Assembly: GCA_964016885.1 (NCBI GenBank)
Contig: OZ024742.1
Location: 47,554,001 to 47,618,000 of the forward strand
DNA from: Eledone cirrhosa
Taxonomy: Eukaryota
Reading direction: 5' to 3'
Length of the DNA: 64,000 bases
The position numbers and the translations under genes were made by a program. Below the pieces are notes generated by a model, which was not told the DNA's origin, did no database searches, and worked only from the letters and a program-made list of their open reading frames with translations. Numbering within the stretch: the stretch's first letter is position 1; the number at the start of each line of letters is the position of its first letter. Of this stretch, positions 1 through 64,000 are shown one piece after another.

Positions 1-295
1 GTGAATGGGCCTTCACTCTACATCAGACTATAGGTGAGGAAGATGAAAGACCAAGGGAGCACCCCTTCTCTGTGCTCCTGAGGAGAAGGGTTGCACACTT
101 TTTTCGGGGGTGTGTGCGACCCCCCAAGGCGCCTCCTCTCTATTGAGGATTTTGTTAAAAATTTTATTTTTTGTTATATCTTATTTTATTTTTATATTTT
201 GTTATTGCCTCCTCCTTATTGAGGACGCCTTTTTGTGTAAACTCCCCCCTTTGTACTTGTCCCACTTTTGATGCCCTAGTGGCAAATAAAAGAAA
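1..295 (+). mobile_element. 3' end (ORF2 tail and 3' UTR) of a Tx1/L1-like LINE
   Basis: Colinear with the 3' end of the Tx1-like copy at 38812-39075. Ends in a TGCC-CTAGT-GGCA hairpin plus AATAAA and runs into (TA)n. Confidence 0.8.
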
Positions 296-323
296 TATAT
301 CTATATATATATGTATATATATC

Positions 324-418
<95 letters not shown>
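296..418. repeat. (TA)n/(TG)n microsatellite
   Basis: Direct reading. Confidence 0.97.
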
Positions 419-420
<2 letters not shown>

Positions 421-904
421 ACATTTCTGTTAAGATCGTCTAGTTTCATGAAACCTTAGGTAATGGAATAATTATATTGTGTTGTTTATTATATAATTAA
501 ATAAAATCTTGAATGTGGCCGTCGACAAAGTATATACCCCAATCTCCCTCGAAATTCCTTTTATTACTTCCACTATCTACTGGGCTATGGCTACGAATTT
601 GATATAGGTCAACACAACATACTTGAAGGGTTACCTTTCTGCTGATTTACGAGCTCAATTCCGTTGGGGATGCGCGAATGCTGAATTCGCTAATTGACAC
701 GTGGATAGCACTTTACTCCAGTCAACATGACAGCTGGGAGAACATTTCAGGAACACATATGTCTGATGGGCACACTAGCTGAAGGACGTATGTTTTTTTT
801 TCTGTCGGTGTCATATCACTAAATCGAATTTCATCTGAGGATACCGTTCTCAAAACAACAACAAATGCCTGAATCACATCTTGATTGCATGCAATATATT
901 CATT

Positions 905-1705
905 TTTTATGGTTAAATGGTGAGAATTGCTACACTGGAGTTTCACCACTTACAGGATCATCAAATAAAACTAAATGTTCAATAACAGATGACTCGTGGA
1001 GGGGAATGGTATTTTTGAATGTGTGCATATGAAAAGAAAAAGGCGAAGAAAAGGGAAGTAAAGAAAGAACTAAGAGAAATAAAGAAGTTATAGACATGGT
1101 ATGTGTCATGATGATAATAATGTTGATGACAGGAGTTAGTAGGATTTTTTTATTTGACGGTTGTTTGCGTGACAATGAAGAATAGAATAAATGATATGAA
1201 GAGAAAATAAATCGGGTCGGTAAGTGGTTATATATCAATTGTTGGGGGTGAATAATGTACTTATTGAAAAATAAAATTACTTGAGAAAACAGTGGATGTG
1301 GTATATATGATAATGATGATGATGGTGATGATGATAATGAGGATGGTAAAGTTGAAATATGAATTATTAAAAATCAGTAGAATGGAAGTGGTGTTTAAAT
1401 TGTAGTAGGAGATGGACAAAATCAAATAAAACGGTTCAGTATATATTTACCTGTAGATTGTGATGGTAGGTGGGTTGGTGTATAAAGTATTTCGTGGATA
1501 ATGGATTTACTTTTGTAAACAGCAGGTGATGGTGATAACTTCAAATTAATAGGACATACAAAATGTGTTTATAATACAAGTGTTCACTTATGAATTTGAT
1601 ATTGTGTGTAGGTGTTTTCCACCTGTAATTCGAAAGTTATAAATAATTATTCACATTATGAAAGAAAGGACACACAAACAATTATATAGATTTCACTCCG
1701 AATTC
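905..1705 (-). mobile_element. Decayed Penelope-like/retrozyme-like remnant with a degenerate hammerhead motif
   Basis: Minus strand ~965-925 reads tTGATGA-tcc-tgtaagt-ggt-GAAA-ctccagtgta. Body is low-complexity and CAT-rich, and abuts TA/CT microsatellites. Confidence 0.35.
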
Positions 1706-1739
1706 ATATATATATATATAAATCTCTCTCCTCCCCCTC

Positions 1740-1797
<58 letters not shown>

Positions 1798-1809
1798 TAT
1801 ATATATATA

Positions 1810-2075
1810 TAAATTATTAAAAAAATAATGAATAAACAAAGAAACAGTTCCTTATATTAAACAAAAAAAGTTCATTATTTTACGATCGTTTCTAGGACAT
1901 ATATGTGTTAGAATTGGTATGCAGATAGTTTGTATAATATTGTACATAGATCTATAGAATATGCATACCAATTCTAACACATATATGTCCTAGAAACGAT
2001 CGTAAAATAATGAACTTTTTTTGTTTAATATAAGGAACTGTTTCTTTGTTTAATCATTATTTTTTAAATAATTTA
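1810..2075. repeat. Long inverted repeat (arms ~1810-1923 and ~1962-2075)
   Basis: Arms are near-perfect reverse complements with a ~38-nt spacer. Flanked by (CT)n(TA)n. Confidence 0.92.
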
Positions 2076-2207
2076 TCTTGACTCTGTTTTCCGTTTATTT
2101 TTCACCGAAAGTAGTTTTTGAATGCATCTCTTCTTTTCATGATATCCGGATTACATTGAGTTCTTCATACGGATTGGACACTACTGTAAACTTTTGGTAG
2201 ATTTATC

Positions 2208-2296
<89 letters not shown>

Positions 2297-2326
2297 ATAT
2301 GTGTGTGTGTGCGTGTATATATATAT

Positions 2327-2985
2327 CCCTGACCTGGCAGTTCTACAGAGGTTCTTTGCCAGAACGAGATAAGCTCTACCGACACGGAGGTGGCGTCAAC
2401 TGGGCTTGTGCTGCGTGTACGCAGAGTGACGAAACCGACCTGCATGCATTCCTCAAGTGTCTGAGTATTGCTGACCTGGGGGGTATGTTGAAAAATTGCT
2501 GTCACGTGTTTGCCAGATCCAGCTATCGACTGAGTCCATTGTGAAAATCGCCCCGCCGTCTTCCTTTAGAGGGGACGCACCTGAAAGATCTGAGGACAAG
2601 CACTTTTCTCTTCGGCAAAGCTCTAATCAACCTTTTCAGGTTTCACCTGAAGAGAAAAAGCAGGGTGAAAGGTGGGTGAGTGAGGTGAGCATCGTCGGAG
2701 GGAATGCGCTTACTCTGACTATGCGTCTGTAATTTACAGGAAAATTACTAAGAGAGGGTACTTGCCCTAGCAGTCAATGTTACTATTGGATTTGTGTGGG
2801 CTTTCTCCATGACTGACCATCGTAGGTATTCCCAATTTTGAGGAATGTTTACGTTTTTATTTTAAATGTATAATTTTAGTCATCTTTATAAATATTTCCC
2901 TCACACAACAAATCCAAACTGTAATGTGCTGCACTGTCCTTATTGTCCTCTTAATGTAAACCCCGTTTGAATAATAAAGAAACTA
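2327..2985 (+). mobile_element. 5'-truncated Tx1/L1-like LINE (C-terminal zinc-finger region and 3' UTR)
   Basis: [19 protein letters not shown]...CAACTQSDETDLHAFLKC matches the other Tx1 copies. Ends AATAAAGAAAC followed by (ATT)n. Confidence 0.8.
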
Positions 2986-3024
2986 TTATTGTTATTATTA
3001 TTATTGTTATTGGCTATGGATTGA

Positions 3025-3232
3025 CTATCGGTATAGCTTCGGGTACACTGCTTTGCAGGCGAGAGTTACGGCTCTTTACGTTCAAATCCTGTCGAGGCAA
3101 GCTTTGCTTTGAAGTGGTGTCTATTGCGATAAAATAAAGCACCAGTAATACATTGGAGTCGATTTAATCGAATTTCCCTTCCCCCAAAATTATTGGCCTT
3201 GTTGCCTAAAGTAGAAACAATTATTATTATTA
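3025..3232 (+). mobile_element. SINE copy (tRNA-derived type, GTTCAAATCC B-box-like motif, (ATT)n tail)
   Basis: Shares the gttcaaatcc...gataaaataaagNaccagtaat...ggccttgtgccNaaagtagaaacaattattatt body with about 10 other copies in the window. Confidence 0.8.
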
Positions 3233-3897
3233 TGGTACTAATATCAATCAAGTATTTTGTTTCTCGAATACTAAAACAAGTATTGTTAATCATTGAAGTT
3301 GTGTCTATTACACTGGCGTAGTTGATTTGGGTAAGTAGATATTGATGCAGAAATGTCACGATATTTTGACATTATTTCAGTATAAATTGGCACAGACACG
3401 AATAGAAGTGAACATTATAGAAGAAGAGGTTTGTTTCTAATATTGTTTTGACTTGTAATATCAGAGTTCCAGCTGGCCGCATTGACACGCATATTTTCTA
3501 ATCATATTTCGCTACCAGCGATATGTATAATCGATTATAAGAGCACTATGACTTATTTCCGCCAATAAATATTTACTGTGTGACCTATTTAAGATGATTT
3601 TCCACTGTAACAGCAGCAACAAAACTACTATTAATAAATGATCTATTAAATTTAGGGTTTTATCTTAAAGGGGCGATACTAAATCAGTAGAATTATCTAT
3701 CGTTTAGATATTCTCATAATATTTAAAGCGGTCAAGATGATATAAATTTCAGAATATTTTATATAATGGCTGTGTGGCTGTGTGAATTTCTGTACGCCTG
3801 TAAGGAGGAGGAGTACTCATCACTGTAATATAGTTTTCAAACATGGTGGAACGTTGGTCAAATAAATATAGAATATGATAGTAAATATAGTTATTGA

Positions 3898-4100
3898 TTG
3901 ACAGTATCGGCAGAGCGTCGGACACCATGCTTCGTGACAGAGTTATGTCCCTTTACGTTCTAAATTCAAATACCGCCGAGGTTAACTGACTTTCCCTTTC
4001 ATCCTTACTGGGTTGATAAAATAAAGTAACAGTGACGCACTGGGATCGATTTATTCGCCCCTCCCCCCACAAAAAAAATAATGTTGACTTTATGCCTAAA
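3898..4100 (+). mobile_element. SINE copy
   Basis: Same family body: ttcaaataccgccgaggttaac...tttcatcc...gataaaataaagta. Confidence 0.75.
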
Positions 4101-4157
4101 GCAGAAACTATTCATTGGATATTGTAGTTCTGCAGAATAAGAATTATCACTTAAATG

Positions 4158-4348
4158 AATAATTGTTTCTACTATTGGCACAAGGCCAGCAAATACCCAG
4201 TACATTACTGGTACTTTATTTTATCGACCCCGTAAGGATGAAAGGCAAAGTTAACCTCGGCGGGATTTGAACTCAGAATGGCAAGGGCCGTAACTCTATG
4301 CGTTAAAGCATGGCGTCCGACCCTCTACCGACACTGCCAATCCACTTA
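4158..4348 (-). mobile_element. SINE copy (tail-to-tail with the previous one)
   Basis: Reverse complement of the copy at 56930-57108. Confidence 0.85.
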
Positions 4349-5759
4349 AATGAATAATTAAGGCACGTTAGATTTCATGCATTTATAAGGCTTTAACTTG
4401 ATTTAGTTTGTGCAATAATGTATTGAAAGAGACGAAAATATCTGATGAAATGTTTGTCGAGAAAGATCTAATGAAAACATCAAAGGCTGTTCGAGTAAAT
4501 ATTGGTCAGGTCTCTTGCATTTGAAATGTTGTTTGGCATATGAAGTAAATAATTGTTTCTATATATCTGTAATTGATGACGAACATAATACAATTAGCTA
4601 CAGTAGAGGATATATGATGTAAACCAAATATTTGCACAGATCGAATAATGACGTTTCGGGGTTCCAAACGTCAATGCGAAGCATCATTTTAAAACTGTTT
4701 ACAAAATGATTTAATTACCGTACTTTGTACAAAAGTAAAACATGGATATTGCACGTCGAGCGTATCAGTCTTACGTATAAGCATCTACAATTTCAGAAAT
4801 AAATAAATAAAGTCATTTAGATAAGTAATGCAGAATGATTATATATATATAATATGACTAGTACGTGTACTATTGATTTACTGAGCCCCAAATTGTCAGA
4901 ACAATGTGTTTATACTTAAAAGATTTTACTCAGTAATCATAACATAACTCAATCTTGTATTAACAATAGTTTTTATACGTATTTTAATTGGTAGAGCATA
5001 TGATCAAATAATGTAGATGATAGAATAAAAGCAATCGTATCGATCCCAGAATAACTACTTTTAATAATTTACTCATAATAATCAAGGTGTAACATAGACA
5101 CATTTAACCCAAACACATAATTATTTCTTTACCTAACCTATAGAAATTCTCTTCTAGGTAATGATTATGACATTTGAAGTGTGCACTAAATTATTATTGC
5201 CGAAACAAATTTAACGCTAGCGACGAATCACATCAAATCCAAATATATAGATATCATCATTAATATAAAATCATTGACATAATTATTGGTGAAAATATAG
5301 TGGCAATAAAAAAAGATTCAAGCATAACGCCATCATTTAGGAGATAAGATCGGAAAGATTAAGATGCGTCAATAAACATCGAAAATGTATTGTGACAAAA
5401 GGAAATCTGAATAAAAATAGATAAGATGATGGAAATAACTAAGTGTTGAGAACTTATATCAGGAGAGGATGCTAAATAAACGAATAAAATCCCTCCTCTC
5501 CTGGAAGAAACAAAAATAAAGTAGCTATGCTCCTCCTGAGAATGTATAAGTTTTACTGCTGTGCATTTATCGAGCGATCAGCTGTGGGCGTATTAAATGA
5601 GCTGAAGTTCTGGGTCTGGCTCGGTTCTAACCTTCAGTGGAGAGTGATTGGAAAGGGATCACATGCACGCTGGTTAGTTTCTACCACATATGTGCAAGCT
5701 GTCCCTCAATAATCAGGGGGAAATGGCTAATATCGACATAATGTCCCCATAGAATCCCG

Positions 5760-8157
5760 TTCCTCACCCAACATGTCTTTACTTAGAAAAGGCAGCGTAA
5801 ATGTACGTGGCCTGGAGTCATCTTGTAAGTAGGGCCGCCTGCTTAACGACCTCAGGTCACTGAAGATAGATGTGGTGGCCATTAGCGAGACCAGAATTTC
5901 CGAAGCACGAGGCTTCGCACCTGTCTTCTGCCGATACGATGTATACGTATCTCCCAGCCTTCTGGGAGCAGGGGGCGGTGTTGCTGTGCTTTTTCAGAGA
6001 AGATTGGATCTCACCAAACGGGCCATCTTCCAGGACCCAGAAGGTAAGTCGGTGTTGATGGACCTGATCGGCAACGAAGCCAATGCTTTCAGGCTAGTAG
6101 CCGTCTACGCGCCAACAGTGGCATGACTACCAGATCTTTTCAGACGTCTAGAGACCTTTCTGGGAACGTCCCACTCTTTAGTTGGTGACTGGAACGGTAT
6201 CTTGGATGCACGCTAGGATTATGTGGGGATAGTACATAAGGGAGGAGGATGTAAAAGCCTCAAAAACCTGCTCAGATGTTTTGAACTGCCTGACAGGTAT
6301 AGACTAGATTATCCGAATGTGCCAATGTGGACATGGGAAAATCGCATCGTGTCATCCAAATCGTATTTAGATAGGATATTCTTTAAGGAAACAGATAAGG
6401 CTAGTGTAGGTTGTCGACAATTTAAAGTAGTCGACTACACGGACCACAAATTTCTGATCTGTGAAGTTGACTTAGGTAGACTCCATAGGCAAGCGCCCGG
6501 TTACTGGGAGCTGAAAGCGTCGATCCCGGCACGCAAAGCTCGTCAACAACCGGTGGTGGTTTGCCCTGAAAAGGGCAATTAGAGTAGAATGGATAAGGGT
6601 TAGCATAGGAGTAACGATAGAAGAAAATAGAGTAGTGGGAGACCTTGTTAGAAAGCTAGAAGAGGCGTTTAGGACATGCATCGCAACAGATGTGCTTGCG
6701 TTGAGATGGGTACCCGACCAATTCCTCAACGAAAAGCATGAAACCTGCGTTGTCAGAGCTCGGGAGCTTGCTCTGAGACAAGGGGGGAGGAAAGCCGTCC
6801 AATGGGCCCGGGTGAAAGAGGCGCCACGTCGCAACAAAGCCACAATTCGGTCTTTGCCTGACCAAACAGAGACATCTGCTCGGCTGTGAGTGTGAACAGT
6901 CACCTGTCGCAAGTGTTCAGCATCATGCACGCGGTCCGCCAGTGTTCGCCCCGTTCGATCATCTTATACGTATTGGCCCTCGCGCCGTTACAGAACAAAT
7001 TGGAGACTATGAGTGGCGTCTCACGCGAACCTGGATGCGGGAGGTCCGTATCGACGTCACCATGGTGTTGTCGAGCACCAGACACGTCCAGATGATCGGC
7101 TCTCAAGGAATACGGAGCGGTGACAGGAGCAAAGAAAAACCAGGAAAAGTCGAACGGCTTGCAACTCGGCTCCTGGAGAGGCAAGTCCATGCCTCCAGAC
7201 AGCATCGCGGGCGCTGGAAGGAAGCACCTGTTAAATTGCCCGGCGTCTGCTACGGTGAACAGATGTGGTCGCCGTTTACCAGACGCGTTTTGCCCAGCTC
7301 GCCTCATTCACGGAGCTGCAGTCCTGGATGAGGAAAAGATGGCAGGATACTGCTTGGCAGCTGGAATGTATCCAAGCGCTCACCACCTTCTATCATCTGG
7401 GCACTAATATCGGTGGAACATCCAACTAGGCGTTCTTTAGAGGACTAGTGGATGAGAATAGCAACGACCTTCTCGGGGAGACCCTGGGCGTCGAAGACGA
7501 TCAGCTGGTCGCTCTCTTCGAGAGAACTTTCAGAAATCCTTAGCCTGGCAGTGCTACCGAGGAGCGTTGCCGGTTCGAGATAAGCTCTACAGTCACGGAA
7601 GTGCCGTCAACCGAGTCTGTCGGAGATGCGCGCAAGGCGACGAAACCGCTGTGCAAGCACTCGTACAGCAGGCAGTTTCCATTTGTCTGGTTGCTATGGT
7701 TAAATAGATTGTGTGTTGTACAAGGCTGAAAGGATTACAGACCGGACACTTTCCTCTCCGGTGAATCCCTGATTAACTTTTTCAAGTTTCACTTGAAGAG
7801 GAAAATCAGGGTGGAGAGGCAAGTGCTGCGTCTAGTAAGTTTGTTGAAAGATGAGTGAAAGTGGGGCGTGAACAGGCCCACTCTGAGTATGCGCCTGCCG
7901 CCTGAGGAGTGGGAGAACTACGAGAGTGCGCTTGTCCTGGTGGCCGTGGTCTTTTGTGTTGTTTTCGCCATGAGTGACACTCGGAGTTTTTCCCACCGAT
8001 TGGGTGATTTTTGTTGTTTGAATATTGTATTTGTTTCTACACATTTCTATGTTTTTTGTTATAACCTTTTTTACGCGGCCAAAACCCGTTTTGTATTTCC
8101 TGTGCCGTCTGTAATGTTTTTCTTCATGTTAGCCCTTGTGGCTAATAGAGAAACCGT
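5760..8157 (+). pseudogene. Decayed Tx1/L1-like ORF2 (APE endonuclease, partial RT, zinc finger) with internal deletions and 3' UTR
   Basis: ATG at 5773 MSLLRKGSVNVRGL, then VAISETR, VAVYAP, GDWN, LDRIF, TDHK, GYWEL and VRQCSP. Many stops and frameshifts. Ends at (CAT)n. Confidence 0.88.
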
Positions 8158-9039
8158 TAACATCATCATCATCATCATCATCTTCCTCCTCCTCCTCATC
8201 ATCATCATCATCATTGTCATTATTGTTTTTGTTGCTTTTAGTTGTAATTGGTTTCGCCGTATGATGGCGTTGTTTTCGTATAATCGATTTCTATGTAGGA
8301 AAATATATAAATCTTGTGTTATATTACACTGAACAAGTTAAACTAAAACTCTGATTTTCAAGTTATTAAAAATATAATATAATAAAAAAAATAGAGAAGA
8401 AAGCGCAATATCCATTGAATGAAAGAAAAGAAAAACTCATGTAATAAAAACATATTAAAACAATGGAAAAGAGGCAATATGTGACGAGAGACAGTTGATG
8501 AAAACAAAAAACATTTATAGAACACATCTATAGCGAATATCATTTGTTTATGCATATAGCATTTCTTGAAATTCTCCTGCAGTTTCTCATCGAGTGTAAA
8601 TAATGATACCTTCAGTGATCTGCACATTCAGACAGTATTAGCAGCAGTACAGAGAACTGTCCTCAGTGCAAATGTTTGGATAGCCAGTATAATGCACACA
8701 GATTGCAAACATTTTTCGTTATCAATGCAATGTAATTTCCGTTGGTTTGCTTACATTCATGAACTGTTTATCGATTACGAACGAATTCATGGTAAAGTTT
8801 ATACGGACGAAAAGAGTTTTGACAGACTTTTACACGGAAAGGAGAAATGGATTTATCACTGATCTCTTTTTTCAATATTCAATTTTGGTACAAGAGTTCA
8901 TATCAATAATAATAAAAATAATAATAACAACTGTAAGACATGTATTGTACTTAAATTATAACATCAATGCCAAGAATATCAAAATCAAGAGAAAAAAACA
9001 AACAAACAACAAATTAAACAAAAAAGCAATAATAATTCA

Positions 9040-9340
9040 AATAATTGTTTCTACTTTTGGCACAAGGCCAGCAATTACCCAGTGCGTTACTTTTACTTTA
9101 TTTTATCGACCCCGTAAGGATGAAAGGCAATTTAACATCGACGGGATTTGAACTCAGAACGTAAAGGGACGTAACTATGCTGGAAAGCATGGCGTCCGAC
9201 CCTCTACCGATACTGCCAATTCACCACTTTAGGCACCAGGCCAGCAATTAGAAGGGGATGAAAAGTTAATTAAATCGAAGCCAGTGCATTACTGGTGCTT
9301 AATATATCGACCCCGTAAGGAGAAAAGGCAAAGCTAACCC
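9040..9340 (-). mobile_element. One full and one partial SINE
   Basis: Family body on the minus strand at 9040-9230 and 9235-9340. Confidence 0.8.
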
Positions 9341-11417
9341 TCCTGGAGAGTGTTTGTCGGAAGTCTCCGATCTCTTTGGGGAATTTTTGTTTTAGTGTCA
9401 TGTACGTTTTCTGTGTGATGCGAGTGATTTGTATATGTGGGGGTGGTGTGAACTTTTGGGGTGTTGTGTAGTCTTTTTCTGTGATGCTGGTGTTGTGTTG
9501 CATGTAGTGTAATAATTGGTTGTTGTTCAAATTTAATGCTGTGTAGTGTGTATCGTTTTTGTTGTTTTGTTTTGTTTGCGTTTGTTGTGGGTTTGATTCT
9601 GTTTCGCTTTTTGGTGAATTTTGTTGTGTTGATGATGGTGGTGTTGGGGTTAATGATGGTGATGGTGTTGGTGTTTGTGGTGATGGTGTTGGTCTTTGTG
9701 GTGATGGTGTTGGTGTTTGTGGTGATGGAGTTGGTGATGCTGGTGTGGACGGTGGCATAGCTGTGCTAACTTTTTTGTTTGATAGTTTATTTGTTTCCCT
9801 CTGTATTTTGTTTGGGGGGGGGGGGAGAAGATTTTTTTCTTTTTTGGCTTCTTTTTCTTTTTTTCTTTTTTTCTTTTTTCCTGATACCGTTTCCCACTCC
9901 TCGTCGTCACAATCTGTCTCCAGTTGCGATAGGTCGGGGAGTGGAAAATCCTCCACAGGCGTTGGTTTTGGTTGCGGCGTGGTGCATGGTGTAGGTGCTG
10001 GTTCTAGTTCTGGCGCGTTGGGTGGTGGTGGTGTTGGTTTTCCTACTGTTGCTGGGGTTGTTGCTTCTGTTGTTTCTGCTACAGAAGTTGCTGCCATTTC
10101 TGCTACTGGTGGTGTTGATGGTTGAGTCAATGGGGTGGGTAAGAGAGGTGGCAGAAAGCCCTTAGGTGGGTTCCTTCACCACAAAGGACACACCTAGCCT
10201 TCTGCCCTCGACGATTACGGTGAGGTGGCTGATCAGTGAGGTCTATTACCTCTGATCTTCTCAATGCTTTTTGGTCCGCTTGGATCAGTAGTTCCATCCC
10301 AGATCCGGACCAGTTCTCATGCTTTTCTTTCGCTATTTCGATTATCTTGGTGTTGGCCACGATGCCGGCGAGGACGGCACCCATTAGCTAGGGAATTTCG
10401 ATGGCCGGTGAAACGTGGTGACCCTGATCTTCAGGAGTCTCTGGCCACAATAGCTTGGGACGAGTGTGAAGTCGTCACTTCTTAATGGGATCATGGAGTG
10501 TTCTCTGGCCTCTTGTGGTGTTCCAAAGAACACGTCCACGGTTCCATATTTCTGCCCACGTCTGATGTGGGTTTTTGTTGCCCATACATGTCCCAACGCT
10601 TTTTGGATTTGGGACTCGGATGCCCGTTCCACTGGGCGCGTTTTATGTTAATCGTCCGATAAGACACAGTGCATAGGCGCCGATGCTCCATTTTATTTGG
10701 TGTGGTGGTGGTGGTGGTGGTGGTGGTGGGGGGGGGTGACTGATCCTGTACACATCTTTTTTTACCATTCTCTTGGCCTCATCTAATTACCCCTGAGTTT
10801 TCTGGATCGTTTCGCATTTTTTGGCTGCCTTCGCAAAAGACACGATGTTATTCTCATTGTTGTTGTTGCTGCTGTTGTTATTGTTATTTTTGTTATTGTT
10901 ACATTTAGTTTCAGTTGTGGAGGTGGTGGCGTCAGTGGTGTTCTGTGTGGAAGAGTCCATTCTGGGTGAATCCATTAGGATGTCACGAGATAATTTATTT
11001 TTCTCTTTTGTTTCTGTTGTCGCTGTGGTGGTAGAGGGGGTGGCGGCTTCAACACCTGCAGTCATTGGTAATGGTGGGAAATGAATATCTGCATGAGACA
11101 AATTTAAAATATTGCTACTGCTTATATTGTTAGTGTTGGCAAACGTAGTAATATTTACAACGGTGGTGTCGGTGTGAGGTGTTAGTTTGTGAGGAAGGTG
11201 TAACTGCTGATCGTCCATGATTTTTTCAAAGAAATGTTTGTTTGATAATTATAAAAGTTTAAATTCTGGGCTCAAGGCCCCACTCTTTTTTAGTGTTCTT
11301 TTCAGAAAACAATGTATGTGCACTTATATACATTTCCATAAATGGCAATTTTAAACAACTGAAAACAACAAACCTTTGCGGAGCTCACGATAATATGATT
11401 TCCTACGTAGGTCACCA
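9341..11417 (-). mobile_element. 5' half of a Tx1-like LINE (5' UTR and frameshifted ORF1)
   Basis: SFAKAAK motif, ERASESQIQKALG and CCHC knuckle RCVLCGEGTHLRAFC, with a Pro/Thr-rich tail. Homologous to ORF1 at 30354-32359. The 5' end abuts (AAT)n. Confidence 0.82.
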
Positions 11418-11424
11418 ATAATAA

Positions 11425-11507
<83 letters not shown>

Positions 11508-11509
<2 letters not shown>

Positions 11510-11794
11510 CCGATACCAGGACCTAAAGTGGGAGGTGAAAAGGATTTGGAACTGCCATGAAGTCAAAGTGATCCCGATTGTCATAGGCGCACTGGGGACT
11601 ATCTCCAAAAGTTTCCAGGGATGGTTAAAGAAAATCGGCCCCTTCACGCTTTTTGGAACGCTTCAAAAGGCATGCTTGCTTGGAACAGCAAGAACCCTCC
11701 GATACGTCCTGAATATCTGAGGCTGCAGGTAGTGGCTTGATATTCATTCCAACGGACTTTCCAGTTAACCAACATCAATGACTGAGATTCAAGG
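11508..11794 (+). mobile_element. R4/Dong-like family A, short 3' fragment
   Basis: Near-identical to the 3' end of the copy at 17900-21366. Bounded by (AAT)n. Confidence 0.92.
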
Positions 11795-11840
11795 AATAAC
11801 AACAATAATAATAATAATAATAATTATAATAATAATAATA

Positions 11841-11902
11841 ATTGTTTCTACTTTAGGCACAAGGCCAGCAATTACCCAGTGCATTACTGGTATTTTATTT
11901 TA
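11841..11902 (-). mobile_element. SINE 3' fragment
   Basis: attgtttctactttaggcacaaggccagcaatt is the reverse complement of the SINE tail. Confidence 0.75.
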
Positions 11903-11919
11903 TAATAATAATAATAATA

Positions 11920-12354
11920 GTGGGATTTTAGGATACAGACGGACAAAAAACTGGAACACAATAGACCTGACCTGGTGGTTGTGGACAAAGAAAAAAGATC
12001 GTGTCTGATTGTGGATGTGGCCTGCCCTTTCGACACGAGAGTGCAAGAGAAGGAGAGGGAGAAAATTAACCGATACCAGGACCTAAAGTGGGAGGTGAAA
12101 AGGATTTGGAACTGCCATGAAGTCAAAGTGATCCCGATTGTCATAGGTGCACTGGGGACTATCTCCAAAAGTTTCCAGGGATGGTTAAAGAAAATCGGCC
12201 CCTTCACGCTTTTTGGAACGCTTCAAAAGGCATGCTTGCTTGGAACAGCAAGAACCCTCCGATACGTCCTGAATATCTGAGGCTGCAGGTAGTGGCTTGA
12301 TATTCATTCCAACGGACTTTCCAGTTAACCAACATCAATGACTGAGATTCAAGG
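11920..12354 (+). mobile_element. R4/Dong-like family A, 3' fragment (RLE domain)
   Basis: Encodes VVDKEKRSCLIVDVACPFD...RYQDLKWE. Bounded by (AAT)n. Confidence 0.92.
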
Positions 12355-12366
12355 AATAACAACAAC

Positions 12367-12438
<72 letters not shown>

Positions 12439-12442
<4 letters not shown>

Positions 12443-14303
12443 GTGAAACAAAATCACTGGAAGCTGGAGAAGTTAACATTAATTGTGGAATTTTTCAGGG
12501 TGACTCTTTATCACCGCTTTTATTCTGCATCGCACTTATACCATTAAGTAAAATGCTCAATGAAACAAAACATGGATATAGAGTCTATGACAAAACCATT
12601 AATCACCTGTTCTACATGGATGACCTGAAACTATTTGCAAAAAATGATGAACAATTGCAAGGGCTATTATCCACTGTGAAGCAGTTCAGTGATGACATTA
12701 AAATGGAGTTTGGACTGGATAAATGCGCCAAAGCAACGTTCACCAGACGAAAGCTGCTGAAGAGTTCAGACATTAATCTTGATCGGGGGAACGTGATAAG
12801 AGAGCTTGATCAAGAACAAACTTACACATATCTAGGTGTTTGTGAAGGAGACGGAATCAAGCACTCGACAATGAGAGAAAGGATAAGGAAGGAATGTTAC
12901 CGCAGAGTCAGAGCAATCTTAAGAACGGAATTGAATGCAAGGAATATGATCGATGCCATAAACACGCTTGCCATACCAGTAGTAACCTACAGTTACAATG
13001 TCATCAACTGGTCAAGCACAGAGATCCGTAGGCTCGATACAAAAATCCGAAAATTCTTAACCATGCACAGAATGCATCACCCTAAGGCAGACATAGATAG
13101 AATATATCTCCCTAGGAAAGAAGGAGGACGTGGGTTAATCCAGTTAGACATTGCGTTGAAAACTGCAACAATTGGATTATCCACATATCTAAGGGAATCA
13201 CATGATTGGATGATCAAACTCGTTTTGAAACACGAAAGCACCAAAAGATCATATTCCATTACAAAAGATGCACAAAGATACAGTAATGGACTACAAATTT
13301 CAGAAGTCCCATTTACTGCTGAAATGGAAAACACAGAAAAAGCAAAGCAGGTAAAAGTAACTGCAAAGAAAGAACTGCTACAGAAACTGGCTAAGAAACG
13401 GCAAGAAAAGCCTCTGTATGGAAAATACCCAGAGCGAGCTAACAATCCTGATGTTGACAAAACTTTAACCCATCAGTGGTTGGCATCCTCTGGACTGAAA
13501 TCGGAGACTGAAGGACTGATTATATCGGCACAAGATCAGTGTCTGCCAACAAAAAATTACCAAGCCAACATAATAAAAAATGGGTGCAGCCCATTATGCC
13601 GTGTATGCAAAAAACAACCAGAGACCATTGACCATATAATTTCAATGTGCAGTCCTATAGCTCCAACCGAATACCTAAACAGGCATGACAGAGCTGCACA
13701 ATACATACATTGGATAATGTGCAAGCATTTTGACCTGCCCCATCAAAAGAATTGGTGGGAGCATCAACCACCTCCCATACTTGAAAAAGATCACATCTCA
13801 ATCTTGTGGAACTTTAGCATCCAAACAGACCGAAAAATAGATGCAAATAGACCTGATATAATATTGAAGGACTTTCAAAGGAGGGTATGCCTGCTAATTG
13901 ATATGTCTGTTCCAATAGACAAGAATGTATCTATAAAAACATTTGAAAAATTGAGCAAGTATAAGGACCTGGAGATAGAAATTGGAAAAATGTGGAAATT
14001 GAGAACTAGAACAATACCAGTGGTTGTAGGCGCTCTGGGAATGATACCTAAGGGGTCTAACGACTACTTATCGCAAATCCCAGGAAACCCGCGTATAGGA
14101 GAAATACAAAAGATAGTACTAATGGGAACTGCCCATATACTAAGGAAGATCCTGTCAATATAAGTACATCACAAGTCTAAACACTAAGGATGCATGTGTG
14201 AATATGTGTGTTCTTTCTTGAACATGGCGGACCTTGTTGTCTGTTGAGGTCACTGGTTGTGACTTGGTGATAACTCGTATAAACATAAAGCAAGATAAAT
14301 GCA
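12439..14303 (+). mobile_element. R4/Dong-like family B, 5'-truncated
   Basis: RT motifs IFQGDSLSPLL and FYMDDLKLF, CCHC CRVCKKQPETIDHIISMC, RLE motif NRPDIIL..LIDMSVP..EKLSKYKDL. Flanked by (AAT)n. Confidence 0.92.
12553..14163 (+). CDS. C-terminal RT plus zinc knuckle plus restriction-like endonuclease (truncated, open frame)
   Basis: 536-aa ORF with YMDD, CCHC and PD-(D/E)xK-type motifs. Confidence 0.85.
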   Translation: MLNETKHGYRVYDKTINHLFYMDDLKLFAKNDEQLQGLLSTVKQFSDDIKMEFGLDKCAKATFTRRKLLKSSDINLDRGNVIRELDQEQTYTYLGVCEGDGIKHSTMRERIRKECYRRVRAILRTELNARNMIDAINTLAIPVVTYSYNVINWSSTEIRRLDTKIRKFLTMHRMHHPKADIDRIYLPRKEGGRGLIQLDIALKTATIGLSTYLRESHDWMIKLVLKHESTKRSYSITKDAQRYSNGLQISEVPFTAEMENTEKAKQVKVTAKKELLQKLAKKRQEKPLYGKYPERANNPDVDKTLTHQWLASSGLKSETEGLIISAQDQCLPTKNYQANIIKNGCSPLCRVCKKQPETIDHIISMCSPIAPTEYLNRHDRAAQYIHWIMCKHFDLPHQKNWWEHQPPPILEKDHISILWNFSIQTDRKIDANRPDIILKDFQRRVCLLIDMSVPIDKNVSIKTFEKLSKYKDLEIEIGKMWKLRTRTIPVVVGALGMIPKGSNDYLSQIPGNPRIGEIQKIVLMGTAHILRKILSI

Positions 14304-14345
<42 letters not shown>

Positions 14346-14346
<1 letters not shown>

Positions 14347-14593
14347 GGAACTGCCATGAAGTCAAAGTGATCCCGATTGTCATAGGCGCACTGGGGACTA
14401 TCTCCAAAAGTTTCCAGGGATGGTTAAAGAAAATCGGCCCCTTCACGCTTTTTGGAACGCTTCAAAAGGCATGCTTGCTTGGAACAGCAAGAACCCTCCG
14501 ATACGTCCTGAATATCTGAGGCTGCAGGTAGTGGCTTGATATTCATTCCAACGGACTTTCCAGTTAACCAACATCAATGACTGAGATTCAAGG
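14346..14593 (+). mobile_element. R4/Dong-like family A, short 3' fragment
   Basis: Matches the family A 3' end. Bounded by (AAT)n. Confidence 0.9.
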
Positions 14594-14605
14594 AATAACA
14601 ACAAC

Positions 14606-14634
<29 letters not shown>

Positions 14635-14636
<2 letters not shown>

Positions 14637-16455
14637 GATAGACTACAAAAAGGCATTTGACATGGTGCCTCATTCTTGGATCACCAAAAGCCTGGAGATC
14701 TTCAAGGTGGCAGATAACATCTGGCAGTTGTTGGGCAAAAGTATGAAGTCCTGGGAAACAGAGTTAACATCAACTGGAGAATCCTTGGGAAGCGTGAAGA
14801 TCAAGAGAGGTATCTTCCAGGGAGATAGTCTGTCCCCTCTGTTGTTTGTCCAGGCCCTGATACCCCTGACCAGTGTACTGCGAAAAGTGAGAGCAGGATA
14901 CAGGTTGGGAAAGGGAGGGCTTGCCATCAATCACCTCCTCTTCATGGACGCTTTTAAGCTCTTCAGGAAGAGTGAGAAGGAGTTGGATGTGCTTGTTGAC
15001 ACTGTCCGTATTTTCAGCAATGATATATGTATGCAGTTTGGTATTAGTAAGTGTGGAGTCATTGTGATGAGGAGGGGTAAGTTGAGCAGATGTAAAGCAA
15101 TCCAGATACCAACAGGTGAGATGATAAAGGAAATTGACTCTGAAGAAGGATACAAGTATTTGGGCGTTCTGGAGGCTGATGACATCAAGAACAAAAAAAT
15201 GAAGGAATTAATAAGAACTGAATAACTTCGGACAGTAAGGAGCGTATTAAAGTCACATCTGAACAGTAGGAATGCCATAAGTGCAGTAAATTCCCGAGCT
15301 GTGTCTTTTATTAGGTACAGTGCGGGAATTCTGAGATGGAATGTTGCTGAACAAAAAGAAATGGATAGGAAGACTAGGAAGCTATTGACTATCTACAATA
15401 TGTTCCACAAGAGGATAGGATGTCGATAGACTCTACTTAAGGAGATCTGAGGGTGGAAGCGGTCTTATCAGCATAGAAGACTGTGTTCAGATGGAGAAAA
15501 ACAACCTACACAAATACGTGACTGATAGTAAGGAGCCAATGCTCAGAGCTGTACTGAAGGAGGGGACAACAGGCCAGGGGATGTCCAAGGAGGAAATAAC
15601 ATCAAGGAGAAAGAGCAGCCTTCAGGAAACATCCCTTCATAGTACCTTCTTTGAGAAAACTGAATTTAGAGATCCACAGACATGGAACTGGTTGAAAAGA
15701 GGAGACCTTAAAAAGGCTACAGAAGGAATGTTGATGGCTGCGCAGGAGCAGGCCCTCAAAACGAAGTGGTTGAAACACCACATTTACAAGGAGGAGACTA
15801 GCCCACTGTGCAGAATCTGTGGAGAGAGAGAACAGACTGTGGCTCACATTGTATCCGAGTGTAAACACCTAGCCCAGACTCACTATAAGGGCTGGAGACA
15901 TGTAGTGATGGGCAGGGTGATCCACTGGCACCTATGCAAAGTAAACAATTTACCACATTCTGAGAAGTGGTATGAGCATAAGCCAGAGGTGGTGATGGAG
16001 AACAATCAGGTGAAGGTGCTGTGGGATTTTAGGATACAGACGGACAAGAAACTGGAACACAATAGACCTGATCTTGTGGTTTTGGACAAAGAAAAAAGAT
16101 CGTGCCTGATTGTGGATGTGGCCTGCCCATTCGACACGAGAGTGCAAGAGAAGGAGAGGGAGAAAATTAACCGATACCAGGACTTAAAGTGGGAGGTAAA
16201 AAGGATTTGGAACTGCCATGATGTCAAAGTGATCCCGATTGTCATAGGCGAACTCGGGACTATCTCAAAAAGTTTCCAGGGATGGTTAAAGAAAATTAGC
16301 CCCTTCACGCTTTTTGGAACGCTTCAAAAGGTATGCTTGCTGGGAACAGCAAGAACCCTCCGATACGTCCTGAATATCTGAGGCTCCAGGTAGTGGCTTG
16401 ATATTCATCTCAACACACTTTCCAGTTAACTAACATCAATGACTGAGACTCAAAG
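14635..16455 (+). pseudogene. R4/Dong-like family A, 5'-truncated and disrupted
   Basis: RT catalytic motif mutated (FMDAF), stop at 15225, frameshift near 15415. The RLE part is open (15491-16381). Confidence 0.9.
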
Positions 16456-16481
16456 AGCAATAACAATAATAATAATAATAA

Positions 16482-16512
<31 letters not shown>

Positions 16513-16689
16513 AAGAAGAATAAGGGAAGAAGACGCACGAGGTGACGGAGGTCATGAAATCGCTCCCGTAAGTTTTGAATTTTTAACATATTTAAATCAT
16601 TTGTGAAATAACAACTCTTAGTACAAATGCTACGTAAAGCACCCGGCTTGAGCCCCAAAAAAATTCGGACCCAAAATATATTGTTATAA

Positions 16690-17329
16690 GGCTCAAATAT
16701 TCAAATATTCAACTTTGTATTGTACACTGTATATCCCCCCAAAAAATGGCTATAAATGGAAGAAGAATAACCCCCCCCTCCTCTCCTCTGGCTACACTAT
16801 ATAGGACAGCTAAACTCACCAACACCAGAAACTAGATACACCACCCACCCCATCATCTGTGTACACTAAACACAACAGCATTTTCACCTTCACCGCCACC
16901 GCTCAATACGGCCATCATTACCACCACTATCCCATCACCGCCGCCACCACCCCTTGACTCCTTCACTGCTGCTGCCACCGCTACAGCACCATCACTACAG
17001 TAATACGGCTCAAATATTCAAATATTCAACTTTGTATTGTACACTGTATATCCAAAAAAAAAATAAAATGGCTATAAATGGAAGAAGAAGAACCCCCCCC
17101 TCCTCTCCTCTGGCTACACTATATAGGACAGCGAAACTCACCAACACCAGAAACTAGATACACCACCCACCCCATCATCTGTGTACACTAAACACAACAG
17201 CATTTTCACCTTCACCGCCACCGCTCACTACGGCCATCATTACCACCACTATCCCATCACCGCCGCCACCACCCCCTGACTCCTTCACTGCTGCTGCCAC
17301 CGCTACAGCACCATCACTACAGTAATACG
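16690..17329 (+). repeat. Tandem duplication, two units of ~317 bp
   Basis: gctcaaatattcaaatattcaactttg...cagtaatacgg occurs at ~16691 and ~17008. Confidence 0.9.
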
Positions 17330-17899
17330 GTCGCATCACCGCCACCACTGCCTCGGTATCGACATCACCACCACCACTGTCTCAGTATCGCCAACGCCGC
17401 CAGTCTCTGCTGGCTACCACTTCCACATTATAGAATTCCTACTACTAACAAAGAGGAAGGCATCAAAATATATAGATAGACTCAAAAGAAAAAAGAAAAA
17501 ACAAACAACAAAAGCAGCACAGCAACAACAGTAAAAAACGAGAAAAACAGAGAAAAACAAAAACAAAAAAAGAAACCCCAAAAACGTAAAGAAAATAAGA
17601 ATGAAGAGAGAAGCAGGCGGACGGACAGAGAAGAGGGGGGAAAAAGTAAAACTTAAAAAACAAAAACTAAGTCAGACATTCGAATACTACATTACAATGA
17701 AACTTATGCTTATTCATTTTTGGCGCCCTTTCTGCCCGTGTGTTTGTTTGTTTATGTGTGTCCGTATACAGCGTGGTGATAATGCCACACAAGGGCCAAG
17801 TGGGATGGCGGATCCACAGATGGCTATGTAAACATACATTCGCCAATCCTCGATAAGAGTGTTTAAATAGCGAACATAAACAGTTCGAATAACGGTGAA

Positions 17900-20800
17900 A
17901 TGGAGACTAGAACGTCATGTGACAGACTCTCACCCAACAGGTGCCCCCTGGCTCAGCAGCAGGAACCTGACTGTCAACCAAATACTGCTGATGTTGGAGG
18001 AAGAAGAAGAAGGAAAGGGGCCAGAACCAACTGGACGAAAGAATTGAATAGAACTGTTATGCAATGCTACCTGAAAAGTAACCCCAAGGAGAGGGGCTAC
18101 AGGAGACGGATGCATAACATCTGGAACGAGATTGGTTTATTTAAATTAGATGAACAAAAATTGGCCGGGCAGGCTCGGGTAATAAGAACTAATGGGTGGA
18201 TAAGCGAGCTGGAACTGGAGGAACTGAGCAGAGAGAATGGCTTGGAGATGGCGGGTGTAGTATGCCAGACAAGCGAGCCGGCGGGAAATGAAGGTGAGGA
18301 GGTCCTGAGAACGGAGGAACCACCCGAAGCAGACAATGATCTGAATACTGAGATAAATAATACCTGGAACAGAGATACGGCCACTGAGGAGATGAATGCT
18401 GACGGGCTAGGACAAGATTCGGTTGACATCCTAAATTTAGTGGTAGATGAGTTGAACAATGATAGTGGGAGACCTATGAACCTGAGATTTGTAGACAGGA
18501 AAAAGTTAAAAGAAACAACAGCTAAGGTAAACAAAGTCATCCCATACCTTGAGGCGAGGAGTCTTCACCAGTGCAACAATATCCTCAAAGCAACAGCAAA
18601 TACGGTGAGGAAACTACTTGGTATAAAAGCGAGAGGAAACAACAGACAAGAAAGAGCAGAGCCGTGGTGGAAGAAGCAACTGAGTGGGCAAATCGGGGAA
18701 ATGAGAAATGACATAGGAAAGCTTGAGTCACTACTGAATGGGACACTAAAAAACATAGGCACTAAAAATAGACTGGAAATAAAATACAAAACTAGGAGGA
18801 AAAAGCTAAATATTATCATAGAGGAATTGAAGCAACGCATTGTAGCAAAGAGTGCCAAAATCAGGCGATACGAGAACAGAGTCAGTCAGTATAAACAGAA
18901 CCGCATGTTCGACAACAACCAGAAGATGCTGTTTGGACAGCTTGAGGGGAAAGAAAGAGGCAACGACTTGATCCCTGGGGCGGAACAAGCTAAAACATTC
19001 TGGAGAGGAATATGGGAGCAGGATGTTAGACACAATGCCCAGGCAGGGTGGATTGAGACAGTACAGAGGGAGATCGGTGAGCAGGCACAGCAACAGACTG
19101 ATTTGAGTATCACAGTTGAAACTCTTAAGGGGCAAGCCAAAAAACTAACCAACTGGAAATCACCAGGCCCAGATGGTGTGCAGGGGTATTGGATTAAACA
19201 TTTAACATCCCTCCACCCGAAGCTGACGGCCATGTTCAATGACTGCTTGGTGTCGGGTGAGGTGCCAGAGTGGTTGACAAAAGGTACCACAGTTCTGATA
19301 ATGAAAGACCGAATCAAGGGTAATGATGTTACCAACTATAGACCTATCACATGTCTGCCCGTAATGTGGAAACTGTTGACGAGCATTGTGTCTGAGGAAA
19401 TCTACCATCACCTCCACACAAACAACTTGTTGCCGGACGAACAGAAAGGATGCCGAAAGAAGTCACGTGGTACAAAGGACCAGTTGCTTATTAATAAGAT
19501 GGTAATGGGGAATTGTAGGAGGAGACACACTGATCTTGCCATGGGATGGATAGACTACAGAAAGGCATTTGACATGGTGCCTCATTCCTGGAACACCAAA
19601 AGCCTGGAGATCTTCAGGGTGGCAGATAACATCAGACAGTTGCTGGGCAGGAGTATGGGGTCCTGGGAGACAGAGTTGACATCAACTGGAGTATCCTTGG
19701 GAAGCGTGAAGATCAAGAGAGGTATCTTCCAGGGAGATAGCCTGTCCCCTCTGTTGTTTGTCCTCGCCCTGATGCCCTTGACCATTATGCTGCGAAAAGT
19801 GAGAGCAGGATACAAGTTGGGAAGGGGAGAGCTTACCATCAATCACCTCCTCTTCATGGACGATCTTAAGCTCTTCGGGAAAAGTGAGAAGGAGTTGGAT
19901 GTGCTTGTTGACACTGTCCGTATTTTCAGCAGTGATATATGTATGCAGTTTGGTATTGGTAAATGTGGAGTCATTGTGATGAGGAGGGGTAGGTTGAGCA
20001 GAAGTAACGGGATCCAGATACCAACAGGTGAGATGATAAAGGAAATTGACTCTGAGGAAGGATACAAGTATTTGGGCGTTCTGGAGGCTGATGGCATAAA
20101 GAACAAAAAAATGAAGGAATTGTTAAGAACTGAATACATTCGGAGAGTAAGGAGCGTATTGAAGTCACATCTGAACAGCAGAAATGCCATAAGCGCAGTA
20201 AATTCCCGAGCTGTGTCTATTATTAGGTACAGTGCGGGAATTCTGAGATGGAATGTTGCTGAACAAAAAGAAATGGATAGGAAGACTAGGAAGCTATTGA
20301 CTATCTACAACATGTTCCACAAGAGGAGTGATGTCGATAGACTCTACCTAAGGAGATCTGAGGGTGGAAGAGGTCTTATCAGCATAGAGGACTGTGTTCA
20401 GATGGAGAAAAACAACCTATACAAATACGTGTCCTATAGTAAGGAGCCAATGCTCAGAGCTGTACTGAAGGAGGGGACAGTAGGCCAGGGGATACCCAAG
20501 GAGGAAATAACATCAAGGAGGAAGAGCAGCCTTAAGGGAAAATCCCTTCATAGTACCTTCTTTGAGAAAACTGAATTTAGAGATCCACAGACATGGAACT
20601 GGTTGAGAAGAGGAGACCTCAAAAAGGCTACAGAAGGAATGCTAATGGCTGCGCAGGAGCAGGCCCTCAAAACGAAGTGGTTGAAGCACCATATCTACAA
20701 GGAGGAGGCTAGCCCACTGTGCAGGATCTGTGGAGAGAGAGAGGAGACTGTGGCTCACATTGTGTCCGAGTGTAAACACCTAGCCCAGACCCACTATAAG

Positions 20801-21292
20801 GGCTGGAGACACGATGTGATGGGCAGGGTGATCCACTGGCACCTGTGCAAAGTAAACAATCTACCACATTCTGAGAAATGGTATGAGCATAGGCCAGAGG
20901 CGGTGATGGAGAACAGTCAGGTGAAGGTGCTGTGGGATTTTAGGATACAGACGGACAAAAAACTGGAACACAATAGACCTGACCTGGTGGTTGTGGACAA
21001 AGAAAAAAGATCGTGCCTGATTGTGGATGTGGCCTGCCCGTTCGACACGAGAGTGCAAGAGAAGGAGAGGGAGAAAATTAACCGATACCAGGACCTAAAG
21101 TGGGAGGTGAAAAGGATTTGGAACTGCCATGAAGTCAAAGTGATCCCGATTGTCATAGGCGCACTGGGGACTATCTCCAAAGGTTTCCAGGGATGGTTAA
21201 AGAAAATCGGCCCCTTCACGCTTTTTGGAACGCTTCAAAAGGCATGCTTGCTTGGAACGGCAAGAACCCTCCGATACGTCCTGAATATCTGA
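17900..21292 (+). CDS. Intact RT plus CCHC plus restriction-like endonuclease polyprotein (R4/Dong clade)
   Basis: KSPGPDG, YRPITCL, EQKGCRK, IDYRKAFD, IFQGDSLSPLLF, FMDDLKLF, CRICGEREETVAHIVSEC, RPDLVV..IVDVACP..EKINRY. Confidence 0.95.
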   Translation: METRTSCDRLSPNRCPLAQQQEPDCQPNTADVGGRRRRKGARTNWTKELNRTVMQCYLKSNPKERGYRRRMHNIWNEIGLFKLDEQKLAGQARVIRTNGWISELELEELSRENGLEMAGVVCQTSEPAGNEGEEVLRTEEPPEADNDLNTEINNTWNRDTATEEMNADGLGQDSVDILNLVVDELNNDSGRPMNLRFVDRKKLKETTAKVNKVIPYLEARSLHQCNNILKATANTVRKLLGIKARGNNRQERAEPWWKKQLSGQIGEMRNDIGKLESLLNGTLKNIGTKNRLEIKYKTRRKKLNIIIEELKQRIVAKSAKIRRYENRVSQYKQNRMFDNNQKMLFGQLEGKERGNDLIPGAEQAKTFWRGIWEQDVRHNAQAGWIETVQREIGEQAQQQTDLSITVETLKGQAKKLTNWKSPGPDGVQGYWIKHLTSLHPKLTAMFNDCLVSGEVPEWLTKGTTVLIMKDRIKGNDVTNYRPITCLPVMWKLLTSIVSEEIYHHLHTNNLLPDEQKGCRKKSRGTKDQLLINKMVMGNCRRRHTDLAMGWIDYRKAFDMVPHSWNTKSLEIFRVADNIRQLLGRSMGSWETELTSTGVSLGSVKIKRGIFQGDSLSPLLFVLALMPLTIMLRKVRAGYKLGRGELTINHLLFMDDLKLFGKSEKELDVLVDTVRIFSSDICMQFGIGKCGVIVMRRGRLSRSNGIQIPTGEMIKEIDSEEGYKYLGVLEADGIKNKKMKELLRTEYIRRVRSVLKSHLNSRNAISAVNSRAVSIIRYSAGILRWNVAEQKEMDRKTRKLLTIYNMFHKRSDVDRLYLRRSEGGRGLISIEDCVQMEKNNLYKYVSYSKEPMLRAVLKEGTVGQGIPKEEITSRRKSSLKGKSLHSTFFEKTEFRDPQTWNWLRRGDLKKATEGMLMAAQEQALKTKWLKHHIYKEEASPLCRICGEREETVAHIVSECKHLAQTHYKGWRHDVMGRVIHWHLCKVNNLPHSEKWYEHRPEAVMENSQVKVLWDFRIQTDKKLEHNRPDLVVVDKEKRSCLIVDVACPFDTRVQEKEREKINRYQDLKWEVKRIWNCHEVKVIPIVIGALGTISKGFQGWLKKIGPFTLFGTLQKACLLGTARTLRYVLNI

Positions 21293-21372
21293 GGCTGCAG
21301 GTAGTGGCTTGATATTCAATCCAACGGACTTTCCAGTTAACCAACATCAATGACTGAGATTCAAGGAATAAC

Positions 21373-21413
<41 letters not shown>

Positions 21414-21414
<1 letters not shown>

Positions 21415-24217
21415 CATCTCTATTATGCATCGGCTAAAGTCACCACTCACTTATGTGGAGTGAAAATGAAAAAACAAAGGAATTTCCACAAGTAATCTAC
21501 TTGGTAAAAGAACATCAATCGCCAAATAAACCTTCTACGATCTTACATAGACATTTTAACAAACTACAAAGTAGTTGAACATGTTAAACAAACTAAACTT
21601 AGAAAACTGAAAAGAAAATACAGTATAAAATCAACAAGTGACATAGACATGCTGATAGAAATAATCAAGCAAAAAGTTTTGGCCAAAGCTGCTCGTATAT
21701 GGCGGTTTGAAACACGGGCCGAAGAAAAAGTTCATAATATGGATAGAGAGACAAATGAAAGATACAGCTCACCTTGAGGATCAAATATGAGAAAATATAA
21801 CAGTTGAACAGTTGCGTTTGGCTCTTAGGAAAACCAGCAAACGGAAATTCCCAGGAAAAGATAAAATACCAAATTTTTGGATAAATGCCTTCACAGAGTC
21901 TCATGAGCTGTTAGCCCAACTTTACAATGAGATAGTTAAGGAGCCAGAAAAGATACTATAATGGCTAGTTAACGACATTACGTTCCTGCTTCCGAAGAAT
22001 GATGAGACAAACAATCCCCAAAATTACAGACCGATAACTTGCTTGACCACAATGTATAACGTTTTAACATCAATCCTAACTGAATATACATATGACCACC
22101 TGATAACAAATAACCTATTTCCCAATGAGCAGAAAGGGTGTAAACGAGGCTCATATGGCTGTAAGGATCAGCTTTTGGTTAACAAAATGATACTGAAAGA
22201 TTGTCATAATAGACACAAAAATCTATCAATTGCTTGGATGATTATAAAAAAGCATTCGATAGTTTGCCACACAGGTGGATTGATAAATATTTAGAGATTT
22301 TCAAAATATCTCCCGTTGTTAGGAGGTTCTTGTCATTCAGTATGAAGACATGGAAAACGACACTCCTTTTGAATAGTGAAAAGGAATCACTGGAAGCTGG
22401 AGAAGTTAATATTAATTGTGTATTTTTCAGGGTGACTCTTTATCACCGCTTTTATTCTGGATCGCGCTTATACCACTAAGCTCAATGAAACAAAACATGG
22501 ATATAAAGTCTATGACAAAAACATTAATCACTTGTTCTACATGGATGACCTGAAACTATTTGCAAAAAATAATGAACAATTGCAAGGGCTATTATCCACT
22601 GTGAAGCTGTTCTGTGATGACATTAAAATGGAGTTTGGACTAGATAAATGCCGCAAAGCAACGTTCACTAGAGGAAAGCTGCTGAAAATTTCAGACATTA
22701 ATCTTGATCGGGGCAATGTGATAAGAGAACTTGATCAAGAAGAAACTTGCAAATATCTAGGTGTTTGTGAAGGAGACGGAATCAAGCACTCGACAATGAG
22801 GGAAAGGATAAGGAAGGAATGTTACCGCAGATTAAGAGCAATCTTAAGAACGGAATTGAATGCAAGGAATAGGATCGATGCCATAAACATGCTTGCCATA
22901 CCAGTAGTAACCTACCGTTACAATGTCACCAACTGGTCAAGCACAGAGATCCGTATGCTCGATACAAAAATTAGAAAATTCTTAACCATGCACAGAATGC
23001 ATCACCCTAAGGCAGATACAGATAGAATATATCTCCCTAGGAAAGAAGGAGGACGTGGGTTAATCCAGTTAGATATTGCGTTGAAAACTGCAACAATTGG
23101 AGTATCTACATATCTAAGGGAATCACATGTTTGGATGATCAAACTCGTGTTGAAACACGAAAACATCATAATATCATACTCCATTACAAAATATGCACAA
23201 AGATAGAGTAATGGACTATACATTTCAGAAGTCCCATTTACTGCTGAAATGGAAAATACAGAAAAAGCAAAGCAGGTAAAAGTAACTGCAAAGAAAGAAC
23301 TGCTACAGAAACTGGCTAAGAAATGGCGAGAAAACCCTATGTATGGAAAATACCCAGAAAGACCTAACAATCCTGATGTTGACAAAACTTTAACCCATCA
23401 GTGGTTGACATCCTCTGGAGTGAAATCGGAGACTGAAGGACTGATTATATCAGCTCAAGACCAGTGTCTGCCAACAAAAAATTACCAAGCCAACATAATA
23501 AAAAATGGATGCAACCCATTATGCCGTGTATATAAAAAAACAACCAGACATCAATGTGCAGTCCTATAGCTCCAACCGAACACCTACACAGGCATGACAG
23601 AGCTGCACAATACATACATTGGATAATGTGTAAGCATTTTGACCTGCCCCATCATAAGAATTGGTGGGAGCATCAACAACCTCCCATACTTGAAACAGAT
23701 CACATCTCAATCTTGTGGAACTTTAGCATCCAAACAGACCGAAAAATAGATGCAAATAGACCTGATATAATACTGAAGGACTTTAAAAGGAGGGTATGCC
23801 TGCTAATTGATATGTCCGTTCCAATAGACAAGAATGTATCTATAAACACATTTGAAAAATTGAGCAAGTATAAGGACCTGGAGATAGAAATTGGAAAGAT
23901 GTGGAAATTGAGAACTAAAACAACACCAGTGGTTGTAGGCGCTCTAGGAATGATACCTAAGGGGTCTAATGATTAATTATCGCAAATCCCAGGAAACCTG
24001 CGTATATGAGAAATTACAAAAGATAGTACTAATGGGAACTGCCCATATACTAAGGAGGATTCTGTCAATATAAGTACATTACAAGTCTAAACACCTAAAG
24101 ATGCATGTGTGTGTATGTATATTCTTTCTTGAACATGGCGGACCTGGTTCTCTCTTGAGGTCACTGGTTGTAACTTGGTGATAACTCGTATGAACATAAA
24201 GCAAGATAAATGCAGCT

Positions 24218-24218
<1 letters not shown>
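21414..24218 (+). pseudogene. R4/Dong-like family B, longer but frameshifted copy
   Basis: ORF pieces at 22043-23976 align to 12553-14163 with the same 3' UTR. Flanked by (AAT)n. Confidence 0.9.
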
Positions 24219-24293
<75 letters not shown>

Positions 24294-24309
24294 TAATAAT
24301 TATTATTAA

Positions 24310-27300
24310 ACTACCATTATCCCATCACCGCCGGCACCACCCCTTCACTCCTTCACTGCTAGCACCGCTACAGCACCATCACTACAGTAATACGGTCACA
24401 TCACCGCCACCACTGCCTCGGTATCGACATCACCACCACCACTGTCTCAGCATCGCTACCGCCGCCAGTCTCCCACTTCTCTTTTAGCTGGCTGCTGCCA
24501 CCACATTATAGAATCCCTACTGCTAAAAAAGAGGAAGGCATCAAAATATATAGATAGACTCAAAAGAAAAAAGAAAAAACAAACAACAAAACCAAAGCAG
24601 CACAGCAACAACAGCAAAAAACGAGAAAAACAAACAGAGAAAAACAAAAACAAAAACAAAAACAAAAACAAACAAAAAAAACCCCCCAAAACGTAAAGAA
24701 AATAAGAATGAAGAGAGAAGCAGGCGGACGGACAGAGAAGAGGGGGGAAAAACTAAAACTTAAAAAACAAAAACTAAGTCAGACATTCGAACACTACATT
24801 ACAATGAAACTTATGCTTATTCATTTTTGGGGCCCTTTCTGCCTGTGTGTTTGTTTGTTTATGTGTGTTCGTATACAGCGTGATGATAATGCCACACAAG
24901 GGCCAAGTGGAATGGCGGATCCACAGATGGCTATGTAACCATACATTCGCCAATCCTCGATAAGAGTGTTTAAATATCGAACATAAACAGTTCGAATAAC
25001 GGTGAAATGGAGACTAGAACGTCATGTGACAGACTCTCACCCAACAGGTGCCCCCTGGCTCAGCAGCAGGAACCTGACTGTCAACCAAATACTGCTGATG
25101 TTGGAGGAAGGAGAAGAAGGAAAGGGGCCAGAACCAACTGGACGAAAGAATTGAATAGAACTGTTATGCAATGTTACCTGAAAAGTAACCCCAAGGAGAG
25201 GGGCTACAGGAGACGGATGCATAACATCTGGAACGAGATTGGTTTATTTAAATTAGATGAACAAAAATTGGCCGGGCAGGCTCGGGTAATAAGAACTAAT
25301 GGGTTGATAAGCGAGCTGGAACTGGAGGAACTGAGCAGAGAGAATGGCTTGGAGATGGCGGTTGTAGTATGCCAGACAAGCGAGCCAGTGGGAAATGAAG
25401 GTGAAGAGGTCCTGAGAACGGAGGAACCACCCGAAGCAGACAATGATCTGAATGCTGAGATAAATAATACCTGGAACAGAGATACGGCCACTGAGGAGAT
25501 GAATGCTGACGGGCTAGGACAAGATTCGGTTCACATCCTAAATTTAGTGGTAGATGAATTGAACAATGATAGTGGGAGACCTATGAACCTAAGATTTGTA
25601 GACAGGAAAAAGTTAAAAGAAACAACAGCTAAGGTAAACAAAGTCATCCCATACCTTGAGGCGAGGAGCCTTCACCAGTGCAACAATATCCTCAAAGCAA
25701 CAGCAAATACGGTGAGGAAACTACTTGGTATAAAAGCGAGAGGAAACAACAGACAAGAAAGAGCAGAGCCGTGGTGGAAGAAGCGACTGAGTGGGCAAAT
25801 CGGGGAAATGAGAAATGACATAGGAAAGCTTGAATCACTACTGAATGGGACACTAAAAAACATAGGCACTAAAAATAGACTGGAAATAAAATACAAAACT
25901 AGGAGGAAAAAGCTAAATATTATCATAGAGGAACTGAAGCAACGCATTGTAGCAAAGAGTGCAAAAATCAGGCGATACGAGAACAGAGTCAGTCAGTATA
26001 AACAGAACCGCATGTTCGACAACAACCAGAAGATGCTGTTTGGACAGCTTGAGGGGAAAGAAAGAGGCAACGACTTGATTCCTGGGGCGGAGCAAACTAA
26101 AACATTCTGGAGAGGAATATGGGAGCAGGATGTTAGACATAATGTCCAGGCAGGGTGGATTGAGACAGTACAGAGGGAGATCGGTGAGCAGGCACAACAA
26201 CAAACTGATTTGAGTATCACAGTTGAAACTCTTAAGGGGCAGGCCAAAAAACTAACCAACTGGAAATCACCAGGCCCAGATGGTGTGCAGGGGTATTGGA
26301 TTAAACATTTAACATCCATCCACCCGAAGCTGACGGCCATGTTCAATGACTGCTTGGTGTCGGGTGAGGTGCCGGAGTGGTTGACAAAAGGTACCACAGT
26401 TCTGATAATGAAAGACCGAATCAAGGGTAATGATGTTACCAACTATAGACCTATCACATGTCTGTCAGTAATGTGGAAACTGTTGACGAGCATTGTGTCT
26501 GAGGAAATCTACCATCACCTCCACACAAACAACTTGTTGCCGGACGAACAGAAAGGATGCCGAAAGAAGTCACGTGGTACAAAGGACCAGTTAGTTATTG
26601 ATAAGATGGTAATGGGGAATTGCAGGAGGAGACACACTGATCTTGCCATGGGATGGATAGACTGCAGAAAGGCATTTGACATAGTGGCTTATTCTTGGAT
26701 CAACAAAAGCCTGGAGATCTTCAGGGTGGCAGATAACATCAGACAGTTGCTGGGCAGGAGTATGGGGTCCTGGGAGACAGAGTTGACATCAACTGGAGTA
26801 TCCTTGGGAAGCGTGAAGATCAAGGGAGGTATCTTCCAGGGAGATAGCCTGTCCCCTCTGTTGTTTGTCTTTGCCCTGATGCCCTTGACCATTATGCTGC
26901 GAAAAGTGAGAGCAGGATACAAATTGGGAAGGGGAGAGCTTACCATCAATCACCTCCTCTTCATGGACGATCTTAAGCTCTTCGGGAAAAGTGAGAAGGA
27001 GTTGGATGTGCTTGTTGACACTGTCCGTATTTTCAGCAGTGATATATGTATGCAGTTTGGTATTGGTAAATGTGGAGTCATTGTGATGAGGAGGGGTAGG
27101 TGGAGCAGAAGTAACGGGATCCAGATACCAACAGGTGAGATGATAAAGGAAATTGACTCTGAGGAAGGATACAAGTATTTGGGCGTTCTGGAGGCTGATG
27201 GCATAAAGAACAAAAAAATGAAGGAATTGTTAAGAACTGAATACATTCGGAGAGTAAAGAGTGTATTGAAGTCACATCTGAACAGCAGAAATGCCATAAG

Positions 27301-28473
27301 CGCAGTAAATTCCCGAGCTGTGTCTATTATTAGGTACAGTGCGGGAATTCTGAGATGGAATGTTGCTGAACAAAAAGAAATGGATAGGAAGACTAGGAAG
27401 CTATTGACTATCTACAACATGTTCCACAAGAGGAGTGATGTCGATAGACTCTACTTAAGGAGATCTGAGGGTGGAAGAGGTCTTATCAGCATAGAGGACT
27501 GTGTTCAGATGGAGAAAAACAACCTACAAAAATACGTGACTGATAGTAAGGAGCCAATGCTCAGAACTGTACTGAAGGAGGGGACAGTAGGCCAGGGGAT
27601 GTCCAAGGAGGAAATAACATCAAGGAGGAAGAGCAGCCTTAAGGGAAAATCCCTTCATAGTACCTTCTTTGAGAAAACTGAATTTAGAGATCCACAGACA
27701 TGGAACTGGTTGAGAAGAGGAGACCTCAAAAAGGCTACAGAAGGAATGCTAATGGCTGCGCAGGAGCAGGCCCTCAAAACGAAGTGGTTGAAGCACCATA
27801 TTTACAAGGAGGAGGCTAGCCCACTGTGCAGGATCTGTGGAGAGAGAGAGGAGACTGTGGCTCACATTGTGTCCGAGTGTAAACACCTAGCCAAGACCCA
27901 CTATAAGGGCTGCAGACACGATGTGATGGGCAGGGTGATCCACTGGCACCTGTGCAAAGTAAACAATTTACCACATTCTGAGAAATGGTATGAGCATAGG
28001 CCAGAGGCGGTGATGGAGAACAATCAGGTGAAGGTGCTGTGGGATTTTAGGATACAGACGGACAAGAAACTGGAACACAATAGACCTGATCTTGTGGTTG
28101 TGGACAAAGAAAAAAGATCGTGTCTGATTGTGGATGTGGCCTGCCCTTTCGACACGAGAGTGCAAGAGAAGGAGAGGGAGAAAATTAACCGATACCAGGA
28201 CCTAAAGTGGGAGGTGAAAAGGATTTGGAACTGCCATGAAGTCAAAGTGATCCCGATTGTCATAGGCGCACTCGGGACTATCTCAAAAAGTTTCCAGGGA
28301 TGGTTAAAGAAAATCGGCCCCTTCACGCTTTTTGGAACGCTTCAAAAGGCAAGCTTGCTTGGAACAGCAAGAACCCTCCGATACGTCCTGAATATCTGAG
28401 GCTGCAGGTAGTGGCTTGATATTCAATCCAACGGACTTTCCAGTTAACCAACATCAATGACTGAGATTCAAGG
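24310..28473 (+). mobile_element. R4/Dong-like family A, truncated within the leader
   Basis: Leader matches ~17240-17900. Intact ORF. (AAT)n on both sides. Confidence 0.9.
25007..28399 (+). CDS. Intact RT plus CCHC plus RLE polyprotein (second copy)
   Basis: 1130 aa, colinear with 17900-21292. Some substitutions fall in conserved motifs (IDCRKAFDIVAY, KGGIFQGD). Confidence 0.94.
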   Translation: METRTSCDRLSPNRCPLAQQQEPDCQPNTADVGGRRRRKGARTNWTKELNRTVMQCYLKSNPKERGYRRRMHNIWNEIGLFKLDEQKLAGQARVIRTNGLISELELEELSRENGLEMAVVVCQTSEPVGNEGEEVLRTEEPPEADNDLNAEINNTWNRDTATEEMNADGLGQDSVHILNLVVDELNNDSGRPMNLRFVDRKKLKETTAKVNKVIPYLEARSLHQCNNILKATANTVRKLLGIKARGNNRQERAEPWWKKRLSGQIGEMRNDIGKLESLLNGTLKNIGTKNRLEIKYKTRRKKLNIIIEELKQRIVAKSAKIRRYENRVSQYKQNRMFDNNQKMLFGQLEGKERGNDLIPGAEQTKTFWRGIWEQDVRHNVQAGWIETVQREIGEQAQQQTDLSITVETLKGQAKKLTNWKSPGPDGVQGYWIKHLTSIHPKLTAMFNDCLVSGEVPEWLTKGTTVLIMKDRIKGNDVTNYRPITCLSVMWKLLTSIVSEEIYHHLHTNNLLPDEQKGCRKKSRGTKDQLVIDKMVMGNCRRRHTDLAMGWIDCRKAFDIVAYSWINKSLEIFRVADNIRQLLGRSMGSWETELTSTGVSLGSVKIKGGIFQGDSLSPLLFVFALMPLTIMLRKVRAGYKLGRGELTINHLLFMDDLKLFGKSEKELDVLVDTVRIFSSDICMQFGIGKCGVIVMRRGRWSRSNGIQIPTGEMIKEIDSEEGYKYLGVLEADGIKNKKMKELLRTEYIRRVKSVLKSHLNSRNAISAVNSRAVSIIRYSAGILRWNVAEQKEMDRKTRKLLTIYNMFHKRSDVDRLYLRRSEGGRGLISIEDCVQMEKNNLQKYVTDSKEPMLRTVLKEGTVGQGMSKEEITSRRKSSLKGKSLHSTFFEKTEFRDPQTWNWLRRGDLKKATEGMLMAAQEQALKTKWLKHHIYKEEASPLCRICGEREETVAHIVSECKHLAKTHYKGCRHDVMGRVIHWHLCKVNNLPHSEKWYEHRPEAVMENNQVKVLWDFRIQTDKKLEHNRPDLVVVDKEKRSCLIVDVACPFDTRVQEKEREKINRYQDLKWEVKRIWNCHEVKVIPIVIGALGTISKSFQGWLKKIGPFTLFGTLQKASLLGTARTLRYVLNI

Positions 28474-28503
28474 AATAACAACAATAATAATAATAATAAT
28501 AAT

Positions 28504-31500
28504 GTTTTCTTTATTAACCACAAGGGTTTACATAAAGTAGACATTAAGGACAGTACAGGACAATACAGGACGATACAAATGGGCATTTCTGCGTGTACAA
28601 AAACAGAGGTTGAAATAAAATAACAAAGAAAAATTCCCCAATAGGGGGGAGACTTCCGAGGGACATTTTTGGAGAAAGCCCATTAAAAGACCACAGTGAC
28701 CCTGACCACCAGGGAAAGTGCCCTCTCCCAGTTTTCCACCTTTAATTTACAGACACATACTCAGAAAAGGCCCATTCATTCGGGCCATACTTGCTTCTCT
28801 CACCCATCTTTCAACGAAATGCTGGGAAGAGAGCACTTCCCTCTCTACCCTGATTTTCCTTTTCAAATGAAATTTGAAAAAGTTAATCAGGGCATCACCG
28901 AAGAGGTAAGTGCTCGTCTTCAGCCCTTTCAAACGTGTCCACCATACTATCTCTTTCGCCATGGCCATCAGCTAGATAAAAACTGCCTGCCCTTCCCGGC
29001 TAAAGGAAGAGGGCGGGGCAATCCTCACAATGGACTCAGCTGATAGCTGGATCCTTCCTACACGTGACAGCAGGTGTTCGACATAAACCCACAAGTCATC
29101 AATGCTCGGACACTGGACGAGTGCGTGCAGGACGGTTTCGTCGCCCTGTGCGCATCTCGGACATGCCCGGGTGACGGCACCTCCATGCCTGTAGAGTTTA
29201 TCCCGAACTGGCAAAGCTCCCCGGTAGCACTGCCAGGCCAGGGATTTCTGGAAGTTGTCCATAGGCTCCGGCCCGAAAGTCCTTCCGAAGAGATTGGCTA
29301 GTTGATTTTCTCCAAGTACGTCGTCGCTGTTACCCTCCACTAATCCCCTATAGAACGCCAAGGTGGAGTTTCCACCGATCAGATTGCCCGATTGGTCGAG
29401 GGCTGTGAGGGCCTGAAGACATTCCAGTCTCCAGGCGCTCCCTCTCGGTCTTCGCTTGACCCAGGACTGCAGCTCCGTCAAGGAAACGAGCTGGGGAAAT
29501 GCGTGTCTAGCAAACGGCCACCACACCTGATCACCGTCGAGGAAGAGGTGGAGATGTCGTAGCCTGAGCGCGTGCCTGCGCATCATCAGCCACGGCATGC
29601 CCAGCCCTCCACGTAGCGGGTGTTGACAACAGATGGAGCGCGTCCCTTCCACAAAAAGCGAAAGAGCAAACGCTCCAGCGCAGTCAGGCGAGGCTTAGGA
29701 CAAGGTACGACGGTCAGGCGGTAGCAGATGACGGACGCGATGTACGCGTTAGCCACCTCCGCTCGACCTTTCAGGGATAGCTTCCTCTCCGCCCATTTCT
29801 GGGTGAGAGAAGCCACCCTGCTCGTCACCTCGTCCCAGTGTTTGTCCGTCTGGAGGTCCGGACCGAACCAGACCCCTAATAATTTTACCTGTCCGTCCGT
29901 CCAGCGTCCGACGACGCTGTTGGACGGCATGGACCTGCCTCTCCAAGTGCCGAGCTGCAGGCCCACTGACTTTTTCTGGTTGATCATTGCTCCTGTCACC
30001 GCTTCGTATTCTCTTAGAAGATCGGTGCGAAGGCCCGTGCTTCCGAGATTCTGTTCTCGCTAATGGCCACTACATCTATGTTTAGTGACCTGAGGTCGTT
30101 GAGCAGGTGACCCTGCTTCCATGACGACCCCAAGCCACGCGCTTTTATTCTGCCTATTCTGAGTGAGGCCATGTTTAAAAGGGAGTGGAAAAGATGGGAA
30201 ATACCACTTACCGTACTTTTCGTAGAGGAAGGATGGTTTCTCCATCCCTTTTCACTTGATCGTCTGGTGAAGGGACTGTTGAATCGTCGCTTCGGCAGGT
30301 CGTCGGCTCTTCTATGAGTATGTCCGAATATACTCTGCGGTTGAGAGTCCCTCCTAGGTCTCTGAAATCACCAACTGCTTTGGGGAAATCGTTTTAATGT
30401 TTGTGTATTGTTTCTGTGCTATTTTTAGTAGTCTTATGTTAATTGTCGTTTTGATTGGTGCTGGTATTATGTAGTCGTGTTGTGAAATGTCTGTGTGTTC
30501 AATTATGTAAGTCATTAGTTTCTTGTGTGTATTTATTGCCGTGCATTTGTTTTTCTGGGGGTGTGGCGTGGTTCTGCTATTTTCTTGTCGTTGTTGCTGG
30601 GTGTGTGTGTTTTGTTGTTGTGTTTGCGATGTTGGTGCTTGTGGTGGTGGTGTTGAAGGTGTTGTTGTTGTTGGCGGTGGGGTTGTCGCCGGTGGTGATG
30701 GTGGTGCTAGTGTGGGTGTTGATGGTGTTGGTGGTGTTGCTGCTGTGAGTCTCTTTGCAGTAGCCTTTAACCTTTTCATTTCCTTGCTCCCTTTTCGAAG
30801 GCGACGATGCGCTGCTTCAGTGTGTGTGCCTTCTTGCGACCTTTTGCCATCCCTCTCCCACCTCACTCTCCATGTCTGATTCCCTAAGGTCAGGGAGGGG
30901 TACCAGCTCCACTCTTTCACTTGTTGTTGTTGGTGATGTTTGCAGTGGAGTCTCTGTTGAGGCTGCAGTTGGTATTACTGTTGTTTTTGTTAATACTTGC
31001 ACTACTGCTGCTGTTCTTGATTTCCGTGGCTTGGGTATGGGTGCCACGGACCTATCGTTCCTGCTTGTCGCCTGTCCTGTTGCTGGTAGCAGTGGAGCCG
31101 GATTCGGAAGGAGGGGGGTTTCTCCTTTCTGAGGGTCTTCTCGTTGCAGAAGGTCCTAAGGTGAGTCTTCGATCCACAGCGAAAGCATTTCGGGCGTTTG
31201 CCCTCAACACTTATGGGAAGTTGAGTGCCGTTATCGAAGTCTATCACATCCGGGATAGCTTCGATGCACTCCTGGTTGGTTTGGATTAACATCTCAATGG
31301 AGGTGCCGACCCAATTTTCTCTTACTTTTTTCTGTACTTGCAGTACAGTTGTTTTGTCCTCGATTCCGACGAGGACAGACGCGGCCAGCCAAGAAGGGGC
31401 CATCCGGGGGGGGGGGGGGGTCAGTTTGACCCTCACAACTTTTGGCCCGCAGTAGGAAGGCACTAACACCATTTCCTCGCTCCTTATGGTCACTAAGGAT

Positions 31501-32539
31501 TGAGCCTTTGCCTCCTGGGGTGTCGCAAAAAGCACATCTACGGTGGCATATTCCTTGCCTCGGGTGATTACTTTTACGCTGCCACACAGATCCTAAGGCT
31601 TTTTGTATTTGAGCCTCTGTGGCTCTTTCAACCCTACGGGATTTTGTGCTTACTGTACGGTACGTGACCGTACAGTGCTGTTGGGTTTCCAAAAAAAATT
31701 TCGGCTGCATTGCAGATTGTTCGGTGTCCGGTTTTTGTCACCATCTTCTTCGCTTCCTGTAATTCCTCATTTGTTATGAGGATGGTTTCCAGATTCTTTG
31801 CGATACCTGCAAACGAGATTGGTTTTTCTTTGCTGCTGTTGTGGTTGTTGTTGTTGTTGTCGTCAGAGCTACTGTTACTTTTGTTGTTGCTGCAGGTACT
31901 ACGACTACTGCTGCCGCTGCTGTTGCTCTGGTTGTTGTTGTTGCTGTTACTGCTGTTGTTGTTGCTGTTGCTGCTAATGCTGTTGTTGTTTATGCTGCTG
32001 CTGATGCTGTTTCGGCTGATACCGTTGATTTCCTTGTCACTGTTGCTGCTGCTGTTATTACGTCTGTTACTGCTATTATTCATGACGTCAGACGAATGAA
32101 ATGGGTTTTCGTATTTCCCGCACACCTTTTTCGTCGTTGTCGTCGTCGTGGAGAAATCTTCCATGTTTTTCACGTGATTTTGTAAATTAATTTTCTTTAC
32201 TGGCGTCACTTGCGAAAGAGAAGGGAGGGAGAGAGACAATCTTCTCTCTGCTGTAGTGACGATTGAGGAAGAAGAAGACGGAATGAGTGGGAGTGACCTA
32301 TGAAAATTCTTTTTCGTAGCCATGTTTTTTTTTTTGTTTAAAATAAATATTGGGCACAAAACCCCAATAAGCGGTTATTTAACCCCGAAGGGCTAAATAA
32401 CGGGCAGAAAGACCCTTCTCACGAAGAGGAGGGTGTTTTTGTCTAAAAGTTGGTTAAAGTTTTAAACAATATACAATTGTTAAAGCGGTCAAAATTTACA
32501 ATACCTTACAGAGCCGAGCCTCCGTCAACCATAGCATTC
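28504..32539 (-). mobile_element. Tx1-like LINE with both ends but an internal deletion of most of EN/RT
   Basis: ORF1 pieces (SFAGIAK, CCHC KCFRCGSKTHLRTFC). ORF2 ATG at 30172 jumps near 30010 to the post-RT region (INQKKSVGL, LSLKGRAEVAN, CPRCAQGDETVLHALVQC). (AAT)n at both ends. Confidence 0.87.
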
Positions 32540-32573
<34 letters not shown>

Positions 32574-34160
32574 GGGAAGCTTGTCAACTCAGACCCAGCT
32601 GAATTGAATGCTGAAACAATCATAAAGGAATTTGATTAGGAACAAACCTATAAATACTTAGGGATTAATGAGGGCTCTGGCATACAGCATGCAAGCATGA
32701 AAGAGAGGATAAGGAAAAAATGTTACAGGAGAGTACGTGGAGTTCTGAGATCAGAACTAACCGCTCGTAACAAGGTGCTAGCGATAAATTCGTTGGCAGT
32801 CCCACTTGTCATTTATAGCTTCGGTGTGTTGAAATGGAATATGAGTGAAGTCAAAAGAATCGACACCAAACTCCGTAAGCTACTGACTTGTAATAGGAAG
32901 CACCACCCAAAAGCAGATGTGGATCGTCTTTACCTTCCTAGAACTCAAGGAGGCCGTGGCCTGAACCAATTTGAACTTGCTTACAAGACCACCATCATCA
33001 GACTAACCAAATACCTTGAAACAACTAATGACAGCATGCTGAAACTTGTTGAATAGCATGAGAGAAGTAAGAATCTTCATTCTATCTTGAAGGAGAGCAA
33101 AACATGTGCTACTGATCTCATGCTTGATACCCAGGCTGGACAGACTAAAGAAACTGTTGCAACTGATGTTGCTAGGCCCATAAAATCACTGGCAAAAGCA
33201 AAAGGGCAAGGACAATTAGCATCAAATTGGGAGCAGAAACCTCTGCATGGCAAATATGTAGCCCGTAGCAATCAAGCTGATGTTGACGATCAGTGGCTAC
33301 ATAGTTCAGGGCTAAAGGCGGAGAGTGAAAGCTTCATCTTAGCTGCCCAAGATCAAAGCTTATTGACTCGTAATTACCAGGCCAATATGATGAGAAACGG
33401 AATAAACTCAAAGTGCCTATTCTGCAATGCTGAGGTTGAAACAGTGGATTACTTAGTCTCTGGATGTAAAGTTTTAGCACCAGTTGAATAAAATATAGAC
33501 ATGACAGAGTTGGCCAATATCCATACAGGGTAATATGTCGGCATTACAAAATCAAAGCTGAAGACAAGTGGTACAATCATCACCCTGAGGCTGTAACTGA
33601 AGGAGAAAAAGTAACAATTCTCTGGGACTTTCCTGTACATACTGACAGGACCATAACAGCAAATAGACCTGACATCATTGTAACAGATCAACATAACAAG
33701 GTCTGTTTGTTGATATATATGAGCATCCCATGTGATCACAATATCGCGGCAAAAGAATTCGACAAGCTACGAAAATATAAAGATCTGCTTATTGAAATTG
33801 AGAAAATATGGCACCTCAAGGCCGTTACAATACCAGTGATTGTGGGAGGACTGGGTATGATCAAGAAAGGAACAGAACAATATTTGCGAATGATTCCTGG
33901 TTTGCTCTCTCTGCACGATGTGCAAAAAATTATTTTGACTGGTACTGCACACGTATTGAGAAGAGCACTATCTCTGTAAGATTCATATCCCTCCTTGTAT
34001 TTACATATGCATATGCACATGTGTATATATGTATACTGTTTTTTTCATTATAATCAATGTGCTGTATTAACTGGCTTACCAATGCACACTGTGAATTTAT
34101 TTGCCCTTGGTGTCAGGAAGACACTCGGCATATATCTCAGAAACAATAATGAAATAAAAT
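32574..34160 (+). pseudogene. R4/Dong-like family C, 5'-truncated and decayed
   Basis: HHPKADVDRLYLPRTQGGRGL, AAQDQSL, CLFCNAEVETVDYLVSGC, KYKDLLIEIEKIW. Flanked by (AAT)n. Confidence 0.87.
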
Positions 34161-34177
34161 AAAAATAATAATAATAA

Positions 34178-34247
34178 TAATTGTTTCTACTTATAGCACA
34201 AGGCCAGCGATACCCCTGTGCATCACCGGTACTTTATTTTATCGACG
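34178..34247 (-). mobile_element. SINE 3' fragment
   Basis: ttgtttctacttatagcacaaggccagc...ggtactttattttatcgac. Confidence 0.75.
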
Positions 34248-37200
34248 CGAAATTGAGCTGGTGTTAAAAGACGCGTTGAAGGACATTTTTATTGAGAGAG
34301 GGAAGTTATATGGGAGTCTGACAATTTTGATGAAGGACCAATTGGTGGCCCAAAAATACTCGGTGTTACCAATTGTGTCCAAGCAGTACTCTTTCTTCTC
34401 CACCTACATGGGGAAGAAAACTCAAAAAATAACAATCTCCGGTATACACCCAAATACAAATATGTGGTGGATACTAGGAGGGATACTGGACGATGAAGAT
34501 GAACTCCTTGATATAGGCAAAGCCACCATGGGCCACTTTGGCGGTATAGGCATGCAGGTTCTGGTTCGAATGAAACCAGAACATATCGCAAAGATACCCT
34601 AATGAGTGTCCCTGGAAGGCTCCCAATTTATGAACATTGCAGTTGAGGGTAGGCGGCCCGCTTGCTACCTCTGTGGAGGCAGAGATCACATGAGGGCTGC
34701 CTGTCCTCAACAAACTAAAAAACCTTTACTGCAAACAACTTCAAAAACACCACCACCACCACCACCACCACCACAACAACAACAACAACAAACACAACAA
34801 GTCAACAAAAAACTGAACACGGACCCACCCAACTCCTCCACAAACAAAAACACAATCACCACAACCACCACCTCAAAAAACAACAAACACAACAAGTCAA
34901 CAAAAAACTGAACACGGTCCCACCCAATTTCTCCCCACCTAAAACAACTCCAACAACATACATAACAAAATCCCAAAATATACCCATCCCCTCCAATATG
35001 GAAGAGGATGCCTTAACGTCAGAAGTGGAGGGGGAACCCTTCCAAAAAATAAAGCGAAAAAACAAAAAAACACACCGCACCACACAAAGAAAAATATCCC
35101 CTCTCCAAAACAAAACACAAAAAAAACAAAACAAAAACCAACAAAAATTACACAGACACAGCTATACACATACTTCAACACAAAAAATATAAAACTTGTA
35201 AACAAAATTGAACAAAACTCTTCGGTGCAAACCGAAGGGCCAAATTTCACGAGGGACACAGAGAACCCCTCTTTAAAAATGATTAAAACTCCGATAGACA
35301 TTTATATAGAACTAAAAGACAATTTTCCTGAGGACGTGCCCCCCCCCCCCCCCCCCTGTGTAAAACCAATGAACTGCGTCCTCTTGAACAATTTCCCCAA
35401 CCCCACCACACTCTGATGTCCCCACACCACCACAACTCACCACCCCACCCAACAACCCCTCCATCACTCCCATGGAAGTTGTGCAGCCCGGTCCCCGGAA
35501 CGTAAGGAGGTAGGTGCCTTTTCTTTTTCTTCCCCTTCGCCGCCAACATGGCTGTATTGAGCGTACGATGTTTGAATGCGCGTGGTCTGAGCTCACCTTG
35601 GAAGCAGGCAAAACTTCTAAATGACCCCAAGTCGCGCAGTATAAATGTCATGGCTATTTGCGAGTCCAGGGTCAGCAGCGATGCCAGCTACCCCCAACTT
35701 TAACGGCTATGAGATCTATGCATCTCTCTGTCAGCCAAGAGGTGGGAGTGGGGTTGTCGTTCTGCTGCAAAAATACCTGGGACTCGCAACGCGGACGGTG
35801 CACTTGGACCCGGAGAGTCGACTTGTGGTACTAGACGTTGGTAGTGGTGAAGGTGGAGCCTTTAGGATGGTCGCCGCCATGCCCCTGTTGGGGCCGCGAG
35901 GCGCACTTCTTCCAACGTCTGGAGACTTTTCTAGCTCCTTGCTTTTAGTGGGGGACTGGAATGGTATCCTAGATGCACGTTGGGACTATGTAGGGGCATG
36001 AACCGATAGAGGGGGGTGTAACAGCCTCAAAAGATTAATCGGCCGATTTGACCTGGCCGATAGATATCGACTAGATTTTCCGACTGCGATACCTGGACTT
36101 GGACTAACCGCCGCGGATCATCTAGGTCGTACCTACATAGGGTCCTAGTTAGAAATAAGGATAGGGACCTACTAAGTTGTCCAGAGATGCGCATGGTTTG
36201 CTATTCAGATAAAAAAATTAGTGATATGCTTAGTTAAGCTTGATAGAACTCATAGACAGGGACCCGGTTACTGGAAGCAGAACTTGTCCTTACCGGCTTG
36301 TAAAGCTTACAGGGATCGGATTAGCGCTTTAGTTAAGGAACGGTTAACGGGGGGTATCGTCAACTGCAGGTGGTCTGGCTCTCTCAAGAGGGAGATTATG
36401 GTAGTCTCGATAGGTTTTAGTAAGGAATTAGCCTCAGATTGGAATAGGAAGGAAAGGGAGTGGGTAGATAGAGTAGAAGGGGCGATTAGAAGTGGCAACG
36501 TATTCAGAGTGAGAACGCCCTTAGACCAGTTTATTCGACGCGAAGCACGAAGGCTGCGTTGTCAGAAGCAAAACAGGTACACTAGGAAACGAGGAGGCCA
36601 AATCTGTTAGCTGGGCCCGCGTGACAGAAGCCAAAAGTGGGATTAAATCCACTATCCGGTCTTTGAAGGACCAGGATGGACAGGTGATCCTTGAACCTGG
36701 CAGATGTGTGAGGCCTTTCAAAGGCACTTTGCACGACTGTTCGGGAGGGGCGGGGGGCGGATGGGGATGTGGATTTCAGTCCATACCTCGACGGCCTACC
36801 GCGTCTTTCGAACACCGAGGCGAAGTCCTGCGAAAGGCCGATTTCAGCTGCCGAAATAGGGGATGTGCTGAGCCAATGCGGCAAACGCAAAACTCCGGGC
36901 CTCGATGATCTTCCATACGAACTTTATGTAGCGATGCCGGACTTTTTATCCGATCTCTTCGAGGCGGTCTACTGCAACTGACAACAGAACGGGAGAATTC
37001 CCTATTCCGTGACCAAAGGCGTAGTCTCGCTAGTAAGGAAGGACGAGAACAATGTGGATGAAATAAGTAATTCTGAGTTAAAGATTTTGGCCAAGGTGTT
37101 AGCAAAGGGGTTGGCGCTTGTTGTGGGCAACCTGGTGGGATATGCGCATACATGCTATCCAGTCCAGGTCCATTCACGACAACAGCCACCTCATGTGATA

Positions 37201-39075
37201 CATCATAGAGAGGGTAGGGCCCTCATCAACTTGGTTCAATCTAAGGCGTTCGATAGGGTCGACCATGTTTACCTGTATGCGGTGCTAGTGGCGGTAGGTT
37301 TAGGACCCGTGTTCAGCAGTCGCATCTGCTCGAGAGTCAAGGTTAACGGCTACCTCTCGGAGCCGATCCCAATCGCGTGGTCCATCCGACAGGGGTGCCC
37401 TCTCTCCTCCCTTCTGTTTTGTACTGCCTCTCGAGCCACTGCTACGGAATTTGGAGTTGTTGCAGAGCATCCCCTTGGAACCGGGATTGAGGAAAGCGGT
37501 GTCGGCCTACGCCGATGACGTGACAGTAATGGTCTCGACTACCTCGAAAATCGTGGCGATCGGCATCTTACTGGAGGAATACGAGGGTTTACAGGGGCGA
37601 AGCTGAAACGGGACAAGTCCGTCGGTTTGCAACTCGGCGCCTGGAAGGGCATACCGTGAAGCTGCTTGGGATTTGGTTCGGACCAGACCTCCAGGTGGAG
37701 AAGAACTGGGGTGATGTGACGAACAGAGTGTTTGCACTGGCCCAGAAGTTGGCCGAGTGCAGACTATCCCTGAAAGGTCGGGCAGAGGTGGCGAACGCTT
37801 ATATAGCGTCCGTCATCTATTACCGCTTGACTGTCGTGCCTTGCCCAAGTGAAACGCTGACCAAAATGGAATGCACACTCTTCCAATTCCTTTGGAAGAA
37901 GCGGGCTCCTTTGGTGAAAAGATCCATCTGCTGTCAACACCCTGCGAAAGGAGGACTGGGGATGCCGTGGCTGCAGATGCGTAAATACGCATTAACGCTA
38001 CGGCTCCTTCAGGTATTCCTAACTGGTCAACCGGTGTGGGCCCCATTTGTGAGGCGAGCCTTTCCGAGACTCGTCTCGCTTACCGAGCTGCAATCCTGTG
38101 TCAAGCAAAGACCGAGAAAACTTGGCGCCTGGAACACGGAGTGTGCTCAGGCGCTCACGGCTCTCTGGCAGGCGGACCCAGCTATCAGTGGAGTCTCCAC
38201 CTCGACATTCTATAGAGAGTTTGTCAGCAGCAGGTGCGACGACGCCCTCGGAGAAGCCCTAGGCATGGAGGAGGAAGAACTGGCCAGCCCGTTCGGTAGG
38301 ACATTTGGCCCGGGACCGATGGACAACTTCCAGAGGTCCCTGGCCTGGCAGTGCTACTGTGGGGCTCTGCCCGTTCGAGGCAAGCTCTACAGACACGGGC
38401 GCCCGGGTAAGGACGCTTCGAAACAGATCTGTACGAGATGTGTGTGACGAGGAGACCGTCGCGCACGCATTGGTACACAGCCCGGGCGTTGCCGGCCTTT
38501 GGGGCTATATGGAACGACTGCTGTGGCGGGTGGGACCAATCCGGTTGACCACCGAGTCCATTGTTACGATCAAACCGCCTCCCCCTTTCAAAAACGAAGG
38601 AGAGGCGGTCTTCCTCTGTGTAATAGCGATGGTGAAAGAGGTTGTATGGTGGACGCGCTTGAAATGACTAAGGTCGGACACCTTTCTCTCCGACCAACAA
38701 CTGGTCCTTTTCTTCCGATATCATTTCGGAAGAAGGATCAGGATGGAGAGAGAGGTGCTCCACCCCAGCCAGTTTTATGAAAGGTGGCTGAAAGTGGCGA
38801 GGATGGCCCGTGTGAATGGGCCTTCTCTCTACATCAGCCTGTACCTGGAAAGAATAGGAGAATAAGGGAGAACCCTCATTTTGTGCTCCCGAGGAGAAGG
38901 GTTGCACATTGTTCGGGGGTGTGTGCGACCCCAAAACGCCGCCTATCTTTTGAGGACTTCGATTGTTTTATTTTGTTTGTTATATTTTTGTACTCGTTTT
39001 ATTGTATGTAAACTCCCCCCTCCTTTGTATTTGTTCCAATCTTTTATGCCCAGGTGGCAAATAAATAGAAAGTTA
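34248..39075 (+). pseudogene. Tx1-like LINE: partial ORF1, complete but disrupted ORF2 (APE, RT, zinc finger) and 3' UTR
   Basis: CCHC CYLCGGRDHMRAAC. ORF2 ATG at 35548, then GDWNGILD, GPGYWK, KTPGLDDLPYE, KAFDRVDH, IRQGCPLS and AYADD (~37505). AATAAA at ~39060. Confidence 0.92.
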
Positions 39076-39089
39076 TCTATCTATTTTTC

Positions 39090-42000
39090 TATCTCGCATA
39101 GTATAGACGCTGGCAACGTCGGCTTCTGCCTTTTTGAAATTTTTACCTATTAACAGTTAGTGTTTTTTTTTTTATTGTGTTGTCTTCGTGTCTTTTAACC
39201 TCCCGGCTAGGTCTGTAGACGGGTGGTCATCGTATTTTTACCCCTTTTGTGGGTCAAAACTACTAAAATGTTTTTGTTGACTAGCATGTCAAAAATGGAT
39301 GCCATATCTGCATCACATTTGAACGAAAATGCCACGCCCACTAAAGAAGAGGAGAGAAAGAAGGAAGCGGTACAAAGCCTTTTGCTTTCCCCCCTCAACT
39401 TTTTAAAAGACTCTGAAAACGGTGATATGCCCAACAAACATGTAAATAGGGGTGCAAACCCAATTAGTTACAACAAAATTAACAACGAAAACACTAACAA
39501 TGACAACACCAACACACCAAATGAGGAAAACTACAGCAAGAAAAATGAAAATAACTCCAACTCCAACAGTGAAAAAATTGAAAACTACAACGAGAAACGG
39601 AACAACTCAAACACCAACAACGATAAAAAAGCAACCTTTGCACAGACTGCTAAAAAATCCGTCACTTATGTGCTTGAGAATATATCAAACGCAAGAGAAA
39701 TGCTTGAAAAAGCCAAAACATGCGTATCTTTTTCCATCAATTCGCCCCCATAACTTAAAAAAACAGACTGAATTAAGAACTGTTGTATTCCGTACAATTG
39801 CAAAGAAAACCAAAAAACTATCACAACCATCTCAATCTGATATTCAGTTGGTTTTAAAAGAGGCCATGAAGGACATGTATTTATACAAAAGGATAAACTC
39901 TATGGTTTATCCATATTGATGAAATACGAATTGGCGGCAAAAAAATACTGTGTCGCTAATTCGTTCCACGAACAACACCTTTTTCCCAACCTACATGGGT
40001 AAAAAAACACAAAGAATTTGGATTTACACAATCATCCCGAACATTGAATACTGGTGATTACTAACCGGTTCCCTTAACTTAGACGAGGACAATTTAATCT
40101 CAGTAGGGAAGGCATCCGGCGACGCGTTCAGTGGAACGGGCATCGACATTTTGACCCAAATAAGGCCGGAACGTATCGTCCAAATCCCTGAACGTGTCAT
40201 GCTGGATGACCGTAACAACCTCAACATCATTGTGGAGGGTAGGCGACACTCCTGTTACCTCTGTGGTGACAGAGGTCACTTGATGGCTGCCTGTCCTCAG
40301 CTAACACCTAAAAAACCTTTGCTACAAACACCACAACAACAACAAAAACAACTAAATACACCACCACCACAACGACAACAAAAACCAACAACACCACCTC
40401 CACCACCACCGGCACAACAACAACAAAAACGTGAAAAAGCAACACAGAACACTGTCCCAATCAACCCCTCCCCACCCAAAACCAATACAAAAAACACACA
40501 CACCGCAAACACTAACGGAGAATATACCCCTCCCATCCAATTCGGAAGACAATCCCCTTTCGTCGCAAGACGAAGGAGATCCTTTCCAAATAGTAAAAAG
40601 AAAGAGAAGAGGCGCACCACAGACACACATATTAAAATAACCCCCCTCCCCCAAGAGAAAACAAACTATATACAAAAGAACCCCGCCCTATTTCACAACA
40701 TTGACTGCAATGCAAAAAAAGACTTTACAATATACATACATGAACACAAACAACAAAGAATTAATGAAAACCATTTTTGAAAACCCTTCGGACCAAACCG
40801 AAGGGCCTAATTTTGTGACTCCTGTGGGACTACCTCATTTAAAAATGGTTAAAGTCCTAATGAACTTATTTAAAACATTAAAAATCAATTTCATGGAGGA
40901 CGTGGGACCCCCCCCCCCCTTGCACCAAGCCAATCGTCCGCGTCCTCCTAAAACATTTCCCCACCCCCTACCCAAACACCCACTCAACTACAAACACCCA
41001 ACCCTACAACACCTTGATGCCCCTACACTTCCACAAACCACCACCACCACCCAACAACCCCTGCCCCACCCCCATGGCAATTGTGCGACCCGGTGCCCTG
41101 GACGCAGAGAGGTAAGTGCCTTTTCTCTTTACCACCAACATGGCTGTGTTGGGAGTAGGTTGTCTAAATGCGCGTGGCCTGGGCTCACCGTGGAAGCAAG
41201 CAATGCTTCTTAATAACCTCAGGTCACGATGTATAAATGTGAGGGTTATTTGCGAGGCCCCGATCAGCAGCGTGCGACAGTTGGCCGCCACCTTTGATGA
41301 CTTTGAGATGCACGCATCTCTCTGTCAGCCCGGAGGTTAGGGTGGGGTTGTCGTTCTACTGAAAAAACATCTGGGTCTCGCTACACAGACGGTACACTTG
41401 GACCCGGAGGGTCGACTAGTGGTTCTGGAACTTGGCAGTGGTGAAGACGGGGCTTTTAGGCTGGTCGCCGTCTACGGCCCTTTTGGGTCAACGAGGCCGT
41501 ACTTCTTCCATCGTCTGGAGACTTTTCTAAGGACGTCCCGCTCTTTGCTTTCAATGGGGGACTGGAATGGTATCCTAGATGCACGTTGGGACTATGTAGG
41601 GGTATGTCCCGATAGAGGGGGTTGTATCAACCTCAAGGGGTTAATCGGCCGATTCGACCTGGCCGATAGATATCGACTAGATTTTCCGACTGTGCCAACC
41701 TGGACTTGGACAAACCAGAGCGGTTAATCTAGATCGTACCTAGATATGTTCTTTGTTAGAAATAAGGATAGGGACTTTTTAAGTTGTCCAGAAATGCTCA
41801 TGGTTGGCTATTCAGACCAGAAGTTAGTGACTTGTTAGTCAACCTTGATAGAACGCATAGACAGGGACCCGGTTACTGGAAGCTCAACTTGTCCTTACTG
41901 GCAAGTAAAGCTTACAGGGACCGGATTAGCACTTTAGTTAAGGAGGGGTTGACAGGCGCCATCGTCAACAGCAGGTGGTGGGACTCTCTCAAAAGCTAGA

Positions 42001-43165
42001 TTATAGTAGTTTCAATAGGAGATAGTAAGGAGTTAGCCTCAGATAGAAATTGAAGGAAAGGGAGATGGTAGATAGTGTAGAAGAGGCAATTAGAAGCGGA
42101 GACGTAGCCAGAGTGCTAGCGTCGAGAACGGCCTTGGGCCAGTTCTTCGACGCGAAACATGAAGGCTGCCTTTTCCGAAGCTAAATACGTGCTCTGAGAA
42201 ATGAGGGGACCAAAGCTGTTAGCTGGGCGCGCGTGAGAGTAGCCAACAGTGGGATTAGATCCACTATCCGGTCTTTACGAGACCAGGATGGACAGGTGAT
42301 CTTTGAACCTAAGCAGATGTGCGAGGCCTTTCAAAGGCACTTTGTCCGAATGTTCTGAAGGGGCGGGGCCAGGATGGGGATGTGAACTTCGGTCCATACT
42401 TCGACGGCCTGCCGCGTCTTTCGGACGAGGAGGCGATGTCATGCGAGAGGCGGATCTCAGCTGCTGAAATAGGGGACCTGCTGGGCAAATGCGGCAGACG
42501 CAAATCTCCGGGCCCCGATAGTCTTGCATACGAACTGTATTTAAGTATGCCGGACTTGTTATTCGATCTCCTCGAGGCGGTCTACTGCAACTGGCAACAG
42601 AACGGGAGAATTCCCTGTTCTGTGACCAAGGGCGTAGTCTTGCTAGTGAGGAAGGGCGAGAACAGGGGGATGAAATAAGTAATTTCAAGCCCATAACTCT
42701 GCTAAATGCAGTGTTAAATATTGTGGCTAAGGTGTTAGCAAAGAGGTTGGCGCTTGTCGTGGGCAACCTGGTGTGAGATGCGCAGACATGCGCTATCTCG
42801 TCCAAGTCCATTCACGACAGCCTCCACCTCATGCGATTCATCGTAGAGAAGGTTGATAACGAACCCGGCTTTGGTGGGGCCCTGATCAACTTGGATCAAT
42901 CTGAGGCGTTCGATAGGGTCGACCATGGTTACCTAGATGCGGTGCTAGTGGCAGCAGGTTTCGGACCTATTTTCCGGGTTTGGATCCCTACCATGCACAG
43001 CAGCCGCATCTGCTCTAGGGTCAAGGTGAACGCCTTCCTCTCGGAGCCGTTCGAAATCACGCGGTCCATCAGGCAGGGATGCCCTTTCTCCTCCCTTCTG
43101 TATGTATTGGCCCTCGAGCGCCTGCTGCGGAAGTTGGGGTTGTTACGTGGCTCCCTTTGGAAATT
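39090..43165 (+). pseudogene. Tx1-like LINE: 5' UTR, ORF1 and ORF2 truncated within RT
   Basis: TFAQTAKK, CYLCGDRGHLMAAC, ORF2 ATG at 41140 (MAVLGVGCLNARGL), KSPGPDSL, AFDRVDH, IRQGCP. Head-to-tail with the previous copy. Confidence 0.9.
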
Positions 43166-43435
43166 TCGAAAATTTCACAGGCAATAATCAGTTCGAGGAT
43201 CTCTTTTTCTTAGTCTGAGGGTATATTGATCAAATATTGTAACTGATGGATACCTTTATATGTATATATATGTTTCAAGGCAATGTGACAGGACCACGAC
43301 CTCTGGCGCTATGCAGTATTTCAGAACACCCGCCCTTTATTATTCTCGGGCTGAGGCTTATACGTAGTAGGCAACATCTTCCTCAACCTTCTCCCTTCCC
43401 ATACCCCCCCCCCTTTGCGGTAATCATCCCTCCCC

Positions 43436-43498
<63 letters not shown>

Positions 43499-43506
<8 letters not shown>

Positions 43507-43786
43507 ATACTTTGGGAGGGTCATGTTGCCAATAAGAAACACACGCACCAGTTGCTTTCACTTCAATTTATTATAATAAGTTTATAAATTTATAAATTTC
43601 TGGTTGGTTGGTTGGTTCCACAACCAGATAGTTGTTTATATATAAACAACTATCTGGTTGTGGAACCAACCAACCAACCAACCAGAAATTTATAGATTTA
43701 TAAATTTATTATAATATATTGAAGTGAAAGCAACTGGTGCGTGTGTTTCTTATTGGCAACATGACCCTCCCAAAGTATAACAATAT
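43499..43786. repeat. Near-perfect ~290-bp palindrome centred at 43640/43641
   Basis: The centre reads gttgtttata|tataaacaac. Arms differ by a few substitutions and one TGGT unit. Confidence 0.95.
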
Positions 43787-43847
43787 CGGTTTCAACACAC
43801 GATTTCAGATAAAGAATCTTGCTAAACAAATTCAGAAACGAAATATG

Positions 43848-43899
<52 letters not shown>

Positions 43900-44093
43900 A
43901 TATATATATATATGTGTGTGTATATATATAACAATAAAATGTTAAATAACAAATAAATCAACTAATACCTTAAGATTTCACACAAAGTAAAACATTTCGT
44001 TTTAATCATTTTCAAACCCAGAAAAAAGAGAGAGAAAAACAAAAAAGGAAAAAATAAAATGTTTCTTCCTAATAATAGTCTCTTTCTCCCTGT

Positions 44094-44202
<109 letters not shown>

Positions 44203-44442
44203 TATATATATAGATATATGTGTGTGTGTGTGTGTGTATAATATTAAGGATACTATTTATGGTTATGTATATACTAAACTTTTTATAGTTTTATATATTT
44301 TAAACCCTGAAGAGTAAAGGTCACTAATTTATTACTACCTTGTTACCATTAAGATAAATACCTCAATGTAATAACATCAGTTGTTCTACAGAGCAGTTAT
44401 ATAGAATTCACAAGAATCAAAGCTATGTTCAAAGCATTTATT

Positions 44443-44489
44443 CACTTACAATTGTTTCATCCAAACCTAGGCTTGGCCTCTTCGGAGCA
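44443..44489 (-). ncRNA. Minimal type I hammerhead motif, one core mismatch (CCGAAGA)
   Basis: tgct-CCGAAGA-gg-ccaagcc-ta-ggtttgg-at-GAAA-CAATTG-TA-agtg. Confidence 0.6.
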
Positions 44490-44545
44490 TTTTCAATGTT
44501 TGTATACATAATTGACCTCCTTTCCAACGCAAGAGACATACAGCT

Positions 44546-44609
<64 letters not shown>

Positions 44610-44971
44610 GAAAAGTATATAAATATATATATGTACATCAATATATATATATACATATATATATATATTGATGTACAGTGGAGTGATCAAAATTAAAATT
44701 AAAACAAAATTAAAACACAATTAAAATACATTCGGCAGTTAACACAGATAATGCAAGAGGATAGTTTGTTAGGCAGATGTGGCGAATGTATTTTAATTTT
44801 GTTTTAATTTTGTTTTAATTTTAATTTTGATTTTGATTTTGAATTTGAATTGGTATACATAACTAATATAGTATAATATATGTAACTCCACTGTACATCA
44901 ATATATATATATGTATCTGTATGTCCCTTGCGTTGGAAAGGAGGTCAATTATGTATACAAACATTGAAAAA

Positions 44972-45018
44972 TGCTCTGAAGACCCCAAGCCTAGGTTTGG
45001 ATGAAACAATTATAAGTG
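44972..45018 (+). ncRNA. Minimal type I hammerhead motif, stem III mismatch
   Basis: tgct-CTGAAGA-cc-ccaagcc-ta-ggtttgg-at-GAAA-CAATTA-TA-agtg. Confidence 0.6.
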
Positions 45019-45281
45019 AATAAAATCTTTGAACATAGCTTTGATTCTTGTGAAATTTATATGTGTATATAATGAAACAATTCTTTGGAAAGAGAGATAT
45101 ATTTTAATTTTAATTATATCTCATATAAAATAATACAACTGGCTTTCCACAAAATACATATAGTTAGCACCCCAAACACAAAATTGGGATTATACTAACG
45201 TATACCCTAATGTTTGTAGAGTGAGATGGTTACCAGTCAGAGTTTAGCTTAAAGCTTTCTCTGTTATTGTATTAAATGTAT

Positions 45282-45344
<63 letters not shown>

Positions 45345-45947
45345 GGAGGGGTCTATATGTATATATATGTATGTGAAATTGTATATACCCCAAATTGTTT
45401 TTTTTTTTTTAAACAAATGGCACGATTAAAATATTTCTTCAATTAACATACACATAATATCTGAAATATTAATCTGACATAAACATAGCTTGATATCTCT
45501 TGAAAACTCCGGAGAGAATTAAGTGATAGTATCTAATGACGCTTCCAGTACAGTGATAATTCATCTTACAAAGAGGAATACATTTGTTTACCGATCAGCA
45601 ATTCTAAACGATTTGTTAAAAACATTTCAAATGTTATAATGTTTTTTCTTTCAATGGATTTTGATTCTCACTAGAAATGTGTTTGCATAGTCAATATAAG
45701 TAATAAAACAGTAAAATGTTGTTATTGAAATATGTTAGATTATTTATTTACAATAGGAATGTATGTGTGAGTTACTAAAACTTTGCTAGATATATCTATA
45801 TCGACACAAACTCCTTTAATAATTATAAACTATAACCTCTTTACATAATATCCATCATAAACATTTCGATATAACATTTCTTCTTAAAGTGTCGAAACGG
45901 CTTCAGCTCTGCCGTCGGGGTTCTGAAACTTTTCCTCTCTCTCTCTC

Positions 45948-45987
<40 letters not shown>

Positions 45988-46148
45988 TATATATATATAT
46001 GTATATCTATATATGTATATATATATATATTATAAAGAATTTATATCTAGTAACATTTATATACATACAGATGCATATCAATGCTAGAAAATATATAGGT
46101 TTTGTCTTAGTAACGTTGTGGTTCAATGCATGGGGTTGCTGAACAGTA

Positions 46149-46280
46149 ATATGAGAGACGTAAGATAAGAAAATTATAAAATTATAAAAAGATTATAAAA
46201 TTGACTTACTTACTAAAATATTCTAGTAAGTAAGTCAATTTTATAATCTTTTTATAATTTTATAATTTTCTTATCTTACG

Positions 46281-46290
<10 letters not shown>
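46149..46290. repeat. Inverted repeat (~67-bp arms, ~8-nt spacer)
   Basis: atatgagagacgtaag...ttactta-ctaaaatattctag-taagtaa...cttacgtctctcatat. The left arm is homologous to ~47650-47740. Confidence 0.92.
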
Positions 46291-46350
<60 letters not shown>

Positions 46351-46353
<3 letters not shown>

Positions 46354-47155
46354 AATATATTTCACAAAGAGAAGTGTGTTACACAGTGAGATGTGTGTTA
46401 AGAATTATTTATAGTTATAAGGTTGGTAATTTAAAACTCTAATTCAGAGATTTGATTCTGACTTAGTTTTTTTCTATTTAATTGCTAAACTTGTAGATAT
46501 TGTTCTCTATACAGTAATATACAGTAACGGTAAAACTCACTTGTAATAATTCTTTACACATATCTCACTGTGTAACAGACTTCTCTTTGTGTAATATATT
46601 TGCATTTGAGCTCAGAAGAAAATTCTCTATTCTTCTTTGAGATAATATTATTATTATTATTACTGTGAACTGCGGAATACTCTTAATTCCGATATTTGTA
46701 TACTTAACGAACTCCAAATTGTTGAGCTAATAAATTCGAATGGTTATGCTGCCCTCTCTAGCATTTTCCCCAATCCATAAGAGCCGTTATTTGATGCAAA
46801 TAACACGTGATCTCGCCCTACTCTGGGCAGCGTATATTAGCTTTCTCTCTATCCATGAGGTTAGATGTGTCGTGAACAGTATCCGCATTTGCTGACTGAG
46901 GATCCTGTGGGCTGTTATATCGCACATGTCTGTGGTGAAACGAACGAGATTCGTATCAGCAAACTTATAGTTATAAGGTTGGTAATTTAAAGCTCTAATT
47001 CAGAGATTTGATTCTGACTTAGTTTTTTTCTATTTAATTGCTAAACCTGTAGACATTGTTCTCTATACAGTAACGGTAAAAACTGACTTTGAGATAATAT
47101 TATTATTATTATTATGACTGTGAACTGCGGAATACTCTTAATTCCGATCTTTGTA
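46351..47155 (+). mobile_element. Non-coding hammerhead element (inverted head, 556-bp monomer, partial direct repeat) in (TA)n
   Basis: 46351-46409 is the reverse complement of 46545-46603. 46409-46540 and 46637-46700 are repeated at 46965-47155. Confidence 0.8.
46888..46963 (+). ncRNA. Type I hammerhead ribozyme
   Basis: Stem I TTTGCTGA/TCAGCAAA (8 bp), core CTGAGGA and GAAA, stem III CGAA-cgaga-TTCG. GUA site, cut predicted after 46955. Stem II is imperfect. Confidence 0.82.
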
Positions 47156-47574
<419 letters not shown>

Positions 47575-47743
47575 TTAATACATTACCAACATATGCGTAC
47601 AGATGAACACAAATACTAGTAAATATATAAGTTATGTCAAAGTACCTAGGTGGTTAAATGCAGGGGGATGCAGAACAATTATATGAAAGACGTAAAATAA
47701 GAAATTTTAAAAATTAAAAATTAACTTACTTACTAAAATTATC

Positions 47744-47825
47744 ACTCCAACTAATTAGTTTCTGTAATGGAATAAATATAGTTACACAATGTAACTATCG
47801 AGAATTCATTACGTCATCAGGGAGT
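47744..47825 (-). ncRNA. Type I hammerhead ribozyme with extended stem II
   Basis: ACTCC-CTGATGA-c-GTAATG...ATAGTTACA-ttg-TGTAACTAT...CATTAC-a-GAAA-CTAATTAG-TT-GGAGT. Confidence 0.82.
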
Positions 47826-48034
47826 CTATTCTCAGCTAAGTTCCCAGGCAATGCGCGGACACTAGGAACCCATATAAAAATAATAATTCAGTGGATGTAA
47901 TAAGCTAGCGGGGACTAAATTCCATAGCACTGAAAAAGTTCACTGCCTCTGATCTGTGGTGGATTCTAAAGAATCAATCACGTGACACTGAGGTTAGTCA
48001 GTTAGGAGTGGGATGATGATGAATTTTAATAGTA

Positions 48035-49341
<1,307 letters not shown>

Positions 49342-49716
49342 CATAGCAGTATGTAAATGTACATACATATATATATATACAGACGTACAGTAGTATGTAT
49401 ATATATATATATACATGCATGCACACATATATATATATGTACGTATGGATTCACCGAACATTTATTATAATGCTCGGTGTGTTTGTAAACAAACATCCCG
49501 AATTAAGCCGTACAGTGTCTAGCAACCATCGTTGTTCATTTGTTCAAAACTGTCAAAGTAACGGTGTACTAGTTTCAAGCTTATTAGGTATCGTCAGCAA
49601 GGTATACTTTCCTGCCGGATGGTTGAACGTCTGAAAGTATAAACTCTCCTTATGCATAGGAACATAGTCTGGACCTTGATGGCTGAGCTCGATCCCTTTC
49701 GGCATCTAGATCCAAA

Positions 49717-49796
<80 letters not shown>

Positions 49797-49838
49797 TCAA
49801 AATATTAACAAAAATAGACATTCGTGTTATCAAGTATA

Positions 49839-49901
49839 TTTTATTATACATATTTCAGAGGTACTGAGCTCTCTTCAACAGTACGTCCTCATCAGAAAAA
49901 A
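49839..49901 (-). ncRNA. Type I hammerhead motif (weak stem I)
   Basis: CTGATGA-GGAC-GTACTG-ttgaagagagct-CAGTAC-CTCT-GAAA-T-ATGT-A-TA. Confidence 0.62.
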
Positions 49902-50834
49902 TAAGATGATGCATGATATTCCCTGACTTAGTAGATGGTTAAGATTCAAACTGTTGCGTGCTTCCAATCTATTGTAAAACTCATTCTTTGATTTATTCAT
50001 TGAACCTTGTTTAACCTTTCAATATATATCTATATATTTGAATTAATAAGTAGAGCTAGAAGCCAGGATTTTTTTAATACTGCTCCCTATTACAGTCAGC
50101 ATATATAATGCTTTACTCATAGATGAATAATTAGGTATGTTGTCAGTGAAAAGGGCATGACCAAAAAAATACATTTAGATTTTTTTTATTTATCCTTTTC
50201 TTTTTTCTTTTTATTCAATCTGAACCTCTGAAATTCAAACAACATGTAAAGACTATTTTAAAAACCATAAATAAAATAAGAAAATAAATTTAGCATTGGT
50301 TTATGATTCAATGAAGCATTTACTTACTCATTTCTGTAGTTCGGGGAAAGTGTATTTAAATTTGTACACTGTAGCTTTCACCAATGTTTGCCTCTATGGC
50401 AGTAGGATCTTGTTTGAGGGAGATTTGTTTTCTATTTCTATTCGCTATACCAACAGTTTTAGTGGCTCACATGACATACATAGATACAGACACACACATG
50501 TATGTGTGTAAGACAGTTGTTTGTGATTTGAAATGGATTTTGCTAATATTCCTAGTAGATCGAGTTATCACATAGAACCATTCCTTTTTCTTTCATACAT
50601 ATATACATACCTGAGAAAGTAAGGTGGGATTTGAAGGAACTTTGGCTGCTATTTCTACCCAACAAAGTCCTCACTAATACTATGTTATATAGCATAGGTA
50701 CCCGGGAATGCCTGCATATTTTTCCGAAGTAACACCATGCAGGAAATTTCCGGCTTCAAAATTCATTTCAAACTACATGACTAAGGAATTAGGATCTGTG
50801 TGTATTGTCATTGAATGAGGAATTACGAGATTGC

Positions 50835-53800
50835 TCATTCCAAAGCCTCTGGATAAACAACATTCTTGGTTTTGCCCTGTGGTGCCACAATGAACAGACA
50901 ATCAGTGTTCTCAACCCTTATTTTGCCAACATAGATTTGACCATGTGAAAAGGCAGGATCTGCCAGATTCAACCCAACGACTTTTAATGATTGCCCTTGC
51001 GATTTATTAATGGTCATGGCAAAACTGAGCCTGATCAGAAATTGAATGTCTTTGAAATTCAAATCAGTTGGCTTCGGAGGCAAATTAGTTGGCTTCGGAG
51101 GTATTCTGGGAATGAAACAATTGTCACCAGCAAATTTTCCTGACATGATTGCAACTTCTAGAACATTGGACATCATATTTTTGATGATGAGTCTTGTCCC
51201 ATTAACAAGTTTTGGAGGATCCAGATTGCGAAGTAGCATAACCGATGCTCTAAGCTTCAGTATCAGGTTGTGTGGAGGAATTCCCGCTTGTTCAAGACTG
51301 TTCAAAAATTTAGTTGGATAGATTAGAACCTAGTCTTTTTAAGTGATTGTGTCAACTGATTTGTTGCATATTTTCTCTCCCGGTAACATCTCCAGCAGCC
51401 TTCTGTGGATTTCTTTCACAGCAACATTTGTAGGTGCTAAAATTGCTGGTTCACAGAGCCATTTCGGCTCACATTGCCTGGTTTGAATGTTTGGAAATAT
51501 TCTCGCAATCAGTTCTTGTTCTGTGTCAATGATATGGCCAAATGACAACTGAATATGGTAATTGGAGTCCTTTTCAAGAAGTCCATTTCCAAATGTAAGT
51601 AATTGGATGGCAAACTCACTGACACCTTTGTCCCCAGTTAAATGCACTCGCATGTTGGTTGTAAGGCTCAGCAGCTGAAACTGGGACCAGGGATAGGATG
51701 TTTTCAGACAGGCATTGACCTGATCAGCTCGAGTCCCTCGAAAATTTACAGGCAGAGTTTGTCTGAAATCACCAGCAAGAACCATTGTCACCGCTCCCAT
51801 TATATAACTATTTTCTCTCAGATCCGTTATCGTCCGGTCCAAAGCTTCAATTGCTCCTTTATGGTTCATAGTAGCTTCATGCCAAATTATCATCTTGCAT
51901 GTTTGCAGAAGATTTCCCTTGGGTGAGTTCTTCTTGATGTTGCAAAAAGATTGTTCATGCCGTATGAGATCTATGGGCAGCTTAAACATGGAGTGTGCAG
52001 TTCTTCCTCCATCCAGAAGTGTTACTGCAATGCCACTTGAAGCCACAGCAAGGGCAATACGTTGCTTTTGGCGAACTTTTGCAAGCAGGAGGTTTAGGAG
52101 GAATGTCTTGCCTGTGTCAGCTGGAGCATCGATGAAGATGTCATTTTGAATGTTTTCGATGATGTTGTGGTAGGCGTATTTCTGGTCATCCATCAATCGA
52201 GGTTCATTTTCATCCACAAACTTACGCAATGCTTGAATATCGTAGTTTGTCTCCTGAAAAATGCCTTGTGCTACCTCCATTTCTTCATCTGGTTCTGGCA
52301 TCCCGCTGTTAGCTAATGTGCTATTCATTGGCTGAACTCGATGGGACAGGTCACAGAGAGCATGATTGTAAATCCAGGGGGTATATTCCATATACACATT
52401 GCCATGATGGCTTCGGGCTAGGTTTAGATTGTCGTCCGACATATTGTTTTTATACTCCTGCCAGAGTAGATGAGCTTCATCAATTGCACATGCTATGAGC
52501 ATAGTAGCAAATAATTGTTTTATTTGACTCGCTACTTGAGTGATTGCTGCTTCTTCTAGGCACTTCTTCCAGTGTCCATTGTCATGCAGGAGTCCATGCT
52601 GTTTACATGCTTCTTGCTATGTTGCGCACTCCCTTCCTCTGAAGCACCTAAGGTCCTCAAATGACGTTGGTCCTCGAAGAGTATGAAGAAGTTGCCGTAA
52701 ATAAAAACATTCTCTGTTGTTGGGATGGACATTGTGAACACGCCTAATAGCATCACTTAACTTGACTTCATGACCTTCCACTAAATGACCATGCTTTCTT
52801 CGATTCCAGGTCTTGCAATTGGTCCAGGTGTAGTATGTTGGGACTTCAGCATATAGGAGGGATCGAGCAAATTCATCATTCTGGCAGAGTTTAAAGAAAG
52901 CAGTTAGGGTAGTGTCATGTGATGCCTGTGCGAACTGATGAGCAGTGATCTCAGTGAAGTACACTCTCTGTCCATTTTGCAGATGGACTGCATGGTTGAC
53001 CACTGTTGGGTGGCGTTGGTAGATATCAAATCCAAAGATTCGGCCGAAAACTTATGTGCTGGAGATGTATCGACCTCTTTGATACCGTTTGACCTCATCC
53101 AGCTCACCATCATTGAGTTCTTTGTCAGTAATAAAGGTAGCCATGTCACTGCCCTTGTTGATATATTTTGTGACATATAGGATTGCATTGACGGAGCTGC
53201 AATAATCAACATTAATATGAGCTTTTAAAAGTTTACACAACAATTTGTTGTGTGGGACCACCCACTGATTGTTTATGGTCAGCTCCTCTCCTCGAACTGT
53301 TAGGCTTGCAGTATTGCCTCCATGTTCTGGTCTACACCTACGATAAAAGGGGTATCCATTATTGTCAGTCCGAGTTTCCCGAATAAAAGCTCTATGATAA
53401 TGTTTGCTGCATTTTTGATCGTTCATGCAGGGAGAGGCTGGATTGATGACTCCACATGGACCATGAATGAGTTTGGACTTGATGGTTTCAAAGTGCTCTG
53501 GATCACCACATTTATCAGGCAACTCTGCTGAAATGATCTTATCAACATCATCTGGTCTTATCTTCTCCTTCTACCAGATTAGTGTGTGAGAGTAAGGAAG
53601 ACCTCCCTTCTTCCACTCAATAGTGGTCATCCAAGCATTAAGCTTACCAAAGATTCTTCCTTCTTTTAGAAACCAGATGAGTTTTTTTTTGCTTTTCATG
53701 GAAAACCTGAGTAATAAGGTCATGTCGATCCTTTGGTTTTTGATTTTGAAATAATTCATTTGATATTTCTGACCAGTTTGAATTGCATGTACATGTAATG

Positions 53801-55242
53801 ATGGGATCTGGCTGGACAAATTTTCTGACATAGGCCATTGCATCTTGGGTACGTTCATGCATGTAACGTGGTCCACCCGTGAAGATTGGTGGTAGTATGA
53901 CTGGCTGGCCAATATTTCTTGGGTCAACATCAGAATTGATGGCATCTCTAAAGTGGATGTAGTTATCTGCCCTCAACTTAGTTTGATTCCTTCACAGAAA
54001 ACCCAATCTTTGTTTCAATTTTAGCATACATGTCTAACATGAACTGGCTAGTTACTTCTTTGAATCGCAGAACTTGGTTGAAGTGATCACGTACCATGAA
54101 ATGATAAGCATAGAATTCTTTGCAGCTGATTGATCGGCCAGTTTATTTTCCCGTTCCCGGATTGATCTGCCGTATCTGAAAATGATATCCATTTGACCAT
54201 TCCAAAAGATGAGCGGATATTGGATTGAATCATAGGCTCTATGATTTTCACAAATTCGCTCCAAATGTCCACTTCGTTTTTGCAAAACAATGTCACGTCG
54301 TTCATGCTGTTCATCAACCATTATGATTGCAACTTCATCAGTGACAGGTGCATTGAATCTGCGTTCATGTTCTGAAGCTGGGCGTATGTCTGCCCTAATG
54401 ATGATTTTACGATCTCTGGTGTTGTTCATATGCTCCAGTGCATATTTAAATACACTGACGTACATGTGATGTTGAAGCATTTCTTGTAAATTTATGACTA
54501 TGTAGAACTGCAATCCACCATGGACACTGTTACATCTTTGTTGTGCATGTGTTTCATTTCCACCCATGAAGTAAACCTGCACAAATTTGTGAGGCTCCTG
54601 AAGACCACCCATTACGTGGTAACCCTGTCCCTGAATTGTACAAGTTGTACAGAATCTAAAGTCAGTCACATTCCTGCCAGCCCCAAAAGATGTCATTTGA
54701 AAGGCAGAATTATATTCTATGATGTATTTATTGAAGTGTCGTGCTTTTAGTGTATGCTTAAGGAGCAGATTCTTAAGAAATTCAGGAGGTTCTTGTATTG
54801 TTTTAAGGCTCATTTTGCCTTTTGAGCAGCATAGACTTGGTGTTTTTGCTGCCCACTTCATGGCACCACAATACTGGCAGCATTTGTTCATTTTCCCAAT
54901 GTTGATTTGTGGATTATTGCTGTAGTCCTTTTGGGGGTCATAAGAAAAAGCACCCATCAGCCAGTTCATTTTACTTATGGCTTGTTCTCCTGCTCTAGCA
55001 GTAGAACAATGTGCTTGATTAACATTTCGTCTCATTTGCTGCTGTTCCTTAATTTGTTGTGTAGCAGCAATCCTTTGTTCCCTTTCATCCAAACGGTATG
55101 CTCGTGCTAAAGCTGTTTAGGCTATGTTAGCAGCTAGAAGGGCATGCCGAAATCCTTCACTTTCTGAAGATCGTTGTGTTTTCTTTCTCTTAGCCTCTGA
55201 AGATGACCTTACATATAATGATCTGGAACGTTTTCTAGGCAT
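50835..55242 (-). pseudogene. Helitron RepHel (HUH endonuclease plus PIF1-like SF1 helicase), frameshifted
   Basis: YNSAFQMTSFG, FTGGPRYM, EWKKGGLPYSHTLIW (decayed HUH), YVTKYINKG, DAPADTGKTFL, GGRTAHSMFK, GDFRQTLPV, FAMTINKSQGQSL, FSHGQIYV. Confidence 0.93.
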
Positions 55243-55269
55243 TTGAAGTGATATTATTACACACCACAC

Positions 55270-55340
55270 GATAAAGTAAAGTATCAGTAATGCACTGGAA
55301 TAATTGCAGGCCTTGTGCCAAAAGTAGAAACAATTATTAC
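55270..55340 (+). mobile_element. SINE 3' fragment inside the Helitron
   Basis: gataaagtaaagtatcagtaatgcactgg...ggccttgtgccaaaagtagaaacaattatt. Confidence 0.75.
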
Positions 55341-55819
55341 ATATCACACTCTTTCCGAAATAGAAACAACTATAGAATGTATTGTTCACTCAGTAAAGTT
55401 GTTTTAAATGATCTCTTTATATGAATGTATATTAGGTGTAATTAATGTTAGACATATGTAGTAAATATTGGGATTTCAGATTGTATTCTGAAATTATCAT
55501 TTGTTATCCAACTATCCAACGACAAAGACTACAAACACTACAAAAAAAAATATTTTCTGTGTTAATTCAAATAACAGCGGAAAATAATATATTCAAATAT
55601 CTTTTAAAAATACCTTGTTTGTGTGTCTGTTGAATACATACATATGTACAACTTCTATAAAAGCATCTGTGATTTCTGTAGACATATGTAGAAAATAAGC
55701 TTTGATGGTAACATATATCGTCTGCTAAAGAACGCCCCCCCCCCCATAACACACACATGTGTGTGTAAATATATATATAAACGCGGACACAAATTAGGTA
55801 GAGAATCACTCCAATCACC

Positions 55820-56590
55820 CTCCTTCTCTCCTGCCTCTTTACTTTTTTCTCACCCCCATCTTTTCTGTTTTCTTATTGCCTTTCTCTCCCTATCCGCCTC
55901 ACTCCCTTTCTCTTTCTTTCTCTCTCATCCTCTACAGAATAGCGAACAAAAAATAAATAAAAGATAAATAACATTGGGGGAGTTAAGAAGTGTGTAAAAA
56001 TAATAAATAAATAAAAGTTAATGAACGCTGGCTGCATTCCCTCTCTCCCATCCCATTACTCTCTCTCTCTTTCTCTCTCACATCCCCCTCTCTCTACAGA
56101 ATAGAGAACAAAAAATAAAGAAAAGATAAATTAAGTTAAGGAAGCGGGAGAGTTAAAAAGTGTGTAAAAATAATAAATTAATAAAAGTTAACAACGCTGG
56201 ATGCTTTCTCTCTCTCTCTCTTTCATTGTCTTTCTCTCTCATTCCCTTACTATATTTGTTTCTCTCTCACATCCCCTTGCTCTCTCTCTCCCATCTCCCA
56301 TCCTCTCTCTCTTTCTCTCTCATCCCTTACTCTTTTTCTCTCTCTCTCACATCCCCTTAATCTCTCTCTCCCATCTCCCACCATCTCTCTCTTTCTCTCT
56401 CTCTCACATCCCCTTAATCTCTCTCTCCCATCTCCCACCATCTCTCTCTTTCTCTCTCATCCCTTACTCACTCTCTCTCTTTCTCTCTCATCCCCTTACT
56501 CTCTCTCACATCTCCCACTCTCTCTCTCTTTCACTCTCATCCCTTACTCTCTCTGTTTCTCTCTCCCACCCCTCACTCTCTTATCTACAG
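55820..56590. repeat. CT-rich minisatellite/low-complexity array in the Helitron 5' region
   Basis: Repeated ctctcacatccccttaatctctctctcccatctccca units and repeated ctacagaatagNgaacaaaaaataaa spacers. Confidence 0.85.
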
Positions 56591-56929
56591 ACTGCAGAAC
56601 ATAAAAAAACAAAGTGGATGATCTCTTTTGATATTCATTAGAAAATAAGATAGTTTGAATTTAAATAAATTCCTTGCTTTGCAAAGTAAAACTTTTTCGA
56701 CCGTTACCTGTCCGAGTGTATAGTGAATATGTACATGTAATTTTGAGGAGTTTGGTCCGGTAGTTTGCTAGTTTTAGGTGGATACACAGAATCGTAAACT
56801 TGCATTTATATATATATAGATTACAACCCGTAAAATATTACGCTGCCATTAAATCAAATTAGATATTAAATCTGTAATCAAAAATATAAACACTCATCAA
56901 ATCAACACATAATATTTACATACATGTAA

Positions 56930-57250
56930 CTGAATGGTAGTATCGGAAGAGGGTCGGACGCCATGCTTTGACGCATAGAGTTACGGCCGTTGCCATTCTG
57001 AGTTCAAATCCCGCCGAGGTTAACATTACCTTTCATCATAAAATAAAGTACCAGTAATGCACTGAGTAATTGCTGGCGTTGTGCCAAAAGTAGAAACCAT
57101 TATTATTTAGCTTACGTCGCTCTACGGTCTGAGTTCAAATCATGCCGAGGTTAAGTTTGCCTTTCATCCTTAAAGGGTCGATAAAATAAAGTACCTGTAA
57201 TACACTGGGACAATTGCTGGCCTTGTGCCAAAAGTAGAAACAATTATTAT
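56930..57250 (+). mobile_element. Two tandem SINE copies
   Basis: tgagttcaaatc..gccgaggttaa...gtgccaaaagtagaaac-attattatt occurs twice. Confidence 0.85.
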
Positions 57251-58144
57251 TTCGCTTACAATTCTGACAGTTATTGTGAATATGTGCAATAATATTCGAA
57301 TTGTGAGGAGATGTTTGGATAATGTATTAAATATATGATTTTAGTGCAATTTCAAGGAGAAAATTGTTGAAACTAAGGACATTCGTTAAATTATATGTAT
57401 AAAATAAAACGAGTGCATCAGGAAATTTGAATATGACGCAACGGCTACCATTTTATTTATCAAATAATGGGTTTCATTTAGTAGGATTAGACTGAACTCA
57501 TACTGAATGACAAGGAATCCTACACAATGTTAGTTAATATTCAAAAATCAATAAATAGGCCGAAGATTATTATTAAACCTACAAATATTAAGGAAACGTA
57601 TCATATTAGATGGTGTGATTGGGAGAGTATAATATACAACGATTCAACTCTGATATTGTGTTAATCCTATATCACGTTTATCGCGAATCTAATGCCATAC
57701 ATTTATATTATGGTATATATTGCACGCACGGTTAACCTAATAACTGTTGAAATCTTGAGCTTGATATGATATGTTTAATGTAACAATTCTGACCGAAGTT
57801 AGAATATTTCTGAGTTGAAGATTGTCATTAACTCAGGCAGGATTTCCCGTGATACCAAGTCATGCGGATGATTCTGTGAATATAGAGTTTGCTATAGTGT
57901 TATTCAGCATTAATATCTGACAGTAATTAATATACTGGTTTGCAATTAAAATAAATTCCCGTAAGCCTTATGCAAGAGATTAAATGTGATCCCTAGTCAC
58001 GAATGTAAACGAATTTAATATATCTTCAAATATTCCTTCAGTTTAAAATACGGATATTTTAAAGCATGCTTAAATTCAGCTCAGACAGCGCCAACATAGA
58101 ATTTCTTGCAATATTTACGTCTCGATAAAATCAAGATTAAAGCG

Positions 58145-58290
58145 GCAAAATGGCACAAAGTCGGAGAGACTGCATTGCAGTATACGTTCCGTCTCTCTGC
58201 TCTCTGAATTCAAATCCCAGATTAGTCAAGTTTGCCTTTCATCTTTTTGAGATAGATAATAAAGTACCGGTTTAGTACTGTAATCGATTC
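58145..58290 (+). mobile_element. Diverged SINE copy
   Basis: ttcaaatccc...tttgcctttcatc...gataataaagtacc. Confidence 0.65.
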
Positions 58291-59241
58291 CTCTCTATAT
58301 CACTTCCTCACTCTCCCTTTCTCTCATCTGCTGTGTCTAAACATGGAGAAGAGATGGGTTCTGCCAGGTTAAAAATGGTCAAGATCCACCATAATTCAAT
58401 ACATTGCCCATATGACACCACCAGGCGTTACGGGTACATATATACATCATTACCAAACCCAGAAGCATTGACTTAATACTCCCAAACGAGCGTGGAGTAA
58501 TTTATTCTGAATATAGGAGATACATGGAACAGAACATGACTACTCCATTATCATATCAGCTATAGTTTCTAGATTTTAGATTCGAAATATTTCCCTCTGT
58601 ATACAAGTCAGCCATGCTTACTATGATCATCCTTTTGCTTGTATTGCAATCGTCCACCGATAGGAATAAGCCAACTTAATCAGTGCTACTTTAACATGGA
58701 TATGTCTATTATAATTACGCTTCAAAACCAAAGCACCTATCTTAGTTCGCAAAAAGAAAACAATTGATTTTGTAACGAGGAGTACTATAAGCTTTACCCT
58801 ATTAAATATTATTGTAAGAAACAACGACGACTTTTCGATAATTTGAATCTCCAATCGTCAGCAGTCCTCCTATTTTGAAATACAAACAGCTTTAATAAAA
58901 AATGTTCTACTACTATTGTGTTGATTATTCATTTTCTCGACAAAAATACAAAGTGACCCCCCCCCCCCACCAGAAACATATATACACACCACACATACAC
59001 ACACATAATATAAATATATTTACTTATACATACATACATAAATATATATATATAAATATAAATTCAGCGAGAATCGTATTTCGGCTAGTAGAAGAAGCGA
59101 AACGAAACGCAAAATCGTAGAAATATTGCCAAGCGCTCCAATAGTTAAGAAAACTAGAGCTAAACAATATGTTAAAATGCCATACAAACTTAAATGTGGT
59201 CAAGAAGGCATATATACATATATATATATATATATAAAAGT

Positions 59242-60292
59242 TTACATATATAAAAGTTTACATATATATACATATACGTGTTTTGCAACTGGTCACTTTG
59301 TGGCTCAATGAAAAATTAATAAATTAAATAATCAGAGCTATATATAATAAAACGTGTCTATAGAATCACAAGATAAAATATATACTATTTCCTCTCCCAA
59401 TTAGCATAATTAACTATATAAAAAATCGAATAGACCAGGCTATAAGAATGAGGCTTCTATGAAGAAATCTCCGACAAATAAGAATGAGGCTAGTTTTGGT
59501 TATTTGTCGGAGATTTCTTCATAGAAGCCTCATTCTTATAGCCTGGTCTATTCGATTTTTTATATAGTTAATTATGCTAATTGGGAGAGGAAATAGTATA
59601 TATTTTATATTGTGATTCTATAGACATGTTTTATGATATATAGCTCTGATTATTTAATTTATTAATTTTTCATTGAGCCACAAAGTGACCAGTTGCAAAA
59701 CACATATATGTATATATATGTATATATATATGTAAACTGTTATATGTAATAATATCCCATTAGGTTCAGATACAAATTTGGCTGTATTGTGTTTTGCTTT
59801 CTAGCAAAAATGCCACCAGTCGTAAGCAACTACCACACCCCTTCCAACCTGACGCGACTACGTCACGATTTTTAGCCATTTTGAATGAATTCTTGGCGCG
59901 ATCACTTTGGAAAATTTAGTGTCTAGATAAGAGCGAACTTCCTGATGAATCCGGTGCTCGAGTTTATATAATTATTACATAATTATTGGAAGACTCAAAA
60001 TACGGATGAAACCATGGTAGAGGTATTTAAATGTATACTATTTTCTCCTAGTTTATTTTACACCTAATTCTGTTTAGTTGACTGTATCTGGGTGATTACG
60101 CTGTCGAAATATTCGATAAATATTCCGCTACGGCCGACGCGAAAGGCTAGTTTTGGTTATTTGTCGGAGATTTCTTCATAGAAGCCTCATTCTTATAGCC
60201 TGGTCTATTCGATTTTTTTATATAGTTAATTATGCTAATTGGGATAGGAAATAGTATATATTTTATCTTGTGATTCTATAGACATGTTTTAT

Positions 60293-60300
<8 letters not shown>
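59242..60300 (+). mobile_element. Non-coding hammerhead element (~240-bp inverted head, 657-bp monomer, ~155-bp direct repeat) in (TA)n
   Basis: 59242-59481 is the reverse complement of 59500-59749. 59487-59640 is repeated from 60144. Confidence 0.85.
59937..60024 (+). ncRNA. Type I hammerhead ribozyme with extended stem II and palindromic stem III
   Basis: ACTTC-CTGATGA-ATCCG...GAGTTT..ATAATTAT-tac-ATAATTAT..AGACTC...CGGAT-GAAA-CCATGG-TA-GAGGT. GUA site, cut predicted after 60019. Confidence 0.85.
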
Positions 60301-60342
<42 letters not shown>

Positions 60343-60392
60343 ATAAGGAAAAGCGAAGTAGTTTCAGATGTTCAAGTCCTTTAATAATAATG

Positions 60393-60464
60393 CTGTGATA
60401 TATATTTCAATGACGACACCCGCCACACTGATCTGTGTGCGAGTGTCGTGACATCATCAGACAG
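60393..60464 (-). ncRNA. Type I hammerhead ribozyme (3' repeat)
   Basis: CTGT-CTGATGA-tgtc-ACGACAC-tcgcacacagatcagtgtggcgg-GTGTCGT-catt-GAAA-TATATA-TC-ACAG. Confidence 0.82.
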
Positions 60465-61669
60465 ATGGTTAATAATAAGGTTATGTTTCCGAGGCAATCC
60501 AAATTGAATCGACATGGAAACGGATGAAGTGTGTGCTTTTGGGTTCTTCATCCGTTCCCCTGTGAGTACCAATTCACCCCCACCGGTCTGCGCAGGCACA
60601 TGTCCGAAGGAAGTTGACCATTAGCTACCGCAGATTTCAACGAAATTCGCTTAGTCAGTTCACCCTCTCAGCCAAACAATGGCCCATCTAGGCCTGTACC
60701 ATAGTTTACTGCTACCCATCCCGACTGTGGCAGTCAGCCGAAAGCCAGAGGGGATGGGAGAGTGTTAGTTTTTACAGGTCGCAATACTACATCTCACCTA
60801 GCGTGGACAGTACGACTGACCATCAACTCATAAGAGAAAATAAATTTAATTCTAGGTATCATGGTTTTACATTGGAAGTTATGAGTGAGAGTTGGAAATA
60901 AAAATTAAAATCCTAAATCAAATATCAGAAATTATAAATTAAACAATTAAAAAATTAACAATTAGAAATTAAAAAAACTTTCAAGTGAGGTGAGTAAAAA
61001 AATATAGATTGAAGTGAGTAAATAATATGGAGAGAGATGTTTAAGTAAGAAGTTCAGAGCGGGGTTCTAATGTCTCAGTTACTCTATCCACATATTGAAC
61101 GACGGCGCCGTACATTAGAACGGAGGGTAAACTACAGTATTCAAGGCAGTAGTCAATCTGGTACTCAGTCATAATTTCCATCACATGGAACAAAACCAAA
61201 GAAAAACAGATATAAAGTACACAAAAAAAAGAACCAATAATGAATAAATGCAAAAACACAGAGTACATATATGCAAAATGATCCATATGATTGTCAATCT
61301 GTCAATGTATAGATTGAATTGAGGAGGCTTCTGTTCAAATGCGATTTGGTGCAGGAAAATAGGGGTTTATCTTAGTTTTTGTTTCCGCGTATTTATCCTG
61401 CCGAAAGTTACTATTAGGTCCGTCCAGTATCAGGGGTTTCCATCCCCATGGTAGAGAGAATTTCCAGGGGTAGCTCATGGTTGGTTCCTCTCTTCTCCAC
61501 CATATCGGTTACATCATAGAGCGCTCAACTAATTGGGGCTAAATTATTATGGTAAACATTGATGCAATTCAATTCAAGCACTCAACGTACTCTTTCCACA
61601 TAGGAGTGACAGAGTAAATATCGAATAGGAAAAGCGAAGTAGTTTCAGATGTTCAAGTCCTTTAATAAT

Positions 61670-61743
61670 GCTGTGATATATATTTCAATGACGACACCGG
61701 CCACGCTGTTCTGTGTGCGAGTGTCGTGACATCATCAGACAGC
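61670..61743 (-). ncRNA. Type I hammerhead ribozyme (5' repeat)
   Basis: GCTGT-CTGATGA-tgtc-ACGACAC...GTGTCGT-catt-GAAA-TATATA-TC-ACAGC. AUC site. Confidence 0.84.
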
Positions 61744-61830
61744 TTGTTACATAATAAGGTTATTTACTCCGTCACTCCTATGTGGAAAAAGTAGGTTGAG
61801 TGCTTCAATTGAATTGCATCAATATTTACC

Positions 61831-61904
<74 letters not shown>

Positions 61905-62999
61905 TATTCATTTATTTATAGGTGTCTCAACATATTTGACGAGGCGAATAGTTGACGTCCATATATAGTATTTGAGGTAATCAGGCAAGGTACTCCTAGA
62001 GGCGGACAAATTGGACAATCACGCATGCGAGGAATTGAACCTGCATATTACAGAGAGTGGTGAAGTGCTTCAATCACCATACCGGAATGCGGGCCGGCCA
62101 CCAATTCCATCTTTACTGATATTCTGAATAATTATACAAAGCTGATTGTTTATATTATTATTAACGTTTGAACGTAGTCTCTATAACATGTTTTTACATC
62201 TAACACTATATCCGAATAAACACAATAACCAGACGAAACATCTTTTTAAATTGTTCTAATTACATACGGGATTTAGCAAATAACAAATTGAGAATTTATA
62301 ATGGATTATGAAATGACAAATGATACAAAAAATAGAACGTGTAAACCTTTTATTCAAATAAGAAGTTCAGAGAGAACATCATTGTCCTACGGTGACTTCC
62401 ATTAATATATTAGACCTGAAAGTATTTCATACAATTTCAAACGATATCACGCTGTCTGTGACTAGCAGCAATAAACTCCATACCATACATCTAAAAATAT
62501 ATTTTAGGAAACATGTCTGCAAAATTATCTCATGTTTACAAAATTGTTGCAGAACCTTCTCAAATTAATGTAATGTTGTGAAGAAATTAACACGCAATAG
62601 GATGCTATAGGAAATTAATGTTTCGAAAATGCTTTTATACGTCACTATGGATATGTTTTTATATTGTTTGCATAAAAGAAAAAAAAAAGCTTTTGTCTTC
62701 TAAATCTATATATTTAGTTCATATGATCTTAAAACGTAAATGCGCGTCGCTTAAATATGGAGCTACATATAAAATGTCACTCATAATATTATCTGTATAT
62801 GAAGAAAAGACCCAAGGAAATCATTTTCAATGTATATGTAACCATATATATATGAATATTTAGAGATAAGTAGAGAGTAGCTATTCATTCAAAGATATTA
62901 TTATATGTAAACACGCTTGCTCTCCAGTGTGACCATTTTTATTAAGGATTTGTCGTATTTCCATATCAGGTCTTTACGCTAGGGTTCTAAATACATGTG

Positions 63000-63034
63000 T
63001 GCATTAACGTTTCAAAGTCCTGTCTTCAGAAGCA
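63000..63034 (-). ncRNA. Possible minimal hammerhead motif
   Basis: tgctt-CTGAAGA-caggacttt-GAAA-CG-TT-aatgca, with an AACGTT palindrome and a weak stem II. Confidence 0.3.
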
Positions 63035-64000
63035 GAATGGTCATACACTGGCGTAATGGTCACTTTCTTAGTCGATTACACTAACTAATACAGCACAAGT
63101 GAAACCTATAATCATAATTACCAGTCTTCAGATGAGAATTTTAAATAAGGCGTTGGTGATACTGAAACCTTCACATGATATTTTGCGACCACTTATAAGC
63201 CAGGAGCCTGATGTATACGAGTGGGACCATTCTGATTCTAAATATGGAGATCTAAATATTTTAAAACGTTAATAAGCATATGGATTTAGGAATGCGATTA
63301 TTCTAAATTGTGCGTAAATAACTAATAAGGTAATACGAAATTCCTTAATAAATAAGGATCAACCTGGAGGATAATAATAGATTCACACTCTCACCTCTTC
63401 CTCTCTCTCTCTATATATATGCATATAATACATATATTTGTACATATATACTTACATCTAATTACATGAATGTGTGTATGTATAAAACAAGACATAGGGG
63501 GAGAAACAGAAAAATAGCTAGGCAAAATAGAGAGCTAGATTAATATTTGCTCATGTATCTATGTAAGTAAGGCTGGAGAGAAAAAAAGTAATCCAAAATA
63601 TAGGCATATACAGTTGATCAATGCGGGTTCACAAAGACATAAGTTATATGGTCAATTACGCATTATGTGTTTCTCATGTATTGCTACACACCATGCATAG
63701 TTTAAGAATAAGAGTTATCTCCCTCTCGTCCAAAGATAGTTTATCGCAAGTGTAAACATATTTGAGTTCATAATGAAAATATAATTTCTTCATATATGCT
63801 GTGAATTTTAGATAAGATTTAGCTTCTCACATCGTGTTATTTCTGGCATGGGTGTACTTTAATTAAGTTAGTACACATCAGTAATTCATTGGATTGATAC
63901 TCCATACTACCTAGAACAAAACCAAGATAATGAGACAATAATATTCCCTGCAGAAGTGGCAAGCCAGTGAAACATTGTTAAGGTTTTCGCAAGATAAATT

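Follow-up and report, generated by a model that had tools for sequence, protein, structure and literature searches.

A hammerhead-bearing repeat with two fixed 3′ ends in (TA)n tracts of the Eledone cirrhosa genome

Introduction

What kind of element leaves an inverted arm, a junction scar and more than one 657-nt unit with a hammerhead motif inside a (TA)n tract, and from what kind of RNA was it copied? The question is raised by a locus in a 64,000-nucleotide stretch of Eledone cirrhosa DNA (contig OZ024742.1, positions 47,554,001 to 47,618,000), which we call the window and in which all coordinates given here are numbered from 1.

Layout of the insertion

The locus reads, in order, (TA)n, inverted arm, GAATG insert, main arm and (TA)n(GA)n. 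The left (TA)n target tract (59206..59235) has a blurred edge with the inverted arm (59229..59481, minus strand), which runs from unit position 262 to 14 and whose outer, 3′ end is fixed end 2 of the family. As had been predicted from the sequence of the window, this arm mirrors the beginning of the unit (positions 14-262, with 96% identity over 235 nt in the ungapped part), but its outer end lies at about 59229-59236 and not at 59242; a 16-nt stutter near 59236-59267 was seen in one of 39 terminal copies. The junction (59478..59491, plus strand) consists of ATAA, the end of the inverted arm, the GAATG insert (59482-86) and AGGCT, with which the main arm starts. The main arm (59487-60300, plus strand, 813 nt) comprises one full 657-nt unit (59487..60143, unit positions 1-657) and a second, partial unit (60144..60300, unit positions 1-156) whose 3′ end is fixed end 1, so that the predicted recurrence of the monomer from 60144 is borne out at a spacing of 657 and runs for 156 nt, to 60300. 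The right target tract, (TA)n and then (GA)n, occupies 60293..60342. Between fixed end 1 (unit position 156) and fixed end 2 (about 262) the main arm contains a "tail" of the kind known from Penelope-like elements (PLEs), about 106 nt long (59642..59748, plus strand). The unit, which defines family A, is non-coding, its longest stop-to-stop frame being 51 aa. The identity of an autonomous PLE was considered for the window element and rejected on this frame length and on the lack of an ORF for reverse transcriptase (RT) or GIY-YIG.

Two families of dispersed copies

A 404-nt piece of family A gave 3026 first-look candidates in the 3.0-Gb genome, a figure that is not a copy number, and the 40 candidates that were scored are 96-100% identical; family A is a young, dispersed, non-coding family. 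Through a diverged copy adjoining one family A locus we reached a sister family B (3049 candidates), whose 660-nt unit is collinear with that of A and about 73% identical to it. Both families have the non-coding head-to-tail units and the dispersed copies by which retrozymes are recognised. We analysed 133 insertions (89 of family A and 44 of family B; 70 two-armed and 63 one-armed) from copies picked by best match and not randomly, leaving out loci with the element at the locus edge, duplicates by sequence or end pattern (which took A from 94 to 89 and B from 45 to 44), alignment pieces within TA-rich stretches and, in the variant counts, CpG sites. Arm lengths range from less than 100 to about 1250 nt, the longest arms being 1255 nt in A and 1380 nt in B, and never exceed about two units. 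Two full hammerheads are found in 5 of 160 arms (3/107 in A and 2/53 in B), and such arms, judging from their sequence, could release unit-length RNA. The window copy has one hammerhead, lacks the at least two consecutive hammerheads that serve as the criterion of an active retrozyme in the available text of Li, Clavereau and Pollet (2026, 10.64898/2026.07.22.740005), and cannot release unit-length RNA. At one locus (L061-L062) a tandem array holds five repeats of one two-armed family A insertion, TA flanks included, apparently through DNA-level amplification after insertion.

Several other repeats lie near these copies. On the right of the window copy, 60346-61836 holds a second, unrelated two-armed non-coding element in the same microsatellite, its main arm on the minus strand, with a unit of about 1280-1297 nt, a distance of about 80 nt between its two fixed ends, 911 candidates at first look and hammerhead-like cores (CTGATGA...GAAA TATATA) near 60460-60400 and 61738-61680. 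A third hammerhead-like family (L019:2674, L022:1133), with a CTGAAGA core, a long stem II and a CCACGG/CCGCGG stem III, ends in (TA)n adjoining family A copies. On the left, the minus strand of 50835-55116 carries broken frames whose motifs resemble Helitron Rep/helicase. Three related short repeats at 57000-57260 and 58206-58280, of which two form a tandem with a spacing of 131-144 nt, are presumably SINE copies.

The hammerhead motif and the hairpin downstream

The type I hammerhead motif (59937..60024, plus strand) is built of a 5-bp stem I (59937-41/60020-24), the core segments CTGATGA (59942-48) and GAAA (60008-11), a stem II domain of 59 nt and a self-complementary stem III formed by the palindrome ACCATGGT at 60011-18, with the predicted cut after 60019; the palindromic stem III and long stem II of the original prediction are therefore both present. 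A strict hammerhead descriptor matched this site and no other on either strand of the 64-kb window. Rfam gave no match at gathering score in the window, and at E<=5 the region 59000-62500 returned only chance miRNA-like hairpins and no hammerhead. In the predicted fold the monomeric hammerhead is not the minimum-energy structure, and only stem II persists in the centroid; the stem III palindrome is predicted to pair in trans at -13.2 kcal/mol. Since the palindrome would pair in trans and the monomer folds poorly, a dimeric ribozyme is more likely, and a dimeric mode has been described for metazoan hammerheads in the part of PMC4209133 available.

When families A and B are compared, an intact type I core with its stems is found in each unit, as in retrozymes: the core is invariant, the loop of stem II differs by a 10-nt indel, and all five pairs of stem I are kept, one of them through a double change. 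A long, irregular RNA hairpin is predicted (60020..60269, plus strand), starting at the cut site and stopping some 30 nt short of fixed end 1. Over the stems and this hairpin, 98.2% of the 876 cells of the A/B alignment pair, against 41-46% in slid controls, and double changes occur in 8 of 73 pairs, against 0-1 in the controls, a covariation that comes from two families only and from a structure taken from that very alignment. Set against shuffled sequences, the stability of the hairpin gives z = -3.66 in A and z = -0.93 in B, the latter being no more stable than the shuffles.

Two fixed 3′ ends, one for each arm

In the 133 insertions, 188 of 203 arm 3′ ends (124/134 in A, 64/69 in B) fall at one or other of two fixed sites separated by about 100 nt, at unit position 156 or 240-273 in A and 405 or 490-505 in B. 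These ends are mostly followed by (TA)n, and the 5′ ends are scattered; the preference for (TA)n or AT-rich targets was judged by eye from the flanks, with no tally, and target-site duplications are unreadable inside (TA)n. Because the 3′ ends are fixed and the 5′ ends variable, position 59487, which had been taken for the start of the monomer, is the 5′ truncation point of the window copy and not a natural start. For the same reason the circular permutation of start points, proposed beforehand as the mark of a circular template, does not describe these copies, in which the 5′ ends alone vary.

The two sites are used in pairs. One arm ends at each site in 56 of the 57 classifiable two-armed insertions, with end 2 used twice in the remaining one and end 1 twice in none (P=2.6e-12 on the first 44 insertions); in the other 13 of the 70 two-armed insertions one end lies elsewhere. 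The window copy follows the rule, with its inverted arm ending at unit position 262 and its main arm at 156. Rare variants common to opposite arms amount to 3.2 (A) and 3.4 (B) per kb, compared with 0.34 and 0.19 between insertions, and this sharing, about ten times higher between arms, therefore points to one template per insertion. In 9 of the 70 two-armed insertions, against 4.2 expected (P=0.023), no more than 25 nt separate the 5′ ends of the two arms, although one of these nine is probably an alignment break.

An open frame beside one family A copy and a second fragment led us to two families of the same genome, with proteins of 1217 aa and 794 aa, which we take to be PLE-like from their layout and from RT and GIY-YIG motifs. 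Pfam returned no family for the 1217-aa protein or for a 124-aa piece of the 794-aa family, and a PDB search with the 794-aa protein found nothing significant. The autonomous 794-aa family (L118-L122, L255-L262) served as a control: it has two fixed ends 118 nt apart, followed by (TA)n, and among the eight two-armed copies fetched, seven were readable, five with one of each end and two, near-identical to one another, with the same end twice. It also carries a hammerhead-like core upstream of the ORF. The 1217-aa family (L083-L085), likewise autonomous, is abundant and very young. It has an intact frame and an asparagine-rich insert, and its 4.13-kb units, 99-100% alike, are arranged in tandem; the descriptor found no hammerhead in it. 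Neither of these two abundant families, the ones compared, shares sequence with our unit beyond AT-rich noise, so an autonomous partner was not recognised between them. The PLE signature, that is two fixed 3′ ends, a tail at one end only, 5′ truncation and an inverted arm, is nonetheless found in full in families A and B, and the fixed ends used one of each, as in an autonomous PLE, lead us to regard these families as a non-autonomous PLE-type retrozyme and not as a MITE.

Reading through and stopping at the predicted cut

A linear monomer cut at the hammerhead would cap the arms at 280 or 386 nt. In 91 cases an arm continues across the predicted cut, so the template exceeded a single cut monomer in length, and to this extent the circular or multimeric RNA proposed earlier finds support; a circle is allowed by this evidence but not singled out by it. 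When only passes at risk are counted, these 91 read-throughs stand beside 10 stops at -2..+5 of the cut, against 2.3 expected, and the excess is found in each family (6 against 1.5 in A, P=0.004; 4 against 0.8 in B, P=0.011). The nine most enriched 8-nt windows of 5′ ends all start between -3 and +9 of the cut, 13 5′ ends lie at 0..+9 against one at -10..-1, and two family B arms start exactly at the first base past the predicted cut. Measured against the higher local rate just downstream, the stops at the cut remain in excess (P=0.004), only four of the ten lying within 1 nt of it and the excess reaching to about +16. A first test, on a sample biased to site-crossing arms, had shown no excess (3 against 2.7); it came up in less biased samples and with left-truncation, two of the locus searches having targeted the cut-site question. 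Seven two-armed insertions include an arm that stops at the cut, and in two of them (L134/L224, L166/L202) its partner reads across.

Taken as genomic footprints, these stops suggest in-vivo cleavage of a minority of templates, and we read them as putative run-off on self-cut RNA followed by slight trimming. The rival reading is that the enzyme stalled, either where the ribozyme folds or where RNA ends had been ligated, and stalling at the fold could account for part of the excess. The site itself reads TA|GAGGTATT exactly in 47 copies of family A, the others differing by substitutions, and no template-jump scars were seen there in family A copies. At the second position past the predicted cut, family B (L088:1501-2160 and related loci) carries A, G or C, and the base changes from lap to lap in L090 and from one arm to the opposite one in L105; in A this position is nearly constant. 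An A-to-G excess as a mark of the RNA stage was not found (52 against 57 T-to-C in A, 22 against 32 in B).

The junction between the arms

The letters 59478-59491 (ATAAGAATGAGGCT) are identical over 14 nt to 59442-59455, and the predicted re-copy, joined to the main arm via AGGCT, is indeed there. The word "template-switch scar" attached to it holds for the templated re-copying; host end joining fits the letters equally well, so the scar is no proof of a switch by the reverse transcriptase. It can be read as a slip of the end of the inverted arm from ATAA at unit position 14 back to ATAA at unit position 50, or as a snap-back of the end of the main arm, and a new microhomology arises under either reading. 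Loop-out and snap-back are the two routes given for synthesis-dependent microhomology-mediated end joining in the text of PMC5728401 available, with which our junction shares the primer repeat, the limited re-copying, the new microhomology and an insert that duplicates nearby sequence; that pathway repairs DNA breaks, whereas the ends joined here would be cDNAs. Slippage on an RNA template predicts the same junction letters. Overall, among 54 junctions there are 33 with an overlap of 1-35 nt, 3 blunt ones and 18 with a gap, several of the gaps being mere alignment breaks at the reference boundary. Clear local re-copies occur in the window copy (14 nt) and in L136 (22 nt), and some arm-arm junctions are palindromic.

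Alternative explanations

The ends and the arms allow several origins to be weighed. Long inverted repeats located at TA would suit a MITE or another TIR DNA transposon with a hammerhead-like motif present by chance, the very case of identical fixed ends that had been named beforehand as a refutation. It is ruled out by the end map, and we regard it as practically negligible: the arms measure between less than 100 and about 1250 nt, a second arm is lacking in 63 of the 133 insertions, the two ends differ, and core and stems are kept across families A and B. The copies might instead be pseudo-LTRs, truncated 3′ ends left by an autonomous, full-length Penelope-like element, as their ends are PLE-like and PLE insertions are mostly 5′-truncated (PMC8557442, in the part available). 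This seems improbable to us, since the units follow one another head to tail every 657-660 nt, nothing coding lies between them and no frame exceeds 51 aa; the long frames beside the first 60 loci are, among those listed, simple-repeat translations or belong to an unrelated element. Nor do we give much credit to an inverted arm made by self-priming on an antisense template, as proposed in PMC3846280 as far as its text was available, or by a post-insertion fold-back that duplicated the main arm. Arms with common rare variants and some palindromic junctions speak for such an origin, but a mirror copy should end where its model ends, and 56 of 57 pairs end at different sites, the window copy at 262 and 156.

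A closer competitor keeps the same enzyme and the same end rule and dispenses with the circle, the template being a linear read-through transcript of genomic tandems, usually uncut and sometimes cut; its chances, in our view, are considerable if somewhat short of even. Arms that never exceed about two units fit it, and so does the use of unprocessed RNA by a PLE in vitro (PMC11167929, available in part). Differences are also more frequent between successive laps than between opposite arms (24.8 against 20.3 per kb, P=0.015), and in the window copy a rare T, found in 4 of 137 copies of the site, is common to 59346 in the inverted arm and 60293 in the terminal unit, while the upstream unit has G at 59635. 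Against a linear template, variants private to one insertion are common to laps as often as to arms (17 in 13,364 sites across laps and 13 in 12,686 between arms, P=0.59), and three-way variant sites are few and balanced. Under purely linear copying arrays would, moreover, be expected to shrink in each generation without a long source array, and none was seen among the sampled loci. Between a circle and an uncut multimer, we lean slightly towards the circle.

Relation to known retrozymes and PLEs

Families A and B are likely a non-LTR retrozyme, PLE-mobilised and unusually long; the class is already known, and they are further members of it. In the available parts of PMC7229834 and of Li et al. 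(2026, 10.64898/2026.07.22.740005), metazoan non-LTR retrozymes are likewise non-coding, AT-rich, head-to-tail, dispersed units with one type I hammerhead each, for which a PLE helper has been proposed, not shown. Their units measure about 170-400 nt, compared with 657-660 nt here, although this is a descriptive range and the same source (PMC7229834) also puts such circRNAs at 150 to over 1000 nt. Our families differ too in arms of at most about two units, 5 of 160 with two full hammerheads, and are known here from genomic copies alone; paired fixed ends and inverted arms were not found in the retrozyme descriptions of these two sources, so far as their text was available.

With endonuclease-bearing PLEs (PMC8557442, PMC3846280) they share 5′ truncation, partial tandems, an inverted copy truncated at its 5′ end, a preference for (TA)n or AT-rich targets, and a tail that is optional and confined to one of the two ends. 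Taken jointly, PMC11167929, PMC8557442, PMC3846280 and PMC4209133 add two further parallels: reverse transcription starting at two internal sites, and a hammerhead whose helix III is small and palindromic. Unlike PLEs, families A and B have no ORF, their stem II domain measures 59 nt, and their tail, 30-40 nt in the PLEs described, has a length of about 106 nt in A and 95 nt in B. The closest mechanistic parallel comes from the accessible part of PMC11167929, where a PLE protein, predicted to be a dimer, extends both target strands from two internal RNA sites and hammerhead cleavage is dispensable in vitro; no RNA-seq reads are reported there to end at the cut of that element, in contrast to the excess of genomic 5′ ends at ours. 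The role of hammerheads in PLEs is called unclear in PMC8557442 (text available in part). The end rule itself is known descriptively, and our counts show its strictness and argue against the antisense self-priming of PMC3846280, as given in its available text. In the partly available literature searched, family A is undescribed, though its consensus may still sit in supplements or repeat libraries, and an excess of genomic 5′ ends at the cut of a PLE-type hammerhead was not found; the words "ribozyme" and "retrozyme" are absent from the accessible text of an octopus repeat annotation (PMC13282606).

Proposed mechanism and significance

We hold with good confidence that the locus is a hammerhead-bearing repeat insertion in (TA)n with two fixed 3′ ends, likely written with the help of a borrowed enzyme, a Penelope-like reverse transcriptase/endonuclease. 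Probably acting as a dimer, this enzyme would cut both strands of a (TA)n tract, and each DNA end would prime cDNA at one of the two fixed sites (unit position 156 or about 262) of the same RNA; priming at both sites would yield one arm of each kind. The two cDNAs would then halt at variable points, and short homologies, or brief re-copied stretches like the 14-nt scar, would link them back to back. About nine in ten passes would read across the ribozyme site, which implies a re-ligated circle or an uncut multimer as template, and about one in ten would stop there, as expected of self-cut RNA. The predicted hairpin between the cut and end 1 may well be a protein-binding element.

It is also possible, and we offer this only tentatively, that the copies record both RNA states in the germ line, re-ligated 657-nt circles through the 91 read-throughs and self-cut linear RNA through the run-offs, with the conserved 250-nt hairpin as loading signal. 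On the same tentative footing, a PLE dimer would read round the circles from the two fixed sites. If true, this would be the first in-vivo sign, in the literature searched, of a PLE-type hammerhead cutting during retrotransposition. The family provides countable genomic footprints, namely an end rule by which, almost without exception, the two arms take different sites, and 5′ ends that are over-represented at the predicted cut. It matters because these footprints bear on the mobilisation of retrozymes by PLEs and on the role of the hammerhead; its compact 657-nt substrate, with two defined start sites, could be used in in vitro tests.

Follow-up and report, generated by a model that had tools for sequence, protein, structure and literature searches.

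The insertion in the window

One insertion occupies positions 60341 to 61836 (minus strand) of the window, by which we mean the whole 64,000-nt stretch of DNA that was analysed. BLAST of family copies and their flanks identified it as a non-coding PLE-type element made of 1.1 units and an inverted arm. Along the minus strand it contains an upstream pseudo-LTR copy (61623-61763, unit positions 1-141), a 76-nt tail between two fixed 3' ends (61547-61622), the non-coding body of the unit (60485-61546) and a downstream pseudo-LTR copy (60341-60484), with which the main arm terminates at the short 3' end. The inverted arm lies on the plus strand at 61761-61836. It is a second copy of the 76-nt tail that ends at the long 3' end, is 92% complementary to 61545-61620 and overlaps the main arm by 3 nt at the join. 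The direct repeats (61763-61623, 141 nt, and 60484-60341, 144 nt) are 93% alike, with 5 substitutions and 3 small indels between them.

Microsatellite sequence (TC/TA or TA) adjoins both ends of the insertion. On one flank it is the (TA)n target (61834-61907) and on the other (TA)n plus (AG)n (60293-60342), both strand-neutral. The limits 60341 and 61836 drawn by the first-pass annotation, with a microsatellite beside each, are thus the ends of the insertion. That annotation described a single element with two hammerheads, and its membership of a family, its Penelope-type architecture and the inverted arm at 61761-61836 had gone unseen. The refuting case that it named, an unrelated internal insertion, is excluded, because BLAST identifies the interior as the family body.

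The element shows no sign of coding capacity. Its longest stop-to-stop frame is 86 aa, 12 of its short frames gave nothing below E 0.2 in Pfam, and tblastn of six PLE proteins against the window gave no match. Rfam, with its hammerhead models, matched nothing in the element at E values up to 1, and ARAGORN found no tRNA in it. Contigs from four sequencing runs (one study, kind unrecorded) aligned to the element in the manner of a many-copy repeat.

The hammerhead motifs

Each pseudo-LTR copy carries a type I hammerhead on the minus strand, hammerhead 1 at 61670-61743 with a predicted cut after 61675 and hammerhead 2 at 60393-60464 with a predicted cut after 60397. The CTGATGA core starts at 61738 in the first motif and at 60460 in the second; their AUC triplets end at 61675 and 60397 respectively, a spacing of 1278 nt. 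The earlier claim of two minus-strand hammerheads in direct repeats of about 140 bp, with cut sites 1278 nt apart, is confirmed by the location of these cores and triplets. The RNA predicted from cut to cut (60397-61674, minus strand) is 1278 nt long with 39% GC. The annotation had this spacing right and did not notice that the element continues past the second cut to a fixed end. Because of this extension, a cut linear 1278-nt RNA is not by itself the template.

In both motifs the core residues C3 U4 G5 A6 N7 G8 A9, G12 A13 A14, A15.1-U16.1 and H17 are present. Three helices surround the core and the ends lie in stem I, as in the type I topology. Stem I has 5 bp in hammerhead 1 and, through one substitution, 4 bp in hammerhead 2. 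The differences between the repeats do spare the core, as had been stated, and one of them breaks the outermost pair of stem I in the 3' hammerhead. The sparing of the core is weak evidence because the differences are so few. Stem II is long and starts with U·U, followed by G·U, U-A, a mismatched C·C in fourth place and then a paired run. Stem III is the palindrome AUAUAUAU and forms only between two molecules.

Position 10.1-11.1, a base pair in the type I hammerhead, is a non-Watson-Crick U10.1·U11.1 in the window family. Sister family A has U·U here as well and sister family B has G·U. The U10.1·U11.1 start recurs in other hammerheads of the genome, one of which lies downstream of a coding PLE family. 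A natural U10.1-U11.1 start is on record and is rated the best-tolerated mismatch (PMC3088659).

We aligned 13 hammerhead sequences from the window family, a divergent subfamily and families A and B. In this set of about four lineages, chosen by motif pattern, both sides change in 10 of 16 base pairs, the palindrome included, and 95% of cells pair as compared to 16-56% in slid controls. The core columns are invariant in the alignment except for N7. Within the window family, variants shared by lineages occur at 6 of 213 sites in the ribozyme and tail as compared to 117 of 1078 sites in the body (p = 6e-5). Divergence in the more distant copies is 7.8% in the body, 3.2% in the ribozyme and 2.4% in the tail. 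Judged from sequence, the hammerhead shows covariation between sister families and is shielded from lineage-level change. The first reading of these motifs as hammerheads with a palindromic stem III, and their comparison with retrozymes, is backed by this covariation and family-level conservation. A core mutation rate of 1.25% against 3.06% was set aside because many loci had been selected by exact core patterns.

Folding calculations gave a cost of the active fold of 6.2 kcal/mol in hammerhead 2 and 3.2 kcal/mol in hammerhead 1. A competing fold beats the active hammerhead fold by 3-6 kcal/mol, and the dimer duplex of the palindrome is weak (-3.2 kcal/mol). Metazoan PLE hammerheads are described as having low activity (PMC4209133), and 8 of 9 Xenopus hammerhead dimers were reported without cleavage (10.64898/2026.07.22.740005). 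The U10.1·U11.1 mismatch together with the modelled competing fold may slow the predicted cleavage further.

The family and its fixed ends

The genome searched comprises 3.0 Gb in 1796 contigs, and its repeats seem to be of octopus type. A 27-nt motif from the ribozyme core has 889 exact matches and its reversed control none, so the motif is not due to chance. A 21-nt motif just downstream of the ribozyme has 1769 exact matches, again with none for the reversed control. The 40 best of 2338 candidates yielded 123 family matches by BLAST, the long ones 90-95% identical. We estimate one to two thousand insertions in the genome. For closer study we used 145 de-duplicated insertions, 26 of them drawn from the best BLAST matches and the others from pattern matches, mostly in the first 275 Mb of a single contig, C1.

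Unit positions are counted from 61763 (position 1), which places the predicted cut after position 89. The unit is 1278 nt in the window and 1.29-1.32 kb in other copies. Family copies are 5'-truncated, are mostly sited in (TA)n, and terminate at either of two fixed sites, at about 141 or about 217, 76 nt apart. Position 1279 precedes position 1, so the longer copies are partial tandems (pseudo-LTRs), the longest reaching about 1.9 units (loci L004 and L013).

Two outward ends were found in 68 of the 145 insertions, many of which have an inverted truncated arm. These ends follow a rule. Under strict end detection, all 61 two-ended copies paired a long end with a short end, and 75 loci had one end. 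Under loose detection, 67 of 68 were long plus short, one was short plus short and none was long plus long; 72 loci had one end and 5 had none. The exception, L137, also conflicts with itself at diagnostic sites and probably represents two events. The window copy conforms, with the short end on its main arm and the long end on its inverted arm. Sister family A obeys the rule in 7 of the 8 two-armed loci of an unbiased set, the eighth being short plus short, and in all 6 loci read from a set chosen for the long end. Such strict pairing of long with short points to a single concerted event that used two primers. A limited literature search found no published count of paired long and short PLE ends.

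The 76-nt tail between the two ends has few lineage-level changes, and it contains motifs common to the sister families. By analogy with the lizard PLE (PMC11167929), it is likely to be a protein-binding site. The fold of the 191-nt tail region is no better than that of shuffled sequences (z -0.8).

When the stem II pattern was searched with the family's usual form excluded, 11,862 further motifs were found and the control gave 0. They belong mainly to sister families A and B (loci L081-L110 and L271-L290), in which ribozyme, short end, tail and long end follow in the same order and tail motifs are in common. No PLE protein match was found within 1.5 kb of L081-L110. The 2026 repeat annotation of Octopus (PMC13282606) does not contain the word "ribozyme". 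Among the literature found on cephalopod retrozymes, only PMC8557442 surfaced, and no title dealt with such a family. The family may already stand under another name in Repbase, in the PLE lists of PMC8557442 or in the supplements of 10.64898/2026.07.22.740005.

Comparison of repeated parts within insertions

Overlapping parts of the same insertion were compared with each other at subfamily-diagnostic sites in 86 loci. Direct repeats disagreed at 45 of 425 sites, 19 of them from L137, as compared to 36% in 300 random pairings. Inverted arms disagreed at 48 of 601 sites, as compared to 47% in 300 random pairings. Rare alleles were shared 18 times between direct repeats and 32 times between inverted arms, where 0.5 was expected. 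The 22 overlaps of at least 300 nt (L137 left out) held 52 private shared alleles in 15 pairs, dispersed among ordinary differences and not in clean tracts. Since the repeated parts carry the same subfamily and private variants, both arms, like successive rounds, derive from a single template sequence. Each generation thus goes through just one unit, and that unit is copied repeatedly. This signature fits a circular RNA, which would produce it naturally, yet exact template jumps of the reverse transcriptase (RT) fit it too.

The main alternative is a non-autonomous PLE copied from uncleaved linear RNA. Tandem rounds and identical arms would then arise when the RT jumps back along one transcript, or would descend from young tandem source loci, and the ribozyme would act at a different step or rarely. 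Template jumps have been proposed for PLEs (PMC3846280), the lizard PLE mainly uses unprocessed RNA in vitro (PMC11167929), and some loci hold several units and might thus supply linear RNA. The behaviour of variants speaks against it. In 25 multi-round loci, 36 between-round differences had the same direction and 30 the opposite one. Of the former, 15 lie at the short end, where target DNA starts, and without these the counts are 21 and 30. No round-specific variant recurred across these 25 loci. Variants occurring in both rounds, none of them specific to one, imply a one-unit bottleneck in each generation. Jumps would also need exact register each time, and the tandem junctions have no recurrent scar position. 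The conservation and covariation of the ribozyme also count against this alternative. We regard the linear template as rather unlikely.

The agreement within loci could also come from DNA. Gene conversion or unequal crossover might homogenise a satellite-like repeat that carries a relic ribozyme, as core mutations in individual copies would allow. Duplication at the DNA level does occur in the family. An inverted array of ten ribozymes (G000:C1:130,881,900-130,893,900; L141 and L142) has units only 0.2-2.1% apart; it grew by duplication of units and dimers and contains about three distinct rounds in one arm. We had considered this array as proof of rolling-circle copying and rejected it, because most of its units are later DNA duplicates. 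We rate homogenisation as very improbable. Private shared alleles extend across whole overlaps and stand near unshared differences, divergence within loci is still 3-4%, and the fixed 3' ends, the 5' truncation and the end rule require an RNA-templated mechanism. In a separate observation, one arm of the array skips from unit position 95 to 315.

It is scarcely credible that the family is a circular RNA replicon of viroid-like or deltavirus-like type that became integrated, since hammerheads spaced by the unit length, the lack of an ORF and a circular fold somewhat stabler than shuffled sequences (z -2.7, 20 shuffles) are outweighed by PLE-type ends, by the lack of an opposite-strand hammerhead pattern in the element (other ribozyme classes being covered by Rfam only) and by a yield of 2 candidate stem II pattern matches in 2.9 million viral contigs. 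The first-pass annotation had proposed folding the 1278-nt monomer for a rod-like or a branched structure. The predicted fold is branched and not rod-like, with 23 hairpin loops and 62% of bases paired when circular, at 39% GC.

The cut site in genomic copies

We sampled 99 matches to the downstream 21-nt motif in positional order along contig C1. The cut site was read through in 89 of them, 6 stopped within 14 nt of it and 4 were unclear because of SINEs. Neighbouring windows of like size had 0-4 stops, and the stops near the cut fall at an AT-rich microhomology site. For both reasons we do not count the 6 stops as a pile-up, and 5' junctions do not clearly accumulate at the cut. None of the 99 matches stops 8-12 nt upstream of the core. 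The arm lengths obtained from this sample are lower bounds, because end-walking halted early at subfamily indels in several matches. Of 17 copies without C17, 14 are point mutants and 3 are junctions near the cut, two of these ambiguous.

Since copies read through the cut, the template was intact across it, either religated or uncleaved. The read-through is thus also in line with the linear alternative. Insertions start 52 or 128 nt past the cut, so a cut linear 1278-nt RNA would give only tiny copies.

Proposed mechanism

Our preferred reading, to which we give a probability of about 0.6, is a non-coding dispersed 1.3-kb element with Penelope-type ends that is likely copied in trans by a PLE protein, its RNA likely being read round repeatedly. 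The parts of this reading differ in strength. That the element is a non-autonomous PLE is very likely. For the template we lean slightly towards a circular RNA, a form put forward for PLEs in 2014 (PMC4209133). The excisable, circular monomer that the first-pass annotation suggested has indirect support from the single-template signature of multi-round copies.

We postulate the following steps. A copy carrying two hammerheads would be transcribed. The ribozymes, likely held together in a dimer by the AUAUAUAU palindrome and likely acting slowly, would free the unit, which would be ligated to a circle. A PLE protein, likely as a dimer, would bind the tail and nick both strands of a (TA)n target. 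Two cDNAs would then be primed, one on each side of the 76-nt tail. Both would extend back through the ribozyme and stop variably, sometimes after more than one round, and microhomology would join them.

Parts of this scheme have precedents in the lizard PLE (PMC11167929). There, internal RT starts flank the tail, both strands are extended and a dimer is predicted; the start site is alike for both strands. In vitro, cleavage was not needed for insertion, and reads ending at the cut are described as absent.

In its full form the proposal is that one protein dimer grips one hammerhead-made circular RNA at the tail and, at the two edges of that tail, primes two cDNAs on opposite (TA)n strands, which would make the family a fossil record of PLE insertion. 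We offer this version tentatively and rate it at somewhat under even chances. If it is true, a single mechanism accounts for the pseudo-LTRs, the inverted arms and the one-ended tail together. The window element and its sister families, with more than 12,000 related hammerheads in a single genome, would then be parasites of PLEs that take the form of circular RNAs on the kilobase scale and exceed in size the animal retrozymes of the literature that we examined.

Candidate helper elements

The genome contains 10,595 GIY-YIG candidates. Long ORFs with RT and GIY-YIG are present, several of which end at (TA)n. Several RT and GIY-YIG frames have a CX2-5CxxC linker, which is described as a mark of the Neptune and Nematis clades (PMC8557442). 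Among 50 GIY-YIG loci (of 150 scored), none had sequence in common with the element, nested family copies aside. Visual comparison of autonomous 3' ends with the tail gave no clear match among those listed. PLE protein matches occur in 9 loci of the window family and 2 of family A and look like neighbours.

One coding PLE family is young, with an open frame of 938 codons (L061 4809-7622; also L062, L066, L069 and L072). Its terminal repeat contains a hammerhead with a U3-A8 core variant.

Comparison with known elements

The window family resembles endonuclease-bearing PLEs (Neptune/Nematis, Penelope/Poseidon) and their derivatives, such as MRC1 of Chlamydomonas, in its partial-tandem pseudo-LTR (PMC8557442). 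It also shares with them the inverted 5'-truncated arm, the 5' truncation and the AT-microsatellite target (PMC8557442, PMC3846280). In both, the repeat contains a type I hammerhead with a long helix II, a short helix I and a palindromic helix III (PMC8557442). Autonomous PLEs encode RT and GIY-YIG, whereas the window element has no ORF or ORF trace. The tail is 76 nt in this family as compared to 30-40 nt in known PLEs (PMC8557442). The sources describe the PLE tail as "optional" or often one-ended, whereas the ends of the window family are almost strictly long plus short.

Metazoan non-LTR retrozymes, like this family, are non-coding, have one type I hammerhead per unit, a GC content below 45% (39% here) and head-to-tail repeats; for both, a circular RNA intermediate and dependence on PLEs have been proposed (PMC7229834; 10.64898/2026.07.22.740005). 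Their ribozymes are of the canonical 6-bp/4-bp type and they form arrays, whereas the window family has a PLE-type ribozyme and mostly dispersed partial copies, and is known from the genome alone. Size also separates them. The unit here is 1.28-1.32 kb, whereas retrozyme monomers are short, at about 150-450 nt. The earlier remark that the unit exceeds typical animal retrozymes holds, at 1278 nt against about 200-400 nt (PMC7229834). The 2026 retrozyme survey lists monomers of up to 972 bp and used a tandem finder limited to a period of 1000 (10.64898/2026.07.22.740005). Retrozyme-like units in animals now exceed the 1-kb ceiling of that last survey.

Plant LTR retrozymes also have a non-coding body between ribozyme-bearing repeats and are of a similar size order, with circles of 600-1000 nt (PMC4918200, PMC5680766). 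They have type III hammerheads, true LTRs, PBS/PPT, 4-bp target duplications and reliance on Gypsy (10.64898/2026.07.22.740005), whereas the window family has type I hammerheads, PLE ends and variable partial tandems. Our verdict is a non-autonomous PLE or a large non-LTR retrozyme; the broad definition of the latter fits, its size does not. The kind of element is already known, and the new parts are the unit size and the arm rule.

The role of hammerheads in PLEs and the origin of their tandem and inverted ends are debated questions on which this family bears. It sets countable limits for models, which have to account for long plus short ends, one template sequence, arms of more than one unit and a selected ribozyme that is read through. 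The family further provides an RNA substrate, short and protein-free, on which PLE models can be tested.

Neighbouring and other repeats

An unrelated non-coding PLE-type family lies 40 bp away, at window positions 59229-60300, with a 657-nt unit and an inverted arm. It carries one type I hammerhead at about 59937-60024 on the plus strand, in which stem III reads ACCAUGGU and the site is GUA. This family has 3105 candidates in the genome, the best copies being 93-98% identical, and a tandem copy of it is located 3 kb beyond the ten-ribozyme array. A hammerhead-like motif with a palindromic stem III and a 5-bp stem I was also seen at window position 47820 on the minus strand. Elsewhere in the genome, tandem hammerhead repeats have periods near 490 and 460 nt (L071 7818-9901 and L062 6710-7619), and several of them begin stem II with U·U.

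In 32 of 219 ribozyme copies a SINE has inserted, independently, at the (ATT)3 that directly follows the cut site. The sites are at unit positions 95-101 (e.g. L005 2900-3091 and L022 2579-2983), and the 5' ends and target duplications vary. The SINE likely prefers (ATT)n targets, and the same SINE seems to lie at window positions 57000-57260. At 43538-43747 the window contains a long AT-rich hairpin that scores below threshold with microRNA models; a similar sequence in an unrelated flank (L074) suggests that it is probably a MITE-like repeat.
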